Source of the DNA: Heterostelium pallidum
Lineage: Eukaryota
Assembly: GCF_000004825.1 (NCBI RefSeq)
Contig: NW_008805086.1
Coordinates: 965,410-1,029,409 of the forward strand
Direction of reading: 5' to 3'
Length of the DNA: 64,000 nucleotides
Below are positions 1 to 64,000 of the stretch, one piece after another. Each line of letters begins with the position of its first letter. Within the stretch, counting starts at the first letter, position 1. Below the pieces are notes generated by a model. It did no database searches. It saw nothing but the letters and a program-made list of their open reading frames with translations, and had not been told where the DNA came from. The position numbers and the translations under genes are program-made.

Positions 1-2879
1 CACGCTTACCGTCGTCAGTGAGATGTGAGAGTAGTGCATGGTCTTCCTCTGGGAAGAGAGTACGTGCAATCTCCTCGAGTCGGGTATTGATGTAACGAGG
101 TGCGGACGAATCCTTACCACCGGCCAATCTACTACCGAAACCACCACCTGGATAGAGAACATTGATGTTGTTGGCACCGACATAGGTCTGCGCCAGACCA
201 ATGATAGCGGACGCCAGTGATTGATCACCATGATGGTAGGCCGACTGCTCAGATACATAACCAATCAACTGAGCAACCTTGATCTCCTTCTTTAGATTTC
301 TCTTGAAACAGGAGAATAGAATCTTACGTTGCGAGGTCTTGAAACCGTCGACGATCGATGGAATCGAACGCTCACAATCGGCAATCGAGAAGAGAATCAA
401 TTCCTTGTCGATGAAATCGGTGATCTTTACTTTCTTGATACCGTATTGATCGAGGTAGGCACCCGGTGTGTACTGATCCATCCAGGTCTTACGATCGTTT
501 GCACGCTTCTTGTTGAATGCCTTGTCGATGGCATCGTCGGCACCATTGTCATACTCAAAGTCAATCTTGTGGTTGACGAGCTGCGAGAAGTACTCTTTGG
601 CTTCCTCTTCAGTCGATGTTCCAAGACCCTTGTAGTATTTGATTTCATAGCCTTTTCCATTGTTGTTTGCTTCTCTCCACGCTAAATACTCTGGAATGGT
701 GTAGAATGCAATGGTTTTGTTTCCTTTGGTTGCCTTGATGATTGGTGTGACAAACTCGACCAGGAATCCCTCGATACGAAGAAGCGATGGCCAGAAATGA
801 TGGATGAAATTGAGGAGTAAACCTTTTATGTGAGAACCGTCGTGATCCTGATCGGTCATAATCATCAGGTGACCGTAACGCAGTGACTTGACATCTTCGT
901 ATTGCTTACCGTGTTGCAATCCCATGATGTTGATGATATTGACAATCTCTTCGTTGGTCATCATTGTACGTGCATCGGATTCACGCACGTTCAGCAGCTT
1001 ACCTCTGAGAGGGAAGCAACCGTAGTGGTCCCAACCGACAACAGAGATACCAGAGACAGCCAACGTCTTGGCTGAGTCACCCTCTGTTAAAATCAATGTA
1101 CAATCCTCCGAGTGTGATGTACCTGCAAGATTTGCATCGTCCAACTTTGGTATATTCAAACGTGAACCCTTCTTGGTTGTAGCAGTTGTATTTCTCAACA
1201 TTGCCATTTCCTCTTTATGTTTTGCATATGAAATGATTTGATCTACAATACCTGATTTACTTTCAACAACTAAATAATTATAAAAAGATAAGATTATTAG
1301 TTTAAAAGTTGCTATTATGATTGTTGTTTTCTTGATTGGACTTACTCTTTTTAAGGAATTTTTCGGATGGATGACATTGTGATCCGAATGATGTAATTTT
1401 AGTTGAGAGATTCTCTTTGGTTTGAGAATCGAATGCAGGATTCTCAATGAGTGAGTTTACAAATACAAAGAGATGATTTTTGATGAATGCAGGTTTGATT
1501 TCGGCCTTGGATTTATGTTTCTTTTGTACGGCTTTTCCAATCTCGGCGAGCACATCGTTAAGTGCGTGGGTGACGTGGGTTCCACCCTTGGGGGTACAGA
1601 TAGAGTTTACGAAACTAACTTGGTTGAATTGTCCTTCGTGTGACAATGCTATGGCGATTTCCCAACGTTCGCTGACACGCTCATAGTAGATCTCCGGTGC
1701 CTTCTCCAGTGACTTGAAGTAGAGTTGAATGTAGCTTTGGAACGACTTGATATTGAGATCCTCGCCATTCAGTGTTACCTTGAGCGATGGATTGCAACCG
1801 GCGATATCATAGACACGCTTGGTAAGCAGTGCGACATTGTCGTCGTCGAGCATCGACAACATTCCAAACTTGGAGAGATCCGGATAGAATGTGATCTGTG
1901 TGTAATCGGTAGCCTTGGAGTAGGTGGTGATCTCTGGCTTCTCTCTGTTCTTGAGGTTGGCTTTGAAGGTCTGTTTAAAGAGTTTACGACGGCCGGAATC
2001 GGCACATTCCACCAGGAACTCGGTGGAGAATGCATTGGCCAGTTTCGCACCGAATCCGTTTCTTCCACCGGCCAGACGCTTCTCAGAGTCGTCGTAGTTG
2101 GACGAGGTCAGCAAGTGACCAAAGATCATCTCTGGCACGTACATCTGCTCCTTCTTGTGCATCTCAACTGGCACACCTGGACCGTCGTTCCACACCATGA
2201 TTCGGTTGTGCTCGGGATCGATCTCCACCTTGATTTGCTTCATCTTTTTCTGACCCTCTTGGAGTGGACGCTGAATGTTGTCGGCGGCATTCACAAGGAT
2301 TTCGTCGAATATCTTGTATAGTCCAGGCACGTAGCTGATCTTTCTACGCACCATTCTCTCGTTCTCCCAGATCCACAGCTCCTCCTCTTGTTTCTCGGTC
2401 GATCCAATGTAGGTATCGGGACGCAACAAGATCTGATCGAGTAACTCCATTCTCTTGTAGGTTTCATCGACCGACTTTACATTCTTTGTAATGTTGGTTG
2501 TTGGTTGTTTTCTCGAGTTGTTGTTGTTGCTTTCATCATCGTCGTCATCATCGTCGTCATCTGGAACAACAAAACTATCGTCCTCCAATTCCGATTCGGA
2601 TTCCGCTTTCTTTTTCTTGGCAGCAGCTTTCTTTCTTGGAGCGGCAGCAGGTTTCTTGGGTGCCTTTGTTGTCTTCTTGGGTTTGGGCTCGTCGTCGTCA
2701 TCGCTGTTGTCCAACTCTACAACCTTTGCTTTCTTGGCAGCAGCTGTTGTTGTCTTCTTTTTTGTTGCCGCAGCAGCTGTAGTTGTCTTTTTAGCAGCTG
2801 TTTTCTTCTTTGGTTCTTCATCCCAATCATCATCTGAATCCTCCTCTACATCAGATTGCCAATCTTCATCGTCTGACAT
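1..2879 (-). CDS. top2: DNA topoisomerase II. Exons are complement(join(<1..1269,1346..2879)); the 3' part of the gene runs off the window start.
   Basis: ORF 1302..2879 (ATG at 2879) continues after a 76-nt GTAAGT...TTTAG intron (1270-1345) into an uninterrupted minus-strand frame 1269..1. Diagnostic motifs: LYKIFDEILVNAADN (GHKL ATPase), LTEGDSAKTLAVSGISVVGWDHYG (TOPRIM), DQDHDGSHIKGL and LNFIHHFWPSLL. The N-terminal ~140 aa is an acidic/Lys-rich low-complexity extension. Confidence 0.9.
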
Positions 2880-3314
2880 TCTTTAAAATAATCTTGTTTA
2901 TATAATAAATAAAAAACAATTATAATAACAAAAATAATAGAATAATAATTAAACTAAAAATGTTATAACAACAAAACTAAAAAAATCAAACAAGTGTGTT
3001 TGTTTGTTTTTTTTAAATATAAATAATATGATTTACTACTTAAAATAATCACAGAATTATTCAATTTAGTTAATTGTTTAATTATATAATAATTTGTTTA
3101 TCTATTAAAGAAAAAGAAAAAATATTGTTTGGATTGCTCTGAATTGTTGTAATTAAAACAAAAAAAAAAAAAAGAGAGCGCCAAAATTTTAAATTTTTGT
3201 CAGAAAAAAATGAAGTTAAACAAAAAAAAAAAAAAAAAACAGAATTCTTAGTAAAAAAAATGTAGTTTATTTGTTATCTCTGTTAAGAGAATTGAATTTA
3301 ATACTAATGTAACA

Positions 3315-3480
3315 TTTAAAAGTGATTGACAATTATCGATATCATATCTTGAGATCAACAATTCTTTAGATTCTCAAAGATTTTCTTTTGGGATTCAATA
3401 AAGTCAGGGTTACTCATTAATGACATAATATTTGATATTTCATTGTCTTCATAATATTATTATTATTATTATTATTTATT
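3315..3480. repeat. Diverged direct (tandem) duplicate of the 3'-terminal coding end plus 3' flank of the PARP-like gene; the original copy is ~3530..3700.
   Basis: About 165 bp at 3315-3480 aligns at ~85% identity with 3530-3700 (shared 'aaaagtgattgacaat...ttttcttttgggattcaa(c/t)aaagtcagggttactcattaa(a/t)gacataatatttgatatttcattgtcttca'). Period is ~215 bp. Confidence 0.7.
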
Positions 3481-3576
3481 TATGTACATAAAAGAGATCT
3501 ATGAAAGAGAATTAAGATTGTTAATGTAATATGAAAAAGTGATTGACAATGATTCCCAAGTATCGATATGATACAC

Positions 3577-4749
3577 TTATTTCTTTAGACTTTCCAATAT
3601 TTTCTTTTGGGATTCAACAAAGTCAGGGTTACTCATTAAAGACATAATATTTGATATTTCATTGTCTTCATTATTATCATTGTTATTATTATTACTATTA
3701 TTACTATTATTATCGATACCAAAATGTCTAAATTTGTTGGTTCCATTGGCATTTCTGGTTGTTGGAATGGGATAGGATAGAGGAATTGCTGTAGTTGGTG
3801 GTGGTGGTGGGTGTTGACGGTTGGTTCGTGGTGGTGGTGGTGGTGGCGGCGGTGGTTGACGGTAAATACTTGTGGTTGATAGTGTTGATTTTATCGATGT
3901 ATTGGATGTTGGCATACCACGGGTATAAGCGTCTGAATATGTAATCAGATACTCGGGATAGGCACGACCGTTCTCATAGATGGTAAATATATCACCGCCT
4001 TTATAACTGTCGTAGACACCACGACTTGTGAGATCAGCCATCTGATCAAAGGGCACCGATAAAGCCATTGCACAACTACCTAGTAGCACACGACAATAGA
4101 ACATCTGGTAGATATTGCCTTGGCTCAACGTGTGTCGGTATCCATTGCTGTAGCTAGCGTTCATCGCAAAGTAGTGTGCCTTTCCGAAGCTGCCATAATT
4201 GGAAAACGACAGGTCGAAACCGACAGGATGATCATAGATCTCCGAGGGTCTGTGCGTTCTGGTTCCATGGTAGAGTCGTGATTCAACGATGACGGAACTA
4301 CTTGCATTGTAACGCTTCATCAACTCTAGACACTTGCTATGATAGCTACGCCAGAGTGTTTTGCTCTGAACACGCTCCACCTTTGTAATGTTGAAACTTG
4401 GAAGTGTTTCTCGAAAGTGTTGATGTATTTCATAGAATTCGGTGCCGGATCTGTCGATTTCAACCAATCTGACCTGCTCCTTTTGTGGTAACAGCCAGTA
4501 GAATGGAAAATCATGTTTCTCTGCTATTGCTTCCAGACCAAGTGTATCTACTACTTCGGTTTTGATTGTACTTTTTATAGATTTTCGTTGTGTGTCATCT
4601 TTCAATTGTTCAAAACTACTTTCTTTTTCTCTTATTCTCTTTTGACGTGATGATGATGATGAAGATGTTGCTGAATCTGTTGCTCTTGTAGTCGTCGTCG
4701 TTGTAGTTGAATCATTTTCAGATTTTTTTGGGAGTAAAATGAAATCCAT
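3577..4749 (-). CDS. PARP catalytic-domain protein of the mono-ADP-ribosyltransferase type (TIPARP/PARP7-like), 390 aa, single exon.
   Basis: ORF with ATG in a caaATGg context. Catalytic-like block LYHGT...GFDLSFSNYGSFGKAHYFAMNASYSNGY...QMFYCRVLLG shows the H-Y-(I/L) pattern of mono-ARTs. It is flanked by poly-Thr/Ser at the N-terminus and poly-Pro/Asn at the C-terminus. Confidence 0.65.
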   Translation of the reverse strand: MDFILLPKKSENDSTTTTTTTRATDSATSSSSSSRQKRIREKESSFEQLKDDTQRKSIKSTIKTEVVDTLGLEAIAEKHDFPFYWLLPQKEQVRLVEIDRSGTEFYEIHQHFRETLPSFNITKVERVQSKTLWRSYHSKCLELMKRYNASSSVIVESRLYHGTRTHRPSEIYDHPVGFDLSFSNYGSFGKAHYFAMNASYSNGYRHTLSQGNIYQMFYCRVLLGSCAMALSVPFDQMADLTSRGVYDSYKGGDIFTIYENGRAYPEYLITYSDAYTRGMPTSNTSIKSTLSTTSIYRQPPPPPPPPPRTNRQHPPPPPTTAIPLSYPIPTTRNANGTNKFRHFGIDNNSNNSNNNNNDNNEDNEISNIMSLMSNPDFVESQKKILESLKK

Positions 4750-5789
4750 TTGATCTTGTGATCACTTTATATCATATATTGAAAACATTAATAAGTATAA
4801 TAAGAAATTACTTCCAGTAGATTAAAAAAAAGGATACAAATTCTAAGAATTCATTATCCCTCAACTGAAAAAAAAACAAATAAAATAAATTACAATTTAT
4901 ATTGTTATATTTATAATAAATATTTATATAAATTATTTATTTTATATTTTGATAAGTTTTATTGTTTTTTTTTTTTTTGCTGTCCATATTTCTGATGTAA
5001 AAAAGTAAAAGTAGCATTTTATTTAATCCATTGATTTGCTTAAATGTCGATAAAAAATTTAAAATGTTAAATTTTTTTCAATGATAGTGGTTGTGGCTGT
5101 TTTTCACAATTTTTTTTTCTTCGTTTTTGCAATAGAGATTAATATTAAAAAAATAAAATAAAATATCAAACCTTGTTAGATTTTAATAAAAATTAGATAA
5201 ATAGAAAGTATTTTTATAGTAGATTTAGAATATAAAGTTTGATTTATTCTTTAAAAAAAATTTGAAAGAGTTTGGCCTCTGTTTTTCGATGGGTAAAATG
5301 AGTTTTCCAATCTGCATCGGAGTTCGGAGCAAGCTACAACAAACCCGAGAGATCAAAGAATACAGGGACAGACATATTTATCAATGTTATGAAAAGATCA
5401 ATCAATTTCTCAAAGATCTTCAATCAAAAATTGGTGTTCAAAAAATGGTTATTGTAATATGGGAAATTTATATGAGAAAATCAATGATAGGCAACTAGCG
5501 AAATAGATATTTAACAATGGACCCTACTGATTAAATAAAGCACATATATCAATAGAAATGGTTCAACACACGATATGTGATCTTGAATTTCTATCGATTC
5601 CTTGAATAGTGGATATAAGCTGGTATCTTTCACTTTGCCAATCTTCACTAAATATTAAATTTTGGTTTTTATTTGAATCAAACACAATCAAATCAACAAT
5701 AACCATATAAAATTCAATTGTATAATGTTAGCGATACGAAAAAGCAACTTTGTATTATAGTAGATTGACAAGAAAGTGAGTTAATAAAT

Positions 5790-6100
5790 GAATAAATGAA
5801 TAAATATAATATATATGAATATAAATATATAAATATATAAATATATAAATATATAAATATAAATAAATATAATATTTAAATAAATATAAAAAATATAAAT
5901 AAATATAACACTGAAAATAAATATAAATATTAAGATAGATATAAAGATAAATATAAATAAATAAATATAATACATATAATTGATATATAGAGAAATAAAT
6001 AAATTACTGGATGAATAAATAAATGTATGAAAGGAAGAAAGAAGAATGGGTGGATGAAAGATTGAAAGAAAGAAAGAAAGAAAGAAAGAATGGATGAAAG
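5790..6100. repeat. AT-rich microsatellite cluster: (AAATATAT)n-like tracts at 5790-5980 and (GAAA)n at ~6055-6090.
   Basis: Direct reading shows 'aaatatataaatatataaatatataaatat' and 'gaaagaaagaaagaaagaaagaaag'. Confidence 0.8.
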
Positions 6101-8154
6101 GAAGAATGAAAGTGAATTAGGTGCTAATTCACTGCAGTGCAAATAAATAGAAATATAGTGTAAGAATATAAAAATGTAAAGCGTTGAGCACAATGTGCAC
6201 TGGACTAATACAGTACTTATATTGTATTACCTATATCTATTTATTTATAGAATGATACATACCATATAAACAAATTAAAGGCAAAACTAACCTATACTTT
6301 TTTGGAGAAAAAAAAATAAATTTGAATTAGTTATCTTGAATATACTTGATTATTTACCCACTCCCTGCACTGAGTGTGCCCCTGGTAATCCATTCTATTA
6401 TTATTCACGACTATCATATCAAAATGGAGAAAATCTACATGATAACCGGGTGGCTCGTTCGATGCACCTTTATTGTTGTTACTCAACAATATTTTTCTAT
6501 TTAAAACAAAAAAGTTAATAAGTAAGAATGTTTATCCAAATTGATTTTCAATTACATACATTTTATTTTTAAAGATTGTAGCTGAGTCGATATAATAACT
6601 TGACCACCTTAGTTAGAAATATTGACTAGTTGGCCCTTTATATATTCTAAAGTGGTGCATTTTAAAATATATAGTTTTATAGTGTGCCTACCCTATAATG
6701 CCGGATTGGTCTGTATCAAATAAGTTAGTAAAACATTAATTGAATAATGTATACTAGACATTATTGAGTGACAGCCAGATGGGAGTCTTCATCTTTTACA
6801 TTCGGTAATACCAGAATAATTTGTCGTAGGCATACAAAATTATCTGATATGTTGAACATAAAATTAATGACATACGAAATATAATAAAGAAGTAAATAAA
6901 ATTTATATTAATAAAATTATATGCGTATACCTTTATTGGACTATTCTCTTGATTAAAAATACAAATAAAATCTAGAAAGATCACATTCTTTGTATGAATT
7001 GACCTTTGTATAATAGAATGAATTAGTTAAGTACATTCACAACTTGTTATTTTACAATGGTAATAATATCATATTATAATATACATATAAACATATAAAT
7101 ATAATACTTACAACTTTGATATAAGATTAGGAATTACTTTAGGAATAGTTTTGGTACAAGGAATATAGATTTAATGAATGTAATAAAGTTTAGAGATATA
7201 ATTTATAGTATAATATTTAAAGATAATAGTTTATTTATTTTACAGTTTGAAGATAAGAATAATATTTGGTAATGTTGAATAATGTTGAATAATTAATTAA
7301 TTTCTATAATGGATTTTCCAAGGTATTTATACTGTTGGATTTCTTCGACTAGTGCAGTTGCTCAATCTCAGAAATCTGTTCTTGATTAACTAGTTTGGTA
7401 TTCATTGTAGATTAACTTGTTGGTTATTTCTTTATGTTAACTTTGATAGATTGATATTTTGTTGATTCACTGAATGTTGATATTATTCTAATATATTTAA
7501 TTATTGTTAAACAGCTGGATTATTAATTTAAGTTATTTGAAATCGTGTCCATAAACTGTTTGAATTGTGATAGTTGAATTCTTAATAAATTATTGAAGTG
7601 TCAGTTGATTTGGTTATTATAATTCTAAAATGTTAATTTTAGAACACAACTGCTATATAAGGAACTTATACTTACAATGAACTAAAACATAATATAAAAC
7701 AAAATTTACTACTACCAAATCAATATGCTTCAACATTCAAACACTCCAGATAATGAATCAGGTTGAAAGCGTTATTCTAAAATAATATAGCAAAGTGCTC
7801 ACATTTTGAATTGTGTTTTTGTTAATAACCAAAATCACCTTATTCAATGTTGAAATAAATTTGATTTGAAATGTACTAGACCAGACTCCCATCCGAACAT
7901 ATACATAGCTTCATCAAACCCATAACAACAAATGAAAAAATAGGCGAATTGATTGCAAGATTCTTTACACACTACTGCATATACTATTTCAAAACAAGCA
8001 ATCAAAAATTATTGAATAATTATGATCCACTAAAGATATGTCAAAGAAATAAAAATTAGTAATCTGTATTCATTAAAATAAAACAATTATTACTTACACT
8101 ATCTTTTATGCCTAAACATCTCCACATACCAAAAAGATAATAATAAAATTTGAA

Positions 8155-9771
8155 TTATAAAAATGATTTTAAAACATTTCCAATCATATTTTGAATTGGT
8201 CTTATTACCAGGTTTGATAATGGGTTCTTAATGAGTAGAGTGGAGAAGAGCTGTCCATAGTCCGCTATGGCTGTGAGGCATGGAATTCTTATAATAAGTT
8301 CTCGTAGAGATGGCCAATTGGATAAGAAGTCACCGGCATTGTTCATGTTTTCGTCTTCTTCTGCGGTATTCAACTGGTCCTTGATCTTTTCATATGGAAT
8401 ACAGAATCGATCGATCTCCATTGCATCGTCAGTTTCCTCAACTTGTTCCATGATAGGATCTTCATGTGATGTCATTTCTACATCATTTGATGCTGCTGCT
8501 TCTGACTGTGGTGGAGATTGTTGTTGCAGTGTTTGTGAAAGTTGTTGTAAATAGTTGATTTGTTGTTGTTGTCTATAATCTTGAATCTGCGAGTTGTAAT
8601 TGTTATCGATTTCAAAGATTACGACAATTTCTTTTGCTGGTTTTGATTGTTCCGTTGATTGCACTGTAGTGTTGTGTTGAATAGGAGTATGGAGTGGTGT
8701 TTGGGTTGGAGATTGGATTGGTGATTGAGATGGAGTTTGGATTGGTGTTTGGGATTGTGTTGGAATTGGTGTTTGGATTGGTGTTTGGGATGGTGTTTGA
8801 ATTGGTGTTTGGGATGGGGATTGGATTGGTGTTTGACTATTTACATGAGTTGATTTGTGATGTTTTTGATTGTCCATTGATTCTTGATTATTATCTTCTT
8901 CTCTTATTCTTTTTTTTGTTGAATTGTTATTATTATTATTGTTATTGTTATTTATTTGGTTATTTATTTGGTTATTTATTTTTTTATGTTGACTATTATT
9001 GTCACAATCATCCTCTCTTTCTTTTCTTTTACCACTATAAATCAAGCTCGATCCGATATCATGATCATCGTCACCAAAATCAATCGATTCGATATCAAAC
9101 AATGGTTTACTTTGGGTATTTTGTGTATTATTATGTGTATTATTATGTGTATTATGTGTATTATTCTGTGTATTATTCTGTGTATTAATTTGTTTATTAT
9201 TTTGTGTACTATTTTGTATATTATCTTGTGTATTATTCTGTGTATTATTTTGTGAATTAGTCTGTTTTGTTTTCTTTGTTCCTCTGTAGCCTCTTCTTCT
9301 TTTGTTTGTACCAGAGAGTGTTTGGTCTGGTGTAGTTGTGGTAGCTGGTTTTGGTGAAGATTGAGATGAAGTAGAAGCAGCTTGTGAATTTGAAAGTGTT
9401 GGTTGAGATGGTGACTGAGGTGACGAAACAATTTGTTGTGTTCTTGAAGGTGTGGGTTGTGGAGCTAATTTAGATGTTACATTGGCATAAGTATTTATAA
9501 TATCGCTCATCTCTTTTGCCTTTTCCTTATTTGATTCGTCTACATTCTTGGCAATCTCATTCATTTCTATCATGGTGTTTAGATAGGTGGTATGTGCCTT
9601 ATCTCGAGCTGGTTTCCAAGACTGTGCCTCCTCCTTGGTGGTCGATTCGTAGCCTTTGGAAATTGTAGTCTCTTTACCAACTTGACTTTTCATAGCAGAA
9701 TATTTGTAGATAGTCATTTTGTCAACTTCATTTCCACCCATGAATTTAATGTAATGTTTATTGGCACGCAT
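8155..9771 (-). CDS. Hypothetical low-complexity protein, 538 aa, single exon, with NTQNN and QTPIQTPS repeat tracts.
   Basis: ORF with ATG in an AAAAAAAAGATG context. Internal nucleotide-level tandem repeats at ~8690-8830 and ~9105-9260 encode (QTPIQTPS)n and (NTQNN)n. N- and C-terminal ends are non-repetitive with no recognisable domain. Confidence 0.5.
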   Translation of the reverse strand: MRANKHYIKFMGGNEVDKMTIYKYSAMKSQVGKETTISKGYESTTKEEAQSWKPARDKAHTTYLNTMIEMNEIAKNVDESNKEKAKEMSDIINTYANVTSKLAPQPTPSRTQQIVSSPQSPSQPTLSNSQAASTSSQSSPKPATTTTPDQTLSGTNKRRRGYRGTKKTKQTNSQNNTQNNTQDNIQNSTQNNKQINTQNNTQNNTHNTHNNTHNNTQNTQSKPLFDIESIDFGDDDHDIGSSLIYSGKRKEREDDCDNNSQHKKINNQINNQINNNNNNNNNNSTKKRIREEDNNQESMDNQKHHKSTHVNSQTPIQSPSQTPIQTPSQTPIQTPIPTQSQTPIQTPSQSPIQSPTQTPLHTPIQHNTTVQSTEQSKPAKEIVVIFEIDNNYNSQIQDYRQQQQINYLQQLSQTLQQQSPPQSEAAASNDVEMTSHEDPIMEQVEETDDAMEIDRFCIPYEKIKDQLNTAEEDENMNNAGDFLSNWPSLRELIIRIPCLTAIADYGQLFSTLLIKNPLSNLVIRPIQNMIGNVLKSFL

Positions 9772-9830
9772 CTTTTTTTTGTAAAAAAATATTGATTAAT
9801 AATTGTTTTGAATTCAAATTATATAATTGA

Positions 9831-11487
9831 TTAACTTACTGATCTATTATCTAAAAACTGGAAACGATGATACTCTGTAAAACCAGGAAAGATCTTTATT
9901 TCTTTCTGTTTCAATTCCTTTGGGTTATGAATTTCGACTGTTACTTTGATGGTAACAGCTTCCTTCTCTGATTCAGAGGTCAATTTGTATGTTCTTTGAT
10001 AGTTGTTGTTGTCAGTGGTACTCTTGATTGCATTGATAACATCTTGATCTGTATAGATTGAATCTTTGAAACTCGACTTGTCTGCTATCGCTCTAGAAAC
10101 CATTGAAAAATGTTGATCGCATTCACTCTTTCCGTGATAAGGTGCAAAAGTATTCAATTCGACGAGATACTTTCTTTTGGTTTTGTTTGGAGTGTTTGGA
10201 TCAGCTACTTGCAACTTTGACAATGTATGCATATATGAAAGTATTTCATTTGACTTGAAGTGTCTAGCATTATCACACCAAAATGTAATTTTGTTGATAT
10301 TTAGACTGGTGAATAATGGATCATTGATTAATTTGTCGAGACATGAAATTGCAAATGTCGAACAGTGATTAAGTACTTGTGAAAGACAGTCATAGTAGTG
10401 AATCTTCAGCTTGTCACCTTGCTTATAGAAGAGGACCATTCCAAAGAAGGTACGAGCAGGTTGTTGGTAAAATTCATGGCTTACTTGCACTTTGGATTTA
10501 CCTAATGATATATTCTCTTTAAAATCACAGAGAATAATACACTCTCCTGCCTTTAACTCATTTTTCTAAATATTAATAAATCATTAACTAAATGTATTAA
10601 TAAAATTATAATTACACATGTCAAATAATCATTCTTTCTTTGCTGAACAAACATCTTGTGAATAGTCAAGATTTCAAACAGTTTATGATCTTGATCTGAA
10701 AGTTGCCCAAACTTAATTCGTTTTGACTCGAGAGCCTGATACTGAACACACATTGGACACATGTCGGTTCGATTCTTCATTTCTCTGACATACTCTGGTA
10801 CGAAACTGTAAAATGCACTTCTACCCATGAGTGGATACTTGACTTGATCAACTTTACTCTTCTTGAGGTAATCTGAAAAGCAGGTATTTATGTTTCCTAA
10901 AGCAAGGTTCTTGATTGGCACCAACTCGAATGCTCGTTTACCATCTGCGTCGAGTTCTTTGCTGTACAACCTCATGTTTTTACTTGATTCTTCAGTTATA
11001 TCTTTCATATTGAAGTAACCTTCGACGGCTGTCCTTAGCATCGTGGTTCTTTGTCTTCTTGTCATTTGTCCATTGTGTGTAAATTTAGATCTCCAATTGC
11101 TGATCTCTTCTGCATTAATCAGTCTACCTGCACCATACTTATGTACGTGTTGAATTGCACGATTCCACGCATTATTATCTATTGTGATTCCAAACTCTCT
11201 GATTTCCTTAGAAGTGTAAAAAGGAACTAAACTTGATAACAATCTAGATTGGGAATATTAGTATCAATGATATACAAAATCGTTATTAAATTTAAAACTT
11301 TACTTTTATTACCAGACCTCTCTGATAATTCACTATAGTCCTTATAACGATTACTCTTGACTGGTTTAGTGTTTGAATCACTAACTGATTTTATTGAATT
11401 CAATACTCCTTGTGTATAATTATTGAAAGAGGGAGCCAATGATGGACTATTATTACTCTTATTTTGTGTAGTTAATCTGCTTGCCAT
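9831..11487 (-). CDS. Hypothetical 506-aa protein with a weak DDE-transposase/integrase-like signature. Exons are complement(join(9831..10565,10616..11226,11313..11487)).
   Basis: Three minus-strand ORFs join in phase through two AT-rich introns: GTAATA...TTTAG (11227-11312) and GTAATT...TTTAG (10566-10615). Candidate catalytic acids ILCDF ... (84 aa) ... FWCDNARHF ... APYHGKSECD resemble the Tc1/mariner D..D..E layout (hDNARpH, PxSPDLNPIE). There is also a CPMC motif upstream. Confidence 0.5.
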
Positions 11488-12887
11488 TTTAAAATAAAAC
11501 TTAATTAAAATAACGAATCAAAAATCAAATATAAATAATTAAAAAGAATCACTAACTTTAAATTATTTTTTTTTTTTTAAAAAAAAAGCAAAACAACAAA
11601 AAAGCATAGCCACATGATAATAAGTATTAGTTTGATGCACCTCTTTAACAATATTTAATGATTAAATCTATAGATTGTTTTATTTTTTTCTTTATTATTA
11701 AATTTTAAATACATATATTGTGTTTTGTTTTTTAAATAACTCTCTTTTGATCCATGTATAACCACATGACCAACAGTCTACCTGTTTGTAGAATAATACC
11801 AAAGAGGTTACGAGGGGTCATAATGTTCACGAATTGATGAACATTATATTTCCTCGATATATTTTCTTTGACATTCGAAACAATGTTGAATTGCTCTAAG
11901 CATTATTAGTTAGCTAAAATAAAACCATTGGTTTTCACCAAATCTTGACAATAATTAAAAGGTTCACGTTTCTCAGCTGCTCTTCTCCTATAGAATTCTC
12001 TGAATGATGATGATGGTTTAACCAGTCAGTTAATTAAAGTTGTTTAAAAGTGAAAAAATAAAATAAATCTATATCTTTATAAATATTACATCCACTATCC
12101 TTTTTAGCCAATCTATGATTACATGTGCTTGTTTATATGTTTATTTTACTTTTTAGTTGAGCAATAGAACTAATTCTGTTATTGAACTCAAACTTTGTAA
12201 TTGTTTCTGTTATTGAAACGCATGCTAATCGGTCATTGTCCAGTAATTAACCTTTATTTACTAATTTACTACATCTCGTATATCTTGGTGATAAATATTC
12301 AAATAATAATTAAATTATAACTATATTTTAAAAGAATGAATTAAGATGTCTGTTTTCTTTTGTTTTGAATGCAAAAAAAAAAAAAACCAATCCCAAAAAA
12401 TAAATAAAAAAAAAAGTTATTTTCAAATGATCCAAACTAACTTGGATATTAGAAAAAGAATCTTTTTTTTTCTTTATCCTCGATTCTTGGTAAAAAACTT
12501 TTGGAATTAAGTTTTCAACCTCTTTTTTAATATGGAGAGAATTTGACTCATTACAACTAAACTATTCTTTTTTGTTTTGACAAAACCAAATTTTTTCATT
12601 TTAATTTTTTTACTTTACAAACCTTCAAAATAAAACAACAAATACAATCTTCAAATTTATTTAATAGTTACTATTTCTTTTTTTTTAATATTATATCTAT
12701 TCTTTTTTATTCTTTATCTTTTCTTTATATTATTATTTATTATTTATTTTATTTGTTTATATATAGTTTTATTAGTTCAAAGTTATTTATTTATAATTTT
12801 TATTTATTATTATTTATTTATATTTATATTTTTATTTATTTTCTATTTATTTTCTATTTATATATTTTTTTATTTATTTTATCAAAT

Positions 12888-14931
12888 ATGTCAACATATA
12901 AAACTATTAGTGATTTAAAACTAGAGGATTTTATCAATAATGAAACTTTTTCAAGTAAATCAAAACAAGAATCACAAGACGCAACCAATCTTCTTTTCCA
13001 TCTTCATAATATTATTCATAGTTTTTATTTAAAAAATATTAATAATTTAAATAATAGTAATTTTAATAATATATCTATTTATATAGAAAAGAATCTTAAT
13101 AATATAAACTCTAAAGATATCTATAATCAATCAGATTCAATAACAATCAATTATCAAACTTTACAATATATTGTAAATAGATTATGTAATAAAAAAGATA
13201 GAGATGAAACAAAAGGAATAAATAAAATATTGGGAAAGGGAGAAATATCTGTATTGGAAGTATATAAAAAAATATCTCTAGAAAATACAAAGTGAGTATC
13301 ATTAAAGTTTTAAAAATAAATTTTGTTTTAAAATCAAACTAATAATAATTTTATATCCAGGAAACAACTTAAGGTGTTTATTAAGGAATACAGGGAGAGT
13401 AAAGTTTTCCAATTATTACCAGTCGATCAAAACAGCAATTATGATACTACTCAAGTTGCAAAACAACTCACAACCAATATAGTAAATCACCTCTCAGTTC
13501 AACTTTCAAATCATATTAGAGATATAATGAAATTATACAATGCAGCAATTAAAGAGCTCCTTCCAGATCCAGAGATAGATCGTACAGAGACCCTTCGATT
13601 TCTTATTAAATACAACATTGTAAGTTTATTTTTTTATTATTTATCAATAATAGAAATATAATTAATATAGTTTTTTTTTTACAATTATTTTTTAGGCATC
13701 AATCTTACCAAATAAAGAAATTAATAAATTGTTGGCAGACAATAAGTTAGAAAATACAGATCCAACTGAGAATATTATAAGAATTATAAATAACAATTTA
13801 GATTATTCAACTCTCAACCTCAGCAAACTATACTCATTTTTTAATGGATATGATTTTGAAAAGCTTCAACAAATGGAGAAAGGTGTATTCACCAACAGCT
13901 GGAAATTTTTTTCAATTGGATTGGGCAGTGTTTTTTTTAAATTTCAAAAAAACATTGAGGAAATAGGTCATCAAGTGGAATTTGCACAGCTTGTTAATTC
14001 TCTGAACCAACATATCGAACATTCTAATTTATTACAAGGTATGTTTAAATATATTTATAATCATTTCTATTAATGATTAAAATTAACTTTTTTAATTATT
14101 TTTTTTTAATAAATAGTTGTAAAAGATGGTAAACAACTCTTGGATGTATTAGGCAAACAAGAAGAGCCATTGTTGGTAAACACGTCTGCTCCAAGAGATA
14201 TCAAATTTACCAACTCGGAAAGCCATTTGGTTATTTGGGTTCGATCAATCTTTAAGAATATCTCAAAATATGGAGATCAGAATTTGGATAAAATTCAAAA
14301 GAGATTATCGTTCTTTATACCAGCAGCACCAACCTCATCAACAACCACAACTGCAACTACTCCAACAACAACAACAACAAAAGTGAGTTTTTTCAATTGT
14401 AATTCCAAGAATCACGAGGCACTTGGATTGGCGAAGCCAACACCGGTAGTAGACAGATATCGAGATACAAATATTTGCAGTACATGTCAGTATCACACCA
14501 ATAACAGAAGAAAAGAAAATCGAAAAGACATTTTAGCAACAGATATAATTAAATCTTTAGGCGATTTGAAACAAGAAGATAATAGTAAAGTAAATCAACT
14601 TTTAGTTATAGTAAAGGATATAATAGTAGAAGTTTTTAAATCAGAGATAAATGACAATTATAATATAGATACTTTAATAGAGATATTAAAGATAGAAAAG
14701 GAGAAGTATGATCATCGCGATAGTAAAAAGAAAAACAAGAAGAATGAGAAGAAGAAAGAGAAGAAGAAGAAAAGCAAACAAAGTTTAAAAAATCTACAAC
14801 CACAACAACAACAACAACAACAACAACCACAACAACAACAACAACAACAACCAACAGTAATCAACAACCTTCTCTACGATCTATATTTGATGATAATGAT
14901 GATTTCGAATTTAAAAGTGATGATCCAATAG
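12888..14931 (+). CDS. Hypothetical protein, 5' portion of a large multi-exon gene. Exons are join(12888..13291,13361..13619,13696..14038,14117..14931); it probably continues into the next feature through a frameshift.
   Basis: ATG at 12888. Introns GTGAGT...CCAG, GTAAGT...TTTAG and GTATGT...AATAG all keep phase. The frame stops at 14931 after a CAA repeat, while a second frame is open from 14748 onward. Confidence 0.5.
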
Positions 14932-14956
14932 TAGCTACAACAACAACAGATTCAAC

Positions 14957-14992
<36 letters not shown>

Positions 14993-15744
14993 TTTAGAAG
15001 GATCAGACCAATCCTATCACCCAGAAGAAACCACTGCCAATGGTTTTTTTGATATCTTGAATTATTTCTCCCGAATGCCACTTCCATCAGGTAGCTCCAA
15101 AGATACTAGTGCTAGCCGTGCAGATCAATTGCAAGATCTGCAGATGACTGAAAAACCAATCTCTCCGTATTCTCTCAGTGAAGGACCACCGGATCCAGAT
15201 GTAATATTCGTATCAGACCACCTTGATTCAAAGGTTCACCAAAAGAGAAGGTTGAATGAGAATACCATATACTACGATATTAAAAGTTGCTCTTGGCTTT
15301 TTGTAGATCCATCCAACTCAAAGGATTTGTCTGATGAGCAGCTCCTATCAATCAAGGTGAACCGTATAAAGCAAATCCTACAACTTGGTAAAGGTACCTT
15401 CTTTCTTTGTGGTATAGCATTATGGAAACTTCTCCGAGTTCTTATCACGAATGAAGAGGTCAAGATCACCAATAGAGATCATTGGTATACATCAATGAAA
15501 TTGACTTGTAGCTTTGCCGGTCGCTCCATCACATTATTTCTGTTATCAGATCCTTGTCATTCATCAACAATAACAAAACAAGGATTCCAACATTATTCAA
15601 ACTGGAAAAAGGATACAGCTATAAATATCATCGACTCGGAGGCAAAACCAACTACAACCACCACCATCTCCAAATCTCCTCATATCAACAAAAGCAATAG
15701 AAATAGGAGATTGATATTTATCAATAACAAGGTTGTAGAGAGTG

Positions 15745-15780
<36 letters not shown>

Positions 15781-18700
15781 TTTCAACTCAATATTGTAGT
15801 GGTGATGATAAGATGATTCATGAAGATAAAGAAACATTAGGTACCGATCAATGTATGGAGGATGATGTCTCTAACGATACTTCAAATGAATCTATTATTT
15901 CAGCTAATGACCCACCAACACCAACCACTACTACCACTACCACTACTACCACTTCCACTTCCACTACTACTAATAATAATAATGACTATTACAAATTCTT
16001 TAATATTCGTAATAGATCAATGTCATTCACTCTATTTCCTAGTGTAGATTTGTAAGTATACTTTTTAATTATTCAAAGATCTAATATTCACTGACATTAA
16101 TTTTTTTTTATTTTTTTTTTTTTAAATAGATTTAATCCATTCAGTTTGATGTATTCTGCCAAAGACATTAGAAGAATCATCAAAGCCGAGGATGGTATGA
16201 CTGATATCCAAGTTATAAGATCTATTTTAAAAGTAGATTTCCTCAGGAGAATATTTGAAGCCAATCCGATCGATGTACATATCAGAACAAACGGTTATTC
16301 AGGTGGTGTTGTGTTTAAAAGCAAATCAAAAAAAGTTCAAAAACAATACGAATTGAGTAAGTTGATAGATATTTATAATCTAGTTTGTATTTTTTTTTTA
16401 CTAATCAATTTTTTTATTTTATTTTTTTTTAAAGTTGGTTTAAAAGACATAAAAGATAAAGAAGTACTTACTGAAGAACAATTTGAACAACTTGGTGTAG
16501 TAGTATGTGATCCAGCACCAAACCACAATGTTTGGTTAAATAACAAACATCCGTTTGCAAACGGTGATTATTCTTTCCGAAAGAATGTCATTGACGTGAA
16601 GTCTTCAACGCATCACTTTCAATCCGAGTCTGGTCTGAACAAACACAAAAAGAATAAGCTACTCGGTCACGATTTAATGAAATGGCAGTCTGACATACCT
16701 TCAGTCAAAGGTAATATCATTTTTCACAAGATTATCAAATTTTGTTTATCTTACTAACTATAAATACTATTTATTTTGATTTTTTTTTATCATAGGGTCC
16801 AGTACAAACAATATTACAGATCTTGTAATATATGAAAAACGATTGGAATTTATATTCAAATCGGTTTTTTTACCACCAGAACAAAGAAGTTCAGATATCA
16901 AACCATATGGTACTCTAAGGGCAGTCGGAGAAGAGAAAAAGAAAGAGCAACGAGTCTGCCTCTCAAACAACACCACCATTCCATATCACTCAAACCAGCA
17001 TAAATCCGTCTTCCATCAGTATCGACAATGTCATGGTGATGCGTGGCAAAAGGTTGATTTGGATCGATCGCGATCAAAGAAGCACAGTGAATCATTAAAT
17101 TCGAAAAAATTGTTCAACTTTGCATTGCAATCGATTCCTATCAAGCAGTTAACTCATGATCCAATGCAGATCGATTCCACCGATCCCAATGATCCAAAGC
17201 AGATCGACTCCACCGATTCCAATACTCCAAAGCGCGTGCCAAAGTTGGTATTCAAGGGTAACAATGTACCCATCCAATCCGACAGGGAATCATCTCAAGA
17301 GAAAAGTGGTGCCAATAAGATGAAGCTACGACGCGTTGGATCTCCCATCAAAGTGAGAAAAGTATATATTCACTTACTTCGAGAACACCTCGGCAAGCTT
17401 GACGATGGCTCACTGGAGCGATTCATGGATCGATTCAAATTTGTGCTAGATATAACCTATTTGCAAGATGATTTTACGAATCTACAGAAAGAAGCATTGC
17501 TAAAGTTCCTCAAGGATCACAAACTCGAGTTCCTCGAACCAATCGACGAGTCCAATGTACGATTAATTGATATACAGACTGCAATTCACTATTATGGAGT
17601 GGAGCTCATCCAACAAGCAATGGATATATGGAAATTCTTTAAGTTTACCGAACCATTGCCAGGTAATCAAGGTGTGGAAAAAGAAGTAGATTTCAAAGAT
17701 GGCATAAATAGAGTCGAACAAATTACAACAACTTTCAGGAACCAAGCGTTTCAAAAGTTTTGGTTCAGACGTATTCATTTCGAACGGTGCAAATGGCTAA
17801 AGGATCATGGAATTAAGATCATGCCAGATAGTGTCGGAGGTCACTGGATTAGACCAAATCAATCAAAAGTGGACGCCAATGAAGACAGTATTTACCAACT
17901 ATTACCAGTCTTTAACGGCTTGACAATTTTGGTCATGGTATCTAACGGTACAGATGAAGGAAAAAAGGTAGAAAGAACATTAATCGGTCGAATTAAATTG
18001 AATGGTGGAAAGTACACTAGGGATGTAAATGGCACATTCAACTTTATGGTTACTGACAAGAAAGATTGGGACAGCACACCAAACAAAAAGGCGAGAGAGA
18101 TCTGTAAGGTGAAGAATATTCCAGTAGTTTCCAATGCCACTTATATTACAGATTGCCTGAGACAACATGTGTATCTACCTCTACTATCGTATGATCTGTC
18201 GTCAGCTGCCAACACTACCAGTAGTGCTGCGAAGGTTTCACCAAGCAAGAAGAGTGGTTCCAAGACAGCTACCAACACTACCAGTAGTGATGCGAAGGTG
18301 ACACCAACCAACAAGCGTATCGACTCACCCGCTCCCTCCATACCGGATCTTCAAACAAAAAAGAAGTCCAAGAAGACCGACAATACCGACAAGAAGTCTA
18401 TCGATAGCGATGAAGACAAAGACAATCATCCGAAATCCCGAAAGAAATCAAGTAAGTAATTAACTATTTGTTATTTTTCAAATTAAAACAGTTCATTAAT
18501 ACCAATATAAACACTTTCATTCTTTATAGAGAATAAGAAAAGAGGTAGATGGAAGTGTTTATGTTGTGGAAAAACCAACAATTTCAAACGATTTACTGAT
18601 GTACATTACAAAGTTCTCCACTGCAATCACTGTTTATTGGTACACATCCCTTTTAAAGATCGAAAAGCTGCCAAAGAATCAGTTGATAAAACTAGAGTCG

Positions 18701-19431
18701 GTAAGTATCATAGTTGAAAAATAAAAAATAACAACTGTTTTTTGATTAATCTTTTTTTTTTCACACATTTAGTTATTGGTGCTGGTTGTGGTAATTTAAA
18801 TCATATTCAACGAATGAAAGGTGTGAAATATAGTCCTGCCACGGAAAGAATCACCGAATCTCTCCAAAGATACAGTTTCAGTGTTTCGAAAACAAACATG
18901 AAAATATCAATTTCCAACGAGTTCAATACATCACAAGTAGGTTTTAACTGTTTAATATCAATTGTTTTTTTATATTTTTACTAATAAAATAATTATTTTT
19001 TTTTAAATTTTTAGGTGTTTGGTCCAAACATCGATAAACTAGAAAATGACTTTGTTTCAGCAATCAACAAACCAGTTTCAAACGAGTGGACGCAGGCAAA
19101 GAAAGATGAAGAGCTCCATTCGTTATATAACCTAGCCAAGGTCAAACCCCCAGGAGAGAGTAAATCATATAAACCAAAAGATACCAAGAGGGTATATAAC
19201 AAGTCATTCTCTGTTCGGTTGTACACTGGAAACGATGACCAAGGCCAGCCTAAAGATATTTTTATCAATAGAGATATTCTTGCATGTACAAACATGATGG
19301 CAATTGCTAAGGCCTATTTTTGTGGAAAGCAACGTCCACAACTTTTAGCACCATTCACCAGTCAACCTATTATTAATACCCCGGGCAAGGAATGTCCACG
19401 ACAAAATTTGATTTCTGCGTTTACGCAGTAA
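14748..19431 (+). CDS. Hypothetical protein, 3' portion of the same large gene. Exons are join(14748..16051,16130..16356,16435..16710,16796..18451,18530..18700,18773..18936,19015..19431).
   Basis: Seven exons joined in phase through six AT-rich introns, all GTAAGT, GTAATA or GTAGGT donors with AG acceptors. It includes a Cys/His-rich exon CLCCGKTNNFKRFTDVHYKVLHCNHCLLVH, a VIGAGCGNLNH motif and a duplicated 'PMQIDSTDPNDPK / QIDSTDSNTPK' block. No ATG lies between 14748 and 15075. Confidence 0.5.
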
Positions 19432-19827
19432 GTATTGAAATTTTTTTTTTTAAAAAACAAAAAGCACAATTTACTAATTTTTTTCTGTTTTTCAAGAGAA
19501 TAAATCAAATGCTATAAAAAATATTAATTTGTTTTATTTAATTAATTTTCATCTGAGTTTAAATTTAATTAAACTTAAGTGTAATTTTCCAAAAGAATGT
19601 ATTATTATTACTCTCAATATGAAAACCATCTTTATATTTTATATAGAAAGATTTATCTTTATTAACTCAAGATCAATACATTATAATGAAAAAAGACTTG
19701 CTCCAAACCAGAAAAGATTGTAGAGTGGTAATAATAAATAAATACTGTTTTATTACAAAATAAATAAAAGCATCATTAATTGAATTTTTAGAAACCAAGA
19801 ACATAAAAACCTGGTATAGTTTTTTTT

Positions 19828-21269
19828 TTATGGAAGACATGCACATTTGACACCTGTGACATCAAAGATAACTGGGAATTTACCGACGGTAACAGTTGCA
19901 GTGCAGTCAAAACCAACACAGGTCCATTTGAATCCAGAGTTTACCCATTGACCATCCATGTTAGCGTATGGTGTGGTGTACCAGACTTTGACTAGATCGA
20001 GTGGAACCACCGATTGTGTGGTGAGAGTGGTTGTGACGGTGGCAGCATTGTTCGATGACCAGGCAGAAATGACTCTGTGTTGAGCACCACCAGTCAAGTT
20101 ACGGTAGAATGCCAGCTTGTAGAGCGAACCCGATGCCAAGACACTCTTGGTGGCGTCGTAGGTGTAGTTGGAAATGAATGGTGTTATCGACTTCATTGTG
20201 AAGTACGCTGGCTTTGGTGACCAATTGTGATCGAGCAAACCAAAGTTGTGCTCACGATCGTAAAAGTCGACACCGTCATCAAAGATATCGTACCACCACA
20301 TACCCTTGATGTTTGGAATGACACGTGCCAAGAAGTAGACTCTAGCCAAGTAGGCAGCTTGAATCTCAAGGGTGGATCCACAAGTCGATGGATGCGATGA
20401 TGGCCATGTCATTTCGGTGATGTACAATGGAGTGGCTACACCATTTCTGAGACCAGTCCATCTTGTGTTTGTTAGGTTGACCCAACGGAACCAAACCTCC
20501 GGAGTGTTGTCGGTACCACCACAAAAATTGTATGGATGGATCGAGAGACCATCGACCTTTGTAGCTAAACCTTGTTGAATGACACGGTCACCAAATAATT
20601 GGTCCATACCATCAGAGGTAATACAACCACCAAGAATCTTGGCATTTGGATCGTTAGCTCTAATAACTGGAATTGCTGCATTGGCCAATTGCATATAGTG
20701 AGTTGCAGTATTTGGATTTCCTGGATCATCTAAATCCCACTCATTCCCTATATATCAACAATTTTATAAATATTTTAGTAATTACTATTTGTGAATTATT
20801 TTATAATAATAATTTACTTACAAACTTCATAGAATTGAACTTTTCCTTTGTATTTGTTTACAACCCATTGGACATAGTTGGTAAAGGCAACTGTGATATT
20901 GGTACCTTGTGGTTTCTGGCCGTTGTTGTAATGTTGATTTCCATTACCGAGGATGAACAACTTGCTGAGCGATGTTCTTGGTTGGAGAGCAACCATAAAG
21001 TCATTGAACTCGTAGATCTCGGTTAATTGACCCTTTACAAACTCGACAGAACTCCAGTATGGTGTGTCACGCACCGATGCCAATCCAGCTCCGATGGCAG
21101 CATCCAATGGTGGCGTAACAGTGGTAAGCGAGACAGGTGGTGACATCAAGTGGGTGCACACACCAACAATGAAATCGTTATCTCCATTCACAATGAGTGT
21201 TGAACTCAATGAAAGAATAAAGATAACAGATAATACCGATAGCTTAAAGATATTATTATTTTTATTCAT
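19828..21269 (-). CDS. Secreted clan GH-A (GH5-like TIM-barrel) glycoside hydrolase. Exons are complement(join(19828..20747,20822..21269)).
   Basis: N-terminal signal peptide MNKNNNIFKLSVLSVIFILSLSS. A 74-nt GTAAGT...TATAG intron (20748-20821) lies just before the catalytic acid/base motif FYEV|WNEWD. Nucleophile motif LYITEMTW; also NFGLLD. The Cys-containing C-terminal module may bind carbohydrate. Confidence 0.75.
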
Positions 21270-22367
21270 ACTTTTTAATTAAATAAAGTAGTTTGAGATT
21301 TAATTCCCATGATCATGATTTTCTACAAATTTATAGCCTATGACTTGGAATGGAATCAATCAAATTGAACCACCCCAAATCGTGTCGGTTTGCATCAATC
21401 CCGTTGCTCATGGTTTGCGTAACAAGATACTTTCCCCTTTCCGAGCTTGAGATAGGGGTTCTGCAAAAATTTGGTGGCGTTTTACAAAAAATCTTCATTC
21501 TAACAAAAATCTTATAGCGTCAAAACAAAACAACTAAATTCATATAAAAACAGGGATTAGTTTTAATCGATATTAATGAATAATATATGATCAAATAAAA
21601 ATAATGATATAGATATTTACAAATAATAAGATTGAACTAAATTTTAGTCTTATTTTGGTAATTTATTTTGCTGAATATAATCATAATTGTTTATGCTTTG
21701 AATGATGTTGACATTATTGACAACTTGACATATTAATTGTTATTTTTCAAAGAATGAATATGATGATCTTTGGATGAGAAGATCGATATTTTTTATTTAT
21801 TTTTTAACAATACCAGTAATTACAAAACATGATTATTTTTTTATTATTATTATTTATTATTTAATTGGTTATAATTTATGTTTTTATTTTACTTATTTTT
21901 TTTTCAATTTTAAAAAGATCACTTAAAAGTCACCTATAGGAACATGTGAAAAATTATTTGTTGGTTGCTAATCACAATTTTGGGGAAACGAATAAAAATA
22001 AAGATATTCCTTTTTTTTTTTTTTTTTTTGAATCTATTATTTTTTATTTGAATAATTCAAACACAATTTGTAGAAAATCCCTCCAAAAATTTGAAAATTT
22101 GAATTTTTTAGAACCGTTTTTATTTTTTTTTATTAAAATTCATTGATAGTGATTGCTCACAAAGTTACCAAAATTTATACAAAAAATTAAATAATTTTAT
22201 ATTATTACATTATTACTTTTTTTTAAAAAAATTAAAGCTAGAAAAAGAATTTCGATAAAATAATAATAATAATAATAGATAAACAACATAACAATTGTAA
22301 AATATAAAAAAAACAAAAACAATAGAATTTAATAGTAGCTACTTGTAATAGGAAGCGGTGAGAAGAA

Positions 22368-23231
22368 ATGTCATTAGCAGTTGTACAACAATTATATAAT
22401 CTATCAGTTGATCCAGATCATAGAGAGATGATCGTCAAGGATCAAGGATGTCTACCGGCTTTGGTGTTGTTCCTCTCGTCTACGGAGGAGGGTGTCGCCA
22501 AGACATCGATTGACACGCTCGAGTTGCTCTCACAGAACCAAGCCAACAAAGATCACATGCTTCGCGAACCAGCTCTACTCTCATCACTGAAATCTCTACA
22601 AGAAAAAATAGAATATAAAGATACAATTTTAAAGATTATAAACAGATTAGAAGTAACAACAAATGATAATATAAATAATAACAGCAAGAGCAATAATATC
22701 AATTTGAATAATAATATAAATAATTTCACAACAACACCATCAAATAAACCTGCCACATCATTTTCAGTTTTGGTGGGTGATAAATTTGGAACTGGTGGTT
22801 CGAAAGTTGCTACCAATAGCAATGCCAATGCCAAAACAATCATTTTGTTCATCAAGGGAATGAACAACGAGTCGTCAAAGAAGCAGGTCGAGGACTGTCT
22901 GTTGCGTACCAAGGGTGTTATCTCGTTCATGATCGACCTCAACACCTACCAGGCCACCATTCGTTGTACTATCACCGCCGATGAGATCAAAGCGGTGCTT
23001 CGTTACCAACTCGGTCTCTCGGCATCGCTGATGATCGATGGTCGCGAAGAAGTAGACAACTCACCCGACTATCTCCCAGAGGACAACCCGGCATTTGCCA
23101 ACCAGCCAAAGAGATCTGCATGGGGATGGAACTCCATTGTCTCATTCGGTATCTCCAACGACACCAACAACAACAAACAACCACAAGGAAACTGGGGTTG
23201 GGGTTCCATTTCCAAAGCACTGTTTGGTTAG
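22368..23231 (+). CDS. ARM-repeat plus HMA-like domain protein (ARMC1-like), 287 aa.
   Basis: Single ORF with ATG in an agaaATGt context. The N-terminal half has armadillo-like helical repeats (GCLPALVLFLSSTEEGVAKTSIDTLELL). The C-terminal half has a heavy-metal-associated-like fold (TIILFIKGMNNESSKKQVEDCLLRTKGVISFMIDLNTYQATIRCTI). Confidence 0.5.
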   Translation: MSLAVVQQLYNLSVDPDHREMIVKDQGCLPALVLFLSSTEEGVAKTSIDTLELLSQNQANKDHMLREPALLSSLKSLQEKIEYKDTILKIINRLEVTTNDNINNNSKSNNINLNNNINNFTTTPSNKPATSFSVLVGDKFGTGGSKVATNSNANAKTIILFIKGMNNESSKKQVEDCLLRTKGVISFMIDLNTYQATIRCTITADEIKAVLRYQLGLSASLMIDGREEVDNSPDYLPEDNPAFANQPKRSAWGWNSIVSFGISNDTNNNKQPQGNWGWGSISKALFG

Positions 23232-23294
23232 ATTAAAAATGATAATATTATCAATATTTAATATTAAAACAATCAAAATCAATTAACAACTAAA

Positions 23295-23296
23295 CC

Positions 23297-23360
<64 letters not shown>

Positions 23361-23385
23361 TAATAATAATAATAATAATCATAAT
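23295..23385. repeat. (CAA)n microsatellite of ~21 units followed by (ATA)n, in the 3' flank of the ARMC1-like gene.
   Basis: Direct reading shows 'caacaacaacaa...' running into 'taataataataataataat'. Confidence 0.9.
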
Positions 23386-23757
23386 AACAATAATGTATCA
23401 AAGTTTTTTGTTCTTTTGTTGAAAAGAATAAGATCTATTCAACTTCTTCATCTATCTTTCTTTCTTTCTTTCTTTATTTCTTAAATTAAACTATTCATTT
23501 ATCAATACATATTATATAATTTAATAAACTAAAAAATTAACTTTAAATTTAAAATAAATAACTAAATCTGTTTATTATTTTATACGCATTATACTACTAT
23601 ATATTTATTATATTAATTATATTATCTATACAAAGAATGATCTATCGATTCTTTTTTGACCTGGTTCACCAAATGCTGCAACTAAATGAAGAATTAAACT
23701 ATAATAATAAAATAAGTATCAGTGTTAGTTAGAATGATGTTAAAAATACAAAACAAA

Positions 23758-24285
23758 TTAGCTATTGGTGATCTCTGTTGTTGATTGATTTACATACCAA
23801 TATAAATAAATAAAGAATGAAACTATGTAGAATGCAGTTTTCAAAGAGAATCTTCTCTTGTACTGTGGTAACACTCTGTAGATCTCTGTTGCGAATACTT
23901 TGTGTTGACCGTTCACCATCCAATAGATATGTAATCCAAACAAAGGCATGTTCATGAGAACCAAATAGAGATTAAAGTGTAGCAGTAACACCACTGACAA
24001 TAAACAATGAATTACATTCTCCAATCTAATAATCGGGTTCAATCTTCTTGCCAGATCAATTGGATCTACTAAATCAGATTCTAAATCTGTAAGTGCAACT
24101 ACCTTTGAAATTTTGATAATATATATATATATATTTAAGAAGTTAATTTCAAAAAAATATAAAATTGGACATAGATCAATAAAAGATTAAGTTTAACCTG
24201 TACATACACTAAAAACAGCAAAAAATACAAGAATTGATGTAACAACCAATATGAATATCCAAAATAGTAGTCCCAAATCTAACAT
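23758..24285 (-). CDS. Cornichon family protein (ER cargo receptor), 142 aa. Exons are complement(join(23758..24098,24198..24285)).
   Basis: A TM-rich first exon (MLDLGLLFWIFILVVTSILVFFAVFSVCT) is joined through a 99-nt GTTAAA...GGTAG intron containing (AT)7. Exon 2 matches cornichon: DLESDLVDPIDLARRLNP...LNMPLFGLHIYWMV...FYIVSFFIYLYWYV. Confidence 0.8.
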
Positions 24286-25035
24286 TTTAATTATTTGTTA
24301 ATTAATTAAACGTAGCAATAAAATTTTTTGTCACCACCCTCTTAAAACATTATTGAAGTTCAAAGTGTAAAAAAACAACCACATTTTTATTTAAAAATTA
24401 AAATAAAATAAAAAATAATTATTTTTACTAATCTCTATTCATTATCATGATTGTAGATTAACTAAACAACAATGTATCATAAAAATAATAATAATATTCA
24501 TAATTAATAAATAAATATAAAGATATATTTAAAAATGTTATTAAATACAATATAAAAATGTAAAGATAAACATAAAAATAAAAAAGTTCTAGAACTTTAG
24601 AATTAAAAATAATTAGCAGCAGTTAATTGATTCCTATCTCTTTTAAAGGTACTATCTTTCAATCTATTCTTAATAAAAAATAAATATGTTGTGAAATCAA
24701 ATTATTATTTAGTAAAGGAAATCGAATCAACACACTTTTTCTTGTGGAATGGGTAAAGTCGGTGGAAGTAAAAAAAAGAACACTTGAATAGATCTTAGAA
24801 TTGAAATTTTTTCGTGACAAATTAACGAAAAGATTTGAATGTGTTGTTCGACATTTTTTGTATTAACGAAATAATCTCAGTGTACATCGACGTTTTCAGA
24901 TCTTCACCAAAGTTTTTCTATAAATTGCAAGAACATGAATTCATTGATTTCATTTAAAAAAACAAAAAACAATTAATTAATTAAAAATTAAATTATACCT
25001 ATTTATTATTGAAAATAAATAAATAAATAAATAAA

Positions 25036-25915
25036 ATGACTTCAAAGATTGCATTGGTAACTGGATCGAATCAAGGTATTGGATTTTGGATTGCAAAGAA
25101 ATTGGCGTTGAACAGTATCAAAGTTATTGTTGCTGCTCGTGACTCGACCAGAGGAGAAGCTGCCGTAAAGGAACTCGAAGCTGAGACCAAACAGAGTTTG
25201 GACTTTGTTCAACTCGATATCTCTGACCATGAATCCGTAAAGAATGCCGCTCACGCCATCCAAACCAAATACGGTCAAATCGATATACTTGTAAATAACG
25301 CTGCAATTGCAATCAATCGTGATTTCAGTCATGAATTATTCAAGTAAGTTAAAGAGATAAAAAGAAAAAAGTAATCTAGATAAAACAAAAAATTAATTTA
25401 TTTCTTTTTTAAATTAAAATAATAGAACTACTTTTGCACCAAATTATTTCGGTACTTTGGATGTAATCGATAACTTCTTGCCATTGATAAAGAAGAATGG
25501 TGTCATTGTAAATGTATCGAGTCAAGCTGGTGCATTGAATATTCTGAGTAGCGAAGATCTGAAGAAGCAATTTAGCAAAGAAGATATTACAGAGCAGGAA
25601 TTGAAGCAATTGCTTTCTGAATACGACGCTGCCATTCTAGATGGTACCTACAAAGAGAAGGGTTGGCCAACTACAGCCTATGGAGCATCGAAATTATTCT
25701 TAACCGCTCATTCCAGAGCATTAGCACACCAAGATCGTTTAAAGAGCAATGGTATCACTATTTTCGCTTGCTGTCCAGGATGGTGTAAAACTAATATGGC
25801 TGGTTTCGAAAAACCACCACGTACCGCTGAACAAGGTAGTGAAAAGGCCGTCGAGCTTGCACTTGGCAAAGTTCCAAACGCAATCAGTGGTCATTTCTAT
25901 ACCTCAACCAATTAA
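25036..25915 (+). CDS. Carbonyl reductase [NADPH]-like short-chain dehydrogenase/reductase. Exons are join(25036..25343,25426..25915).
   Basis: TGSNQGIG NAD(P)-binding motif, NNAA, catalytic YGASK and ACCPGWCKTNMAG (compare CBR1 ACCPGWVRTDMAG). One 82-nt GTAAGT...AATAG intron keeps phase. Confidence 0.85.
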
Positions 25916-26188
25916 ACTTATTTAAATAAAAAAAAAAACAAATCTAATACAACTATAATATTGTTCTGATCTAGATTTCCTTTCTTTTATATCTTTAATA
26001 TTAAAATTTTTAAACTAAACTATTTATTGAGTAATGACTATTAATATAATATCTTTTTTTTTGTCGATATTGAGTTCATCAAGAAATTTAGTGAAAAACA
26101 CTCATCAATCAATCAATCCTTCATTTATTTTTTTTGTGTTAGACACACTGTTGAAGCTACTTATAATATTAAAACCCTTTTCTAATAG

Positions 26189-27597
26189 GTAAAACTTAAA
26201 AAGAAAGTAACAACGCAACAACCAAAACAACAACAACAACCAATACAACAACAACCATCAATAAAATGTGTAGTATGTTCTAATGCACCAACAGAAGTTA
26301 ATACATTCGATGTATGTGTTAACTGTGAGAGTCATTATCACTCGAAAACATGTTGTAGAGTGCATGACCATCAAAGATTATGTATAAATTGTTTTGTAAA
26401 TGTATCTAAAGGTGTAAGTAAAATCTTTGTTTAATATTAAAATTAGAATAATTAGAACAACTTTAACTGATAAACTATCTATAAATACTCTAATTAATTA
26501 GTCAAATAGATCACTTAGCTATCAAATTAAACAAATTGCAAAAGGTGAGATAAAGTTAGATAAAGAAAGAGTAACTAGAGGAAAGGTTATACAGGGATTG
26601 TCAGATGATGAATCAGACCCAAAGAATGGATCGAAAGACCAAGACTATGTTCCTCCAAAGCTATCAAGTAGTCACTTTGATAGCTATCAAGATGCATCTG
26701 ATTTTACATTTGCAATGTCAAACGTAAGTAGTTAAATCTTAATAATTTCACACACTCTCTCTCTTTTTGACTAAAACATTTTATATATATCTGTACTTTT
26801 CTAGAAAATAACATTGACATTTCCAAATCAACAAATACCAGTTGGTTTGAATGGAAGTGCAGGTGTTGCGGCAGCAGCAGATCAATATGCCTATATGAAT
26901 GGTGGTGGTGGTGCAGTTGATGATGCATTCATCGATAAGATCTATAGGAATCTCGGCGAGGAGAACAGTATATTGTTTAAGCACGCGCGTTATCAAAACT
27001 TTGTTAGATACAGATCGTCTATGAGCGAGATATTCAATGTGGCTACGCGTCACAATGAGAATCTGCTCGAGCCTATTATCGGGTTCATCACTGATGCCTA
27101 TCCAGAGATGACAGTGGAGACTACACGAAATCTAATAACAAAGCAACATCAACACCGACAGGAACGACACAACAGTATGCTGTTCTACGAGAATCTGCCG
27201 GCGGTAGTACTCTACACAGGAACGACTACACCGGACATTGTCAATCTCTTCCAGAAGATCGGTCACGGTGTATCGTTTAAACTAAGAAAACAAGTGCATT
27301 CGACCAGTCACAATCTATCGCCTGACCTCTTAGTTCCACCCATAGCATCATTATCATACGAGCATTGTCTAACGTTAAATGCTGCCATTCGTGCATTGTG
27401 TCATCAACTTATATCTTATAAGTCTAACAACAATAATAACAATACTAATAATAGTAATGATAATCATAAAGATAGTAATAATAACACACAACAATATCAA
27501 GACTATCAAGATGATGATTCTCAAATGGATATCGATACTGCACCTGATTTCCAACCTACCAACACCACTACTACAACTGCTAATGGTGAGAACAACG

Positions 27598-27649
<52 letters not shown>

Positions 27650-30456
27650 CAGTAGTAATAATAATAGTTCGACGACGACAACAACAACAACAACAAAAAC
27701 TAATTTAAACAGTAGAATACCACCGAATAAAGGTAATACAGGTGGAGGTATACCAAACTTTATTGAGTTGGAGCAATGGTATCTGGAAAACTATCATCTT
27801 CCATTGATACAAAATAGAATCAATGAATTCATAAGAAACAATCCAATCGATGAAAATGACCAAGATAACACTGACTATTATCAAAAGTTAAATACTCTAT
27901 CAATGCCAAGAGTATCACCGATTATCATCATCGAGAATTTTGAATCTTGGGACAGTCAAATCATACAAGATCTTTTATATTTATTAAGGTAACTATATAT
28001 CAAGTTATTAATATTATCATTTTAATTGCAGTAATACTTATTATAATATATCCATATATCTAAATAGTACATATAGACAAAGTATACCATTTGTAGTTAT
28101 TTTCTCAATCTCAACAACAGAAGATACTATATATAATACATTATCCTATGAAACAATATCGATGTTAAATATTAAATCATTCTCACTATCTCCTCAGACT
28201 CAGCTGTTTGAGAGATTCGTTTACGATATCTTTGTAAAGGATCAGCTGATATCATTTGGCCCACAAGTCTACAAGTTCATCTATGAAAGCTTTAAGAGCA
28301 ATCATCTCTCTGTTATCTACACAACAAGACAGCTGCTCTATTCAATTCACGAACATTTCTACTATAATACCTTTAGTTTCCTTTGTTACGACGATGTAAT
28401 CAACCTGAAAAAGCAAAAGACTACCAATGCTCAGATTGGATTCAAAGCATCCGCTAGAAGTGGTACCTATCGTTACAAGTATGGTGATGATGAAGATGAT
28501 GAAGCTGAATCATATCACTTTGATTACAACACCAAGAAAAACAACAATAATAATAATAATAATAATAATAATAAGAGTAGTAATAGTAGTAACCAAAGAC
28601 GTAGTAAAAATAGAGATGAAAGTGAAGAGGATGAGTTGGATGAGCAAAAGCAAATCGATGATGACAACAACGATAACAACACCGAGAAGGAAGAAGAAGA
28701 AGAAAAAGTGGAAGTAGAAGATGAAGAGGAGGATGAAGACGATGCAGATAATAATGATATCGTATTTAGGTTGACCAATTGTCGTTCAGAGTATACCGGC
28801 TCTGATAGTACTGACAACCAGACATCTTATACCGACGATAACTCTGACTCTGACACTCTAGAATACCAAAGACTGATGACTTACAACAGTAACTATTACA
28901 ATCAAAACAATCAGCAATATCGTAGCATTGTTCCACTGTCTCAGCTGAGTAACACCACTCAACAACAACAGCAGCAGCAACTCTACCGTCAATCTGCACT
29001 TCCACTGAAGGATCTCAGTAAGGATCACATCACTCGAATTCTGCAGACAAAGTCGGTGGTCGATGACATGAAGACATGGGATCCTGCACTTAAAAAGAAG
29101 TGTTTGAACCGACCGAATAGCATCCGCTATGTCATTCCAGTGTGGATCGAGAATCTCTTTGCAATTCGATATATTAAACAACATTGTATCGAGTGTTACT
29201 ATATCATACTGCAACTGATGTATCCAAATATTCTCTACAGTGATATACTCTATCATTTCGCAAACAAAGATTACAATACTCTTACACAACTAAAAAGATT
29301 CTTAAAGTTTGTATAATAAGAGATTAACTGAAAAAACTAATTAATTGGTTAATTCTAACATTTATAAATATTGTAGTAAAGAGAAACCAGATAATTTAAT
29401 TATGATTGTTTCAAAGTGGATTGGTATATTGACAAAGTTAATCGATCACACATACTATCCAGAGAGATATCAGATGTTTGCAACTACTATACTTGGTAAA
29501 GAACCAAACTTTAATAACTTTGTTAGAACTCAACGTGCAGTCTCTAAATACATCGAAGATTGTAAATTGGTTATACAATATCTAAAGGAATCGATGAATG
29601 AAGCAATGAGTAGCAAAACAGCAACCACTAAAGAAGATCATAACGACACCACCGATCAATCTAAAACATCTACAAATCAAAAGAAGAGAGTGTAAGTTTA
29701 ACTATCTATCTATTTAAAAAGGATTAATGATCAATCATTCTAACATATTATTATTATTATTATTATTATTATTTTTAAAAAGTGATAGATCAAAACGTTC
29801 TAACCAAAAAAAGAAAGAAGCAACTCACCATGAAATGGCATTAATGAAATTGAATGAATTATTGAATATTTTCATTTAGTAAGTTGTTATTTATTAATAT
29901 AGTTGCAACCTTTTTGAAACAGATAACTAATTAATTGATTTTATTTATTTTTAAAGCGATTATATTGATAGAGATTTAAGTTCGTTGCCGATGAGTGAGA
30001 TATATCATAGTGATCGTATTGATAAGCTGAGCAAAGTATTCAATGTAAATCATACACAAGACATCAAAAAGCAGATAATGAACTCCTCAGAGATATTAGG
30101 TTGCACCAAACCAAGATGTTGTGGAAACAATGATCCAAAGAAAGCTGGTACCACACCTAAAAATACACCAAAGACAGAGGATATCACGATTATGTATTCA
30201 CTCTACACAGAGTTTGGTAGATTTATCAATCTTTATGATTGGCTAACTTCGTTCTGTATGGTTTTCAACAACACCGGTGAACATACTCCAGAACTACAGT
30301 ATTTATCAAAACAATAATTATAATTGTAACTATACTAACTTGATTAATACCATGTATAGAGCTAGATTTTCATCGTCATTAGATATTTTACAATATCTTG
30401 GACTTATACAACGAACAAATAAGAGAACTGACCATGTTATTAAAATCCACTATTGA
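26189..30456 (+). CDS. orcC: Origin recognition complex subunit 3. Exons are join(26189..26413,26502..26723,26805..27988,28077..29306,29377..29691,29783..29878,29957..30298,30360..30456); one or more 5' exons carrying the ATG are unresolved.
   Basis: The ORC3 family match runs along the protein: LFKHARYQNFVRYRSS, IIIIENFESWDSQIIQDLLYLL, IPFVVIFSISTTEDTIY, the C-terminal GRFINLYDWLTSFCMVF, and the terminal ARFSSSLDILQYLGLIQRTNKRTDHVIKIHY (compare human [31 protein letters not shown]). All eight junctions keep phase. The first resolved exon encodes a Cys-rich finger CVVCSNAPTEVNTFDVCVNCESHYHSKTCCRVHDHQRLCINC. Intron 4 needs a non-consensus GTTTGT donor. Confidence 0.75.
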
Positions 30457-30466
30457 ACATATATAG

Positions 30467-30669
30467 GATTTGACTTTATCAACATTAACATAATCAAAAC
30501 AGTACACAATGACTCATCAGATATAACAGGAGTTTAACTATACTTTTAGTATAAAATAACTCTTAATGATGACACATTTGTTAATATCATCCCAATGATT
30601 AAACATGGTCTGGAAAGGTAGTTAACTTGAAGGACTTGTCTGATTAAATATCTCATCATAAAATAAATA
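30467..30669. repeat. Left arm of a ~203-bp inverted repeat, which is also the ORC3 3' UTR.
   Basis: The reverse complement of 31887-32089 matches 30467-30669 with only 2-3 mismatches over ~203 bp. Confidence 0.85.
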
Positions 30670-31288
30670 CATGTTCTATTTTTATTTATGTTAAACACTC
30701 CATTGAGGTAAATCTTATTTATTAAAAAAATAATTCAATTAGATTCATTGATTCTGTTAACATATCCACAAATCTAGTAATTAAAACATAAAAAAAAAAT
30801 TATCTAAACATGTGTTTTAAAATATAAAAACAACGTAAAAATAAAGATATTAATCACAACTAATATATTTTCAAAAACTTAGTAATAATAACAAATAAAA
30901 TAAGATGTATTAAATAAAACAACCACATAATATAATATTTATTTGTAAAAATTCAATCATTTTTTTGTACAGAAATCATATAAAGATTATTAATAATAAA
31001 TATAACCTTGAATATGATTATAATTTATGTAGTCTAATATATATTTTTAAAACAATGGTAATAATAATAGACTGTAAAAGCAGTCTCATTAGTTTACGTA
31101 TTATTGTACAACCTCTTAAAGAATGAGTCATGCCTATTACCTTTCTATTCTCAGTTTGTAAATATTAGTTCAACTGTTGTTTATATGTGTAGAATCTAAC
31201 TTTATAGAATGTATTTAAACAAGTTATTCTCATTACTTTTAAATCATTCAAAAAATAACTTTATTTAAACAATAGTTTTCTAAACAAA

Positions 31289-31753
31289 ATGAAGATTGCA
31301 TTATTTTCTCTATTATTGGTTGCTTTGACATGTTTGTCAGCAGTAAACTCAACATTTGTTGTTGGTACATGTGATTCAAGCAAGTGTGGTGCCGGTCAAG
31401 TTTGTATCTGTGAAGGTGGTGTCAGTCACTGTGTCTTGTTGGATCAATGCCATGATGTTGCCATCGTCCAAACCATTGAACACAGTTGGGTTGAGAATGG
31501 TCAATCATTCACTTTATACCGTGTCCACGTCTTCAACTATGGTCCAAGAACCTTGAAGAACATTGCCATCCAAACTGATTGCACTTTGGACCCACGTGAT
31601 CAAAACTCTGTCTGGAACATCGAATATCACAATGGATTCTTCTCACTTCCATCATATGGTCAAGGTATTGCCACTGGTAAAGAGTTTGTCTTTGGATACA
31701 TTGATCGTGGTATGCGTTCTCCAAATCTCTTTATCCGTGCTCTCCAATATTAA
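31289..31753 (+). CDS. Small secreted Cys-rich protein, 154 aa, possibly with a carbohydrate-binding-like beta domain.
   Basis: ATG in an aaaATGa context. Signal peptide MKIALFSLLLVALTCLSAVNS, then six Cys in ~30 aa (TCDSSKCGAGQVCICEGGVSHCVLLDQCH), then a Trp/Tyr-rich domain. Single exon, lying between the two inverted-repeat arms. Confidence 0.6.
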   Translation: MKIALFSLLLVALTCLSAVNSTFVVGTCDSSKCGAGQVCICEGGVSHCVLLDQCHDVAIVQTIEHSWVENGQSFTLYRVHVFNYGPRTLKNIAIQTDCTLDPRDQNSVWNIEYHNGFFSLPSYGQGIATGKEFVFGYIDRGMRSPNLFIRALQY

Positions 31754-31799
31754 ATTTAAATAAATCAATATTTATTTTTTTTCCTTGAATTAAATTGTA

Positions 31800-31864
31800 A
31801 ATTTAATTATGATTGTTTCAAAGTGGATTGGTATATTGACAAAGTTAATCGATCACATACTATC
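31800..31864. repeat. Duplicated fragment of ORC3 exon 5 (source ~29393..29459).
   Basis: 'aatttaattatgattgtttcaaagtggattggtatattgacaaagttaatcgatcaca(ca)tactatc' occurs in both places, identical apart from a 2-bp deletion. Confidence 0.8.
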
Positions 31865-31886
31865 AATTTGTTTTTTTTATCTTTTA

Positions 31887-32089
31887 TTTATTTTATGATG
31901 AGATATTTAATCAGACAAGTCCTTCAAGTTAACTACCTTTCCAGACCATGTTTAATCATTGGGATGATATTAACAAATGTGTCATCATTAAGAGTTATTT
32001 TATACTAAAAGTATAGTTAAACTCCTGTTATATCTGATGAGTCATTGTGCACTGTTTTGATTATGTTATTGTTGATAAAGTCAAATCTT
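31887..32089. repeat. Right arm of the inverted repeat, an inverted copy of the ORC3 3' UTR.
   Basis: See the left arm at 30467..30669. Confidence 0.85.
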
Positions 32090-32378
32090 ATGGGAATAGA
32101 TTGGACGAATACTGAAAAAAAAACTTTTTTTGTAGCGAAAAAAAAATAACGGAAAAAAACGAACGAAACAGAAGTTCGTCTATCCTGTTATAAATAAAAT
32201 TAGAAAATAACTTAAATAATAATAAAAGAATCTAATAATAAATTTAATTGTCTGATTTCATAGTTAATCATTGTGGTTGATTCATTTACATTTTTTCTAA
32301 GCAGTATCTTTCCATTAGTTTTTTTTTAATATTTTTTGATTTGATTTAACTTATAATCAGCAAAGTTAAATATTTAAA

Positions 32379-33682
32379 ATGGAATCAAATAATAATAACA
32401 ACAATAGTAGAGATATTTTATTTAAAGAAAGAAAAGATAAATGTCAATTTGCTAGATGGTATAGCACATTTAGACGATTGACATTTGAGAGTGTTATCAT
32501 TGAATTGCCAAAGATCGTAGTGGATTACTTGAATTCCGATCACTTCTCAACAGAGACAACATCGTTCCCAAAGTACAAGTTGGACGATTATGAAGATGAC
32601 ATTGGTGACGATGATGAACAATGGTCCACTCCTGTAGGAAAGAGTAAAGAATCATCAATGTTTAATAAGAAATATTATCAATCTTATGATTCAGATGATG
32701 ATACTGATGATTCAGATGATGATAAAGTAGAAGATAATAATAACAATAATAGAACCAATGAAGTAAAGATAGATCCACAACAACTAAAGAGTTTTACAGA
32801 CAAAATAGATGAAGCAATCAAGAAACTAGGTGGTGAATGTGTTCCAAAGTTGAATTGGTCATCACCGAAAGACGCTACTTTCATGAACATCCACGCCAGT
32901 CTAAGATGTTCTAGCAGTTCAGATATACTATTACTCCTAAAGAGTTCTGATTTTATTAATCATGATCTCGCTCAATTGTAAGTAGGGTAGAACCATCCAC
33001 AACAACTGACAGCATTATGGAAATTACAAACTAACAATCACAACATTTTAGTGATAATGATATTAAAGATTTACAACCAGATGATATTACACCACTAACA
33101 TTGGTACTGAGAAGATGGGCAAACGTAAATATTGCATTGGAATTTAGATGTTTCATTAAAGACAATCAATTGATTGCAATTAGTCAACGTGATACCTCTG
33201 CATTCTTTGATTTCCTGCCAGCAAAGAAAGAATTAATACAATCAAAGATCAAATCATTCGCAGAACAACATATTATTAACAAATTCAATGATGTTTCATG
33301 TAAGTTGATCAAATAACAATCAATTAGATAGCAATTTAATTAACTTTATTATTATTATTACGTTTGTTTAGATTGTTTCGATGTATGTTTCTTGGATACC
33401 AATTTAAATACGGTTACATTGATGGATTTCAATCCGATTCATCCTTCGACAGACAGTTTACTTTTTGATTGGTACGAGTTGTTCCCAGAGGAATTGGAAC
33501 ATCAAGAGATTGATGAATCTGTGAAACCATTGGAACATTTCGAATTTAGAATAGTGGAGAGCAACGAAGGTATAAGACCTAATCTATCAATGTCAAGTCG
33601 ATTACCAAGTGATCTTGTCAACATGCAATCAACTTCTGAAATCAATGAAATGTTATCGAAATTTAAAGATCACAAAATATAA
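32379..33682 (+). CDS. cdc123: Cell division cycle protein 123 (CDC123/D123). Exons are join(32379..32977,33052..33299,33372..33682).
   Basis: Family motifs CQFARWYSTFRRLTFESVIIELP, CVPKLNWSSPKDA...LLLLKSSDFINHDL, LRRWANVNIALEFRCFIKDNQLIAISQRD and DFNPIHPSTDSLLFDWYEL. Two GTAAGT introns (74 and 72 nt) keep phase. Confidence 0.85.
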
Positions 33683-33785
33683 TAATAATAACAATAATAA
33701 ATAATATTAAAGAAATAAAAACAAACAAAACAAAACAAAAATGACTATTGATACATGTCGTTATATATTTTATTTAATATTATTT

Positions 33786-34969
33786 TTATATCTGATCTTC
33801 AGGTGATAACTCTAAGAATGTAGCATAACTTGTTTGTGTTCCGTATCTAGTTACACAGATCGCTGCAACATTGCATGCTCGTTCTATAGACTCTGCCAGT
33901 GGTAACATGCTGGTGGTTAGGTAGTGTGCCAATGCACCGATAAAAGAATCACCAGCACCGGTCGTGTCAACTACAGGTTTACCCATGGTGGCATTATCAC
34001 GATGTTTAATATGCTGATATTTATCTATAGATAGTCTGTTCACCAAAACACATCCTTTTGCACCGAGAGTAACAATTACATCGCTAACCATTATATGTAA
34101 TCTGAGCAACTCACGAGCTCCATGATGTACTGACTCTAGATTCTCGACATCCACTTGATGATCATTCGACAACTTGATCAGTTCAACTTCATTAACAATT
34201 AAAATATCTACGCAACCCAACATATTCATCAACATCTCTGTGTCATTTGTAACTGGTGATACATTTAATATTGTTTTACACTATTATAGATATTAATTTT
34301 TTTAAAGAGAAATGAAATATGAAGGATTTTAGTTTGTTTTTTTTCTTTTAGATATAATATTCTACTGATATAACAATAACATTGTACAATTCAACTAGTT
34401 ACCTTTGATTCTTTTGCAATTGATAATGCTTTCAATGTTGTCTTTAGATTTACTTCAAGTTGACAGAGAAGATAGGATGCATTTTGTATGGTTTTAGTTG
34501 CTTCTATTACATCTTGCTCTCCTAGTAGATCGTTTGATCCACCGACTATAATGATGTTGTTTGATCCCTCTTTGTCGACGGTGATAGATGCACAACCTGA
34601 AGGAACACCAGGTACAATATTTACATGTTCAACAGAGACACCTCTAATCTTAAAGTTATTCAATGTATTATTACCAAATACATCGTCACCCAGCTTTGTA
34701 ATTATATACTATAGTAGTAGTGGTAGTGGTATAATATGTAATACTATATTAATATTCAAATGAATCAATAGCTAAACAACTCTACTACCTACAGATTTTG
34801 TGTTTAATAGAGATGCTTGAACTGCTTGGTTGGCAGCTTTGCCACCAAACGACACTTTGAAATCAGTTCCCTTTATAGTTTCACCAATAACAGGGATTCT
34901 GTCACAATAAGTAAACATATCCCAATTGGATGCACCAATTACACAAATATATCTCTCTTGTCGTTCCAT
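33786..34969 (-). CDS. rbsk: Ribokinase (PfkB family). Exons are complement(join(33786..34280,34403..34708,34793..34969)).
   Basis: GGKAANQAVQA, the anion-hole motif DTTGAGDSFIGAL, and overall collinearity with E. coli RbsK (KTILNVSP versus KTIVALNPAP). Introns of 84 and 122 nt (GTAGGT and GTAACT donors). The start is taken at the second in-frame ATG (aaaATGg); an alternative ATG lies at 35002. Confidence 0.85.
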
Positions 34970-35821
34970 TTTCTTTATTATTATCAAAATATATCTAAAC
35001 AAAAAGTTTTAACTCATTTTTTTGTTATTTTTTTTTCATTGCAACATTTTTTGTTAAAAAAAAATTACAATGATAATGGATAGTGGTGCAACATGTTCAA
35101 CAGCAATCAATAGTTGAATAAGAATATTTAGAGTGTCATCAATTGTTTAATAATGTATTACATTGTTCTAGTTTATTTTGATATTTGATGATGTAATACC
35201 GCGTTTTAGATATTTTTAGTCAACCTGGGTTGTTCCCAAAATCAAAAAAGAATTGTTCAAAAATACGACATGCAACAGAAAAAAAATCTTAAACCTCTAT
35301 CGAAAAGTTTGTCTCCCTTTTTTAATTTCGTTTTTAAAAAAAAAAACGGATCTTTGTTAATTTTATACCTTTTTTTTTTAATTACTTTTGTTTCAACATT
35401 TCAAATCTTATTATCAAAAATATTATATAATGATATATTAATATTTCAAATCGATATTAAATAACAATCTTAAATATTAGTTTGTTTTACTTTTTTTTTT
35501 TTTAAAATCAAAAATAAATAATATCTTTTTTTCTTCTTTTGTTGTTTTTTCCCATTGTATAGACACCATTTCACACCACACATCTCACCTTATTTATACT
35601 ATTTCTTAAGAACGACAAAGTACATACACATCACATACTCTTTTTATAATTTAGAGTAAATATAAAAATATAGTGTATTATTTAGTTATAGATACAGATA
35701 TATATATATATAAATAGTCTCTTTTTTTTTTTTTTTGTTTTTGTTTTTTTTATTTATAGTGTTTATATATTATTTTTTTTGTTTTGATCAATGACAAAAA
35801 AAGTTACCATTTCAGAATAGG

Positions 35822-38035
35822 GTGATCGTATTCACTTTTATAATCACAATTTTCACTATATTATCATCTATATACTTTATCAATGGAGGTATCGGTTTGA
35901 ATGGAAATGGCGTTGAATCAAACAACAATAATCAAAATGTCGAGGAAACTGCAAAGGATCTAATGGGTAGAAATTTAAATCAATTGCATCCATCGCTGAG
36001 GCTTCAGTTGGATGAGGAGGATCAGACTTTTCAACAGCTAGAGAATTTCAAACTCACTGGAAAAGACGAGCAACTTCAGTGGTCGACCGCTACATTTCAA
36101 AGGAAGCGTCGTGTTCTAATTGTCACCACTGAGATCGAGGGACCTGTACTCGGTGGAGGCATCGGAACTGCCTACACTGCATTGTCGCAACGACTCGCCG
36201 ACGATGGACACATCGTAACAGTGTTGGTAATCAACTACATCAAAAAGATGACTGCCACACACTGGCAGGAGTTGTATGCCACCAAGAAAATCACTATCGA
36301 ATTCCTCTCACCAGAGACTACCGACATCCTTGGATGCACCGGGCCATGCATTCGCAGTTACCACGCCTACAAATGGATTGCCGAGCGTGAGCATCTCTAC
36401 GATGTTCTTCACTTCCACGACAACGGTGGTATCGCCTATTTCTCTGCGTTGGCACGTAGCCAAGGAATTTCATTGCAAAAGTCAATCGTTGTCGTCGGTG
36501 GACATGGACCACATCTCTGGGAGAGAACTGCAAACTCTGCGAATCTCGACGACGGTAAACACTTTGAGGTAGATTACCTCGAGAAGCGTTCAGTGGAACT
36601 CTCCGACTGGCTGATATCGCCATCCAACTACATGCTAAACTGGATGCGTAGATCCGGTTGGGTTCTACCTAAAAACTCATATGTACACCAGAATCTTTTG
36701 CCAGGTACCATCATGTCGCAGCCAAGCGTCGATAAATTGATTGCACATTCATTCGATGAAATCATTTTCTTTGGTCGATTGGAGGCAAGAAAAGGACTCG
36801 ATATCTTCTTGAGAGCGTTGGATACACTACACAAGGAGTTGGACGAAGCCAATATCTTGGTTACATTTCTAGGTGCAAATACAAAGCTACCAGAGGTCAA
36901 TATGCTAGCGGATCAGTATATCGTTTCAAAGTGTCGTTTGTTGAATATGAATTGTCGGGTTTTGATTGGAAGAACTCATACCGAAGCAATCGCGTATCTC
37001 ACCGATCTATCGGATCGTAAGCTCGTCGTTATTCCATCGCCAATCGATAACTCACCCAACACAGTTTTGGAGTGTATGACACATAATCTAGCTTTCATTT
37101 CAACCAAAGTCGGTGGTATTCCAGAGTTGATCGATCCCAAAGATAGAGCACGTACTCTCTTTTCACCTGCACCAAACTCACTGATCCGAAAGATTCGTGA
37201 GTCCATCAGAGATGGTGTCTATCCAGCACGTATGGCCAAAGATGAATGGTTCAGACACAAGATTTGGAGCAATTGGCACTCCGTTGTACCAATACCTACA
37301 CAACAGCCACTCGTTACCAAACCCACCAATCTAGTGACTGTGGTACTCGTTCACAACGGCAACAACGACATTCAAGTGGAAACCAATCTAATGGCACTCG
37401 ACCAAAAGCAGAATCAATATCGTTTGGAGGTTGTAATTGCCACAGTTAGACCACTTCTCCAGATTCAAGAGTATCAATATATTAAAGTTAGTCAAGTCGA
37501 GATATCCGAATATCTCGTTTCACCAATCAATTTCCAGCCATGGAACAGTGAACCGATTGTCTCTTCATTCCATGGCGAATTCATTCTGTTTGTGGATCAA
37601 GAAGATTGGCTCAGCTCAAGGACACTCAATGAAATGTTGAATGTTGCCAAACATACCGGTGCACATATGGTATCGTCTTCGATTGGACATCCTGCCATGG
37701 GTGAAGATATCAGCTCTGTATATATGGGATGCATTGGAATGCCAGGAATGATGTACAACTGCTATGGTAGCAACAATGTACTGATGAACAAACTACTTTT
37801 ACATACAATCACTAAAAACTATACGAATGAAGAGATTGAAGATGAATTTGACTATGGTGGACCATGGGAGCTCTACTCTGAAGCAACCAACCGTGGATTC
37901 TCATTGGAAACCATTCCAAAAGCATTGTTTTTCACTTCAAGAACTGAAATCGATTTATCCAGTACTTATAATCAAGAATTAAGAGTTTTAAAATATTTCC
38001 AAGGTAAAAATTATTATTTAGCAAAACATTTATAA
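35822..38035 (+). CDS. Family GT4 (group-1) glycosyltransferase ORF with an N-terminal signal-anchor (type II membrane protein). The true start and end are uncertain, as described in findings.
   Basis: TM segment VIVFTFIITIFTILSSIYFI. Glyco_trans_4-like EIEGPVLGGGIGTAYTALSQRLADDGHIVTVLV and the Glycos_transf_1 motifs FFGRLEARKGLDIFLRAL ... LECMTHNLAFISTKVGGIPELI. A ~330-aa extra C-terminal domain follows. There is no in-frame ATG; an ATG at 35791 is +1 out of frame across an A7 run. Confidence 0.7.
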   Translation: MIVFTFIITIFTILSSIYFINGGIGLNGNGVESNNNNQNVEETAKDLMGRNLNQLHPSLRLQLDEEDQTFQQLENFKLTGKDEQLQWSTATFQRKRRVLIVTTEIEGPVLGGGIGTAYTALSQRLADDGHIVTVLVINYIKKMTATHWQELYATKKITIEFLSPETTDILGCTGPCIRSYHAYKWIAEREHLYDVLHFHDNGGIAYFSALARSQGISLQKSIVVVGGHGPHLWERTANSANLDDGKHFEVDYLEKRSVELSDWLISPSNYMLNWMRRSGWVLPKNSYVHQNLLPGTIMSQPSVDKLIAHSFDEIIFFGRLEARKGLDIFLRALDTLHKELDEANILVTFLGANTKLPEVNMLADQYIVSKCRLLNMNCRVLIGRTHTEAIAYLTDLSDRKLVVIPSPIDNSPNTVLECMTHNLAFISTKVGGIPELIDPKDRARTLFSPAPNSLIRKIRESIRDGVYPARMAKDEWFRHKIWSNWHSVVPIPTQQPLVTKPTNLVTVVLVHNGNNDIQVETNLMALDQKQNQYRLEVVIATVRPLLQIQEYQYIKVSQVEISEYLVSPINFQPWNSEPIVSSFHGEFILFVDQEDWLSSRTLNEMLNVAKHTGAHMVSSSIGHPAMGEDISSVYMGCIGMPGMMYNCYGSNNVLMNKLLLHTITKNYTNEEIEDEFDYGGPWELYSEATNRGFSLETIPKALFFTSRTEIDLSSTYNQELRVLKYFQGKNYYLAKHL

Positions 38036-38071
38036 AAGCAATAGTTTATTAACTTTTATTGTTATCAACAG

Positions 38072-39222
38072 CATTATTACCACCATCTTTAGGTATTTCA
38101 CCACTTGCAACAAGACATTTCCTAATATCAAAGGGTTACTATTTAAATGAAATCAATACACAGACACAAAAAGTTAAACAATTGGAAGGACAAGTGGCGA
38201 AATATCAAATCATTGAAAAGAGAGAGGAACAATTTTTTGATTTGAATGAAACTTCATCTCAAGAGAGTTCCTGTGTCGTTTCAAACTACATGGAATCCAG
38301 AAAGCATATTGGAATGGTTTTCATTCGTGGTCACGAGAAATCAGGTACCTCATGGTTGAAAAAAGTAGTTGGTCTTCATCCAAGAATCCAGTTGCACCAA
38401 CAGGAATTCCACTTCCATATCGTCGAGGATGCCATTGAAAAATTTACAGATCATCCATGGGCTGCAAGTAACGAGCCTTATGTTTCTTACACCCGTAAGT
38501 GGTACAAATCATTCGTACGTAATCTTTTATTGGCTGGAGTATCACCACCATCGGCATCGATCATCAACTATGTCGGTGAGAAGACACCATCACCATTGGC
38601 ACCGATTATCTCTGGTTCCAAATATATTCTAATCATTAGAGATGGTAGAGATGTTGTTGTATCACTCTTTTGGCATTATGTCAGACTCGGTGGATTCGAG
38701 AACTGGTGTGGTGGCTTCTCAAAGCAACTGGTTGAGCCAGGCTATGTGAGATCCTACAACCAGGATACCAGTTATTTCAAGAAGAATCCAGAACATTTGT
38801 TGGAAAAAGAAGTCTGCTTCCGACATGTCGTTAGAAGCTGGGCAAAGAGAATCAGAGAGGATCTCCAAACCATCGATGACCTCAAGAAAAACCCAGCTGC
38901 TGAAGTCTATGTTTTGCGTTACGAAGAGCTACACCGTGATACTGATGCCATAAGAACAGAGATGTATCAATTCCTCGGACTAGATCCAGCAGAAGCACAA
39001 GAGCTATCGGTCGAAGGCAAAACAATTGCTGGTGGCTTCCAGGAGGAGGGCGAAAAGAAAAACAAATTCTTTAGAAAAGGAGAGATTGGTGATTGGCAGA
39101 ATTACTTTAGTTATGCAAACAAAGTTTGGTTCAAAGAAGAGGCTGGACATGAACTCATCCAACTTGGTTATGAACTAGATCATCTTTGGGTAAAGAATAC
39201 CAAACTATCTCCTATTAAATAA
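38072..39222 (+). CDS. Sulfotransferase domain exon (cytosolic-sulfotransferase fold). It has no own ATG and is probably spliced onto the upstream glycosyltransferase exon through an intron at 38004..38071.
   Basis: 5'-PSB motif GHEKSGTSWL, 3'-PB motif IIRDGRDVVVS and RKGEIGDWQNYFS. The frame stays open for 77 codons upstream of the first ATG and reaches a TTATCAACAG acceptor that is in phase with a GTAAAA donor at 38004. Confidence 0.7.
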
Positions 39223-39790
39223 AATTAAAAATAAATAGATTAAAAGTTTTAACCTATCATAGAGATAATAACATTACAATGAATAGATTAGTTTACAATT
39301 TTATTTCAAATTACTCAAATCTAGAGGTTTTCTTTGTAAATGAAGCCAATTCAGGAGACAACTTCTCAATAACCGGTGTTCCGTATGGATCTTCAATATT
39401 TGATTTTCAATTTATAGTAAGCTATCACTACAATTTTTTTTTATTCAAACGTATTGATGTGTTGTTAATCAAAGATAAACAATTTACTTTGTTATCTTCA
39501 AAGATGATAAGTTGTGGGCTCAATCCACCATTTATTTCCTTTTAAGAATTTCTACAAACAAAATTAATTGTGCATGAAGAAATTTCAAAAAAAAAAAAGC
39601 ATTCAACCAGATATTTTTGTAAACGAAAAGTATCAAGATTTTGTGCATAAGATGAAAAAATTAAAAAAATAAAAATTTAACAAAAATAAAAAAATAAAAT
39701 TAAAACTAAAGTTTTTGTAATTGTTCAACAACAAATCAATTGACTGATTGATTGATTTAATCAAAACCTTAAATAACTAAATACATAATA

Positions 39791-41050
39791 ATGGTAAATT
39801 TTATTGATAACACTAACGACTATCTAAAGAGTAATGAATGCTAACATTTCGAGAATAATTAAATCAAATAGGAAACAACTACAGTTGAAACTACAAAGGA
39901 TGGTGTTGTCGTTTTACAATATGAAGATCTTTTGAAAATGAAGGATTTGGGACAGTCAATCGAAACTGCCTTTGGATATAACGGTATTGGACTTTTAGTG
40001 GTTCGTGGCATTCCAAACATCACAGAGTTGCGTGACAAACTCTTGAACTTGGCACCACAATATACTGCATTGCCAGACGACATCAAAGAGAAAACCGTAC
40101 ACAAAAAGAGTAATTACTCATTCGGTTGGTCACACGGTAAAGAAATTCTTAAACCAGGTGTTTTTGGTAAGTTAAAAATCATCATTCCTTAATATTAAAA
40201 TAATCAATTATTTACTAATTGTTTGATTGATTGATTGATTATCATAATAATTTATTATATATGTATAGACGAATATAAAGGATCATATTATAATAATCCA
40301 CAATATGATACACCATTCTCTGATGCAAAGATGATTGAAGAGTTTCCAGAAAGTTGTCATCCAAATATTTGGCCAGTCCAAGATTTCCCACAGTTGCGTG
40401 ATGCTTTTATGGAGTTGGGACAAACCATCGTCAATGTTGGATCGCTCGTTGCTCAGCAATGCGATCTCTACGTACAATCAAAGAAACCAAACTACCAACC
40501 AAACACATTGAAGCGTATCATCGACGAGTCACTCACTTGCAAGGCACGTCTTCTCTATTATTTCCCAATCAATGAGGACCAGACCGAGCGCTCAAGAGAC
40601 AGTTGGTGCGGATGGCACAACGACCACTCCAGTTTGACTGGTTTGTGTCCAGCCATGTACTTCAAGGTCGACGAGAAGGGTAATGTCGTACTTGACAAGG
40701 ATATTCCATGCCCAGACGCAGCAGCTGGATTGTATGCACGTTCCAGAAACGACGAGGAGGTAAAGGTTATCATCCCAAAGGATTGCATCGCCTACCAAAT
40801 TGGAGAGTGCTCACAAGTTCAAACCGGTGGATTGCTCCGTGCCACTCCACACGCTGTCCAAGCCATCAAGTATCCAGAGAGTCAGCAAGTAGGTCGTTCG
40901 ACATTCGCTGTTTTCATGCAACCAAATGTGGATGTCGTATTAAACACTCCAGATGCCACCGATCAATGTTCGGTTGGACAATATCAACCTGGTATGACAT
41001 TCGCTGAATTCAGTAAAGTTACAATTGAGAATTATTATTCTGAAAAATAA
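39791..41050 (+). CDS. 2-oxoglutarate/Fe(II)-dependent dioxygenase family protein. Exons are join(39791..39793,39872..40166,40269..41050).
   Basis: DIOX_N-like N-terminus (VVLQYEDL...GYNGIGLLVVRGIP). The HxD...H triad sits in WHNDHSSLTGL ... GGLLRATPHAV. The first coding exon is only the ATG, followed directly by GTAAAT (78-nt intron); the second intron is 102 nt (GTAAGT...TATAG). Confidence 0.7.
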
Positions 41051-41456
41051 AATGAACTAAACATAAAGTTGATTCCATTTTATAATATATCTGTTTAATT
41101 GGGGTTAATTAATTTTTTAACAGTTTACATTTGCATTGTGTGAAAATTTATGAATTGCAAAAAAATTGATTAACACACACCAATATTGTGTTAATCCAAC
41201 TTTTTTTGGAGAATGATCTTTAACAAATTGTAGTATAATCCAATAGATTTTTGAAGAAATTAATAAATTAATCATATATTAAAAATTTATACAAAACAAA
41301 ATATAATTCATTTTTTTTAAGTACTTAAAAAAAAAAATATTATTTAGTTATATAGTTATATTACTTTTTATCTTTATAACTATCACAAATATATTATTAT
41401 AAATAATACTTACTTTATTATTTTATTTATATATAATAGTAAAAAAATTAAAAAAT

Positions 41457-42875
41457 ATGGAAGATGTATACAATATTGAGAAGAGAAAACAAATATTTGA
41501 AGTTTTATCAAATAATTTAGAAATAAGATATTTAAAGTATATATGGGTGGATCTATCAAATTTTATTCATGTAAAAGTTATTAGAACCAAGTATTTATTG
41601 GAGCACCAATGCAAATATTTTTCGTTTGGTACCAACTTTCTGTTTTTGAGATGCTTTGACAATCTTTCCAATGTTATAATTCCACCAGAGGACAAAGAAA
41701 CTTACTTTGTTCCAGATTGGAATACATTCCATGTGAATTCTTATCAAAAGGGAATTGCAAGTGTGTTTGGTTCGATCTATAGAATGAAGAAAGTAGTTTT
41801 AGGAAATGGAAATTCGTTCATACAGTGTGAACCATATGAACACTGTCCAAGAAATATTTTAAAAAAAGCAGAGAATACACTGTCGGAAATTCATATTGAT
41901 GGTGAAACTGGTATCAGCTTGAAAGGTTCATTTGAAGAAGAGTTCTATTTATTACCATTGGATACACCAATACCTGAAGAGGCTAATTCCGAATTAATAC
42001 CTGGATACAGTTTATACCATGTGGATGATCACATAGAGATCCTAATTGATATGGCCAAACACTTGGAGGATCAAGGTGTGCCGAATGAACAGATTCTGCA
42101 TGAGGGTGCACCAAACCAATTTGAAATAACAGTGCCTTACACATCGATCATGGAAGCATGTGATCGTCATATCATTGTGAGAAGTACAGTTCATGCTATT
42201 GCCAAGAAACATGGATATCAAGCCACTTTTATTCCTAAACCATTTAAAAACGACCTTGGAACTGGTTGCCATGTTCATCTTTCTCTGTGGAACAAAGACA
42301 AGAATTTAGTACCAAATCTAACTCATTCAACTAATTTATCAAACATTGCAAGACGTGCGATCAGTGGTATATTGCATCATGCTAGAGGTCTAACTGCTAT
42401 TTTCAATGCGTCTGTAAACTCATATCAACGTTTGAAGCCTATGACCTGGTCTGGAGGTGCCATTTGCTGGGGTGTCAATAATAAGGAATCGATGATTCGT
42501 GTTCCACACAGTGCATACACATTCAGTAACTTTGAATTGAAATCATTGGATCATAGTGCCAATGTGTATGTGGCAATGGCAGCCACTATATATGCAATGG
42601 TTGATGGAATGATTAGTGATAGTATAAAGATGCTTCCTCCAATTACCAAATACCCGTGCCAATATACTGACAGTGAAAGAGATAACCTAGGAATAAGACA
42701 GTTTCCTAAAACTCTTGGAGAAGCAATCAAAGAACTTGGCTCAGATACCTTTTTGATCAAAATGATGGGTTCCGAATTTATAGAGACCTTTTGTGCTATC
42801 AGACAATTCGAACAAGATTTTCTTAAAGGCAAGAGTGATTATGAAATTATTAAACTCTATTACAAACTGTATTAA
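41457..42875 (+). CDS. Glutamine synthetase family protein (type-I-like glutamate-ammonia/amine ligase), paralogue 1 of 3, 472 aa.
   Basis: Beta-grasp N-terminal domain (IRYLKYIWVDLSN) and catalytic-domain motifs GSFEEEFYLL, HVHLSLWN, NSYQRLKP and NNKESMIRVP (GS 'NRSAxIRIP'). Confidence 0.8.
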   Translation: MEDVYNIEKRKQIFEVLSNNLEIRYLKYIWVDLSNFIHVKVIRTKYLLEHQCKYFSFGTNFLFLRCFDNLSNVIIPPEDKETYFVPDWNTFHVNSYQKGIASVFGSIYRMKKVVLGNGNSFIQCEPYEHCPRNILKKAENTLSEIHIDGETGISLKGSFEEEFYLLPLDTPIPEEANSELIPGYSLYHVDDHIEILIDMAKHLEDQGVPNEQILHEGAPNQFEITVPYTSIMEACDRHIIVRSTVHAIAKKHGYQATFIPKPFKNDLGTGCHVHLSLWNKDKNLVPNLTHSTNLSNIARRAISGILHHARGLTAIFNASVNSYQRLKPMTWSGGAICWGVNNKESMIRVPHSAYTFSNFELKSLDHSANVYVAMAATIYAMVDGMISDSIKMLPPITKYPCQYTDSERDNLGIRQFPKTLGEAIKELGSDTFLIKMMGSEFIETFCAIRQFEQDFLKGKSDYEIIKLYYKLY

Positions 42876-43302
42876 TAATAATAAAGGTAGATTTCTTGGT
42901 TCTAGAAAGAAAAAATAATTTTAAAAAAAAAATTTTTCATCAACAATTTTTTAAAAAAAAAAGGAATCATTATTTGAAAAGATGTTACTTTGTGTATTCA
43001 TAAATCTGAGACAAAAAAATTGGTGAAAAAGATCACTTTTCAGTTTTTTTTTTCTTGAACCAATCATAAATTAAATGGGCAGTTGAACAAAAATGAAAAT
43101 ATTTGTTTGTGTTTAGTTGTAAATTGGCATTGGTTGAAAAGATCCGGGAACCATGTTTTATTATTATAATCTATCTATTCGAGGTTTCTGCTTATTGTTC
43201 GTAAAGTTGAACAAAAGGTGTACCACAGACATATAAATAAGAAAATCAATCTACAACAATTTTAAATTACATAACTTTTTTAAATCAGTGTTTATTCAAC
43301 AA

Positions 43303-44724
43303 ATGGAAGAATTGAATAATGAAAAAAGAAAACAAATATTTGAATATTTATCAATACACACAGAAATTAGATATCTAAAATATATTTGGATTGATCTTTC
43401 CAATGTTATACACTCGAGAATCATCAGAACAAAATATTTGCTAGAAGAACGATGCCAGCACTTCCCTATTCTCATTACCTTCCTTTATTGGCGATGCTTC
43501 GACGGAAGAATAAGTCCAGCGGTTGATTATAAACTCGAAGAATCTGAAGCTTACTTTTTGCCAGATTGGGGAACATTCCAATTGGTTTCATATCAAGCAG
43601 AGACTGCACAGGTTTTTGGGTACATTTATCAAATTAAGAGAGTGGCTCAGCCTGATGGTGCTTTCAAGACTCACTATGATGCCGTGGATTGTTGTCCTAG
43701 AACCATGCTGAAGAATGCAGAGAAAATACTTTCGGAGATCCATATCGATGGTGCAACTGGTATCAGCTTGAAAGGTTCCTTCGAAGAAGAATTCTATCTA
43801 CTTCCTTTTGGTACGTCATTGCCTGAAGATTCTAGTTATGAATACAGACCATGCTTTAGCCTTTATCATACAGATGAATACTTTGAGATTCTAACTGACA
43901 TTGAGAAACACTTGGAGGCTCAGGGTGTGCCAAATGAACAGATTATGACCGAAGGTGGACCAAACCAATTTGAAATAACAGTGCCTTACACATCGATCAT
44001 GGAAGCATGTGATCGTCATATTATCATCAGAAGTACAGTTCATGCAATTTCCAAGAAACATGGATATCAAGCCACTTTTATTCCCAAACCTTACAAGAGT
44101 TACCCTGGAACTGGTTGTCATGTTCACCTTTCTCTGTGGAACAGAACCAATAATTTAGTTCCAAATCTCAGTCATCCAAATGGTCTGTCAAACATTGCAA
44201 GACGTGCGATCAGTGGTATATTGCATCATGCCAGTGGTCTGGCTGCTATTTTCAATCCAAATGTAAACTCATATCAACGTTTGAAACCATTGACTATTTC
44301 AGGTAATTTTATATGCTGGGGTATCGGTAATAAGGAAGCGATGATTCGAGTTCCACCATGTTCTTATACATTCAGTAACTTTGAATTGAAATCAATGGAT
44401 CATAGTGCCAACCCGTATTTGGCATTAGCTGCAACTATCTATGCAATGGTCGATGGAATGATTAGTGATAATATTAGGATACTTCCCAACATTCCAACAT
44501 TTCCAACACTCTACACCGAAATAGAAAAAGAGGAACTGGGCATTAGAGAAAATCCTAGATCTCTTGACGAAGCAATCAAAGAACTTAGATCAGATACCTT
44601 TTTGATCAACATGATGGGTTCTGAATTTATCAAGAACTTTTGTGCTATTAGACAGTTCGAACAAGATTTTCTTAGTGGCAAAACTAATCATGAAACCGCC
44701 AAACTCTATTACAAATTGTATTAA
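43303..44724 (+). CDS. Glutamine synthetase family protein, paralogue 2 of 3. The start is taken at ATG 43303 (MEELNNEKRKQ), not at the GTG at 43288.
   Basis: About 75% amino-acid identity to paralogue 1, with the same motifs. Stretches are identical at nucleotide level (for example 'ccaaaccaatttgaaataacagtgccttacacatcgatcatggaagcatgtgatcgtcatat'). Confidence 0.8.
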   Translation: MEELNNEKRKQIFEYLSIHTEIRYLKYIWIDLSNVIHSRIIRTKYLLEERCQHFPILITFLYWRCFDGRISPAVDYKLEESEAYFLPDWGTFQLVSYQAETAQVFGYIYQIKRVAQPDGAFKTHYDAVDCCPRTMLKNAEKILSEIHIDGATGISLKGSFEEEFYLLPFGTSLPEDSSYEYRPCFSLYHTDEYFEILTDIEKHLEAQGVPNEQIMTEGGPNQFEITVPYTSIMEACDRHIIIRSTVHAISKKHGYQATFIPKPYKSYPGTGCHVHLSLWNRTNNLVPNLSHPNGLSNIARRAISGILHHASGLAAIFNPNVNSYQRLKPLTISGNFICWGIGNKEAMIRVPPCSYTFSNFELKSMDHSANPYLALAATIYAMVDGMISDNIRILPNIPTFPTLYTEIEKEELGIRENPRSLDEAIKELRSDTFLINMMGSEFIKNFCAIRQFEQDFLSGKTNHETAKLYYKLY

Positions 44725-45523
44725 TAATGATATGTATGATAGATTTTTCTCTTCACAAATTTATTAATGATTCGGTTTTACAAACATTAGTGATCGAAAT
44801 AAACGAGTGATGATTTCAATTTTATAAAATCAAACACCACCCACACGATATTTATTTTTAGTATAATGCAGACGTCTCTTAATCTCATATTCTTTAAACT
44901 ATTAAAAAAGTATCGAAAAATAATAAATCACTTGCAAAACTAGCGATTAATTGAATCGTGAATCAAATAAAATTTAATTTTGATTGAATTTGTCTATTTT
45001 TGTCAAAAAAAAAAACATTTTGAAAGTAGAACAAAACCATTAACATCCAACAAAGCCTAAAATCAGAAAATTATTGGGTTAAATATAATTAAAATGTGTA
45101 TTTAATCATTGTTTTTGTTACTAATATTTAAACACACAAAAAATTAATTAAATTCTTTTTTTTATGATTAAATTTTAAAATTACATTAAATTTGGGGGGG
45201 GGCTGTATCAACAAATCACAAAATAGACCTCCCCTGTTCTTTCAAATCTTCGATAAATCTAACTACCATTCATTATATATATATCACAACTTTTTAAGAT
45301 CAATATTAATAATTAATTAAAATTAAAAAAAAATTGGTACTTCTTTTGTTAAATAAAATTACTTTAATTAATATTATCATATAAAGGTATTAGATATAAC
45401 AGTTATTTGTTAAATTATTACTTTTTTATTTGTACTTAAATCAAAACAAACTTTCTTTACATTCAATCAAAATCAAAGAATCAACCAATTGTTTTTCTAG
45501 ATTTTTTTTAAAAATAAATAATT

Positions 45524-47008
45524 ATGGATGAAATTCGAAACGAAGAAAAAAAGAAACAAGTTTTTAGCTTTCTTTCAAAACATAGTGAAATTAGATTTCT
45601 TCGTGTTTTGTGGGTGGACCTGTGCAATTTAATCAGATGTAAATCAGTTCGTACCAAATGGCTTCTTGAGAATGACTTTAACTATGTATGTGTTACCAAT
45701 GCTTGTATGTCGGTGCGAGTATTCGATGATGTCATCATTGAAGAAGCTGCACCATCCACTCAGTTTGGAGAAGTCTTTTTGGTGCCAGATTGGAGCACAT
45801 TCCATGTCAACTCTTATTCAGGTGGTACAGCCTCTGTGTTTGGTGCTTTCTATACCTCTGCTCAGGATTCCACTTTGCCAACAACCAAAACTCAAGGATC
45901 ATCTTCACAAGCAACCGAGCATGCTAACAGCTCAATGATCACAAAGAATAAATTGAGTCCATGGCCATACTGTCCTAGACAAACACTATACAGAGTTCAA
46001 AAGATGTTGGCGGATATCAATGTCGGTGGGATCCAGGGACTTGAAGTTAAAGGTTCGTTCGAAGAGGAGTTCTATTTGTTATCGAAAAGCAATCCCCTCG
46101 AGCCTTTTGATCCATATTCATTTGCAAGTGTGATATCACTAAATCAATACCAAACAATACTTGACGAAATTGCACAGAACCTCGAACTACAGGGTGTTCC
46201 CGTAGAACAAATGCTTGCCGAGTCTGGACCAGCCCAATTTGAAATGACCATTCCTTACACCTCTATCATGGAGGCATGCGATCGTCACATCATCTTCCGT
46301 CAAACCGTACACGCCATCGCCGATAAGTTTGGACTGCAAGCATCATTCCTCCCCAAAGTCCATCTGAATCGTGCTGGTAGTGGTTGTCACGTGCATCTCT
46401 CACTCTGGCAAGCCGGAAACAATCTTGTTCCCGATGCATCCGACATTGACACTGGAATTTCAGTGCTAGCCAAGCGCGCCATTGCAGGTATTCTCACTCA
46501 TGCCAAGGCAATGACGCCCATACTCAATGCTAATTTGAACTCATATCATCGTCTCCAACCAAATTGTTGGTCTGGAAACACAATTACCTGGGGACTGGAC
46601 AACAAAGAGGCAATGGTTCGTATTCCTTCGTCTGCTAGCAAGTCGACCAAGGGAATCACCAACTTTGAAGTGAAAACACTCGATCACACTGCCAATCCAT
46701 ATATGGCGATCGCAGCGATCATCTGTGCTATGGCAGATGGATTAATCAGTGAGACTATTACAATGACACCACCTACCTCTGTCAACCCATCGTCTCTAAC
46801 ACAGGAACAACGTGAAGCACTCAGAATCGATCAGTTGCCAACATCACTTGAAAATGCATTAAAAGCACTCAAATCAGATGATTATCTTCTCAATATGATT
46901 GGTAGCAAGATATGCACTTCATACATTGCACACCGTCAACACGAAATAACACTTTTAAAAGATTGCTCTCATAGAGATATAATTGAAAGATATTATAAAC
47001 TATTTTAA
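45524..47008 (+). CDS. Glutamine synthetase family protein, paralogue 3 of 3 and the most diverged, 494 aa.
   Basis: Same motif set (GSFEEEFYLLS, HVHLSLWQ, NSYHRLQP, DNKEAMVRIP), with an extra Ser/Thr-rich insert. Confidence 0.8.
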   Translation: MDEIRNEEKKKQVFSFLSKHSEIRFLRVLWVDLCNLIRCKSVRTKWLLENDFNYVCVTNACMSVRVFDDVIIEEAAPSTQFGEVFLVPDWSTFHVNSYSGGTASVFGAFYTSAQDSTLPTTKTQGSSSQATEHANSSMITKNKLSPWPYCPRQTLYRVQKMLADINVGGIQGLEVKGSFEEEFYLLSKSNPLEPFDPYSFASVISLNQYQTILDEIAQNLELQGVPVEQMLAESGPAQFEMTIPYTSIMEACDRHIIFRQTVHAIADKFGLQASFLPKVHLNRAGSGCHVHLSLWQAGNNLVPDASDIDTGISVLAKRAIAGILTHAKAMTPILNANLNSYHRLQPNCWSGNTITWGLDNKEAMVRIPSSASKSTKGITNFEVKTLDHTANPYMAIAAIICAMADGLISETITMTPPTSVNPSSLTQEQREALRIDQLPTSLENALKALKSDDYLLNMIGSKICTSYIAHRQHEITLLKDCSHRDIIERYYKLF

Positions 47009-47642
47009 AATTAAATAATATTATTAAATAAACAAATCACAGCACATTTATACTAATTGTTGGTGTATTAAAATTTAGAAGTTCGAATTTTTGCAAAAAA
47101 AAAAACTTTTTAAAAAAAAATAGAAAAAATCATTTCGAGCCTGATGAATGATTTCATAGTGATCATTTTAATATTCTTTTTTATTTTTTTTTAAATTATT
47201 TAATAATATAATATTCTAAAGTAGGTCATCAAAGATTATTATTCAGGGTTAAAACAGTAGATAGATATGATATTACTACGATATATAGAATACATTTATC
47301 GATATGTCATTTAAATAAATAGATATATAAAAACAATATATAATTATTTTTAAATCAAGAAAAAGAAATAGTTTAATATATCTGGAGAAAAGAATTAAAT
47401 TGTTGAAATTCAACAGAGAGAGAGAGAATTATTAAGAAAACAGAGTCTAAATAATAATACTCTGATCGCTTTTGAAAAAAAAAAAAAAAACAATCGACAA
47501 ACAATAACAATCAAACGAATAGATATTAAAATCGATCTATCTATCTATCAATCTATCTACAGATTGTTTTTAATTATAAATTAAATCATATATTATTTAT
47601 AAATAATGATGTATATCTTTAGTACTAACTAAATTTATTAAT

Positions 47643-47876
47643 ATGAGTATAGAAATGACTATTACAAACGATACCAAGTTTTCAGAGTTCCTCACATACA
47701 CCAAGAACAACTTCAACAAGAAGGGATTGTGCGGTGTCTATGATTGGTATCACTCAAAGTACATCAAGACCGGTAGATTCGCTCCAATCATTCACTGTAT
47801 GGTTGGTGTTACCCTTTTTTCATATGTTATTAGACATCAAAGAATCGAACACCACAAGACTGCCCCATATCACTAA
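47643..47876 (+). CDS. Hypothetical small protein of 77 aa with one predicted TM helix.
   Basis: ORF with ATG in a taatATGa context. Hydrophobic segment FAPIIHCMVGVTLFSYVI. No homologue recognised. Confidence 0.35.
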   Translation: MSIEMTITNDTKFSEFLTYTKNNFNKKGLCGVYDWYHSKYIKTGRFAPIIHCMVGVTLFSYVIRHQRIEHHKTAPYH

Positions 47877-47973
47877 ACAACTATATTATTATTACTATTT
47901 AATATATTTACTTTGTTATTATAACACTTAGCTTTAGCACAACAGCAACAGCAACAACATCATTAAACACCTG

Positions 47974-48005
<32 letters not shown>

Positions 48006-48249
48006 AAATAAATCAATTTATAAAAACAAAAAAAACTAGAATGTTGTAACCATTTGATAGATGTAAATGCATCATTTTTTGATAAATGTTTATTTGGTAT
48101 TGTTCAGACAAGTTGATCGATAAATAAACAAACATCAATGTTAATGTTTTTTTTTTTTTTTTTTTTTTTGATGAAGAATGTAAATACATAAGGATGACTT
48201 CTTTATTGTTTTCATTATCAAGTGCTACTAATAATAGTTATTAATATTA

Positions 48250-48849
48250 ATGGATACAGATACTAATCATTTAAATGTTAAAAGAGATATTCTAGAAAGA
48301 GATAGAGTACTTAGAAATTATTTTGTATTGGTGGATTGGAAATCGGATGACGCTTTATTTCGTTTGAAAAGAAGATTGGTTACTGGCGAGCCAATTCACC
48401 CCCATGAATACTATCAATATTTGTATGAAGATAGTTGGTCTGGTTCAATCAACAACGGATTAAATGATAGTCTTGTATTCACAGATGGCCAGGAGAGATT
48501 CCTTATCCTGTTGGTTCACACAAACGATTCAAAGAAAATCATTGGTTCTCAGAAATACAAGATGATTGATAGAATCGGTAAATGGGTAGACAAAACACCT
48601 TCTAAATTAATCGATGTTGGTGTTATTACATCATCTTCCAACCAATACAAGGCAATAGGCCATTTAAAATTAGAAAGTACCAACATTAATGATGTCGACA
48701 TGTCCAATATCGAAGTAGATATTGACATTGAAAGACAAACCATCAACAATTATGTTTGGTACGGTAATGCCCCATCTGACTATCTACTTTATTGCGATGA
48801 TCACAAAGTGGAAGAGGTTACAGAGATTATTTCAGATTTGGAAATTTGA
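48250..48849 (+). CDS. Hypothetical protein, 199 aa.
   Basis: ORF with ATG in an attaatATGg context, coding-like composition, no recognisable domain. Confidence 0.4.
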   Translation: MDTDTNHLNVKRDILERDRVLRNYFVLVDWKSDDALFRLKRRLVTGEPIHPHEYYQYLYEDSWSGSINNGLNDSLVFTDGQERFLILLVHTNDSKKIIGSQKYKMIDRIGKWVDKTPSKLIDVGVITSSSNQYKAIGHLKLESTNINDVDMSNIEVDIDIERQTINNYVWYGNAPSDYLLYCDDHKVEEVTEIISDLEI

Positions 48850-48973
48850 ATATTTTTGCATATTAAAGGTTAGAATAAAAGTTTTATTATATATATTTAC
48901 AATTGATATTATTCAATTGAATTTTAAAAAGTACTGTTTAGTTGTACATGTGTGTATTACTTATTTAATTAAT

Positions 48974-50297
48974 TTAGTTTTGTGATTTATAATTCTTTAA
49001 GAAATAAAATCCATTTTTATCTTGTTCGAAATAAACTGGTTTCCAAACTTCACCTTTTTGTTTTCTTTCTGCGGTAATCTTACGTTGTGCTTCCTCTACT
49101 TTGGTCTTCTCTTTGGTGATTGTCTTGGCAGATGTTCCACTGTCCAACTTGTCTGCCTCGAACACACCTTTCCATACGATGCTAGAGTCGGTTGGAAGGA
49201 GTACCTCTGGACCTCTCATTGCACCTTGTTTCATGGTTCGTCTGTCCCAGAGTATCTTGTAGTCGTCCTTCTTGTATTCTGAGATCTTGGCAATCTCATC
49301 CCATTGTCCTTTGATCTTGAAGATTTTGTCTTTTCCATTGTATATGGTTGTATCAAATGTATTGTATGATCCATACAGCAATGGCTTTGGATGGAATACT
49401 GATTTGCATTTGAGTGATGAGGTGTTTACTGTAAGCTTTGACTTTCCAACGTACTCACTGAAACTTCTAAAGATTCGAACAGCCATGCTCGGACAGGTAC
49501 CAGTGTAGACTTCGTTGTACTTATCGAAACGAATTCGAACGGTTCCTTCGAAGGACAGCTTGGCGTATGTACCCATGAAGGTTGATTTAACTTGGTCGTG
49601 GTAGCTAACATAGATTCCAGCCTCCTTGTTGTAGACAGTGGAACAAGAGATGGGTGGGTGATGGGAAATCTGCTCACAGAAGAACGTACAAGAGTTACTT
49701 GCTCCTTTGCTGTCTGGTGAGTCATCGTCAATATCATCCTCTCCACTCGTCTTGTTGTTATTGTCCGACTGTTGTTCATGTTCAAAAATGATGTCACCTT
49801 CGTAAGTCTCTGAAAGCACTGGATTTAATGGTTTACGCATATTGTCTTCAGGTAACCGACATGCTGTAAATAAATATTTTACAACTTGAATGAATCTTTC
49901 TTGTTTATCTTCTATTTCATTTGCCCTATTGTTAGTGTGTTCAAATAAAATATTGTGATTAGGAATTGGATGATTAGGCAAATAAACATGTGTTTTTCTC
50001 AACATACTTTAAAAGGATATCGAAATAAGATGAATAATATTCGGCGAAATAACTTAGAGCTGATTTAGGTAGGATGAAAGCACCTGGTACTGTCATAGAG
50101 GTAAGGTCAGCTCCAAAACCAATTTTTTTGATGACACTGGTCAACACTGTAAATCTGGATTGATTTTCCATTTGGTCATCAATCTCATCTATATTCAAAG
50201 CATTCTCGGTCTTTGGTGTTGTCAATTCTTTTTTCAATTCCTCTGGTATATCCTCTCCGACATCCTCGACTTCAACTTTTTTACTTTTTTTCCCCAT
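48974..50297 (-). CDS. Oxysterol-binding protein-related protein (short ORP). Exons are complement(join(48974..49925,50008..50297)).
   Basis: OSBP fingerprint EQISHHPPIS and KPLNPVLSETYEG. Two ORFs overlap at 49974-50005 in different frames and are resolved by an 82-nt GTATGT...CAATAG intron (49926-50007) that keeps phase. Confidence 0.8.
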
Positions 50298-51508
50298 GTT
50301 TTCTTTCTTTATTTATTATTGATTCTCTCTCTCTCTCTAAAAAAAAAACTATTCTATAAATAAATTTATTAATATTATGTTTTTGCAGATAGTTAAATTG
50401 ATTTGAATAATTAGTGTCATTTAATTTTTAAAAGTGCTTAATTTTTTTTATTTTTTTATTTTTTGGGGTGGTTATTAAATCTTTTGTGTTGGTGGTATTA
50501 TGATGATGTTATTACCAATTTAGTGAACTGTTTGTTGTGTTTATATCATCAAGTATTTGTTTATCACAAATTAGTGAAGATTGTTATTATTAAAAAAATA
50601 ACAAGAATTGAATTCGTACGAGGTCTCACCTGTTTGTTGTTTAAATATTTACCTATTATATAAATTTGTTTAATTAAGCCTTAAAGGGTCAAAGTTGCTA
50701 ATGAAAAATAATTAAAAAAAAAGATTTTTGTTGTAGTTATCTACCTTTTGATGAACTAAAAGTAAATTATTAATTGAAGTAATGCTTTTATATTAAGAGA
50801 AGTTTCTTTAAAGTTGCCAACAACAGCAAAAAAAACGGTAAACATTTTATAATCAAATTAATTACGTGTAATATATGAAAATTTTTTTTTTTTTCGGAAT
50901 TTACTGTTTCAAAATTAGATATTTGCAATTTTTTTTTTTAGTCGCACTATCATGATGGCATTTATAAATTTATCATCAAAAATATTATCTTTGTTATAAT
51001 GTCTTGAATATTAAATATTAATTAATTAAATAAAAACTTTTTTTTCACTTTATTTATAGTTTTTATTTTTAGTTAGAATGAATTTTTCAATGCATTGACA
51101 AATAATAATTTAATGATACATATCTTCTTTTTGATGATTTAAATTTAAATCGATTCAAAGATTGAAAAAAAAAAAAATAGAAAAAATTGTGAAAAAAAAA
51201 ATCTTTCTTTATTTTTTCTATGATTTTTAAAGAAAGTGAAAACAATGAAATGCACCCCCTCTTTATATGGTGCAAGGTGGCTTTTTGGTCAGCCTGACAT
51301 TTCAAATTAACTTTAAGATTTTTGAAATTATTGATGAATTTACTATACTTTAAAATTTTTTTAATTTAATTTATAGTAGTTATTGTTATTTTGAAGTTTG
51401 TGAATTATTTATATAGATAAAAATATTTATAATAAGTTTATTTAAAGATTAAGTGATTTTAGTTTATAACAACTAAAATCAGATTTGTAAAGTTTTTTTT
51501 TTTTTAAA

Positions 51509-58655
<7,147 letters not shown>

Positions 58656-58711
58656 AATCAATAAACATCGTAGACAAATTTGATTAAACAAAAACAAAAA
58701 TTAGAACTTTC

Positions 58712-61700
58712 TCATTTCTTTTTATTAAACTTTTTCTTTTCGTTGTTATTCTTTGAATTATTCTTTCCAATGCTGAAATTTTGAGATGAATTTGTCGTCG
58801 ACTTTGAAGATTTACTCTTTGAGTTAAAAATCATGTCAATATCATCCATATCTGCATCTTGATTTGATTGATCATTCATATCATCGCTACCAATCTTTTC
58901 TTTTTTAACTTTAACTGGTACCTTATCTTCATCTTCATCTTCATTTTCATCTTTGTTAGAATGTTGATAAATATTCTTTTGTTTCTTTAGTGGTTGTTGT
59001 TGTTGTTGTTTGGTGCTGGTAGTACTGGCACCATCATCCTCTAAGATATCTTGGAAGAGTTTTCTCTTTTTATCGGTGGTTGCTTGCGAACTTGCCCATT
59101 GATCCTTCTTTTTCTTAAAGACGTTGATGTGACAGATCAAGAGAACATAACGACCAGCGGGTGTGCTGAACAGACGTGGCTCTTCTTTGGCCAACTCCTC
59201 ACAGATCATCTCCCTAAGACTGAGATCGGATAACTTGTAGATTCTCTCCATTACAAAGGATCCGCATTTATCAACACCTATATCTGGGAATCTACCCTTT
59301 AACTTTTTGATGAACTGGTGCTTTCTCTCTACTGTGATACCGCAATCCAAGAATGCATCCAATACTTTGCTACCGACTGGATCGACTGCCATCACCACCA
59401 ACTGATCGCTTTCCAATTTCATAAAACTATCGATAATATATTGAGTGTAATCAACATTAAAGAATAACAATTTTTGTAAGATAATCGCACCACACATTGA
59501 ATACTAAAATGATTATTTAAAAAATATTAATATTAATGTTTTGCCAGTCACCTGGTAAATAATAGAAAAGAAGATAATACCTTTTTGTTCTCTGTAATAT
59601 TATGTTCAAGATATAATAACTTGTTTACAATATCTTTGATATCAGTTTGAACGTTTGGTAATACTGCTGCATTCAATATCTTTATCAACTCTCTTTGTTG
59701 TGCATTCATTCTTAAACAACATTCAACCAATTTTTGAACGATTTGACCTCTTCCCATATCTAGATATCATCAGCAGCAGTAGTAATAGATTCAATTGTAT
59801 TAATAGACAGAATCAAATACAACATATCTAAATATAAATACCTATTAGTTTTTTAAAATTGTCTTTAAGCTCTTGGATCAATGTTGCCAATTGTGCATTA
59901 TCTCTAACGTTTTCAATCAATGATTTAACAACATGATTCGATACTAAATCCTCAGAGAACTTTACCAACTGCAATCTCATCAATGAGAATATTCTTGAAT
60001 AACTTGTGTTTGGACATGACTATTTGATAACAATAAGTTAGTTAAACTATAATTATGGAATATTTATAAATATTCGTACCTTTAAAATAGATTCAAAAAT
60101 AAGAGAACCAAACTTATTATAGATAACCTCTAAGAATCTATCTTTTTCAGTTTGACCTTCATTCTGTGGTGTTAAAATGGTATCGAGAATACTGTTGAAT
60201 AGTTCGGTGTTACTGCAAGATAGCTCAATGATTGTCTTTATAGTCTCTCTTGTCTTATTGTTGAAAATCAATAAAGGTAGTTTCTCTTTCAACGTTTCAT
60301 GAATAGTAGTCAAAGCAGCTTGGATCTTCTCTTTATATGCAGTAGGTGCTTCATATGATTGAACTATTATCTCTCTTTGTTTTTCTTCTTCTGATTGCTA
60401 TAAAATTGTGTGATTTGTTTATAACTATATAAATAAAACTTCTATTGGTATCACGATATTGTTGATTACCTACATTATGTTTACTTCCTTTCGATGTTGA
60501 AAACTTCTCGGTAACGGTACCACTCATAATATTGAATAACTTTGATAATACAAATGGTGCACTTCTATCTTCAATTACACTACTGATATTTTCAACAAGA
60601 ATCTAAAAAAAAAGAAAAAAAAAAAAATATTTATTAGATAAAATAAACATAAATATTATATATTATTAATACTTACATCAACAAGTTTAAATAAGATCTC
60701 TTGGAATTTGATAAGATCAGATTTCTTGGCTTTGGCAATGATTACAGGGATTTGAACAATGATAGACTCCAACACTCTGGAACCATTGACGTGAGTGGCA
60801 ACTACCATAAAGTCGTATTGTAGCATCGAAGCAATCATGATAATCTGTGATGGCAATGCACGCTTCAAAATACCTTCTAGGATGAAACTACAGATACGAT
60901 CTGTAGCAACCAATGTTGCTTTGCTCTCGATCTCTTTCAGTGCATTCTCAATGATGATATTATGATCTAACTCGTCGGTATCGTCATCGTAATCCTTTGG
61001 TTTATCGGTGATAACCTCATTGATCTTCTCTAAATAGTTTCTGGTTTGTGTATCGACCTCTGTTACTTTGAAACTCTTCTTTTCTGTTGTAGTATCGGTA
61101 TTATCTTCATTGTCATCCTGTTGTTGTTTTTCATTGTAGAATGGGTTATCACCGCCGCCGCCTCTTTTGTTTCCACCTTCTCTTTTGGTTTGTGATTGCT
61201 GCTGTCCACCAGAGTAGAATTGATTATCGGCTGCATCCTTTCTTCTATTGTTTCCGCTGTTGTTGTTGTTTCCATCTACGCCTGGACAATCTCTTGAAAT
61301 ATGACCTGGTTGATTACATTTGAAACAATTACGATCGTTTCCACCAGCTCTACTTGAGATAGAGGACGATGACTCTGGACAATCTCTCGAAATATGACCG
61401 GTTTGATTACATTTGTAACAACTACGATCGTTTCCACCAGCTCTACTTGAGATAGAGGACGATGCCTCTGGACAATCTCTCGAAATATGGCCAGTTTGAT
61501 TACATTTGAAACAAGCACGATCATGACCAGTACTACCACCCTTTTGATTTCCTCTATTACCTCCATTATATTGGTTATTATTGTTATTATTATTTTTATA
61601 ACCACCTGACGATGCCTCAGGGCAATCTCTAGATATATGACCTGTCTGATTACATTTGAAACAAGCACGATCATTTCCTGCTCCTCCACCCGAACTACGA

Positions 61701-61885
61701 TCGTTTCCACCAGCTCTACTTGAGGAAGATGACGATGCCTCAGGGCAATCTCTCGAAATATGACCTGTCTGATTACATTTGAAACAAGCACGATCATGAC
61801 CTGTTCCTCCACCTTTTTGATTACCTCTAGGTCCTCTATTACCTTTCTTATCTATTCTAAAAAAATCATCATTATTATCTGACAT
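58712..61885 (-). CDS. Nop9-like Pumilio-repeat RNA-binding protein with six N-terminal CCHC zinc knuckles. Exons are complement(join(58712..59503,59581..59759,59842..60019,60080..60397,60474..60602,60677..61885)).
   Basis: Six C-X2-C-X4-H-X4-C units (CFKCNQTGHISRDCPE) sit in exon 1, followed by Puf-type repeats (NGSRVLESII, DPVGSKVLDAFLD, DKCGSFVMERIYK). Five AT-rich introns of 60-82 nt all keep phase. The C-terminus is a Lys/Asn/Asp low-complexity tail. Confidence 0.75.
61280..61830. repeat. Tandem ~120-bp nucleotide repeats encoding the CCHC zinc-knuckle units of the Nop9-like gene.
   Basis: The block 'ggacaatctct(c/a)gaaatatgacc.gt.tgattacatttg(a/t)aacaa..acgatc...ccaccagctctacttgagatagaggacgatg' recurs four to five times. 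Confidence 0.7.
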
Positions 61886-62155
61886 TCTGAAAAATATATA
61901 TTTATTATTAAATAAAAATAAAATAAATACAATATTTTAACCAACATTTAATTTATTCTTTGTCGTTCGTTTTTTTTTTTTTTTTTCTAAATTTTTCAAT
62001 AATTTTAATAGACCATTATTCGAACGTTACTCAAAATTTTGACTTTTGGTAATTTGGTGTGTGATCAAAAATATGAATTGAACTCTAAATTTTATTTAAT
62101 TTTTTTTAATATTTAATCATCTTTATATTATTTATTATTTTAAGTGTATAAAGAA

Positions 62156-62782
62156 ATGAGTACAACTACAACTACAACTAATACACCAGCAAACAATGCA
62201 CCGAAACCAGTAAATACAGCAAATATACCAAATTTTAAGAAATGGACAATCATATACCCACATTACATTAATTCAGAGTTGACCAAGGACGAAGGAAGAA
62301 GAACTGCTAAAGATAAATCCGTTAAGAATCCAGGTATAGAAGAGATTGCTAGATGTTGTGGTGCAGCTGGTCTGTCTGCTGTTATTGAAGTACGTTACCC
62401 CAATCCAAACTGAATAATCTATTTATCAATGAACTAATATGAAATTAAATAATACAATCAAATATAGAGTACAAAAGGTTATCCATCTGATTTCTTCCAA
62501 AGAGGTAGAGTTAGAGTTCAAATGTTAAATGACCAAGGTGCACCAATAATCCCAACTATTAAGAATAGTATGTTTTAACTACAACAATTGATAGATTTTT
62601 TATTATACTTATATTATTTCTATAAAATAGAAACTGAATTGATGTTATTTATTGCTGAAAAGATTAAATTAGTCAATCCAAATCGTCCAGAAAACTTTAA
62701 TCCAATATCATTACTAAATCTTCCCCAACCAGCAGTCAAGAAAGACAAAGAAGAAAAGAAAAAGAAGAAAGGAAAAAATTAA
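62156..62782 (+). CDS. srp19: Signal recognition particle 19 kDa protein. Exons are join(62156..62389,62468..62567,62631..62782).
   Basis: KKWTIIYPHYINSELTKDEGRRTAKDKSVKNPGIEEIARCCGAAGL and KGYPSDFFQRGRVRVQ match the SRP19 family. There is a Lys-rich C-terminal tail. Introns are 78 and 63 nt. Confidence 0.85.
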
Positions 62783-64000
62783 ATGTAAAAATAAATTAAA
62801 CAAGCAATCACGATAAATCAATTCATAAAAGACAGATTCAGTTTGGAAAAGAAATAATATTTGAAAATTGTTTAAATTTAGTTTCACGAAGTGATCTTTA
62901 ACTTTGCATCTGCAATGGTTGTGGTAGTTAATCCAAGTGGAATACATAAGTAATTCATTTCAAACAGCAATAGATAATAAATTTTAATTATTTTTTTGAT
63001 AATTGTGGACGTTCCAACTGAAATAGTATGATATAAGAGTTTTATTTTAATCTCTCATCTTATTCGATTTCAAAGGATGTTGTTGTTGTCTATTGTTTGC
63101 ATTCCTTTGTCTAATTGCAAATTTATTATTATTATCCTAAATTAAATTTGCATTCCTTTGTCTAATTTAATTTGCTCTATATAGATGATATTATCAAAGA
63201 AAAAAAAAGATAAGTCGATATAGTTCTTTTTATCGACAATCTCTATCTAAACAACATACATGTTGACGATAATGATCGAGACAAACACACAGCAGATTCA
63301 TCTTTTTTTTACCATCCCATATTAATTTTCGACTTCCACCACACTAATTTTTCAATTTCAAAATTTTTTTCAAAGTTAACTTGCTTCCACTCATATAAAA
63401 ATTTCAAAACATTGTGTGACAAAGTTCACAAAACATGCATTTTTTAGCTTTTTTTTGACTTAAAAAAAAATTTTAAACTGCATCATAATTTTATGTATAT
63501 AAAAAAAAAAAAAATAAGATTTTAAATAAATAACTTCATATTATCTTATTTGAAGTCATAAATCTATTTTTTTTAATTTATTTTAAATTTTAATTCAATT
63601 ATTTCTTGTATTTTTAAATTTATTTTATTTTATTTTATTTTTTTTTTCGAAAAAATTCGAAAATTCAATTGAAATTTTTTTTATTTCATTCTTTTTTTTA
63701 AAATTAAATTAAGTTAAAAAGATATAGATGAAATAACAGGGTATAGAATGATACAGCAAACAACAAAGACACATGATATACTTTTTTTTTTACTGCGATT
63801 CAACAAAATTTAGTCAAAAAAATAAAAAAAAATAAAGTATTTTACTGGCGATATTAAATTAATATGATGGAAAAAGGGTAAAATCAAGATTTTTATGTGG
63901 ATGGGAGGTGGTATTACTCCAACCCACCTTCATATTATCATTTAACCATTCCAAAATTTTGAGTTGAAATTTTTTATTTTTATTTTTGGGGTTGTGGGGA

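What the first reader, a model, noticed from the sequence alone, without database searches (positions are those of the whole stretch)
30457..32100. Near-perfect ~200-bp inverted repeat built from the ORC3 3' UTR plus a duplicated ORC3 exon fragment, bracketing a secreted Cys-rich gene
The sequence right after the ORC3 stop (30467-30669) recurs in inverted orientation at 31887-32089 with about 98% identity. Immediately inside the right arm (31800-31864) lies a 65-bp copy of ORC3 exon 5 (source 29393-29459; 2-bp deletion). The ~1.2-kb interval between the arms holds a single-exon gene for a signal-peptide-bearing Cys-rich protein (31289-31753). The near-identity of the arms implies a recent event. 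It could be a foldback or MITE-like mobile element that captured host sequence, an inversion-duplication, or an inserted gene cassette. If the region is co-transcribed the arms could form a ~200-bp hairpin, with possible antisense or siRNA effects on ORC3 or cdc123.
Basis: seen in the sequence. Interest (0 to 1): 0.6.

Follow-up and report, generated by a model that had tools for sequence, protein, structure and literature searches.

The report
Local inverted duplication beside ORC3
In the social amoeba Heterostelium album, about 290 bp copied from the ORC3 gene lies 1.2 kb downstream, which makes a 207-bp inverted repeat around an ordinary cellulose-binding-protein gene; it looks like a one-off repair scar rather than a mobile element, though each arm also carries an untested snoRNA-like motif.

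Summary
The arms are 30463-30669 and 31885-32091, 207 nt, with 204/207 positions matching. A 65-nt direct copy of an ORC3 coding exon (31800-31864, source 29393-29459) lies 20 nt inside the right arm. The window is Heterostelium album PN500. The enclosed gene is PPL_04545, an intact secreted CBM49 protein. Its closest paralog is only 91% identical in protein, so the gene is much older than the near-identical arms.

There is no target-site duplication, no other arm copy in 64 kb, and all four homology boundaries are sharp. All four differences between copies lie within 42 nt of junctions of the right-hand block.

Best reading: a recent one-off templated insertion. A break between PPL_04545 and cdc123 was patched with two pieces copied from ORC3. 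An 8-T run beside the right arm leaves an RNA/cDNA-mediated version open.

Unexpectedly, each arm contains the only canonical box C/D snoRNA-like unit in the window. No Rfam match, homolog or target supports it, so it remains a hypothesis.

The MITE/foldback and inserted-cassette readings are not supported. A cloning or assembly artefact cannot be excluded. Interest is low to moderate.

The parts
30463..30669 (+). Left arm of the inverted repeat. It begins 7 nt after the ORC3 stop codon and is the presumed source copy and presumed ORC3 3' UTR. ATTAAA lies at 30643-30648 and AATAAA at 30662-30667, near its inner end.
   Evidence: (I1). GC is 27% against 19% in the spacer to its right.
31885..32091 (-). 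Right arm, the reverse complement of the left arm (204/207). It is the presumed derived copy and lies 288 nt upstream of the cdc123 ATG.
29393..29459 (+). Source of the duplicated fragment, inside a coding exon of ORC3 (peptide NLIMIVSKWIGILTKLIDHTY...).
   Evidence: (D6). The exon aligns with Acytostelium subglobosum ORC3 residues 889-949, E = 4e-5.
31800..31864 (+). 65-nt direct copy of the ORC3 exon fragment. Its only difference is a 2-bp CA deletion 7 nt from its right end. It forms a 9-bp palindrome with the sequence just upstream (AATTAAATT gta AATTTAATT, 31788-31808).
31865..31884 (+). 20-nt T-rich filler (AATTTGTTTTTTTTATCTTT) between the exon copy and the right arm. On the minus strand it reads as an A-rich tail (AAAGATAAAAAAAAC) directly after the arm.
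   Evidence: No specific template in the window. Only about 2% of intergenic-like positions lie 1-7 nt 3' of a run of 8 or more T.
31289..31753 (+). PPL_04545, a single-exon gene for a 154-aa secreted CBM49 (cellulose-binding) protein with 7 conserved cysteines. AATAAA at 31759-31764 lies before the inserted block.
   Evidence: (PF09478, 60.4 bits against a cut-off of 23.4)
30566..30643 (+). Box C/D snoRNA-like unit in the left arm. The C box AUGAUGA is at 30566-30572 and the D box CUGA at 30640-30643, 67 nt apart. There is a 4-bp terminal stem (UUAA 30563-30566 with UUAA 30644-30647). GC is 31%.
   Evidence: (only hits in 128 kb of both strands; 0.395 expected per window in shuffles). No Rfam match.
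31911..31988 (-). Identical box C/D snoRNA-like unit in the right arm, divergent from cdc123.
30350..30456 (+). Last exon of ORC3 (QARFSSSLDILQYLGLIQRTNKRTDHVIKIHY*), with the stop at 30454-30456.
   Evidence: It is 84% identical to the C-terminus of Acytostelium ORC3.
32379..33682 (+). cdc123 (D123 family, three exons), the gene downstream of the right arm.

Best explanation
This is a recent, one-off, repair-associated templated insertion and not a mobile element. The ancestral order was ORC3, PPL_04545 (CBM49), cdc123. A break or stalled fork in the spacer just after the PPL_04545 polyadenylation signal was patched with a 292-bp block (31800-32091). The block is assembled from two templates in the neighbouring ORC3 gene. 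One is 65 nt of an internal coding exon, copied in direct orientation. The other is the 207 nt that start 7 nt after the ORC3 stop codon, copied in inverted orientation. A 20-nt T-rich filler joins them. The inverted repeat around PPL_04545 is a by-product of this event. The copying was error-prone near the switch points, or used a slippage-prone polymerase or reverse transcriptase. That explains why every difference between copies lies close to a junction. Shown here: the anatomy, the ORC3-to-copy direction for the exon fragment, the absence of transposon hallmarks, and the greater age of the enclosed gene. Inferred: that both pieces arrived in one event, that the right arm is the copy, and the repair mechanism. 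Likely consequences, none tested: no effect on the three coding sequences, a substrate for inversion of the 1.2-kb interior by recombination between the arms, a long hairpin only if ORC3 transcription reads through PPL_04545, and a second copy of a candidate box C/D snoRNA gene if that motif is real (my estimate about 0.35-0.4).
For: The repeat anatomy is confirmed. The exon-fragment source is genuine ORC3 coding sequence conserved in Acytostelium, so that piece was copied from ORC3 to the right-hand site. The simplest account puts the adjacent right arm, 20 nt away, in the same event. No direct repeat of 5 nt or more flanks any candidate insertion. Homology ends abruptly at all four boundaries, where flank alignments score no better than shuffles. 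Both templates lie within 2.7 kb of the acceptor site and have mixed orientation. The three substitutions lie 3, 22 and 41 nt from the right arm's outer junction, and the inner 165 nt are identical. The chance that all three fall in a given terminal 42 nt is 0.008. The only indel is a CA-repeat slippage 7 nt from the exon copy's right junction. PPL_04545 is intact with conserved cysteines, and its nearest paralog differs at 14 of 154 residues, so it predates the arms' last common sequence. The block starts about 35 nt after that gene's AATAAA. There are no tRNA genes or other repeat families nearby. The retrotransposons described for P. pallidum are mostly tRNA-targeted, and DIRS-1 is missing from its assembled sequences (PMC5006619).
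Against: No pre-insertion allele or close relative was available, so polarity, junction microhomology and the single-event assumption are inferred. The H. album assembly is not in the contig look-up. In A. subglobosum and D. discoideum, ORC3 and cdc123 are not neighbours. Gene conversion between inverted arms could keep an old repeat near-identical. The genome-wide copy number of the arm is unknown, because only 64 kb were searchable. The origin of the 20-nt filler is unexplained. If the snoRNA-like unit is a real, independently transcribed gene, the right-arm position (intergenic, divergent from cdc123) looks more like an original gene site than the position just after the ORC3 stop.
Confidence: 0.55

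Rival explanations
1. RNA-mediated version of the same event. The right arm is a 5'-truncated retrocopy of the polyadenylated 3' end of the ORC3 mRNA, and a second ORC3 cDNA piece was captured at the same break. This would be templated-sequence insertion or endonuclease-independent retroposition. If the snoRNA-like unit is real, the right arm would be a snoRNA retroposon.
For: Both copied pieces lie inside the ORC3 transcription unit. The arm ends 21 nt after ATTAAA and 2 nt after AATAAA. In the copy it is followed on the sense strand by AAAGATAAAAAAAAC. Only about 2% of intergenic-like positions lie that close to a run of 8 or more T in the required orientation. Non-LTR retrotransposons, and so reverse transcriptase, exist in P. 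pallidum (PMC5006619). RNA-derived patch insertions and snoRNA retroposons with A-rich tails are documented in mammals (PMC5110952; PMC1687206).
Against: There is no target-site duplication. The A-tract is short and interrupted by G and T although the copies are otherwise almost identical. The exon fragment sits on the far side of the A-tract in the opposite orientation, which fits neither simple target-primed reverse transcription nor, from my own knowledge of that model, twin priming. No intron is spanned, so loss of an intron cannot be used as proof. A/T runs are common in this genome (97 runs of 8 nt or more in 64 kb).
Confidence: 0.2
2. An older inverted repeat maintained by selection or gene conversion because it is functional. 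For example, two copies of a box C/D snoRNA gene, or a hairpin or antisense regulator of ORC3, PPL_04545 or cdc123.
For: A canonical C/D unit is present and identical in both arms. It has AUGAUGA and CUGA 67 nt apart and a 4-bp terminal stem. These are the only such hits in the window, against 0.395 expected per 128 kb in shuffles. These features fall within the ranges reported for D. discoideum snoRNAs, which are mostly intergenic (PMC8817022). The inner 165 nt, which hold the unit, are free of differences while the outer 42 nt have three. Arm GC (27-31%) exceeds that of the surrounding spacer (19-22%).
Against: There is no Rfam match even at E <= 10. No homolog was found downstream of ORC3 or around cdc123 in A. 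subglobosum or D. discoideum. A metagenome scan for guide plus D box returned only coding-sequence chance hits. Motif-only prediction is weak: 577 candidates gave 47 real snoRNAs in D. discoideum. C'/D' boxes are unclear. The arms show no unusual folding (z = -0.65 to -0.15). Selection on a snoRNA would not explain perfect identity of its flanks, or the co-located ORC3 exon fragment.
Confidence: 0.12
3. Cloning or assembly artefact. The 292-bp block comes from a chimeric or rearranged clone or read of AT-rich DNA and does not exist in the PN500 genome.
For: The block is a patchwork of two nearby sequences in opposite orientations joined by low-complexity filler. All differences cluster near block ends, as low-quality read ends would. 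No independent assembly could be consulted. From my own knowledge, dictyostelid DNA is prone to rearrangement in E. coli clones.
Against: The window has no Ns or gaps. Flanking sequence on both sides is unique and continuous with intact genes. A purely computational duplication would be 100% identical. The inner 165 nt and 58 nt of the copies are clean.
Confidence: 0.1
4. Foldback, MITE-like or other DNA transposon with 207-bp terminal inverted repeats that carries PPL_04545 and a captured ORC3 fragment.
For: It has long, nearly perfect terminal inverted repeats around a 1.2-kb interior. The genome-wide copy number could not be checked.
Against: There is no target-site duplication and no second copy in 64 kb. 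No transposase is present; the only interior ORF with a Pfam match is a host CBM49 gene with diverged paralogs. The left terminus starts 7 nt after a conserved stop codon, so the ORC3 3' end would have to be element-derived. The ORC3 exon fragment shows that at least part of the right side was copied locally.
Confidence: 0.03

Closest known systems
Complex templated insertions from replicative template switching (FoSTeS/MMBIR) or patch repair of double-strand breaks; class 2 templated sequence insertions (PMC5110952)
   Same: A short insert is assembled from two or more nearby templates in mixed orientation. There is no target-site duplication. Filler nucleotides sit at a junction, and mutations are concentrated near the breakpoints.
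   Different: Junction microhomology could not be assessed without the ancestral allele. An A/T tract next to one piece is not a class 2 feature. I know of no described example in dictyostelids (own knowledge, not searched systematically).
Mammalian snoRNA retroposons (snoRTs; Weber 2006, PMC1687206) and class 1 templated sequence insertions
   Same: The copy holds a snoRNA-like unit with flanking host-gene sequence, ends near a polyadenylation signal and is followed by an A-rich tract.
   Different: There is no ~14-bp target-site duplication. The tract is short and impure. The snoRNA itself is unverified. An extra inverted exon piece lies beyond the tail. The donor would be a 3' UTR and not an intron.
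Dictyostelium discoideum box C/D snoRNA genes (PMC8817022)
   Same: The C box is AUGAUGA and the D box CUGA. The C-D distance of 67 nt falls within 50-97 nt. The location is intergenic, GC is about 31-32%, the terminal stem is short, and the C'/D' boxes are weak.
   Different: There is no expression data, no predicted target and no match to the Rfam families. The left copy lies just after a stop codon, where the D. discoideum genes are described as intergenic or intronic.
Foldback elements and MITEs
   Same: Long terminal inverted repeats flank a short interior.
   Different: There is no target-site duplication and no multiplicity in the available sequence. The interior is an old host gene, and the arms are local unique sequence.

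Membership tests
MITE / foldback DNA transposon | Terminal inverted repeats | tested here: met
   207-nt arms, 98.6% identical. This feature alone is not diagnostic.
MITE / foldback DNA transposon | Target-site duplication directly flanking the termini | tested here: not met
   No shared direct k-mer of 5 nt or more within 6 nt of the boundaries.
MITE / foldback DNA transposon | Multiple dispersed copies in the genome | tested here: inconclusive
   No further copy in the 64-kb window.
MITE / foldback DNA transposon | Interior non-coding or transposase-derived | tested here: not met
   The interior holds an intact CBM49 host gene, and its paralogs are 91% and 65% identical.
Box C/D snoRNA | C box RUGAUGA and D box CUGA at 50-100 nt spacing | tested here: met
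   AUGAUGA at 30566-30572 and CUGA at 30640-30643, with a 67-nt gap. The range is from PMC8817022.
Box C/D snoRNA | Terminal stem next to the C/D boxes | tested here: met
   A 4-bp UUAA/UUAA stem. These are the only hits with a stem of 4 bp or more in 128 kb, against 0.395 expected in shuffles.
Box C/D snoRNA | Guide complementary to rRNA or snRNA, placing the target 5 nt upstream of D or D' | tested here: inconclusive
   H. album rRNA was not available.
Box C/D snoRNA | Match to a curated family, or conservation in relatives | tested here: not met
   No Rfam hit on the arms at E <= 10. No homolog in loci L001-L003. Metagenome hits were coding-sequence coincidences.
Box C/D snoRNA | Stable ~70-110-nt transcript bound by fibrillarin/Nop56/Nop58 | not testable with these tools
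   No expression data were available.
Processed retrocopy / snoRNA retroposon / class 1 TSIP | Poly(A) tail 10-30 nt downstream of a polyadenylation signal | tested here: inconclusive
   An A-rich 14-mer (12 A) follows the arm, 21 nt after ATTAAA. The chance of such adjacency is about 2%, but the tract is impure.
Processed retrocopy / snoRNA retroposon / class 1 TSIP | Target-site duplication of 5 bp or more | tested here: not met
   The criterion is from PMC5110952 and PMC1687206.
Processed retrocopy / snoRNA retroposon / class 1 TSIP | Intron loss in the copy | not testable with these tools
   Neither copied piece spans an intron.
Templated insertion by template switching or patch repair | Insert composed of copies of sequences found elsewhere, with sharp junctions and no target-site duplication | tested here: met
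Templated insertion by template switching or patch repair | Microhomology or small deletion at junctions relative to the pre-insertion allele | not testable with these tools
   No empty-site allele or close relative was available.
CBM49 carbohydrate-binding proteins (the enclosed gene) | Pfam PF09478 above the gathering score | tested here: met
   60.4 bits against a cut-off of 23.4, residues 58-138. The database names it PPL_04545, a carbohydrate-binding-domain protein.

The most novel reading that the evidence does not exclude
The left arm holds a genuine, unannotated box C/D snoRNA carried in the ORC3 3' UTR, and the right arm is an RNA-mediated retrocopy of that polyadenylated transcript. 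This would be a snoRNA retroposon in a social amoeba, showing that snoRNA genes can spread by retroposition outside vertebrates. The resulting convergent or inverted pair could also feed the RNAi pathway.
Probability: 0.07. Interest if true: 0.55.

Novelty: new member of a known kind. Interest (0 to 1): 0.27.

Why it matters
As a repair scar it is a clean, datable example of a complex templated insertion in a compact, AT-rich protist genome. It shows how inverted repeats around genes can arise without transposons. It also warns against calling MITEs from terminal inverted repeats alone. It creates a substrate for inversion of a cell-wall or matrix gene and, if the region is read through, for double-stranded RNA. 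If the C/D motif is a real snoRNA, the locus records a very recent snoRNA gene duplication and would add to the snoRNA set of a species for which I found no snoRNA catalogue. None of this bears on a long-standing open question.

Tried and rejected
1. Finding the paralog (PPL_03280) locus or an independent copy of this contig. The look-up of encoding contigs has no H. album records.

2. Synteny. The cdc123 loci of A. subglobosum and D. discoideum and the ORC3 locus of A. subglobosum were fetched. ORC3 and cdc123 are not adjacent there, no CBM49 gene lies nearby, and there is no arm homolog. These species are too distant (42-51% protein identity) to polarise the event.

3. Rfam, at gathering scores over the whole window and at E <= 10 over 29000-33000. 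Nothing falls on the arms. A weak SNORD79-like hit at 32061-32140 (23 bits against a gathering score of 47) is noise.

4. A metagenome scan for the D-guide plus D box returned seven hits, all in coding-looking sequence with no box C upstream.

A tentative resemblance to a 25S region turned out not to be the conserved Am1133 site.

6. The DUSE promoter motif at the right arm's outer edge. There are 8 matches in the window against 13.8 expected, so it is not meaningful.

7. TATAAAA at 30550. It is only about 10 nt from the predicted 5' end, too close to count as promoter evidence.

8. Twin priming as an explanation for the inverted exon piece. The geometry does not fit, because the A-tract lies between the two pieces.

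9. A template for the 20-nt filler. Only low-complexity near-matches were found.

10. Supplement of PMC8817022 searched for guide or target k-mers. It holds no sequences as text.

11. Aspegren 2004 is not held in the library.

12. The bacterial-type promoter and terminator scan is uninformative for this eukaryote.
Full report
**Observation**

The repeat finder and a self-BLAST give inverted arms at 30463-30669 and 31885-32091. They are 207 nt long with 204 matching positions (E = 7e-101) and are separated by 1215 nt. A direct copy of 29393-29459 lies at 31800-31864. It is identical except for the loss of one CA from a CACACA run. Neither sequence occurs anywhere else in the 64-kb window, and this is the only long high-identity inverted repeat in it. 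The window contains no Ns.

**Context**

- The enclosed ORF (31289-31753) is 100% identical over its 154 residues to PPL_04545 of Heterostelium album PN500, formerly Polysphondylium pallidum. The annotated model is 170 aa because of a 16-residue N-terminal extension.
- PPL_04545 has a Pfam CBM49 domain (60.4 bits), an N-terminal hydrophobic leader and seven cysteines conserved in its two paralogs.
- The paralogs are PPL_03280 (91% identical) and PPL_08917 (65%), both on other contigs.
- Upstream lies ORC3 (Pfam ORC3_N and ORC_WH_C). Its last exon is 84% identical to the C-terminus of Acytostelium subglobosum ORC3 and ends at TGA 30454-30456. The left arm therefore begins 7 nt after a conserved stop codon.
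- The duplicated 65-67 nt lie in a coding exon that aligns with Acytostelium ORC3 residues 889-949.
- Downstream lies cdc123 (D123 family), with its ATG at 32379.

**Is it a mobile element or an inserted cassette?**

The evidence argues against both readings.

- No direct repeat of 5 nt or more flanks the whole unit, the right-hand 292-bp block or either arm alone.
- Homology stops abruptly at all four boundaries. Local alignments of the flanks score no better than shuffles.
- The window has no tRNA genes, which matters because most dictyostelid retroelements target them. DIRS-1, the dictyostelid element with inverted termini, is reported missing from the P. pallidum assembly (PMC5006619).
- The interior gene is intact, and its closest paralog differs at 14 of 154 residues. 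The arms differ at 3 of 207 non-coding positions. The gene is therefore much older than the last common sequence of the arms and was not recently copied in from elsewhere.

**Anatomy of the right-hand block**

Reading the plus strand, the elements appear in this order:

1. The PPL_04545 stop at 31751-31753 and AATAAA at 31759-31764.
2. About 35 nt of spacer.
3. The ORC3 exon fragment (31800-31864, sense).
4. A 20-nt filler, AATTTGTTTTTTTTATCTTT.
5. The reverse complement of the 207 nt that follow the ORC3 stop.
6. Unique sequence up to cdc123.

The exon fragment must have been copied from ORC3 to this site, because the source is conserved coding sequence. The right arm lies 20 nt away and derives from the same gene. 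The most economical history is a single event that built the whole 292-bp block from two ORC3 templates in opposite orientations.

All four differences between copies are close to junctions of that block. The three substitutions lie 3, 22 and 41 nt from the outer junction, and the inner 165 nt are identical. The probability that all three fall in a given terminal 42 nt is 0.008. The single indel is a dinucleotide slippage 7 nt from the exon copy's right end.

Nearby templates, mixed orientation, filler, no target-site duplication and junction-proximal errors together form the pattern described for template-switching or patch-repair insertions. The class 2 templated sequence insertions of PMC5110952 are one example. 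FoSTeS/MMBIR is another, from my own knowledge.

**An RNA-mediated variant**

On the minus strand the right arm is followed by AAAGATAAAAAAAAC. The arm ends 21 nt after ATTAAA and 2 nt after AATAAA. Only about 2% of intergenic-like positions lie that close to a run of 8 or more T in the required orientation. Both copied pieces lie inside the ORC3 transcription unit.

This leaves room for a cDNA-derived patch, that is, a 5'-truncated retrocopy of the ORC3 mRNA 3' end. Several points weaken it:

- The tract is short and impure.
- There is no target-site duplication.
- The inverted exon piece lies beyond the tract, which fits neither simple target-primed reverse transcription nor twin priming.

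I rate this variant at about 0.2.

Each arm contains a canonical box C/D snoRNA-like unit, at 30566-30643 on the plus strand and 31911-31988 on the minus strand.

- The C box is AUGAUGA and the D box CUGA, 67 nt apart.
- There is a 4-bp terminal stem, and GC is 31%.
- A pattern scan of both strands of the window finds only these two hits. Dinucleotide shuffles give 0.395 per window, or about 0.001 for a 207-bp segment.
- The features fall within the ranges reported for the 47 D. discoideum box C/D snoRNAs: length 66-113 nt, C-D distance 50-97 nt, mostly intergenic, weak C'/D' boxes, and a terminal stem in only 25 of 47 (PMC8817022).

The evidence against it is substantial.

- That study also shows how weak motif-only prediction is: 577 candidates yielded 47 real genes.
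- Rfam gives nothing on the arms even at E <= 10.
- No homolog lies near ORC3 or cdc123 in the two other dictyostelids I could fetch.
- A metagenome scan for guide plus D box found only coincidental coding matches.
- I could not obtain H. album rRNA to test the guides.
- The DUSE-like motif at the right arm's edge is not significant, and the nearby TATAAAA is too close to count as a promoter.
- The arms are not unusually structured.

I put the probability of a real snoRNA at about 0.35-0.4. If it is real, the event duplicated a snoRNA gene. The perfect identity of the inner 165 nt could then partly reflect constraint or gene conversion.

**What it does**

Most likely it does nothing selected. 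The three coding sequences are untouched, and the block lies after the PPL_04545 polyadenylation signal and 288 nt before the cdc123 ATG. Possible consequences, none of them tested, are:

- inversion of the 1.2-kb interior by recombination between the arms;
- a very stable hairpin (arm duplex -329.5 kcal/mol), but only if ORC3 transcription reads through an entire gene that has its own terminator;
- an extra snoRNA copy.

**Remaining rivals**

- A cloning or assembly artefact is a real possibility for a patchwork block in AT-rich DNA whose differences sit at block ends. I could not consult reads or a second assembly (about 0.1).
- An old repeat kept alike by gene conversion or selection is possible (about 0.12).
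- A transposon is unlikely (about 0.03).

**Verdict**

The MITE and cassette interpretations are not supported. The one-off rearrangement reading is supported, and I refine it to a local two-template insertion derived from ORC3. It is a new instance of a known kind of structural mutation and is of modest interest. The unverified snoRNA-like unit and the possible poly(A) tail are the only leads that could raise that interest.

Noticed in passing
window 30466, 30485, 30504 (= 32088, 32069, 32050): The three arm mismatches are spaced exactly 19 nt apart (G/A, T/A, A/G) and all lie in the outer 42 nt. The regular spacing is unexplained and may be coincidence.
   Followed up: partly
window 31788-31808: There is a perfect 9-bp palindrome, AATTAAATT-gta-AATTTAATT. 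Its right half is the first 9 nt of the ORC3 exon copy, so a short hairpin sits exactly at the left junction of the inserted block.
   Followed up: no
window 32088-32095 (minus strand): TCCCATAA matches the Dictyostelium upstream sequence element consensus and straddles the right arm's outer boundary, about 100 nt upstream of the C box. The motif is no more frequent in the window than chance predicts (8 found, 13.8 expected).
   Followed up: yes
window 32095-32111 and 32168-32180: An imperfect inverted repeat (AATAGAttggaCGAA ... TTCGTCTATCC) brackets an A-rich, CGAA-containing stretch in the cdc123 upstream region. Its significance was not tested.
   Followed up: no
window 31127-31300: The database model of PPL_04545 (170 aa) adds a 16-residue N-terminal mini-exon (MSHAYYLSILSFFLNK). 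Both paralogs lack it and start at the signal peptide, so this is probably an annotation error.
   Followed up: partly
window 41457-42875 and 43288-44724: Two tandem glutamine-synthetase-type genes (Pfam Gln-synt_C) about 75% identical at the DNA level, an older tandem duplication.
   Followed up: partly
window 61282-61856: A 93-bp tandem repeat (2.6 copies, 92% matches) with more diverged copies extending to about 61856. It was not characterised.
   Followed up: no
L001 (A. subglobosum cdc123), L002 (D. discoideum cdc123), L003 (A. subglobosum ORC3): ORC3 and cdc123 are neighbours in H. album but not in A. subglobosum or D. discoideum. In A. subglobosum, ORC3 is followed after 275 bp by a 1367-residue gene with only faint ankyrin-repeat Pfam hits.
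   Followed up: yes
window 3305-3693 and 18203-18318: Further short direct repeats (179 nt at 83% identity and 53 nt at 87%) were seen in the self-BLAST and not examined.
   Followed up: no

Follow-up and report, generated by a model that had tools for sequence, protein, structure and literature searches.

Among solved structures, the sulfotransferase domain described here is nearest in fold to enzymes that sulfate protein tyrosines or small molecules, and not to carbohydrate sulfotransferases. TPSTs are type-II Golgi proteins and carry no glycosyltransferase fusion. SULTs are soluble, single-domain enzymes, unlike the fusion analyzed in this work. PAPS is made in the cytosol. Characterised GT4 glycosyltransferases (CAZy GT4: ALG2, ALG11, PIG-A) work on the cytosolic face, and bacterial Und-PP-linked synthesis takes place on that face as well.

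In the organism group to which the studied species belongs, the sole characterised Dictyostelium sulfotransferase is Kil1 (DDB_G0267630). A kil1 knockout of D. discoideum loses all sulfated glycoprotein detected by one mannose-6-sulfate antibody (PMC3534706). Since the whole antibody signal is lost, the product of the fusion enzyme is not that epitope. Other putative Dictyostelium sulfotransferases such as “gtr1” have been mentioned (PMC3534706; PMC4291096). That gtr1 might be the D. discoideum orthologue of the studied protein (P0008) is guessed solely from its gene name; literature searches on P. pallidum sulfotransferases and on gtr1 yielded a single relevant sentence, in PMC3534706.

We analyzed a locus within a window of 64,000 nucleotides (the whole stretch of Heterostelium contig NW_008805086.1 under study). 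As an overall explanation, we consider it very probable that one intron-split gene encodes a membrane-anchored enzyme with a GT4 domain, a probably inactive GT-A domain, and a sulfotransferase domain, which would couple glycosylation with sulfation.

Two reading frames of one gene

The ORF listing contains ORF1 (35822-38035, 737 codons) and ORF2 (38059-39222, 387 codons), both on the plus strand and separated by 24 nt, exactly as an earlier note on this DNA had described them. The note proposed that a donor at 38004 and an acceptor at 38071 are in phase, and joining 38003 to 38072 indeed yields a single reading frame of 3333 nt. The main coding exon (35822..38003, plus strand) lies in a frame that is open from just after a TGA at 35792-35794, and its last base begins a split codon. 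This is the tenth codon before the glycosyltransferase stop; the donor had been placed nine codons before it. The second coding exon (38072..39222, plus strand) ends with the stop codon at 39220-39222. The predicted phase-1 spliceosomal intron between them (38004..38071, plus strand, GTAAAA...AACAG) is 68 nt long; its donor GTAAAA at 38004 follows a G, and its acceptor ...ATCAACAG finishes at 38071. The intron has GT..AG ends, keeps the frame, occupies a position shared with orthologues, and has a GC content of 17.6% versus 40-50% in the exons on both sides.

The gene model itself is not new; GenBank has listed the fused CDS from the time of genome annotation onward. The spliced model matches the GenBank entry “putative glycosyltransferase [Heterostelium album PN500]” (P0001, 1128 aa) with 100% identity over 100% of its length; the main coding exon alone is likewise 100% identical to P0001, whose splice joins exactly 38003 to 38072. 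D. discoideum, P. violaceum, D. purpureum, and C. fasciculata share this intron, with identical codon position and phase. In Tieghemostelium lacteum the whole protein is encoded by one uninterrupted ORF of 1151 codons (3456 nt) with no intron, and a Polysphondylium-like orthologue (P0005) is also uninterrupted, in ~3.7-kb contigs from eight samples. The fusion is beyond chance because the intron position and phase are shared with four other species and the gene is intron-free in one. A search of metagenome_contigs for the exact spliced junction (26-mer) returned 0 matches, and no H. album transcript-derived protein was among the matches in the protein collection searched. As judged from these comparisons, both ORFs are exons of one Heterostelium album PN500 gene, and the fusion is real. 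The earlier note had suggested looking for the same domain order in other dictyostelids, and it was found there together with the conserved intron position. P0001, this intron, and the T. lacteum ORF thus bear out the predicted membrane-anchored protein of ~1120 aa (GT4, middle domain, helical linker, sulfotransferase), whose origin from one gene is supported by comparative evidence.

The locus could instead encode two products, a glycosyltransferase-only protein ending at the TAA at 38033 and an independent sulfotransferase starting from the ATG of codon 78. ORF2 indeed has no ATG in its first 77 codons, as claimed, and its first ATG (NYMESRK, 38290) sits 12 residues ahead of the PSB motif; furthermore, this sulfotransferase family occurs most often as stand-alone proteins of 280-415 aa. 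However, the 77 ATG-less codons are all open, the 45 codons after the acceptor are conserved as protein (42-58% identical residues in dictyostelid orthologues; the ATRHF core is invariant), and the Met of codon 78 is missing in most orthologues. The conserved intron position and the single T. lacteum ORF also argue against two products, as does bacterial homology across the junction: the BLASTP alignment of P0001 with the single-ORF bacterial protein P0014 extends from aa 115 to 752 and spans the junction at 745/746. The in-frame TAA within the intron (38033-38035) is uninformative, because in-frame stops are present in all four orthologous AT-rich introns. We therefore regard two separate products as extremely improbable, and the proposed glycosyltransferase-only isoform has no support.

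The fusion had been described as lacking a characterised precedent. This part stands: no characterised glycosyltransferase-sulfotransferase fusion was found in literature, PDB, or NCBIfam searches. The predicted architecture, however, is already annotated, and GT4-sulfotransferase fusions recur in uncharacterised metagenomic proteins of this sulfotransferase family in several independent architectures. The architecture of the studied protein is also present in one Ceratiomyxa transcript and one high-GC eukaryote.

Glycosyltransferase domains and their bacterial relatives

The GT4 (GT-B) glycosyltransferase domain occupies 36110..37267 (plus strand), as indicated by Pfam, homology to P0014, and conserved columns. 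Its motifs are GPVLGGGIGTAY (36140-36175), HFHDNGG (36410-36430), GHGPHLW (36500-36520), FFGRLEARKG (36767-36796), DNSPNTVLE (37046-37072), and VGGIPELI (37109-37132). ORF1 scores 33.0 bits with the Pfam model Glyco_transf_4, 47.6 with Glycos_transf_1, and 51.1 with Glyco_trans_1_4, all above the respective cut-offs of 28.5, 26.4, and 27. The NCBIfam search with the full protein gave generic GT4 matches only, all of them sub-threshold. The Gly-rich loop, the R/K pair (GRLxxxKG), and GGxPE are present, and their columns hardly vary among 74 sequences. EX7E differs at its first position, where all dictyostelids have D (DNSPNTVLE) and bacteria have E (ENSPYTVLE). The match to the bacterial GT4-GT2 protein P0014 has 32% identity (E 1e-102), and we consider glycosyltransferase activity of the GT4 domain likely.

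The middle part of the protein, previously described as an unknown domain of ~330 aa, is a GT2-like domain of ~245 aa (37268..38002, plus strand) with the GT-A Rossmann-like fold. In the isolated domain Pfam detected no family at E <= 1, PF00535 included, while the bacterial homologue P0014 scores 95.6 bits with PF00535. The GT2 domains of the bacterial GT4-GT2 proteins pass this model and contain DDGS, DDD, and ED; the amoebal domain does neither. EVVIATV (37427-37447) stands where bacteria have EVVLVDDGS, FVDQED (37589-37606) where they have FMDDDN, and GGPWELY (37856-37876) where they have EDWEFF. The nucleotide-binding DD is replaced by non-acidic residues in 12 of the 12 eukaryotic members, which also retain only the first D of DxD (FxDxxD pattern) and have GP/GV/GT and similar pairs instead of ED. 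These altered motifs suggest that the domain is inactive, which we believe to be fairly probable. Because the nucleotide-binding DD, most of DxD, and ED are lost, it probably serves as a scaffold or an acceptor-binding module.

Bacterial GT4-GT2 proteins of polysaccharide and O-antigen loci (e.g., the Myxococcales protein P0014) have collinear GT4 and GT-A domains, as here, and have the GT4 motifs in common with the amoebal protein, apart from the first E of EX7E. The similarity amounts to 30-32% identity over ~640 residues (E 1e-102) and includes the helix after the GT-A domain. On this sequence evidence, the amoebal GT4-GT2 core and the two-domain polysaccharide glycosyltransferases of bacteria are homologous; the NCBIfam search found no biochemically characterised relative among them. 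The sulfotransferase is missing from most bacterial GT4-GT2 proteins. In the bacterial protein P0120, a Sulfotransfer_3 domain is N-terminal, not C-terminal, and the order is sulfotransferase, coil, GT4, GT2. The P0120 gene belongs to a Wzm/Wzt polysaccharide cluster that includes further sulfotransferase and GT4 genes.

The sulfotransferase domain and its acceptor

The second exon encodes a single 45-residue helix (38101..38235, plus strand, from LATRHFLISK... to ...EEQFF; residues 10-54 of the exon-2 product in the AF2 model). It is followed by a variable low-confidence linker up to about 38270, where residues 54-66 have pLDDT below 50. The PAPS-type sulfotransferase domain (38305..39219, plus strand) is recognized by Pfam, invariant columns, PDB profile matches, and Foldseek. 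It contains the 5'-PSB motif GHEKSGTSWL (38329-38358), QQEFHFH (38398-38418), GEKTPSP (38575-38595), the 3'-PB motif RDGRDVVVS (38638-38664), and RKGEIGDWQNYF (39073-39108); the first, fourth, and fifth of these had been reported before, and all three were found in ORF2. The Pfam score of ORF2 with Sulfotransfer_1 (PF00685) is 63.9 bits (E 2e-17; gathering score 22), and Sulfotransfer_3 is matched above its cut-off as well. GHEKSGTSW, RDGRDVVVS, and RKGxxGDW show no variation among 10 eukaryotic orthologues, and structures of TPSTs and SULTs align to them; the 90-odd positions of the domain that are invariant in these orthologues include the PSB K, the 3'-PB R/S, and RKG..GDW. Judging from its motifs, the C-terminal domain very likely has sulfotransferase activity.

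It is quite improbable that the fusion is degenerating and that the GT4 domain, the sulfotransferase, or both are also pseudoenzymes. Such decay would agree with the disappearance of acidic motifs from the GT2-like domain and with the Ceratiomyxa homologue, in which the PSB motif is lost and the sulfotransferase is below Pfam detection. In Dictyostelia, however, the GT4 and sulfotransferase motifs are invariant, and orthologues share 62-69% identity in the sulfotransferase domain, much more than in the linker. This identity together with the invariant motifs points to purifying selection on catalytic residues.

The fold comparisons bear on the acceptor. The N-terminal half of the domain has its best PDB profile matches in TPST1/2 (E 5e-6), the C-terminal half, including FRKGxxGDWKNYFT, aligns to cytosolic SULTs (E 1.5e-10), and a phmmer search of the PDB with the full protein gave a single marginal match, SULT1B1. 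The top Foldseek TM-scores are to TPSTs (PDB 5wri, 3ap1, 8w5z; TMt 0.55-0.66, identity 14-16%), and SULTs are also matched. QQEFHFH contains an invariant Glu (domain residue E39), which in the profile alignment is one residue away from where the EE pair of TPSTs aligns. These likenesses would suit a real fusion in which the C-terminal domain has protein tyrosines or a small molecule as its sulfation target, not the glycan made by GT4. We find this improbable: the identity to TPSTs is only 14-16%, the domain is covalently joined to glycosyltransferases in several independent architectures, and its bacterial relatives occur in polysaccharide clusters. The location of the P0120 gene and the recurrence of GT4-sulfotransferase fusions in the family argue for a glycan link, and we somewhat favor a glycan over a protein as the acceptor.

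Membrane anchor, orientation, and proposed function

The ATG previously named as the start (35791..35793, plus strand) is in frame 1 and reads MTKKVTISE before a TAG at 35818-35820. ORF1 uses frame 2, in which no ATG precedes the membrane anchor. Dropping one A from an A7 homopolymer (35796..35802, plus strand) would bring this ATG into frame and give MTKKLPFQNRVIVFTF..., which resembles the short basic tail and anchor of the orthologues; we treat the homopolymer as a candidate assembly error. A 13-nt GT..AG “intron” (35803-35815) with the same effect on the frame was rejected because its length is much below that of spliceosomal introns. A single exon carries both the ATG and the anchor in D. 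discoideum, P. violaceum, D. purpureum, and T. lacteum. We consider doubtful the two 5' exons of the GenBank model, one from an ATG at 35070 with an apparent GC donor, 68 nt from a divergent PfkB gene, and the other a 10%-GC micro-exon near 35656.

The N-terminal hydrophobic segment VIVFTFIITIFTILSSIYFI (35822..35881, plus strand; Kyte-Doolittle 19-residue mean about 2.0) is a predicted signal-anchor, and the orthologues have an equivalent segment with basic residues ahead of it. By the positive-inside rule these residues, present in all orthologues, favor a type-II protein. Each orthologue also has 10-12 Cys and 2-9 N-X-S/T sequons, a weak indication in the same direction. A lumenal orientation of the catalytic domains is likely on these grounds. 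The opposite one, with cytosolic domains acting on a lipid-linked or cytosolic acceptor like the bacterial homologues, is conceivable because GT4 enzymes and these homologues act at the cytosolic face and PAPS is made in the cytosol; the core has homologues among cytoplasmic enzymes of bacteria, and RKGxxGDW is typical of cytosolic SULTs. Against the basic residues, we rate it as unlikely.

With the lumenal orientation, the signal-anchor would leave the short basic tail of the enzyme on the cytosolic side and place its catalytic domains in the lumen of the Golgi or ER. The GT4 domain would move a sugar from a nucleotide sugar onto a glycan acceptor, and the C-terminal domain would sulfate the same or a neighboring glycan, so that glycosylation and sulfation would be coupled within a single polypeptide. 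The previously suggested Golgi location and order of action (sugar first, then sulfate) may hold for the predicted enzyme. A more specific and rather doubtful proposal is that the protein goes back to a module for bacterial polysaccharide synthesis, composed of GT4-GT2 with a helical spacer and an end-modifying domain, was moved to the secretory pathway of Amoebozoa, and would there build and sulfate an as yet undescribed glycan outside the Kil1 mannose-6-sulfate pathway. In that case, glycosyl transfer and sulfation would be joined in one chain for the first time in a known enzyme.

Should both end domains prove active, the protein would offer an experimentally tractable case of glycosylation and sulfation hard-wired in one polypeptide, with an orthologue in the genetically amenable D. 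discoideum. It might represent a second route of sulfation in social amoebae, beside Kil1, and would connect an enzyme of the eukaryotic secretory pathway with the GT4-GT2 polysaccharide synthases of bacteria. It also exemplifies a GT-A domain retained as a probable pseudoenzyme.

Among the known systems, TPST1/2 have the closest solved fold to the sulfotransferase domain, and their PSB, NKDP/EKTP lysine, and RDGR..S 3'-PB align with it; the C-terminal half differs in its SULT-type RKGxxGDW. The SULT1/2 families share the C-terminal PAPS-binding region, and the position that we take to be the SULT catalytic His (KTHLP motif) apparently reads KTP here. Successive glycan activities in one chain are known from NDST (deacetylase and sulfotransferase) and from polymerase-coiled-coil-terminator proteins of the WbbB/WbdD type, such as Aeromonas salmonicida WbbB with its terminator, GT1, and GT2 modules (PMC4483657). 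The likeness to these is one of concept only, with no sequence membership; compared with the WbbB/WbdD type, the amoebal fusion has a helix of only ~45 residues and belongs to a eukaryote without ABC-transporter coupling.

Structure of the gene and its surroundings

In this region coding blocks of 40-55% GC are separated by stretches of 10-25% GC. Two open reading frames lie 24 nt apart on the + strand: ORF1 (35822-38035, 737 codons), with the Pfam domains Glyco_transf_4, Glycos_transf_1 and Glyco_trans_1_4, and ORF2 (38059-39222, 387 codons), with Sulfotransfer_1 (E 2e-17) and Sulfotransfer_3. All five matches exceed the curated cut-offs. An intron on the same strand (38004-38071; 68 nt, 17.6% GC) links them, with a GTAAAA donor at 38004 and an acceptor AG at 38070-71. 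Joining 38003 to 38072 yields an unbroken reading frame of 3333 nt. The motifs, both splice sites and the in-frame TAA at 38033 described in the earlier note are all in place.

The spliced product is 100% identical over 100% of its length to P0001, the NCBI entry “putative glycosyltransferase [Heterostelium album PN500]” (1128 aa). Therefore the DNA comes from H. album, once named Polysphondylium pallidum, and GenBank already contains exactly this splice.

The 5' end is more problematic. ORF1 has no in-frame ATG ahead of the hydrophobic anchor (35822-35881). GenBank places two exons within 35070-35821: one starts with an ATG at 35070, 68 nt from a divergent PfkB gene, and has what looks like a GC donor, and the second is a micro-exon near 35656 with 10% GC. 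Both look unreliable. Four orthologues have a single exon that carries the ATG, a short basic tail and the anchor. The ATG at 35791, taken in the earlier note as the start, is out of frame with ORF1 in the assembled sequence and runs into a TAG at 35818. If the run of seven A at 35796-35802 is shortened by one A, this ATG comes into frame and yields MTKKLPFQNRVIVFTF..., which matches the pattern of the orthologues. This suggests a homopolymer assembly error as the likelier explanation.

The neighbouring genes encode a CBM49 protein, D123, the PfkB kinase (minus strand), an ORF without assignment and two tandem glutamine synthetases (+ strand, 41457-42875 and 43288-44724; catalytic domain, E 3e-83 and 7e-79), which are a local gene duplication. 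These are ordinary unrelated eukaryotic genes, and they form no functional cluster around the fusion gene.

One spliced gene or two adjacent genes

We placed orthologous proteins onto their own genomic loci. One intron of roughly 63-87 nt interrupts each of the orthologues of D. discoideum, P. violaceum, D. purpureum and C. fasciculata. It matches that of H. album in lying at the precisely homologous codon (after F-D/E) and in phase 1. In Tieghemostelium lacteum this intron is absent owing to lineage-specific loss, and all 1151 codons form one unbroken ORF in a single exon (L007 1501-4956). The Polysphondylium-like orthologue P0005 is likewise a single ORF, found on contigs of about 3.7 kb in eight JGI/Logan samples. 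Most simply these contigs are spliced transcripts, though they may instead reflect intron loss.

Homology also crosses the splice junction, which falls at residues 745/746. In BLASTP, residues 115-752 of P0001 align with P0014, a single-ORF Myxococcales GT4-GT2 protein (32% identity, E 1e-102). The 45 codons 3' of the acceptor contain no ATG; 19-26 of these 45 positions are identical in dictyostelid orthologues, around an ATRHF core that does not vary, and orthologues do not keep ORF2's first Met as Met. The annotated C. fasciculata protein (871 aa) is N-terminally truncated: the missing GT4 half is in frame upstream. By tblastn, H. album residues 69-746 match one frame of Cavenderia fasciculata GL883006.1 (L009 2212-4500), reaching about 800 nt beyond the annotated start on its 5' side.

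No H. album RNA was found by a homologue search with the spliced product or by a junction search of metagenome contigs. Two separate genes are nevertheless hard to reconcile with the comparative evidence. The shared intron position and phase, the undivided T. lacteum ORF and the homology with P0014 bear out the 38003/38072 splice, and the reading of the locus as one spliced GT4-sulfotransferase gene is correct. The earlier note remarked that the retained stop at 38033 would also permit a glycosyltransferase-only isoform. All orthologous introns contain in-frame stops; therefore this one is uninformative about a regulated isoform.

State of the three domains

Between amoebae and bacteria there is almost no variation in the GT4 motifs GPxxGGIGT, HFHD, GHGPHLW, FFGRLExRKG, xNSPxTVLEC and GGIPE. 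The sole change is that of the first Glu of EX7E to Asp in dictyostelids.

The middle, GT-A/GT2-like domain is different. In the alignment all 12 eukaryotic members lack acidic residues at the DD positions of the bacterial EVvLVDdGS, keep only the first Asp of lLFmDDDn (an FxDxxD pattern remains) and have GPWELY or similar in place of eDWEff. In GT-A enzymes these three motifs bind the nucleotide, bind the metal and supply the catalytic base, respectively. Because all three are changed in every member, the domain is probably non-catalytic. An unlikely rival view is that GT4 and/or the sulfotransferase is a pseudoenzyme as well.

In ten eukaryotic orthologues the sulfotransferase domain has GHEKSGT-W, one Glu, GEK-P, RDGRDV--S and FFRKG--GDW, all of them invariant. 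The profile of the N-terminal half matches TPST1/2 (E 5e-6) with PSB, NKDP/EKTP and RDGR..S in register, and the C-terminal half matches cytosolic SULTs (E 1.5e-10) over the RKGxxGDW region. Modelled with AF2 (pLDDT 83.6), the exon-2 product has a helix of 45 residues, then a disordered linker and a sulfotransferase fold; in the Foldseek ranking by TM-score TPSTs come first (TMt 0.55-0.66) and SULTs next. Since the motifs are invariant and both profile and fold match TPSTs and SULTs, the PAPS site looks intact. The acceptor cannot be read from these nearest structures, and a tyrosine or small molecule is a rival to a glycan.

Relatives and proposed function

Six other dictyostelids have proteins with matching GT4 and sulfotransferase Pfam content: Tieghemostelium lacteum, Polysphondylium violaceum, Dictyostelium purpureum, D. 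discoideum, Cavenderia fasciculata and Synstelium polycarpum (47-57% identity to the H. album protein). A Ceratiomyxa fruticulosa transcript (P0010, EukProt; 31% identity) has the same domain order. Its 5'-PSB has given way to ARAYEETG..., and a Pfam search finds no sulfotransferase in it any more, which looks like a C-terminal domain decaying in that lineage.

P0011 and P0012, from JGI samples, also have this order and carry IMG labels of O-antigen or cell-wall enzymes. P0011, labelled in prokaryotic style “glycosyltransferase involved in cell wall biosynthesis”, has GT4, GT2-like, coil and sulfotransferase regions (L010 10001-13498), the coil being much longer. Its high-GC contig of 489 kb (JGI 3300056625) is eukaryotic, because genes for a MyTH4-FERM myosin, for ANAPC8 and for a protein with a Sac/synaptojanin domain (Syja_N) lie next to it.

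The GT4-GT2 core is common to about 1,800 proteins, mostly bacterial. P0120 (1168 aa) has an N-terminal Sulfotransfer_3, a helical region or coil, then GT4 and GT2. It lies in a bacterial Wzm/Wzt (ABC-2) polysaccharide locus (L011 2383-13007, ENA ERZ505138 NODE_28) with two stand-alone sulfotransferase genes, a methyltransferase and GT4 genes, a candidate sulfated O-polysaccharide system whose protein has a domain order unlike the amoebal one. Scanned exhaustively with HMMER, the sulfotransferase domain gave 1,790 relatives, most of them stand-alone (270-430 aa). Among the rest are several independent fusions of GT4 and sulfotransferase (P0169, P0196, P0215, P0282); in the uncharacterised environmental representative-library proteins P0221, P0234 and P0265 the domain is fused to class-III aminotransferase or radical-SAM domains.

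Given Ceratiomyxa, P0011/P0012, P0120 and these further fusions, the predicted GT4-sulfotransferase architecture is recurrent. Searches of the literature, PDB and NCBIfam found no characterised glycosyltransferase-sulfotransferase fusion, in agreement with the earlier note; however, predicted ones are common and the gene model is already annotated, so novelty is limited.

The literature yielded a single remark, namely that putative sulfotransferases other than Kil1, “e.g. gtr1”, exist in D. discoideum (PMC3534706). From the gene name, our guess is that gtr1 is the orthologue of this gene. In kil1 knockouts all sulfated glycoprotein seen by a mannose-6-sulfate antibody is gone (PMC3534706).

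For this single gene the domain order, folds and motif states are established. Its product would be a type-II membrane enzyme in which the GT4 domain glycosylates and the C-terminal domain sulfates a glycan; the rival topology has the catalytic domains facing the cytosol. In the type-II enzyme the probably inactive GT-A domain would act as a scaffold and the helix as a spacer. In its layout the amoebal protein echoes polysaccharide synthases of bacteria that combine several modules, such as WbbB (PMC4483657).

Follow-up and report, generated by a model that had tools for sequence, protein, structure and literature searches.

The gene that occupies positions 58712 to 61885 of the window (the whole 64,000-nucleotide stretch of DNA that was analysed) is very probably a single six-exon orthologue of Nop9, in which internal duplication endowed the disordered N-terminal tail with a CNBP-like array of zinc knuckles that purifying selection would since have maintained. 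The gene is encoded on the minus strand and fills this interval exactly, with its ATG at 61885 and its stop codon at 58712. The preliminary description had given the same bounds and left the strand unstated. The coding region, stop codon included (58712..61885), was modelled from GT-AG junctions with matching phases and from homology that is unbroken over the junctions, and the six exons and five introns of the model yield a 934-aa product. Exon 1 (60677..61885, minus strand like all features of the gene given below) comprises 403 codons, among them the start codon, and encodes five knuckles, a linker of low complexity, the Nop9 N-terminal motif and PUF repeats R1-R2. It is followed by intron 1 (60603..60676, 74 nt, 8% GC), exon 2 (60474..60602, 43 codons), intron 2 (60398..60473, 76 nt), exon 3 (60080..60397, 106 codons), intron 3 (60020..60079, 60 nt), exon 4 (59842..60019, 178 nt, ending in phase 1), intron 4 (59760..59841, 82 nt, phase 1), exon 5 (59581..59759, 179 nt), intron 5 (59504..59580, 77 nt) and exon 6 (58712..59503). 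The last exon includes the stop codon and encodes PUF repeats R8-R11 together with a C-terminal tail that is charged and of low complexity, and whose motif D(I/E)D-x-IF-x-SKSK is common to the dictyostelid orthologues. The introns measure 60-82 nt, have a GC content of 8-26% and canonical GT-AG ends, and their phases are consistent.

The physical continuity of the two parts of the protein is given by exon 1. Indeed, a single open frame runs through the knuckles and then into the first PUF repeats, as had been claimed earlier, and a run of 403 codons without a stop has a chance probability of about 1e-13 at the local base composition. The first internal methionine of the protein is aa 350, within the PUF domain; since no in-frame methionine lies between aa 1 and aa 350, an intact Nop9 free of knuckles could not be made from this gene. 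Upstream of the ATG, an AT-rich intergenic region of 258 bp (61886..62143) leads to the divergently oriented SRP19 gene, so that there is no space for a further upstream coding exon. The genes flanking Nop9 are SRP19 and a PARP-VIT-VWA gene, and no tRNA gene was found in the window with ARAGORN.

According to the Pfam profile, the C-terminal 560 aa form a full-length Nop9-type PUF domain. The match to PUF_NOP9 (PF22493) covers aa 324-790 (genomic span 59147..60916, introns included) and positions 4-514 of the 514 of the profile, with E=7.7e-64 and 216.9 bits vs a cut-off of 27. Nop9 is a conserved and essential ribosome-assembly factor whose RNA recognition is known structurally; Nop9/APUM23 is an 11-repeat, C-shaped, PUF-like factor which, in yeast and Arabidopsis, binds 18S/ITS1 pre-rRNA during maturation of the small subunit. 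The best solved relative by sequence was APUM23 (E=1e-37). The AlphaFold model has a pLDDT >90 over most of aa 271-828, and with Foldseek its best match was again APUM23 (E=1e-20, target TM 0.79-0.81), followed by yeast Nop9 (E=1e-14, target TM 0.65-0.72), with the classical 8-repeat PUFs scoring far lower. The predicted model is a C-shaped α-solenoid with 10-11 PUM-like repeats, vs eight in classical PUFs, and 11 repeat motifs could be aligned to conserved columns of the domain. Profile, best sequence match and predicted fold thus bear out the Nop9-type identity proposed in the preliminary description, and on these grounds we assign the gene as a genuine Nop9/APUM23 orthologue of Heterostelium album PN500. 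After two dictyostelid orthologues, its next relatives were fungal proteins named 'Nucleolar protein 9' together with homologues from Chlorokybus and Cyanophora. No second H. album Nop9 was found among the best 150 of 962 family matches, a set whose clustering at 50% identity could mask a close paralogue. The protein shares with yeast Nop9, Arabidopsis APUM23 and human NOP9, which are nucleolar factors for the processing of 18S pre-rRNA, the full-length family profile, the C-shaped all-helical fold, the eleven repeat motifs and the charged C-terminal tail. In addition, a β-hairpin in the H. album model (aa 432-460) forms the R3 insertion, which sits where APUM23 has an RNA-contacting insertion and yeast Nop9 a disordered loop; the comparison of this insertion and of the fold is drawn from PMC5714250 and PMC5062617.

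The N-terminal part of exon 1 encodes five CCHC knuckles that are nearly identical to one another. Knuckles 1 (aa 34-47, 61745..61786), 2 (aa 75-88, 61622..61663) and 3 (aa 125-138, 61472..61513) all read CFKCNQTGHISRDC; knuckle 4 (aa 156-169, 61379..61420) reads CYKCNQTGHISRDC and knuckle 5 (aa 187-200, 61286..61327) reads CFKCNQPGHISRDC. Each was located by motif scan and by Pfam, where zf-CCHC (PF00098) matched in five stretches (E=5.3e-38, 127.9 bits vs a cut-off of 20.8), in agreement with the CNBP/nucleocapsid type named earlier. The zf-CCHC and NOP9/Puf profiles, whose search had been advised as a check, were therefore both matched. All five match the C-X2-C-X4-H-X4-C spacing exactly and retain the G-H and aromatic positions that are conserved in the family, and the zinc ligands are intact throughout the array (15 Cys and 5 His). 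The linkers are rich in G, R, N and S. Six almost identical knuckles had been announced: the near-identity held, but the number is five, and a six-frame scan of the entire window gave no sixth. The tail of about 280 aa that carries the knuckles appears disordered, and the pLDDT of aa 1-270 is <50 in the AlphaFold model, as expected without zinc or alignment depth, so that the knuckles draw no structural support from the model.

The DNA encoding the array is repetitive at several levels. Successive knuckles are spaced by 123, 150, 93 and 93 nt. Knuckles 1 and 2 form a pair at a 123-nt offset (94% identity by self-blastn), and a 93-nt tandem repeat (61282..61522, 2.6 copies, 92% matches; TRF and self-blastn) codes for knuckles 3-5 and their SSSISSRAGGNDR linkers. 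A higher-order duplication with a 273-nt offset (61420..61841, self-blastn) was also detected, in which the blocks 61693-61841 (aa 15-65) and 61420-61568 (aa 106-156) are 88% identical. The tandem unit of about 120 bp suggested previously does not describe this pattern. Between units, the DNA identity is 84-94%, in line with an expansion that is recent in a relative sense. A very recent one, however, is at odds with the substitutions in the knuckle cores, where pooled pS is 0.46 and pN 0.023 (ratio 0.05, from 14-22 codons per unit and non-independent pairs), pS between units reaching 0.6. Because the differences are mostly synonymous, the copies appear to be conserved, translated and not very recent. 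Hence we consider that the array has been held by purifying selection for a considerable time, the word recent being applicable only relatively. In all five units the second Cys is followed by Asn, a shared variant (…NQ[TP]GHISRDC) suggestive of a single founder that was amplified in place. The argument is supportive without being decisive; as proof of a single founder the variant was dropped, since 19% of the knuckles in the match set, itself biased, have it.

We then asked how the array is distributed among Nop9 relatives. The family was sampled by an exhaustive HMMER search, from which the best 150 of 962 matches were taken, as representatives clustered at 50% identity. Within these 150, knuckles were found in H. 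album only. The closest dictyostelid orthologues, from Synstelium polycarpum (47% identity) and Dictyostelium purpureum (38%), have PUF_NOP9 only, and the 147 non-dictyostelid representatives all lack knuckles. The earlier statement that Nop9 proteins normally lack zinc knuckles is consequently borne out by 0/149 other representatives among the best 150 of 962. A feature carried by all orthologues, which would have made the array a known trait of the lineage, can be set aside because neither these 149 nor, among them, the two closest dictyostelids have knuckles. The tails themselves also differ: at 283 aa, that of H. album is the longest among 60 aligned (median 59), and the other tails are short, basic, disordered and cysteine-free (Cys in 0/22 tabulated). 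No relative was retrieved from metagenome contigs by a protein-guided scan using aa 201-403, and a degenerate DNA pattern for C[FY]KCNQTGHISRDC had no match in environmental data. In the literature searched, we found no PUF-CCHC combination and no paper bringing 'Nop9' together with 'zinc knuckle'; a review on dinoflagellate RNA-binding proteins mentions PUF and CCHC in separate sections only. Altogether, the array appears to be a lineage-specific add-on, real but modest, and unique within the sampled family.

Could the array instead be old, ancestral to the Acytosteliales or to all Dictyostelia, and lost in the sampled lineages, with no gain specific to Heterostelium? The synonymous divergence described above is substantial, so the array is no newcomer, and old copies could stay alike through gene conversion. 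Moreover, the dictyostelid comparison rests on just two other species, visible through a library clustered at 50% identity. Nevertheless, knuckles are absent from Synstelium, D. purpureum and the 147 non-dictyostelid representatives examined, a single gain is more parsimonious than multiple losses, and the Asn variant common to the five units argues for amplification of one founder in place. We therefore regard an ancestral array as unlikely and favour a gain in the lineage leading to Heterostelium.

Concerning the source of the knuckles, a database search with the N-terminal 256 aa matched best to cellular proteins of the CNBP/Gis2/HEXBP type. The array is most closely related to these proteins, with an overall identity of 30-48% and agreement at 12/14 residues for individual knuckles; such an overall identity does not establish orthology or direct descent. 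The likeness extends to the knuckle consensus C-[FY]-K-C-N-Q-x-G-H-I-S-R-D-C, to the tandem arrangement and to G/R-rich linkers. CNBP-type proteins are, however, small (about 150-350 aa in the matches) and consist only of knuckles, which differ from one another, whereas the H. album protein is a PUF protein of 934 aa with five near-identical knuckles in its tail. It is thus unlike the CNBP/Gis2 class, which consists of small proteins of 5-8 knuckles with RG-type linkers. We conclude that the array is a putative CNBP-like module, named so by likeness, and that the protein is not, by its architecture, a CNBP orthologue. As to the possible exon shuffling with a CNBP-like gene raised in the preliminary description, a word-indexed protein search with the knuckle region disclosed no near-identical donor gene. 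This has little weight, as the search with that region missed the H. album protein itself, and the method, applied also to the PUF region and to an alignment of three sequences, missed the Synstelium and D. purpureum orthologues; its silence on further orthologues likewise means little. Other RNA-processing factors also bear knuckles, namely Air1/Air2 of TRAMP, ZCCHC9, ZCCHC17/pNO40 and Vasa-type helicases. They resemble the present case in that CCHC knuckles were added as an auxiliary RNA-binding module to a protein that acts on RNA in another way, often in the nucleolus, and differ in the partner domain, which is an S1 domain, a helicase or a poly(A)-polymerase cofactor. The knuckles of Vasa are mentioned in PMC12787238.

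Retroelement nucleocapsids typically have CCHC knuckles of the same Pfam family, and assembly trouble is possible at tandem DNA repeats, so one could imagine that the array is the remnant of a dead retrotransposon Gag/nucleocapsid, or a chimera of assembly or annotation with a neighbouring CNBP-like gene, and no working part of Nop9. We consider this very improbable. Non-synonymous divergence in the cores is 20-fold below synonymous divergence, so the copies are not decaying, and every zinc ligand is retained. From the array to the PUF domain the frame contains neither a stop nor an alternative start, and the 258-bp intergenic region adjoins the ATG. Knuckles of a Gag nucleocapsid would be expected next to LTRs or to sequence coding for capsid, protease, RT or integrase; Pfam finds none of these domains in the protein, and the flanking genes are SRP19 and the PARP-VIT-VWA gene. 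Finally, the top matches are cellular multi-knuckle proteins. The array is therefore better regarded as an integral part of the Nop9 protein.

In the annotation of H. album PN500, the locus is listed as two genes, PPL_04556 and PPL_04555 (GenBank/UniProt entries EFA82861.1 and EFA82860.1). The annotated first gene corresponds to a read-through of intron 4 to a stop (…KKLIGIYI*), and the second one begins at a Met just past that intron. It is hardly credible that PPL_04556 (knuckles and a truncated PUF) and PPL_04555 (an independent C-terminal PUF fragment from MGRGQ…) are separate genes, as GenBank and UniProt give them and as the stop met in intron 4 and the Met after its acceptor site would allow: each half is an incomplete Nop9 domain, and end-to-end coverage of the PUF_NOP9 profile is reached by the joined product only; the 82-nt interval has GT-AG ends, the right phase and the AT-richness of the other four introns; and the joined model has a pLDDT >90 over the junction (aa 611; AlphaFold). 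Furthermore, the alignment to APUM23 and to the Synstelium and D. purpureum orthologues is unbroken at every junction and runs straight over that of intron 4 (NFKKLI-D-MGRGQIVQKLVE vs EFKTLIVRGRGQIIQKLVE in the alignment). We thus predict that the public annotation wrongly divides a single gene, with a product of 934 aa, into PPL_04556 and PPL_04555. The exact joined sequence has no entry in a collection of 15 billion proteins, and PPL_04555 and PPL_04556 are not mentioned in the supplements of a dictyostelid transcriptome re-annotation paper. The merged gene model bears on orthology tables and on domain-architecture statistics.

We propose the following scenario for this single Nop9 gene. One founder knuckle unit would have given rise to the array through internal tandem and higher-order duplication, with offsets of 93, 123 and 273 nt, and a short basic Nop9 tail would thereby have grown to about 280 aa with five C-X2-C-X4-H-X4-C knuckles. 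As judged from their domain family, the knuckles may have an RNA-binding or chaperone role: tethered beside the N-terminal PUF module, they would provide additional low-specificity binding or chaperoning of RNA that is single-stranded or rich in G. The array could thus add avidity for pre-rRNA or aid its remodelling, as a structured counterpart of the basic tail of other Nop9 proteins. In published work, the pre-rRNA duplex is placed beside the N-terminal repeats of Nop9, and affinity was found to be raised, independently of sequence, by a 3' single-stranded segment (PMC5062617, PMC7373996). We speculate, as an outside possibility, that the array gives Nop9 a second, CNBP-like activity, by which G-rich or structured stretches of mRNAs or of pre-rRNA spacers would be unwound, or bound selectively by sequence or structure. 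If so, the change would amount to a rewiring, in a single lineage, of a core factor of small-subunit assembly, perhaps offsetting a changed spacer structure or a lost separate factor. Alternatively, the array may simply add non-specific affinity.

The significance of the finding is modest, because domain accretion of this kind is common in eukaryotes. As a natural variant of Nop9 in which a predicted single-strand-binding array replaces the short basic tail, the H. album protein could nonetheless show the share of the tail in pre-rRNA recognition, and it could show how accessory RNA-binding modules join a core machinery by the amplification of repeats in place.

The Nop9 gene of Heterostelium album (Polysphondylium pallidum) PN500 lies on the minus strand, with its ATG at 61885 and the last base of its stop codon at 58712. 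The preliminary description had marked out 58712-61885 with no strand, and these positions proved to be the exact ends of one gene. The gene model, assembled by hand and then script-checked, places exon 1 at 61885-60677, exon 2 at 60602-60474, exon 3 at 60397-60080, exon 4 at 60019-59842, exon 5 at 59759-59581 and exon 6 at 59503-58712 (all minus strand), and the joined product has 934 aa. The five introns (60-82 nt, GC 8-26%) all begin with GT and end with AG, and their phases are consistent. Exon 1 comprises 403 codons without any stop (p ~1e-13 by chance at the local base composition), and the PUF_NOP9 match starts at aa 324, still within this exon; the uninterrupted frame from the knuckles into the PUF repeats, read earlier by eye, thus holds. 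Moreover, the first in-frame Met after aa 1 is aa 350, already within the PUF domain. As no in-frame Met lies between these two positions, a complete Nop9 without the knuckles is impossible to make.

We then considered the nature of the PUF region. As the preliminary description had anticipated, the Pfam profiles for both parts of the protein were matched: zf-CCHC in five stretches (E=5.3e-38) and PUF_NOP9 (PF22493; E=7.7e-64) over profile positions 4-514 of 514. Among proteins of solved structure, Arabidopsis APUM23 is the closest in sequence (E=1e-37) and aligns over ~540 residues with no break at any exon junction of the gene model. In an AlphaFold2 model built from a 60-sequence alignment, pLDDT exceeds 90 almost throughout aa 271-828, and is below 50 in the knuckle tail (aa 1-270) and in the C-terminal tail. 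A Foldseek search of this fold against the PDB ranked four APUM23 structures first (target TM ~0.8), then yeast Nop9 (0.65-0.72), with the classical eight-repeat PUFs far below. Eleven repeat motifs were located at the conserved family columns, in agreement with the 11 repeats of yeast Nop9 (PMC5062617, PMC7373996). Judged by sequence and predicted structure, the H. album protein is a genuine Nop9 orthologue. In the model, repeat 3 of the PUF domain also carries an inserted β-hairpin (aa 432-460; ~60398-60590, minus strand, coded partly across intron 2), at which pLDDT falls to 54-76. At this position APUM23 carries an RNA-contacting insertion (PMC5714250), and the loop of yeast Nop9 is disordered (PMC5062617).

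The knuckles encoded by exon 1 number five rather than the six first counted; all have the form C-X2-C-X4-H-X4-C (aa 34-47, 75-88, 125-138, 156-169 and 187-200), and scanning the window in all six frames gave no further one. The sequence is CFKCNQTGHISRDC in three of them, with F→Y in one and T→P in another, and the metal-ligand residues are intact in all five. Nor is there a regular ~120-bp unit: successive knuckles are 123, 150, 93 and 93 nt apart, and TRF reports a period of 93 nt (2.6 copies, 61282-61522). Self-comparison revealed a higher-order duplication at an offset of 273 nt (aa 15-65 resembling aa 106-156, 88% identity), and knuckles 1 and 2 form a pair at a 123-nt offset with 94% identity. 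Pooled synonymous and non-synonymous divergence between copies was pS 0.41 and pN 0.078 for the 22-codon units, and pS 0.46 and pN 0.023 (ratio 0.05) for the 14-codon knuckle cores. That the copies differ mostly at synonymous positions indicates purifying selection on the translated knuckle sequence.

We examined the family by an exhaustive HMMER search of the PUF region against 1.84 billion representatives clustered at 50% identity, which returned 962 Nop9-family matches at E≤1e-3. Among the best 150 of these, a regular-expression scan found a CCHC knuckle only in the H. album protein, bearing out the view that Nop9 proteins normally have none; knuckles in every orthologue, which would have counted against the preliminary description, were thus not seen. 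The two closest relatives, a 791-aa protein of Synstelium polycarpum with 47% identity and XP_003286824 of Dictyostelium purpureum (760 aa, 38% identity), lack knuckles and match PUF_NOP9 alone in Pfam; subsequent matches were chytrid and mucoromycete 'Nucleolar protein 9' proteins and homologues from Chlorokybus and Cyanophora. The N-terminal tail of 283 aa is the longest in the 60-sequence alignment (median 59) and holds 15 Cys versus 0 in each of the 22 other tails tabulated; other Nop9 proteins have a short, basic tail, with KRRGKRGGK-type motifs in chytrid sequences. As far as sampled, with two other dictyostelids, the array thus appears confined to the H. album lineage. The preliminary description is partly confirmed, and its core interpretation of a Nop9 with a knuckle array is supported. 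The combination is already discernible in precomputed database annotations, and we found no description of it in the literature.

At the other end, a short motif, D-[IE]-D-x-I-F-x-S-K-S, is common to the C-termini of the three dictyostelid orthologues (DDIDMIFNSKSKS, DEIDAIFSSKSTS, DEIDEIFNSKSKK; in H. album aa ~890-934, 58712-58900, minus strand), within charged tails that are otherwise unalignable. The motif may serve as a signal for docking or localisation.

Where did the array come from? The idea that it is an upstream gene fused by mis-annotation is ruled out, because the ATG adjoins a 258-bp AT-rich spacer shared with the divergent SRP19 gene. In a word-indexed search, which was incomplete to the point of missing the query itself, the N-terminal 256 aa matched cellular CNBP/Gis2/HEXBP-type proteins best (30-48% identity), and a single knuckle can share up to 12 of its 14 residues with theirs. 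Pfam detected no retroelement domains in the protein, and its neighbouring genes are not those of a retroelement. All five knuckles share one variant, in which Asn follows the second Cys (NQ[TP]GHISRDC), and the DNA repeats are nested, which points to amplification in place from a single founder unit, for which a CNBP-like gene is a candidate source. The expansion is recent only relative to the deep dictyostelid splits; the substantial synonymous divergence (core pS 0.46) means that the copies are not very young.

The SRP19 gene (62144-62600, plus strand) contains an intron, its first exon matches Pfam SRP19 (E=2.5e-13), and the spacer is likely a bidirectional promoter. On the left (51849-58655, plus strand) lies a vault-PARP-like gene by appearance, with an odd architecture. 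An intron interrupts its PARP catalytic region, dividing it between the ORF 51849-53291 and the beginning of the ORF 53346-58655. Next come VIT (E=6e-36) and VWA domains and a 14-3-3-like domain that is full-length (profile positions 7-220 of 223, E=1.3e-22). Beyond these lie extended tracts of low complexity, a motif resembling WH2 and the RNA-polymerase-II-CTD-type heptad YSPTSPS in seven perfect copies (DNA repeat 57618-57766, period 21, 7.1 copies). A 14-3-3 domain and CTD heptads are unusual within a PARP-VIT-VWA protein.

In yeast, Nop9 engages the 3' end of 18S/ITS1 through two modules, of which the C-terminal one reads single-stranded RNA and the N-terminal one touches duplex; a flanking single-stranded segment gives additional sequence-independent affinity (PMC5062617, PMC7373996). 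By analogy with the CCHC knuckles of CNBP, Air1/2 and nucleocapsids, we infer that the five knuckles, which would be tethered beside the N-terminal module, may act on pre-rRNA as additional binders of single-stranded RNA or as chaperones.

Finally, two public models lie within this gene: PPL_04556 (615 aa), which comprises the knuckle array plus the N-terminal half of the PUF region and terminates …KKLIGIYI*, and PPL_04555 (322 aa), beginning MGRGQ…. The split arises because the annotation reads through intron 4 (59760-59841, minus strand, 82 nt), unrecognised in both. At this junction the orthologue alignment is unbroken (NFKKLI-D-MGRGQIVQKLVE in H. album versus EFKTLIVRGRGQIIQKLVE and HFKNLFSIGRGLVVQKLLE), the APUM23 alignment is likewise continuous, and only the joined product covers the PUF_NOP9 profile completely; on these comparisons we conclude that the two models are a single gene. 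The exact 934-aa sequence was not found in a collection of 15 billion proteins. The most concrete outcome of our analysis is thus a corrected Nop9 gene model, and other H. album gene models may contain the same kind of missed-intron error.
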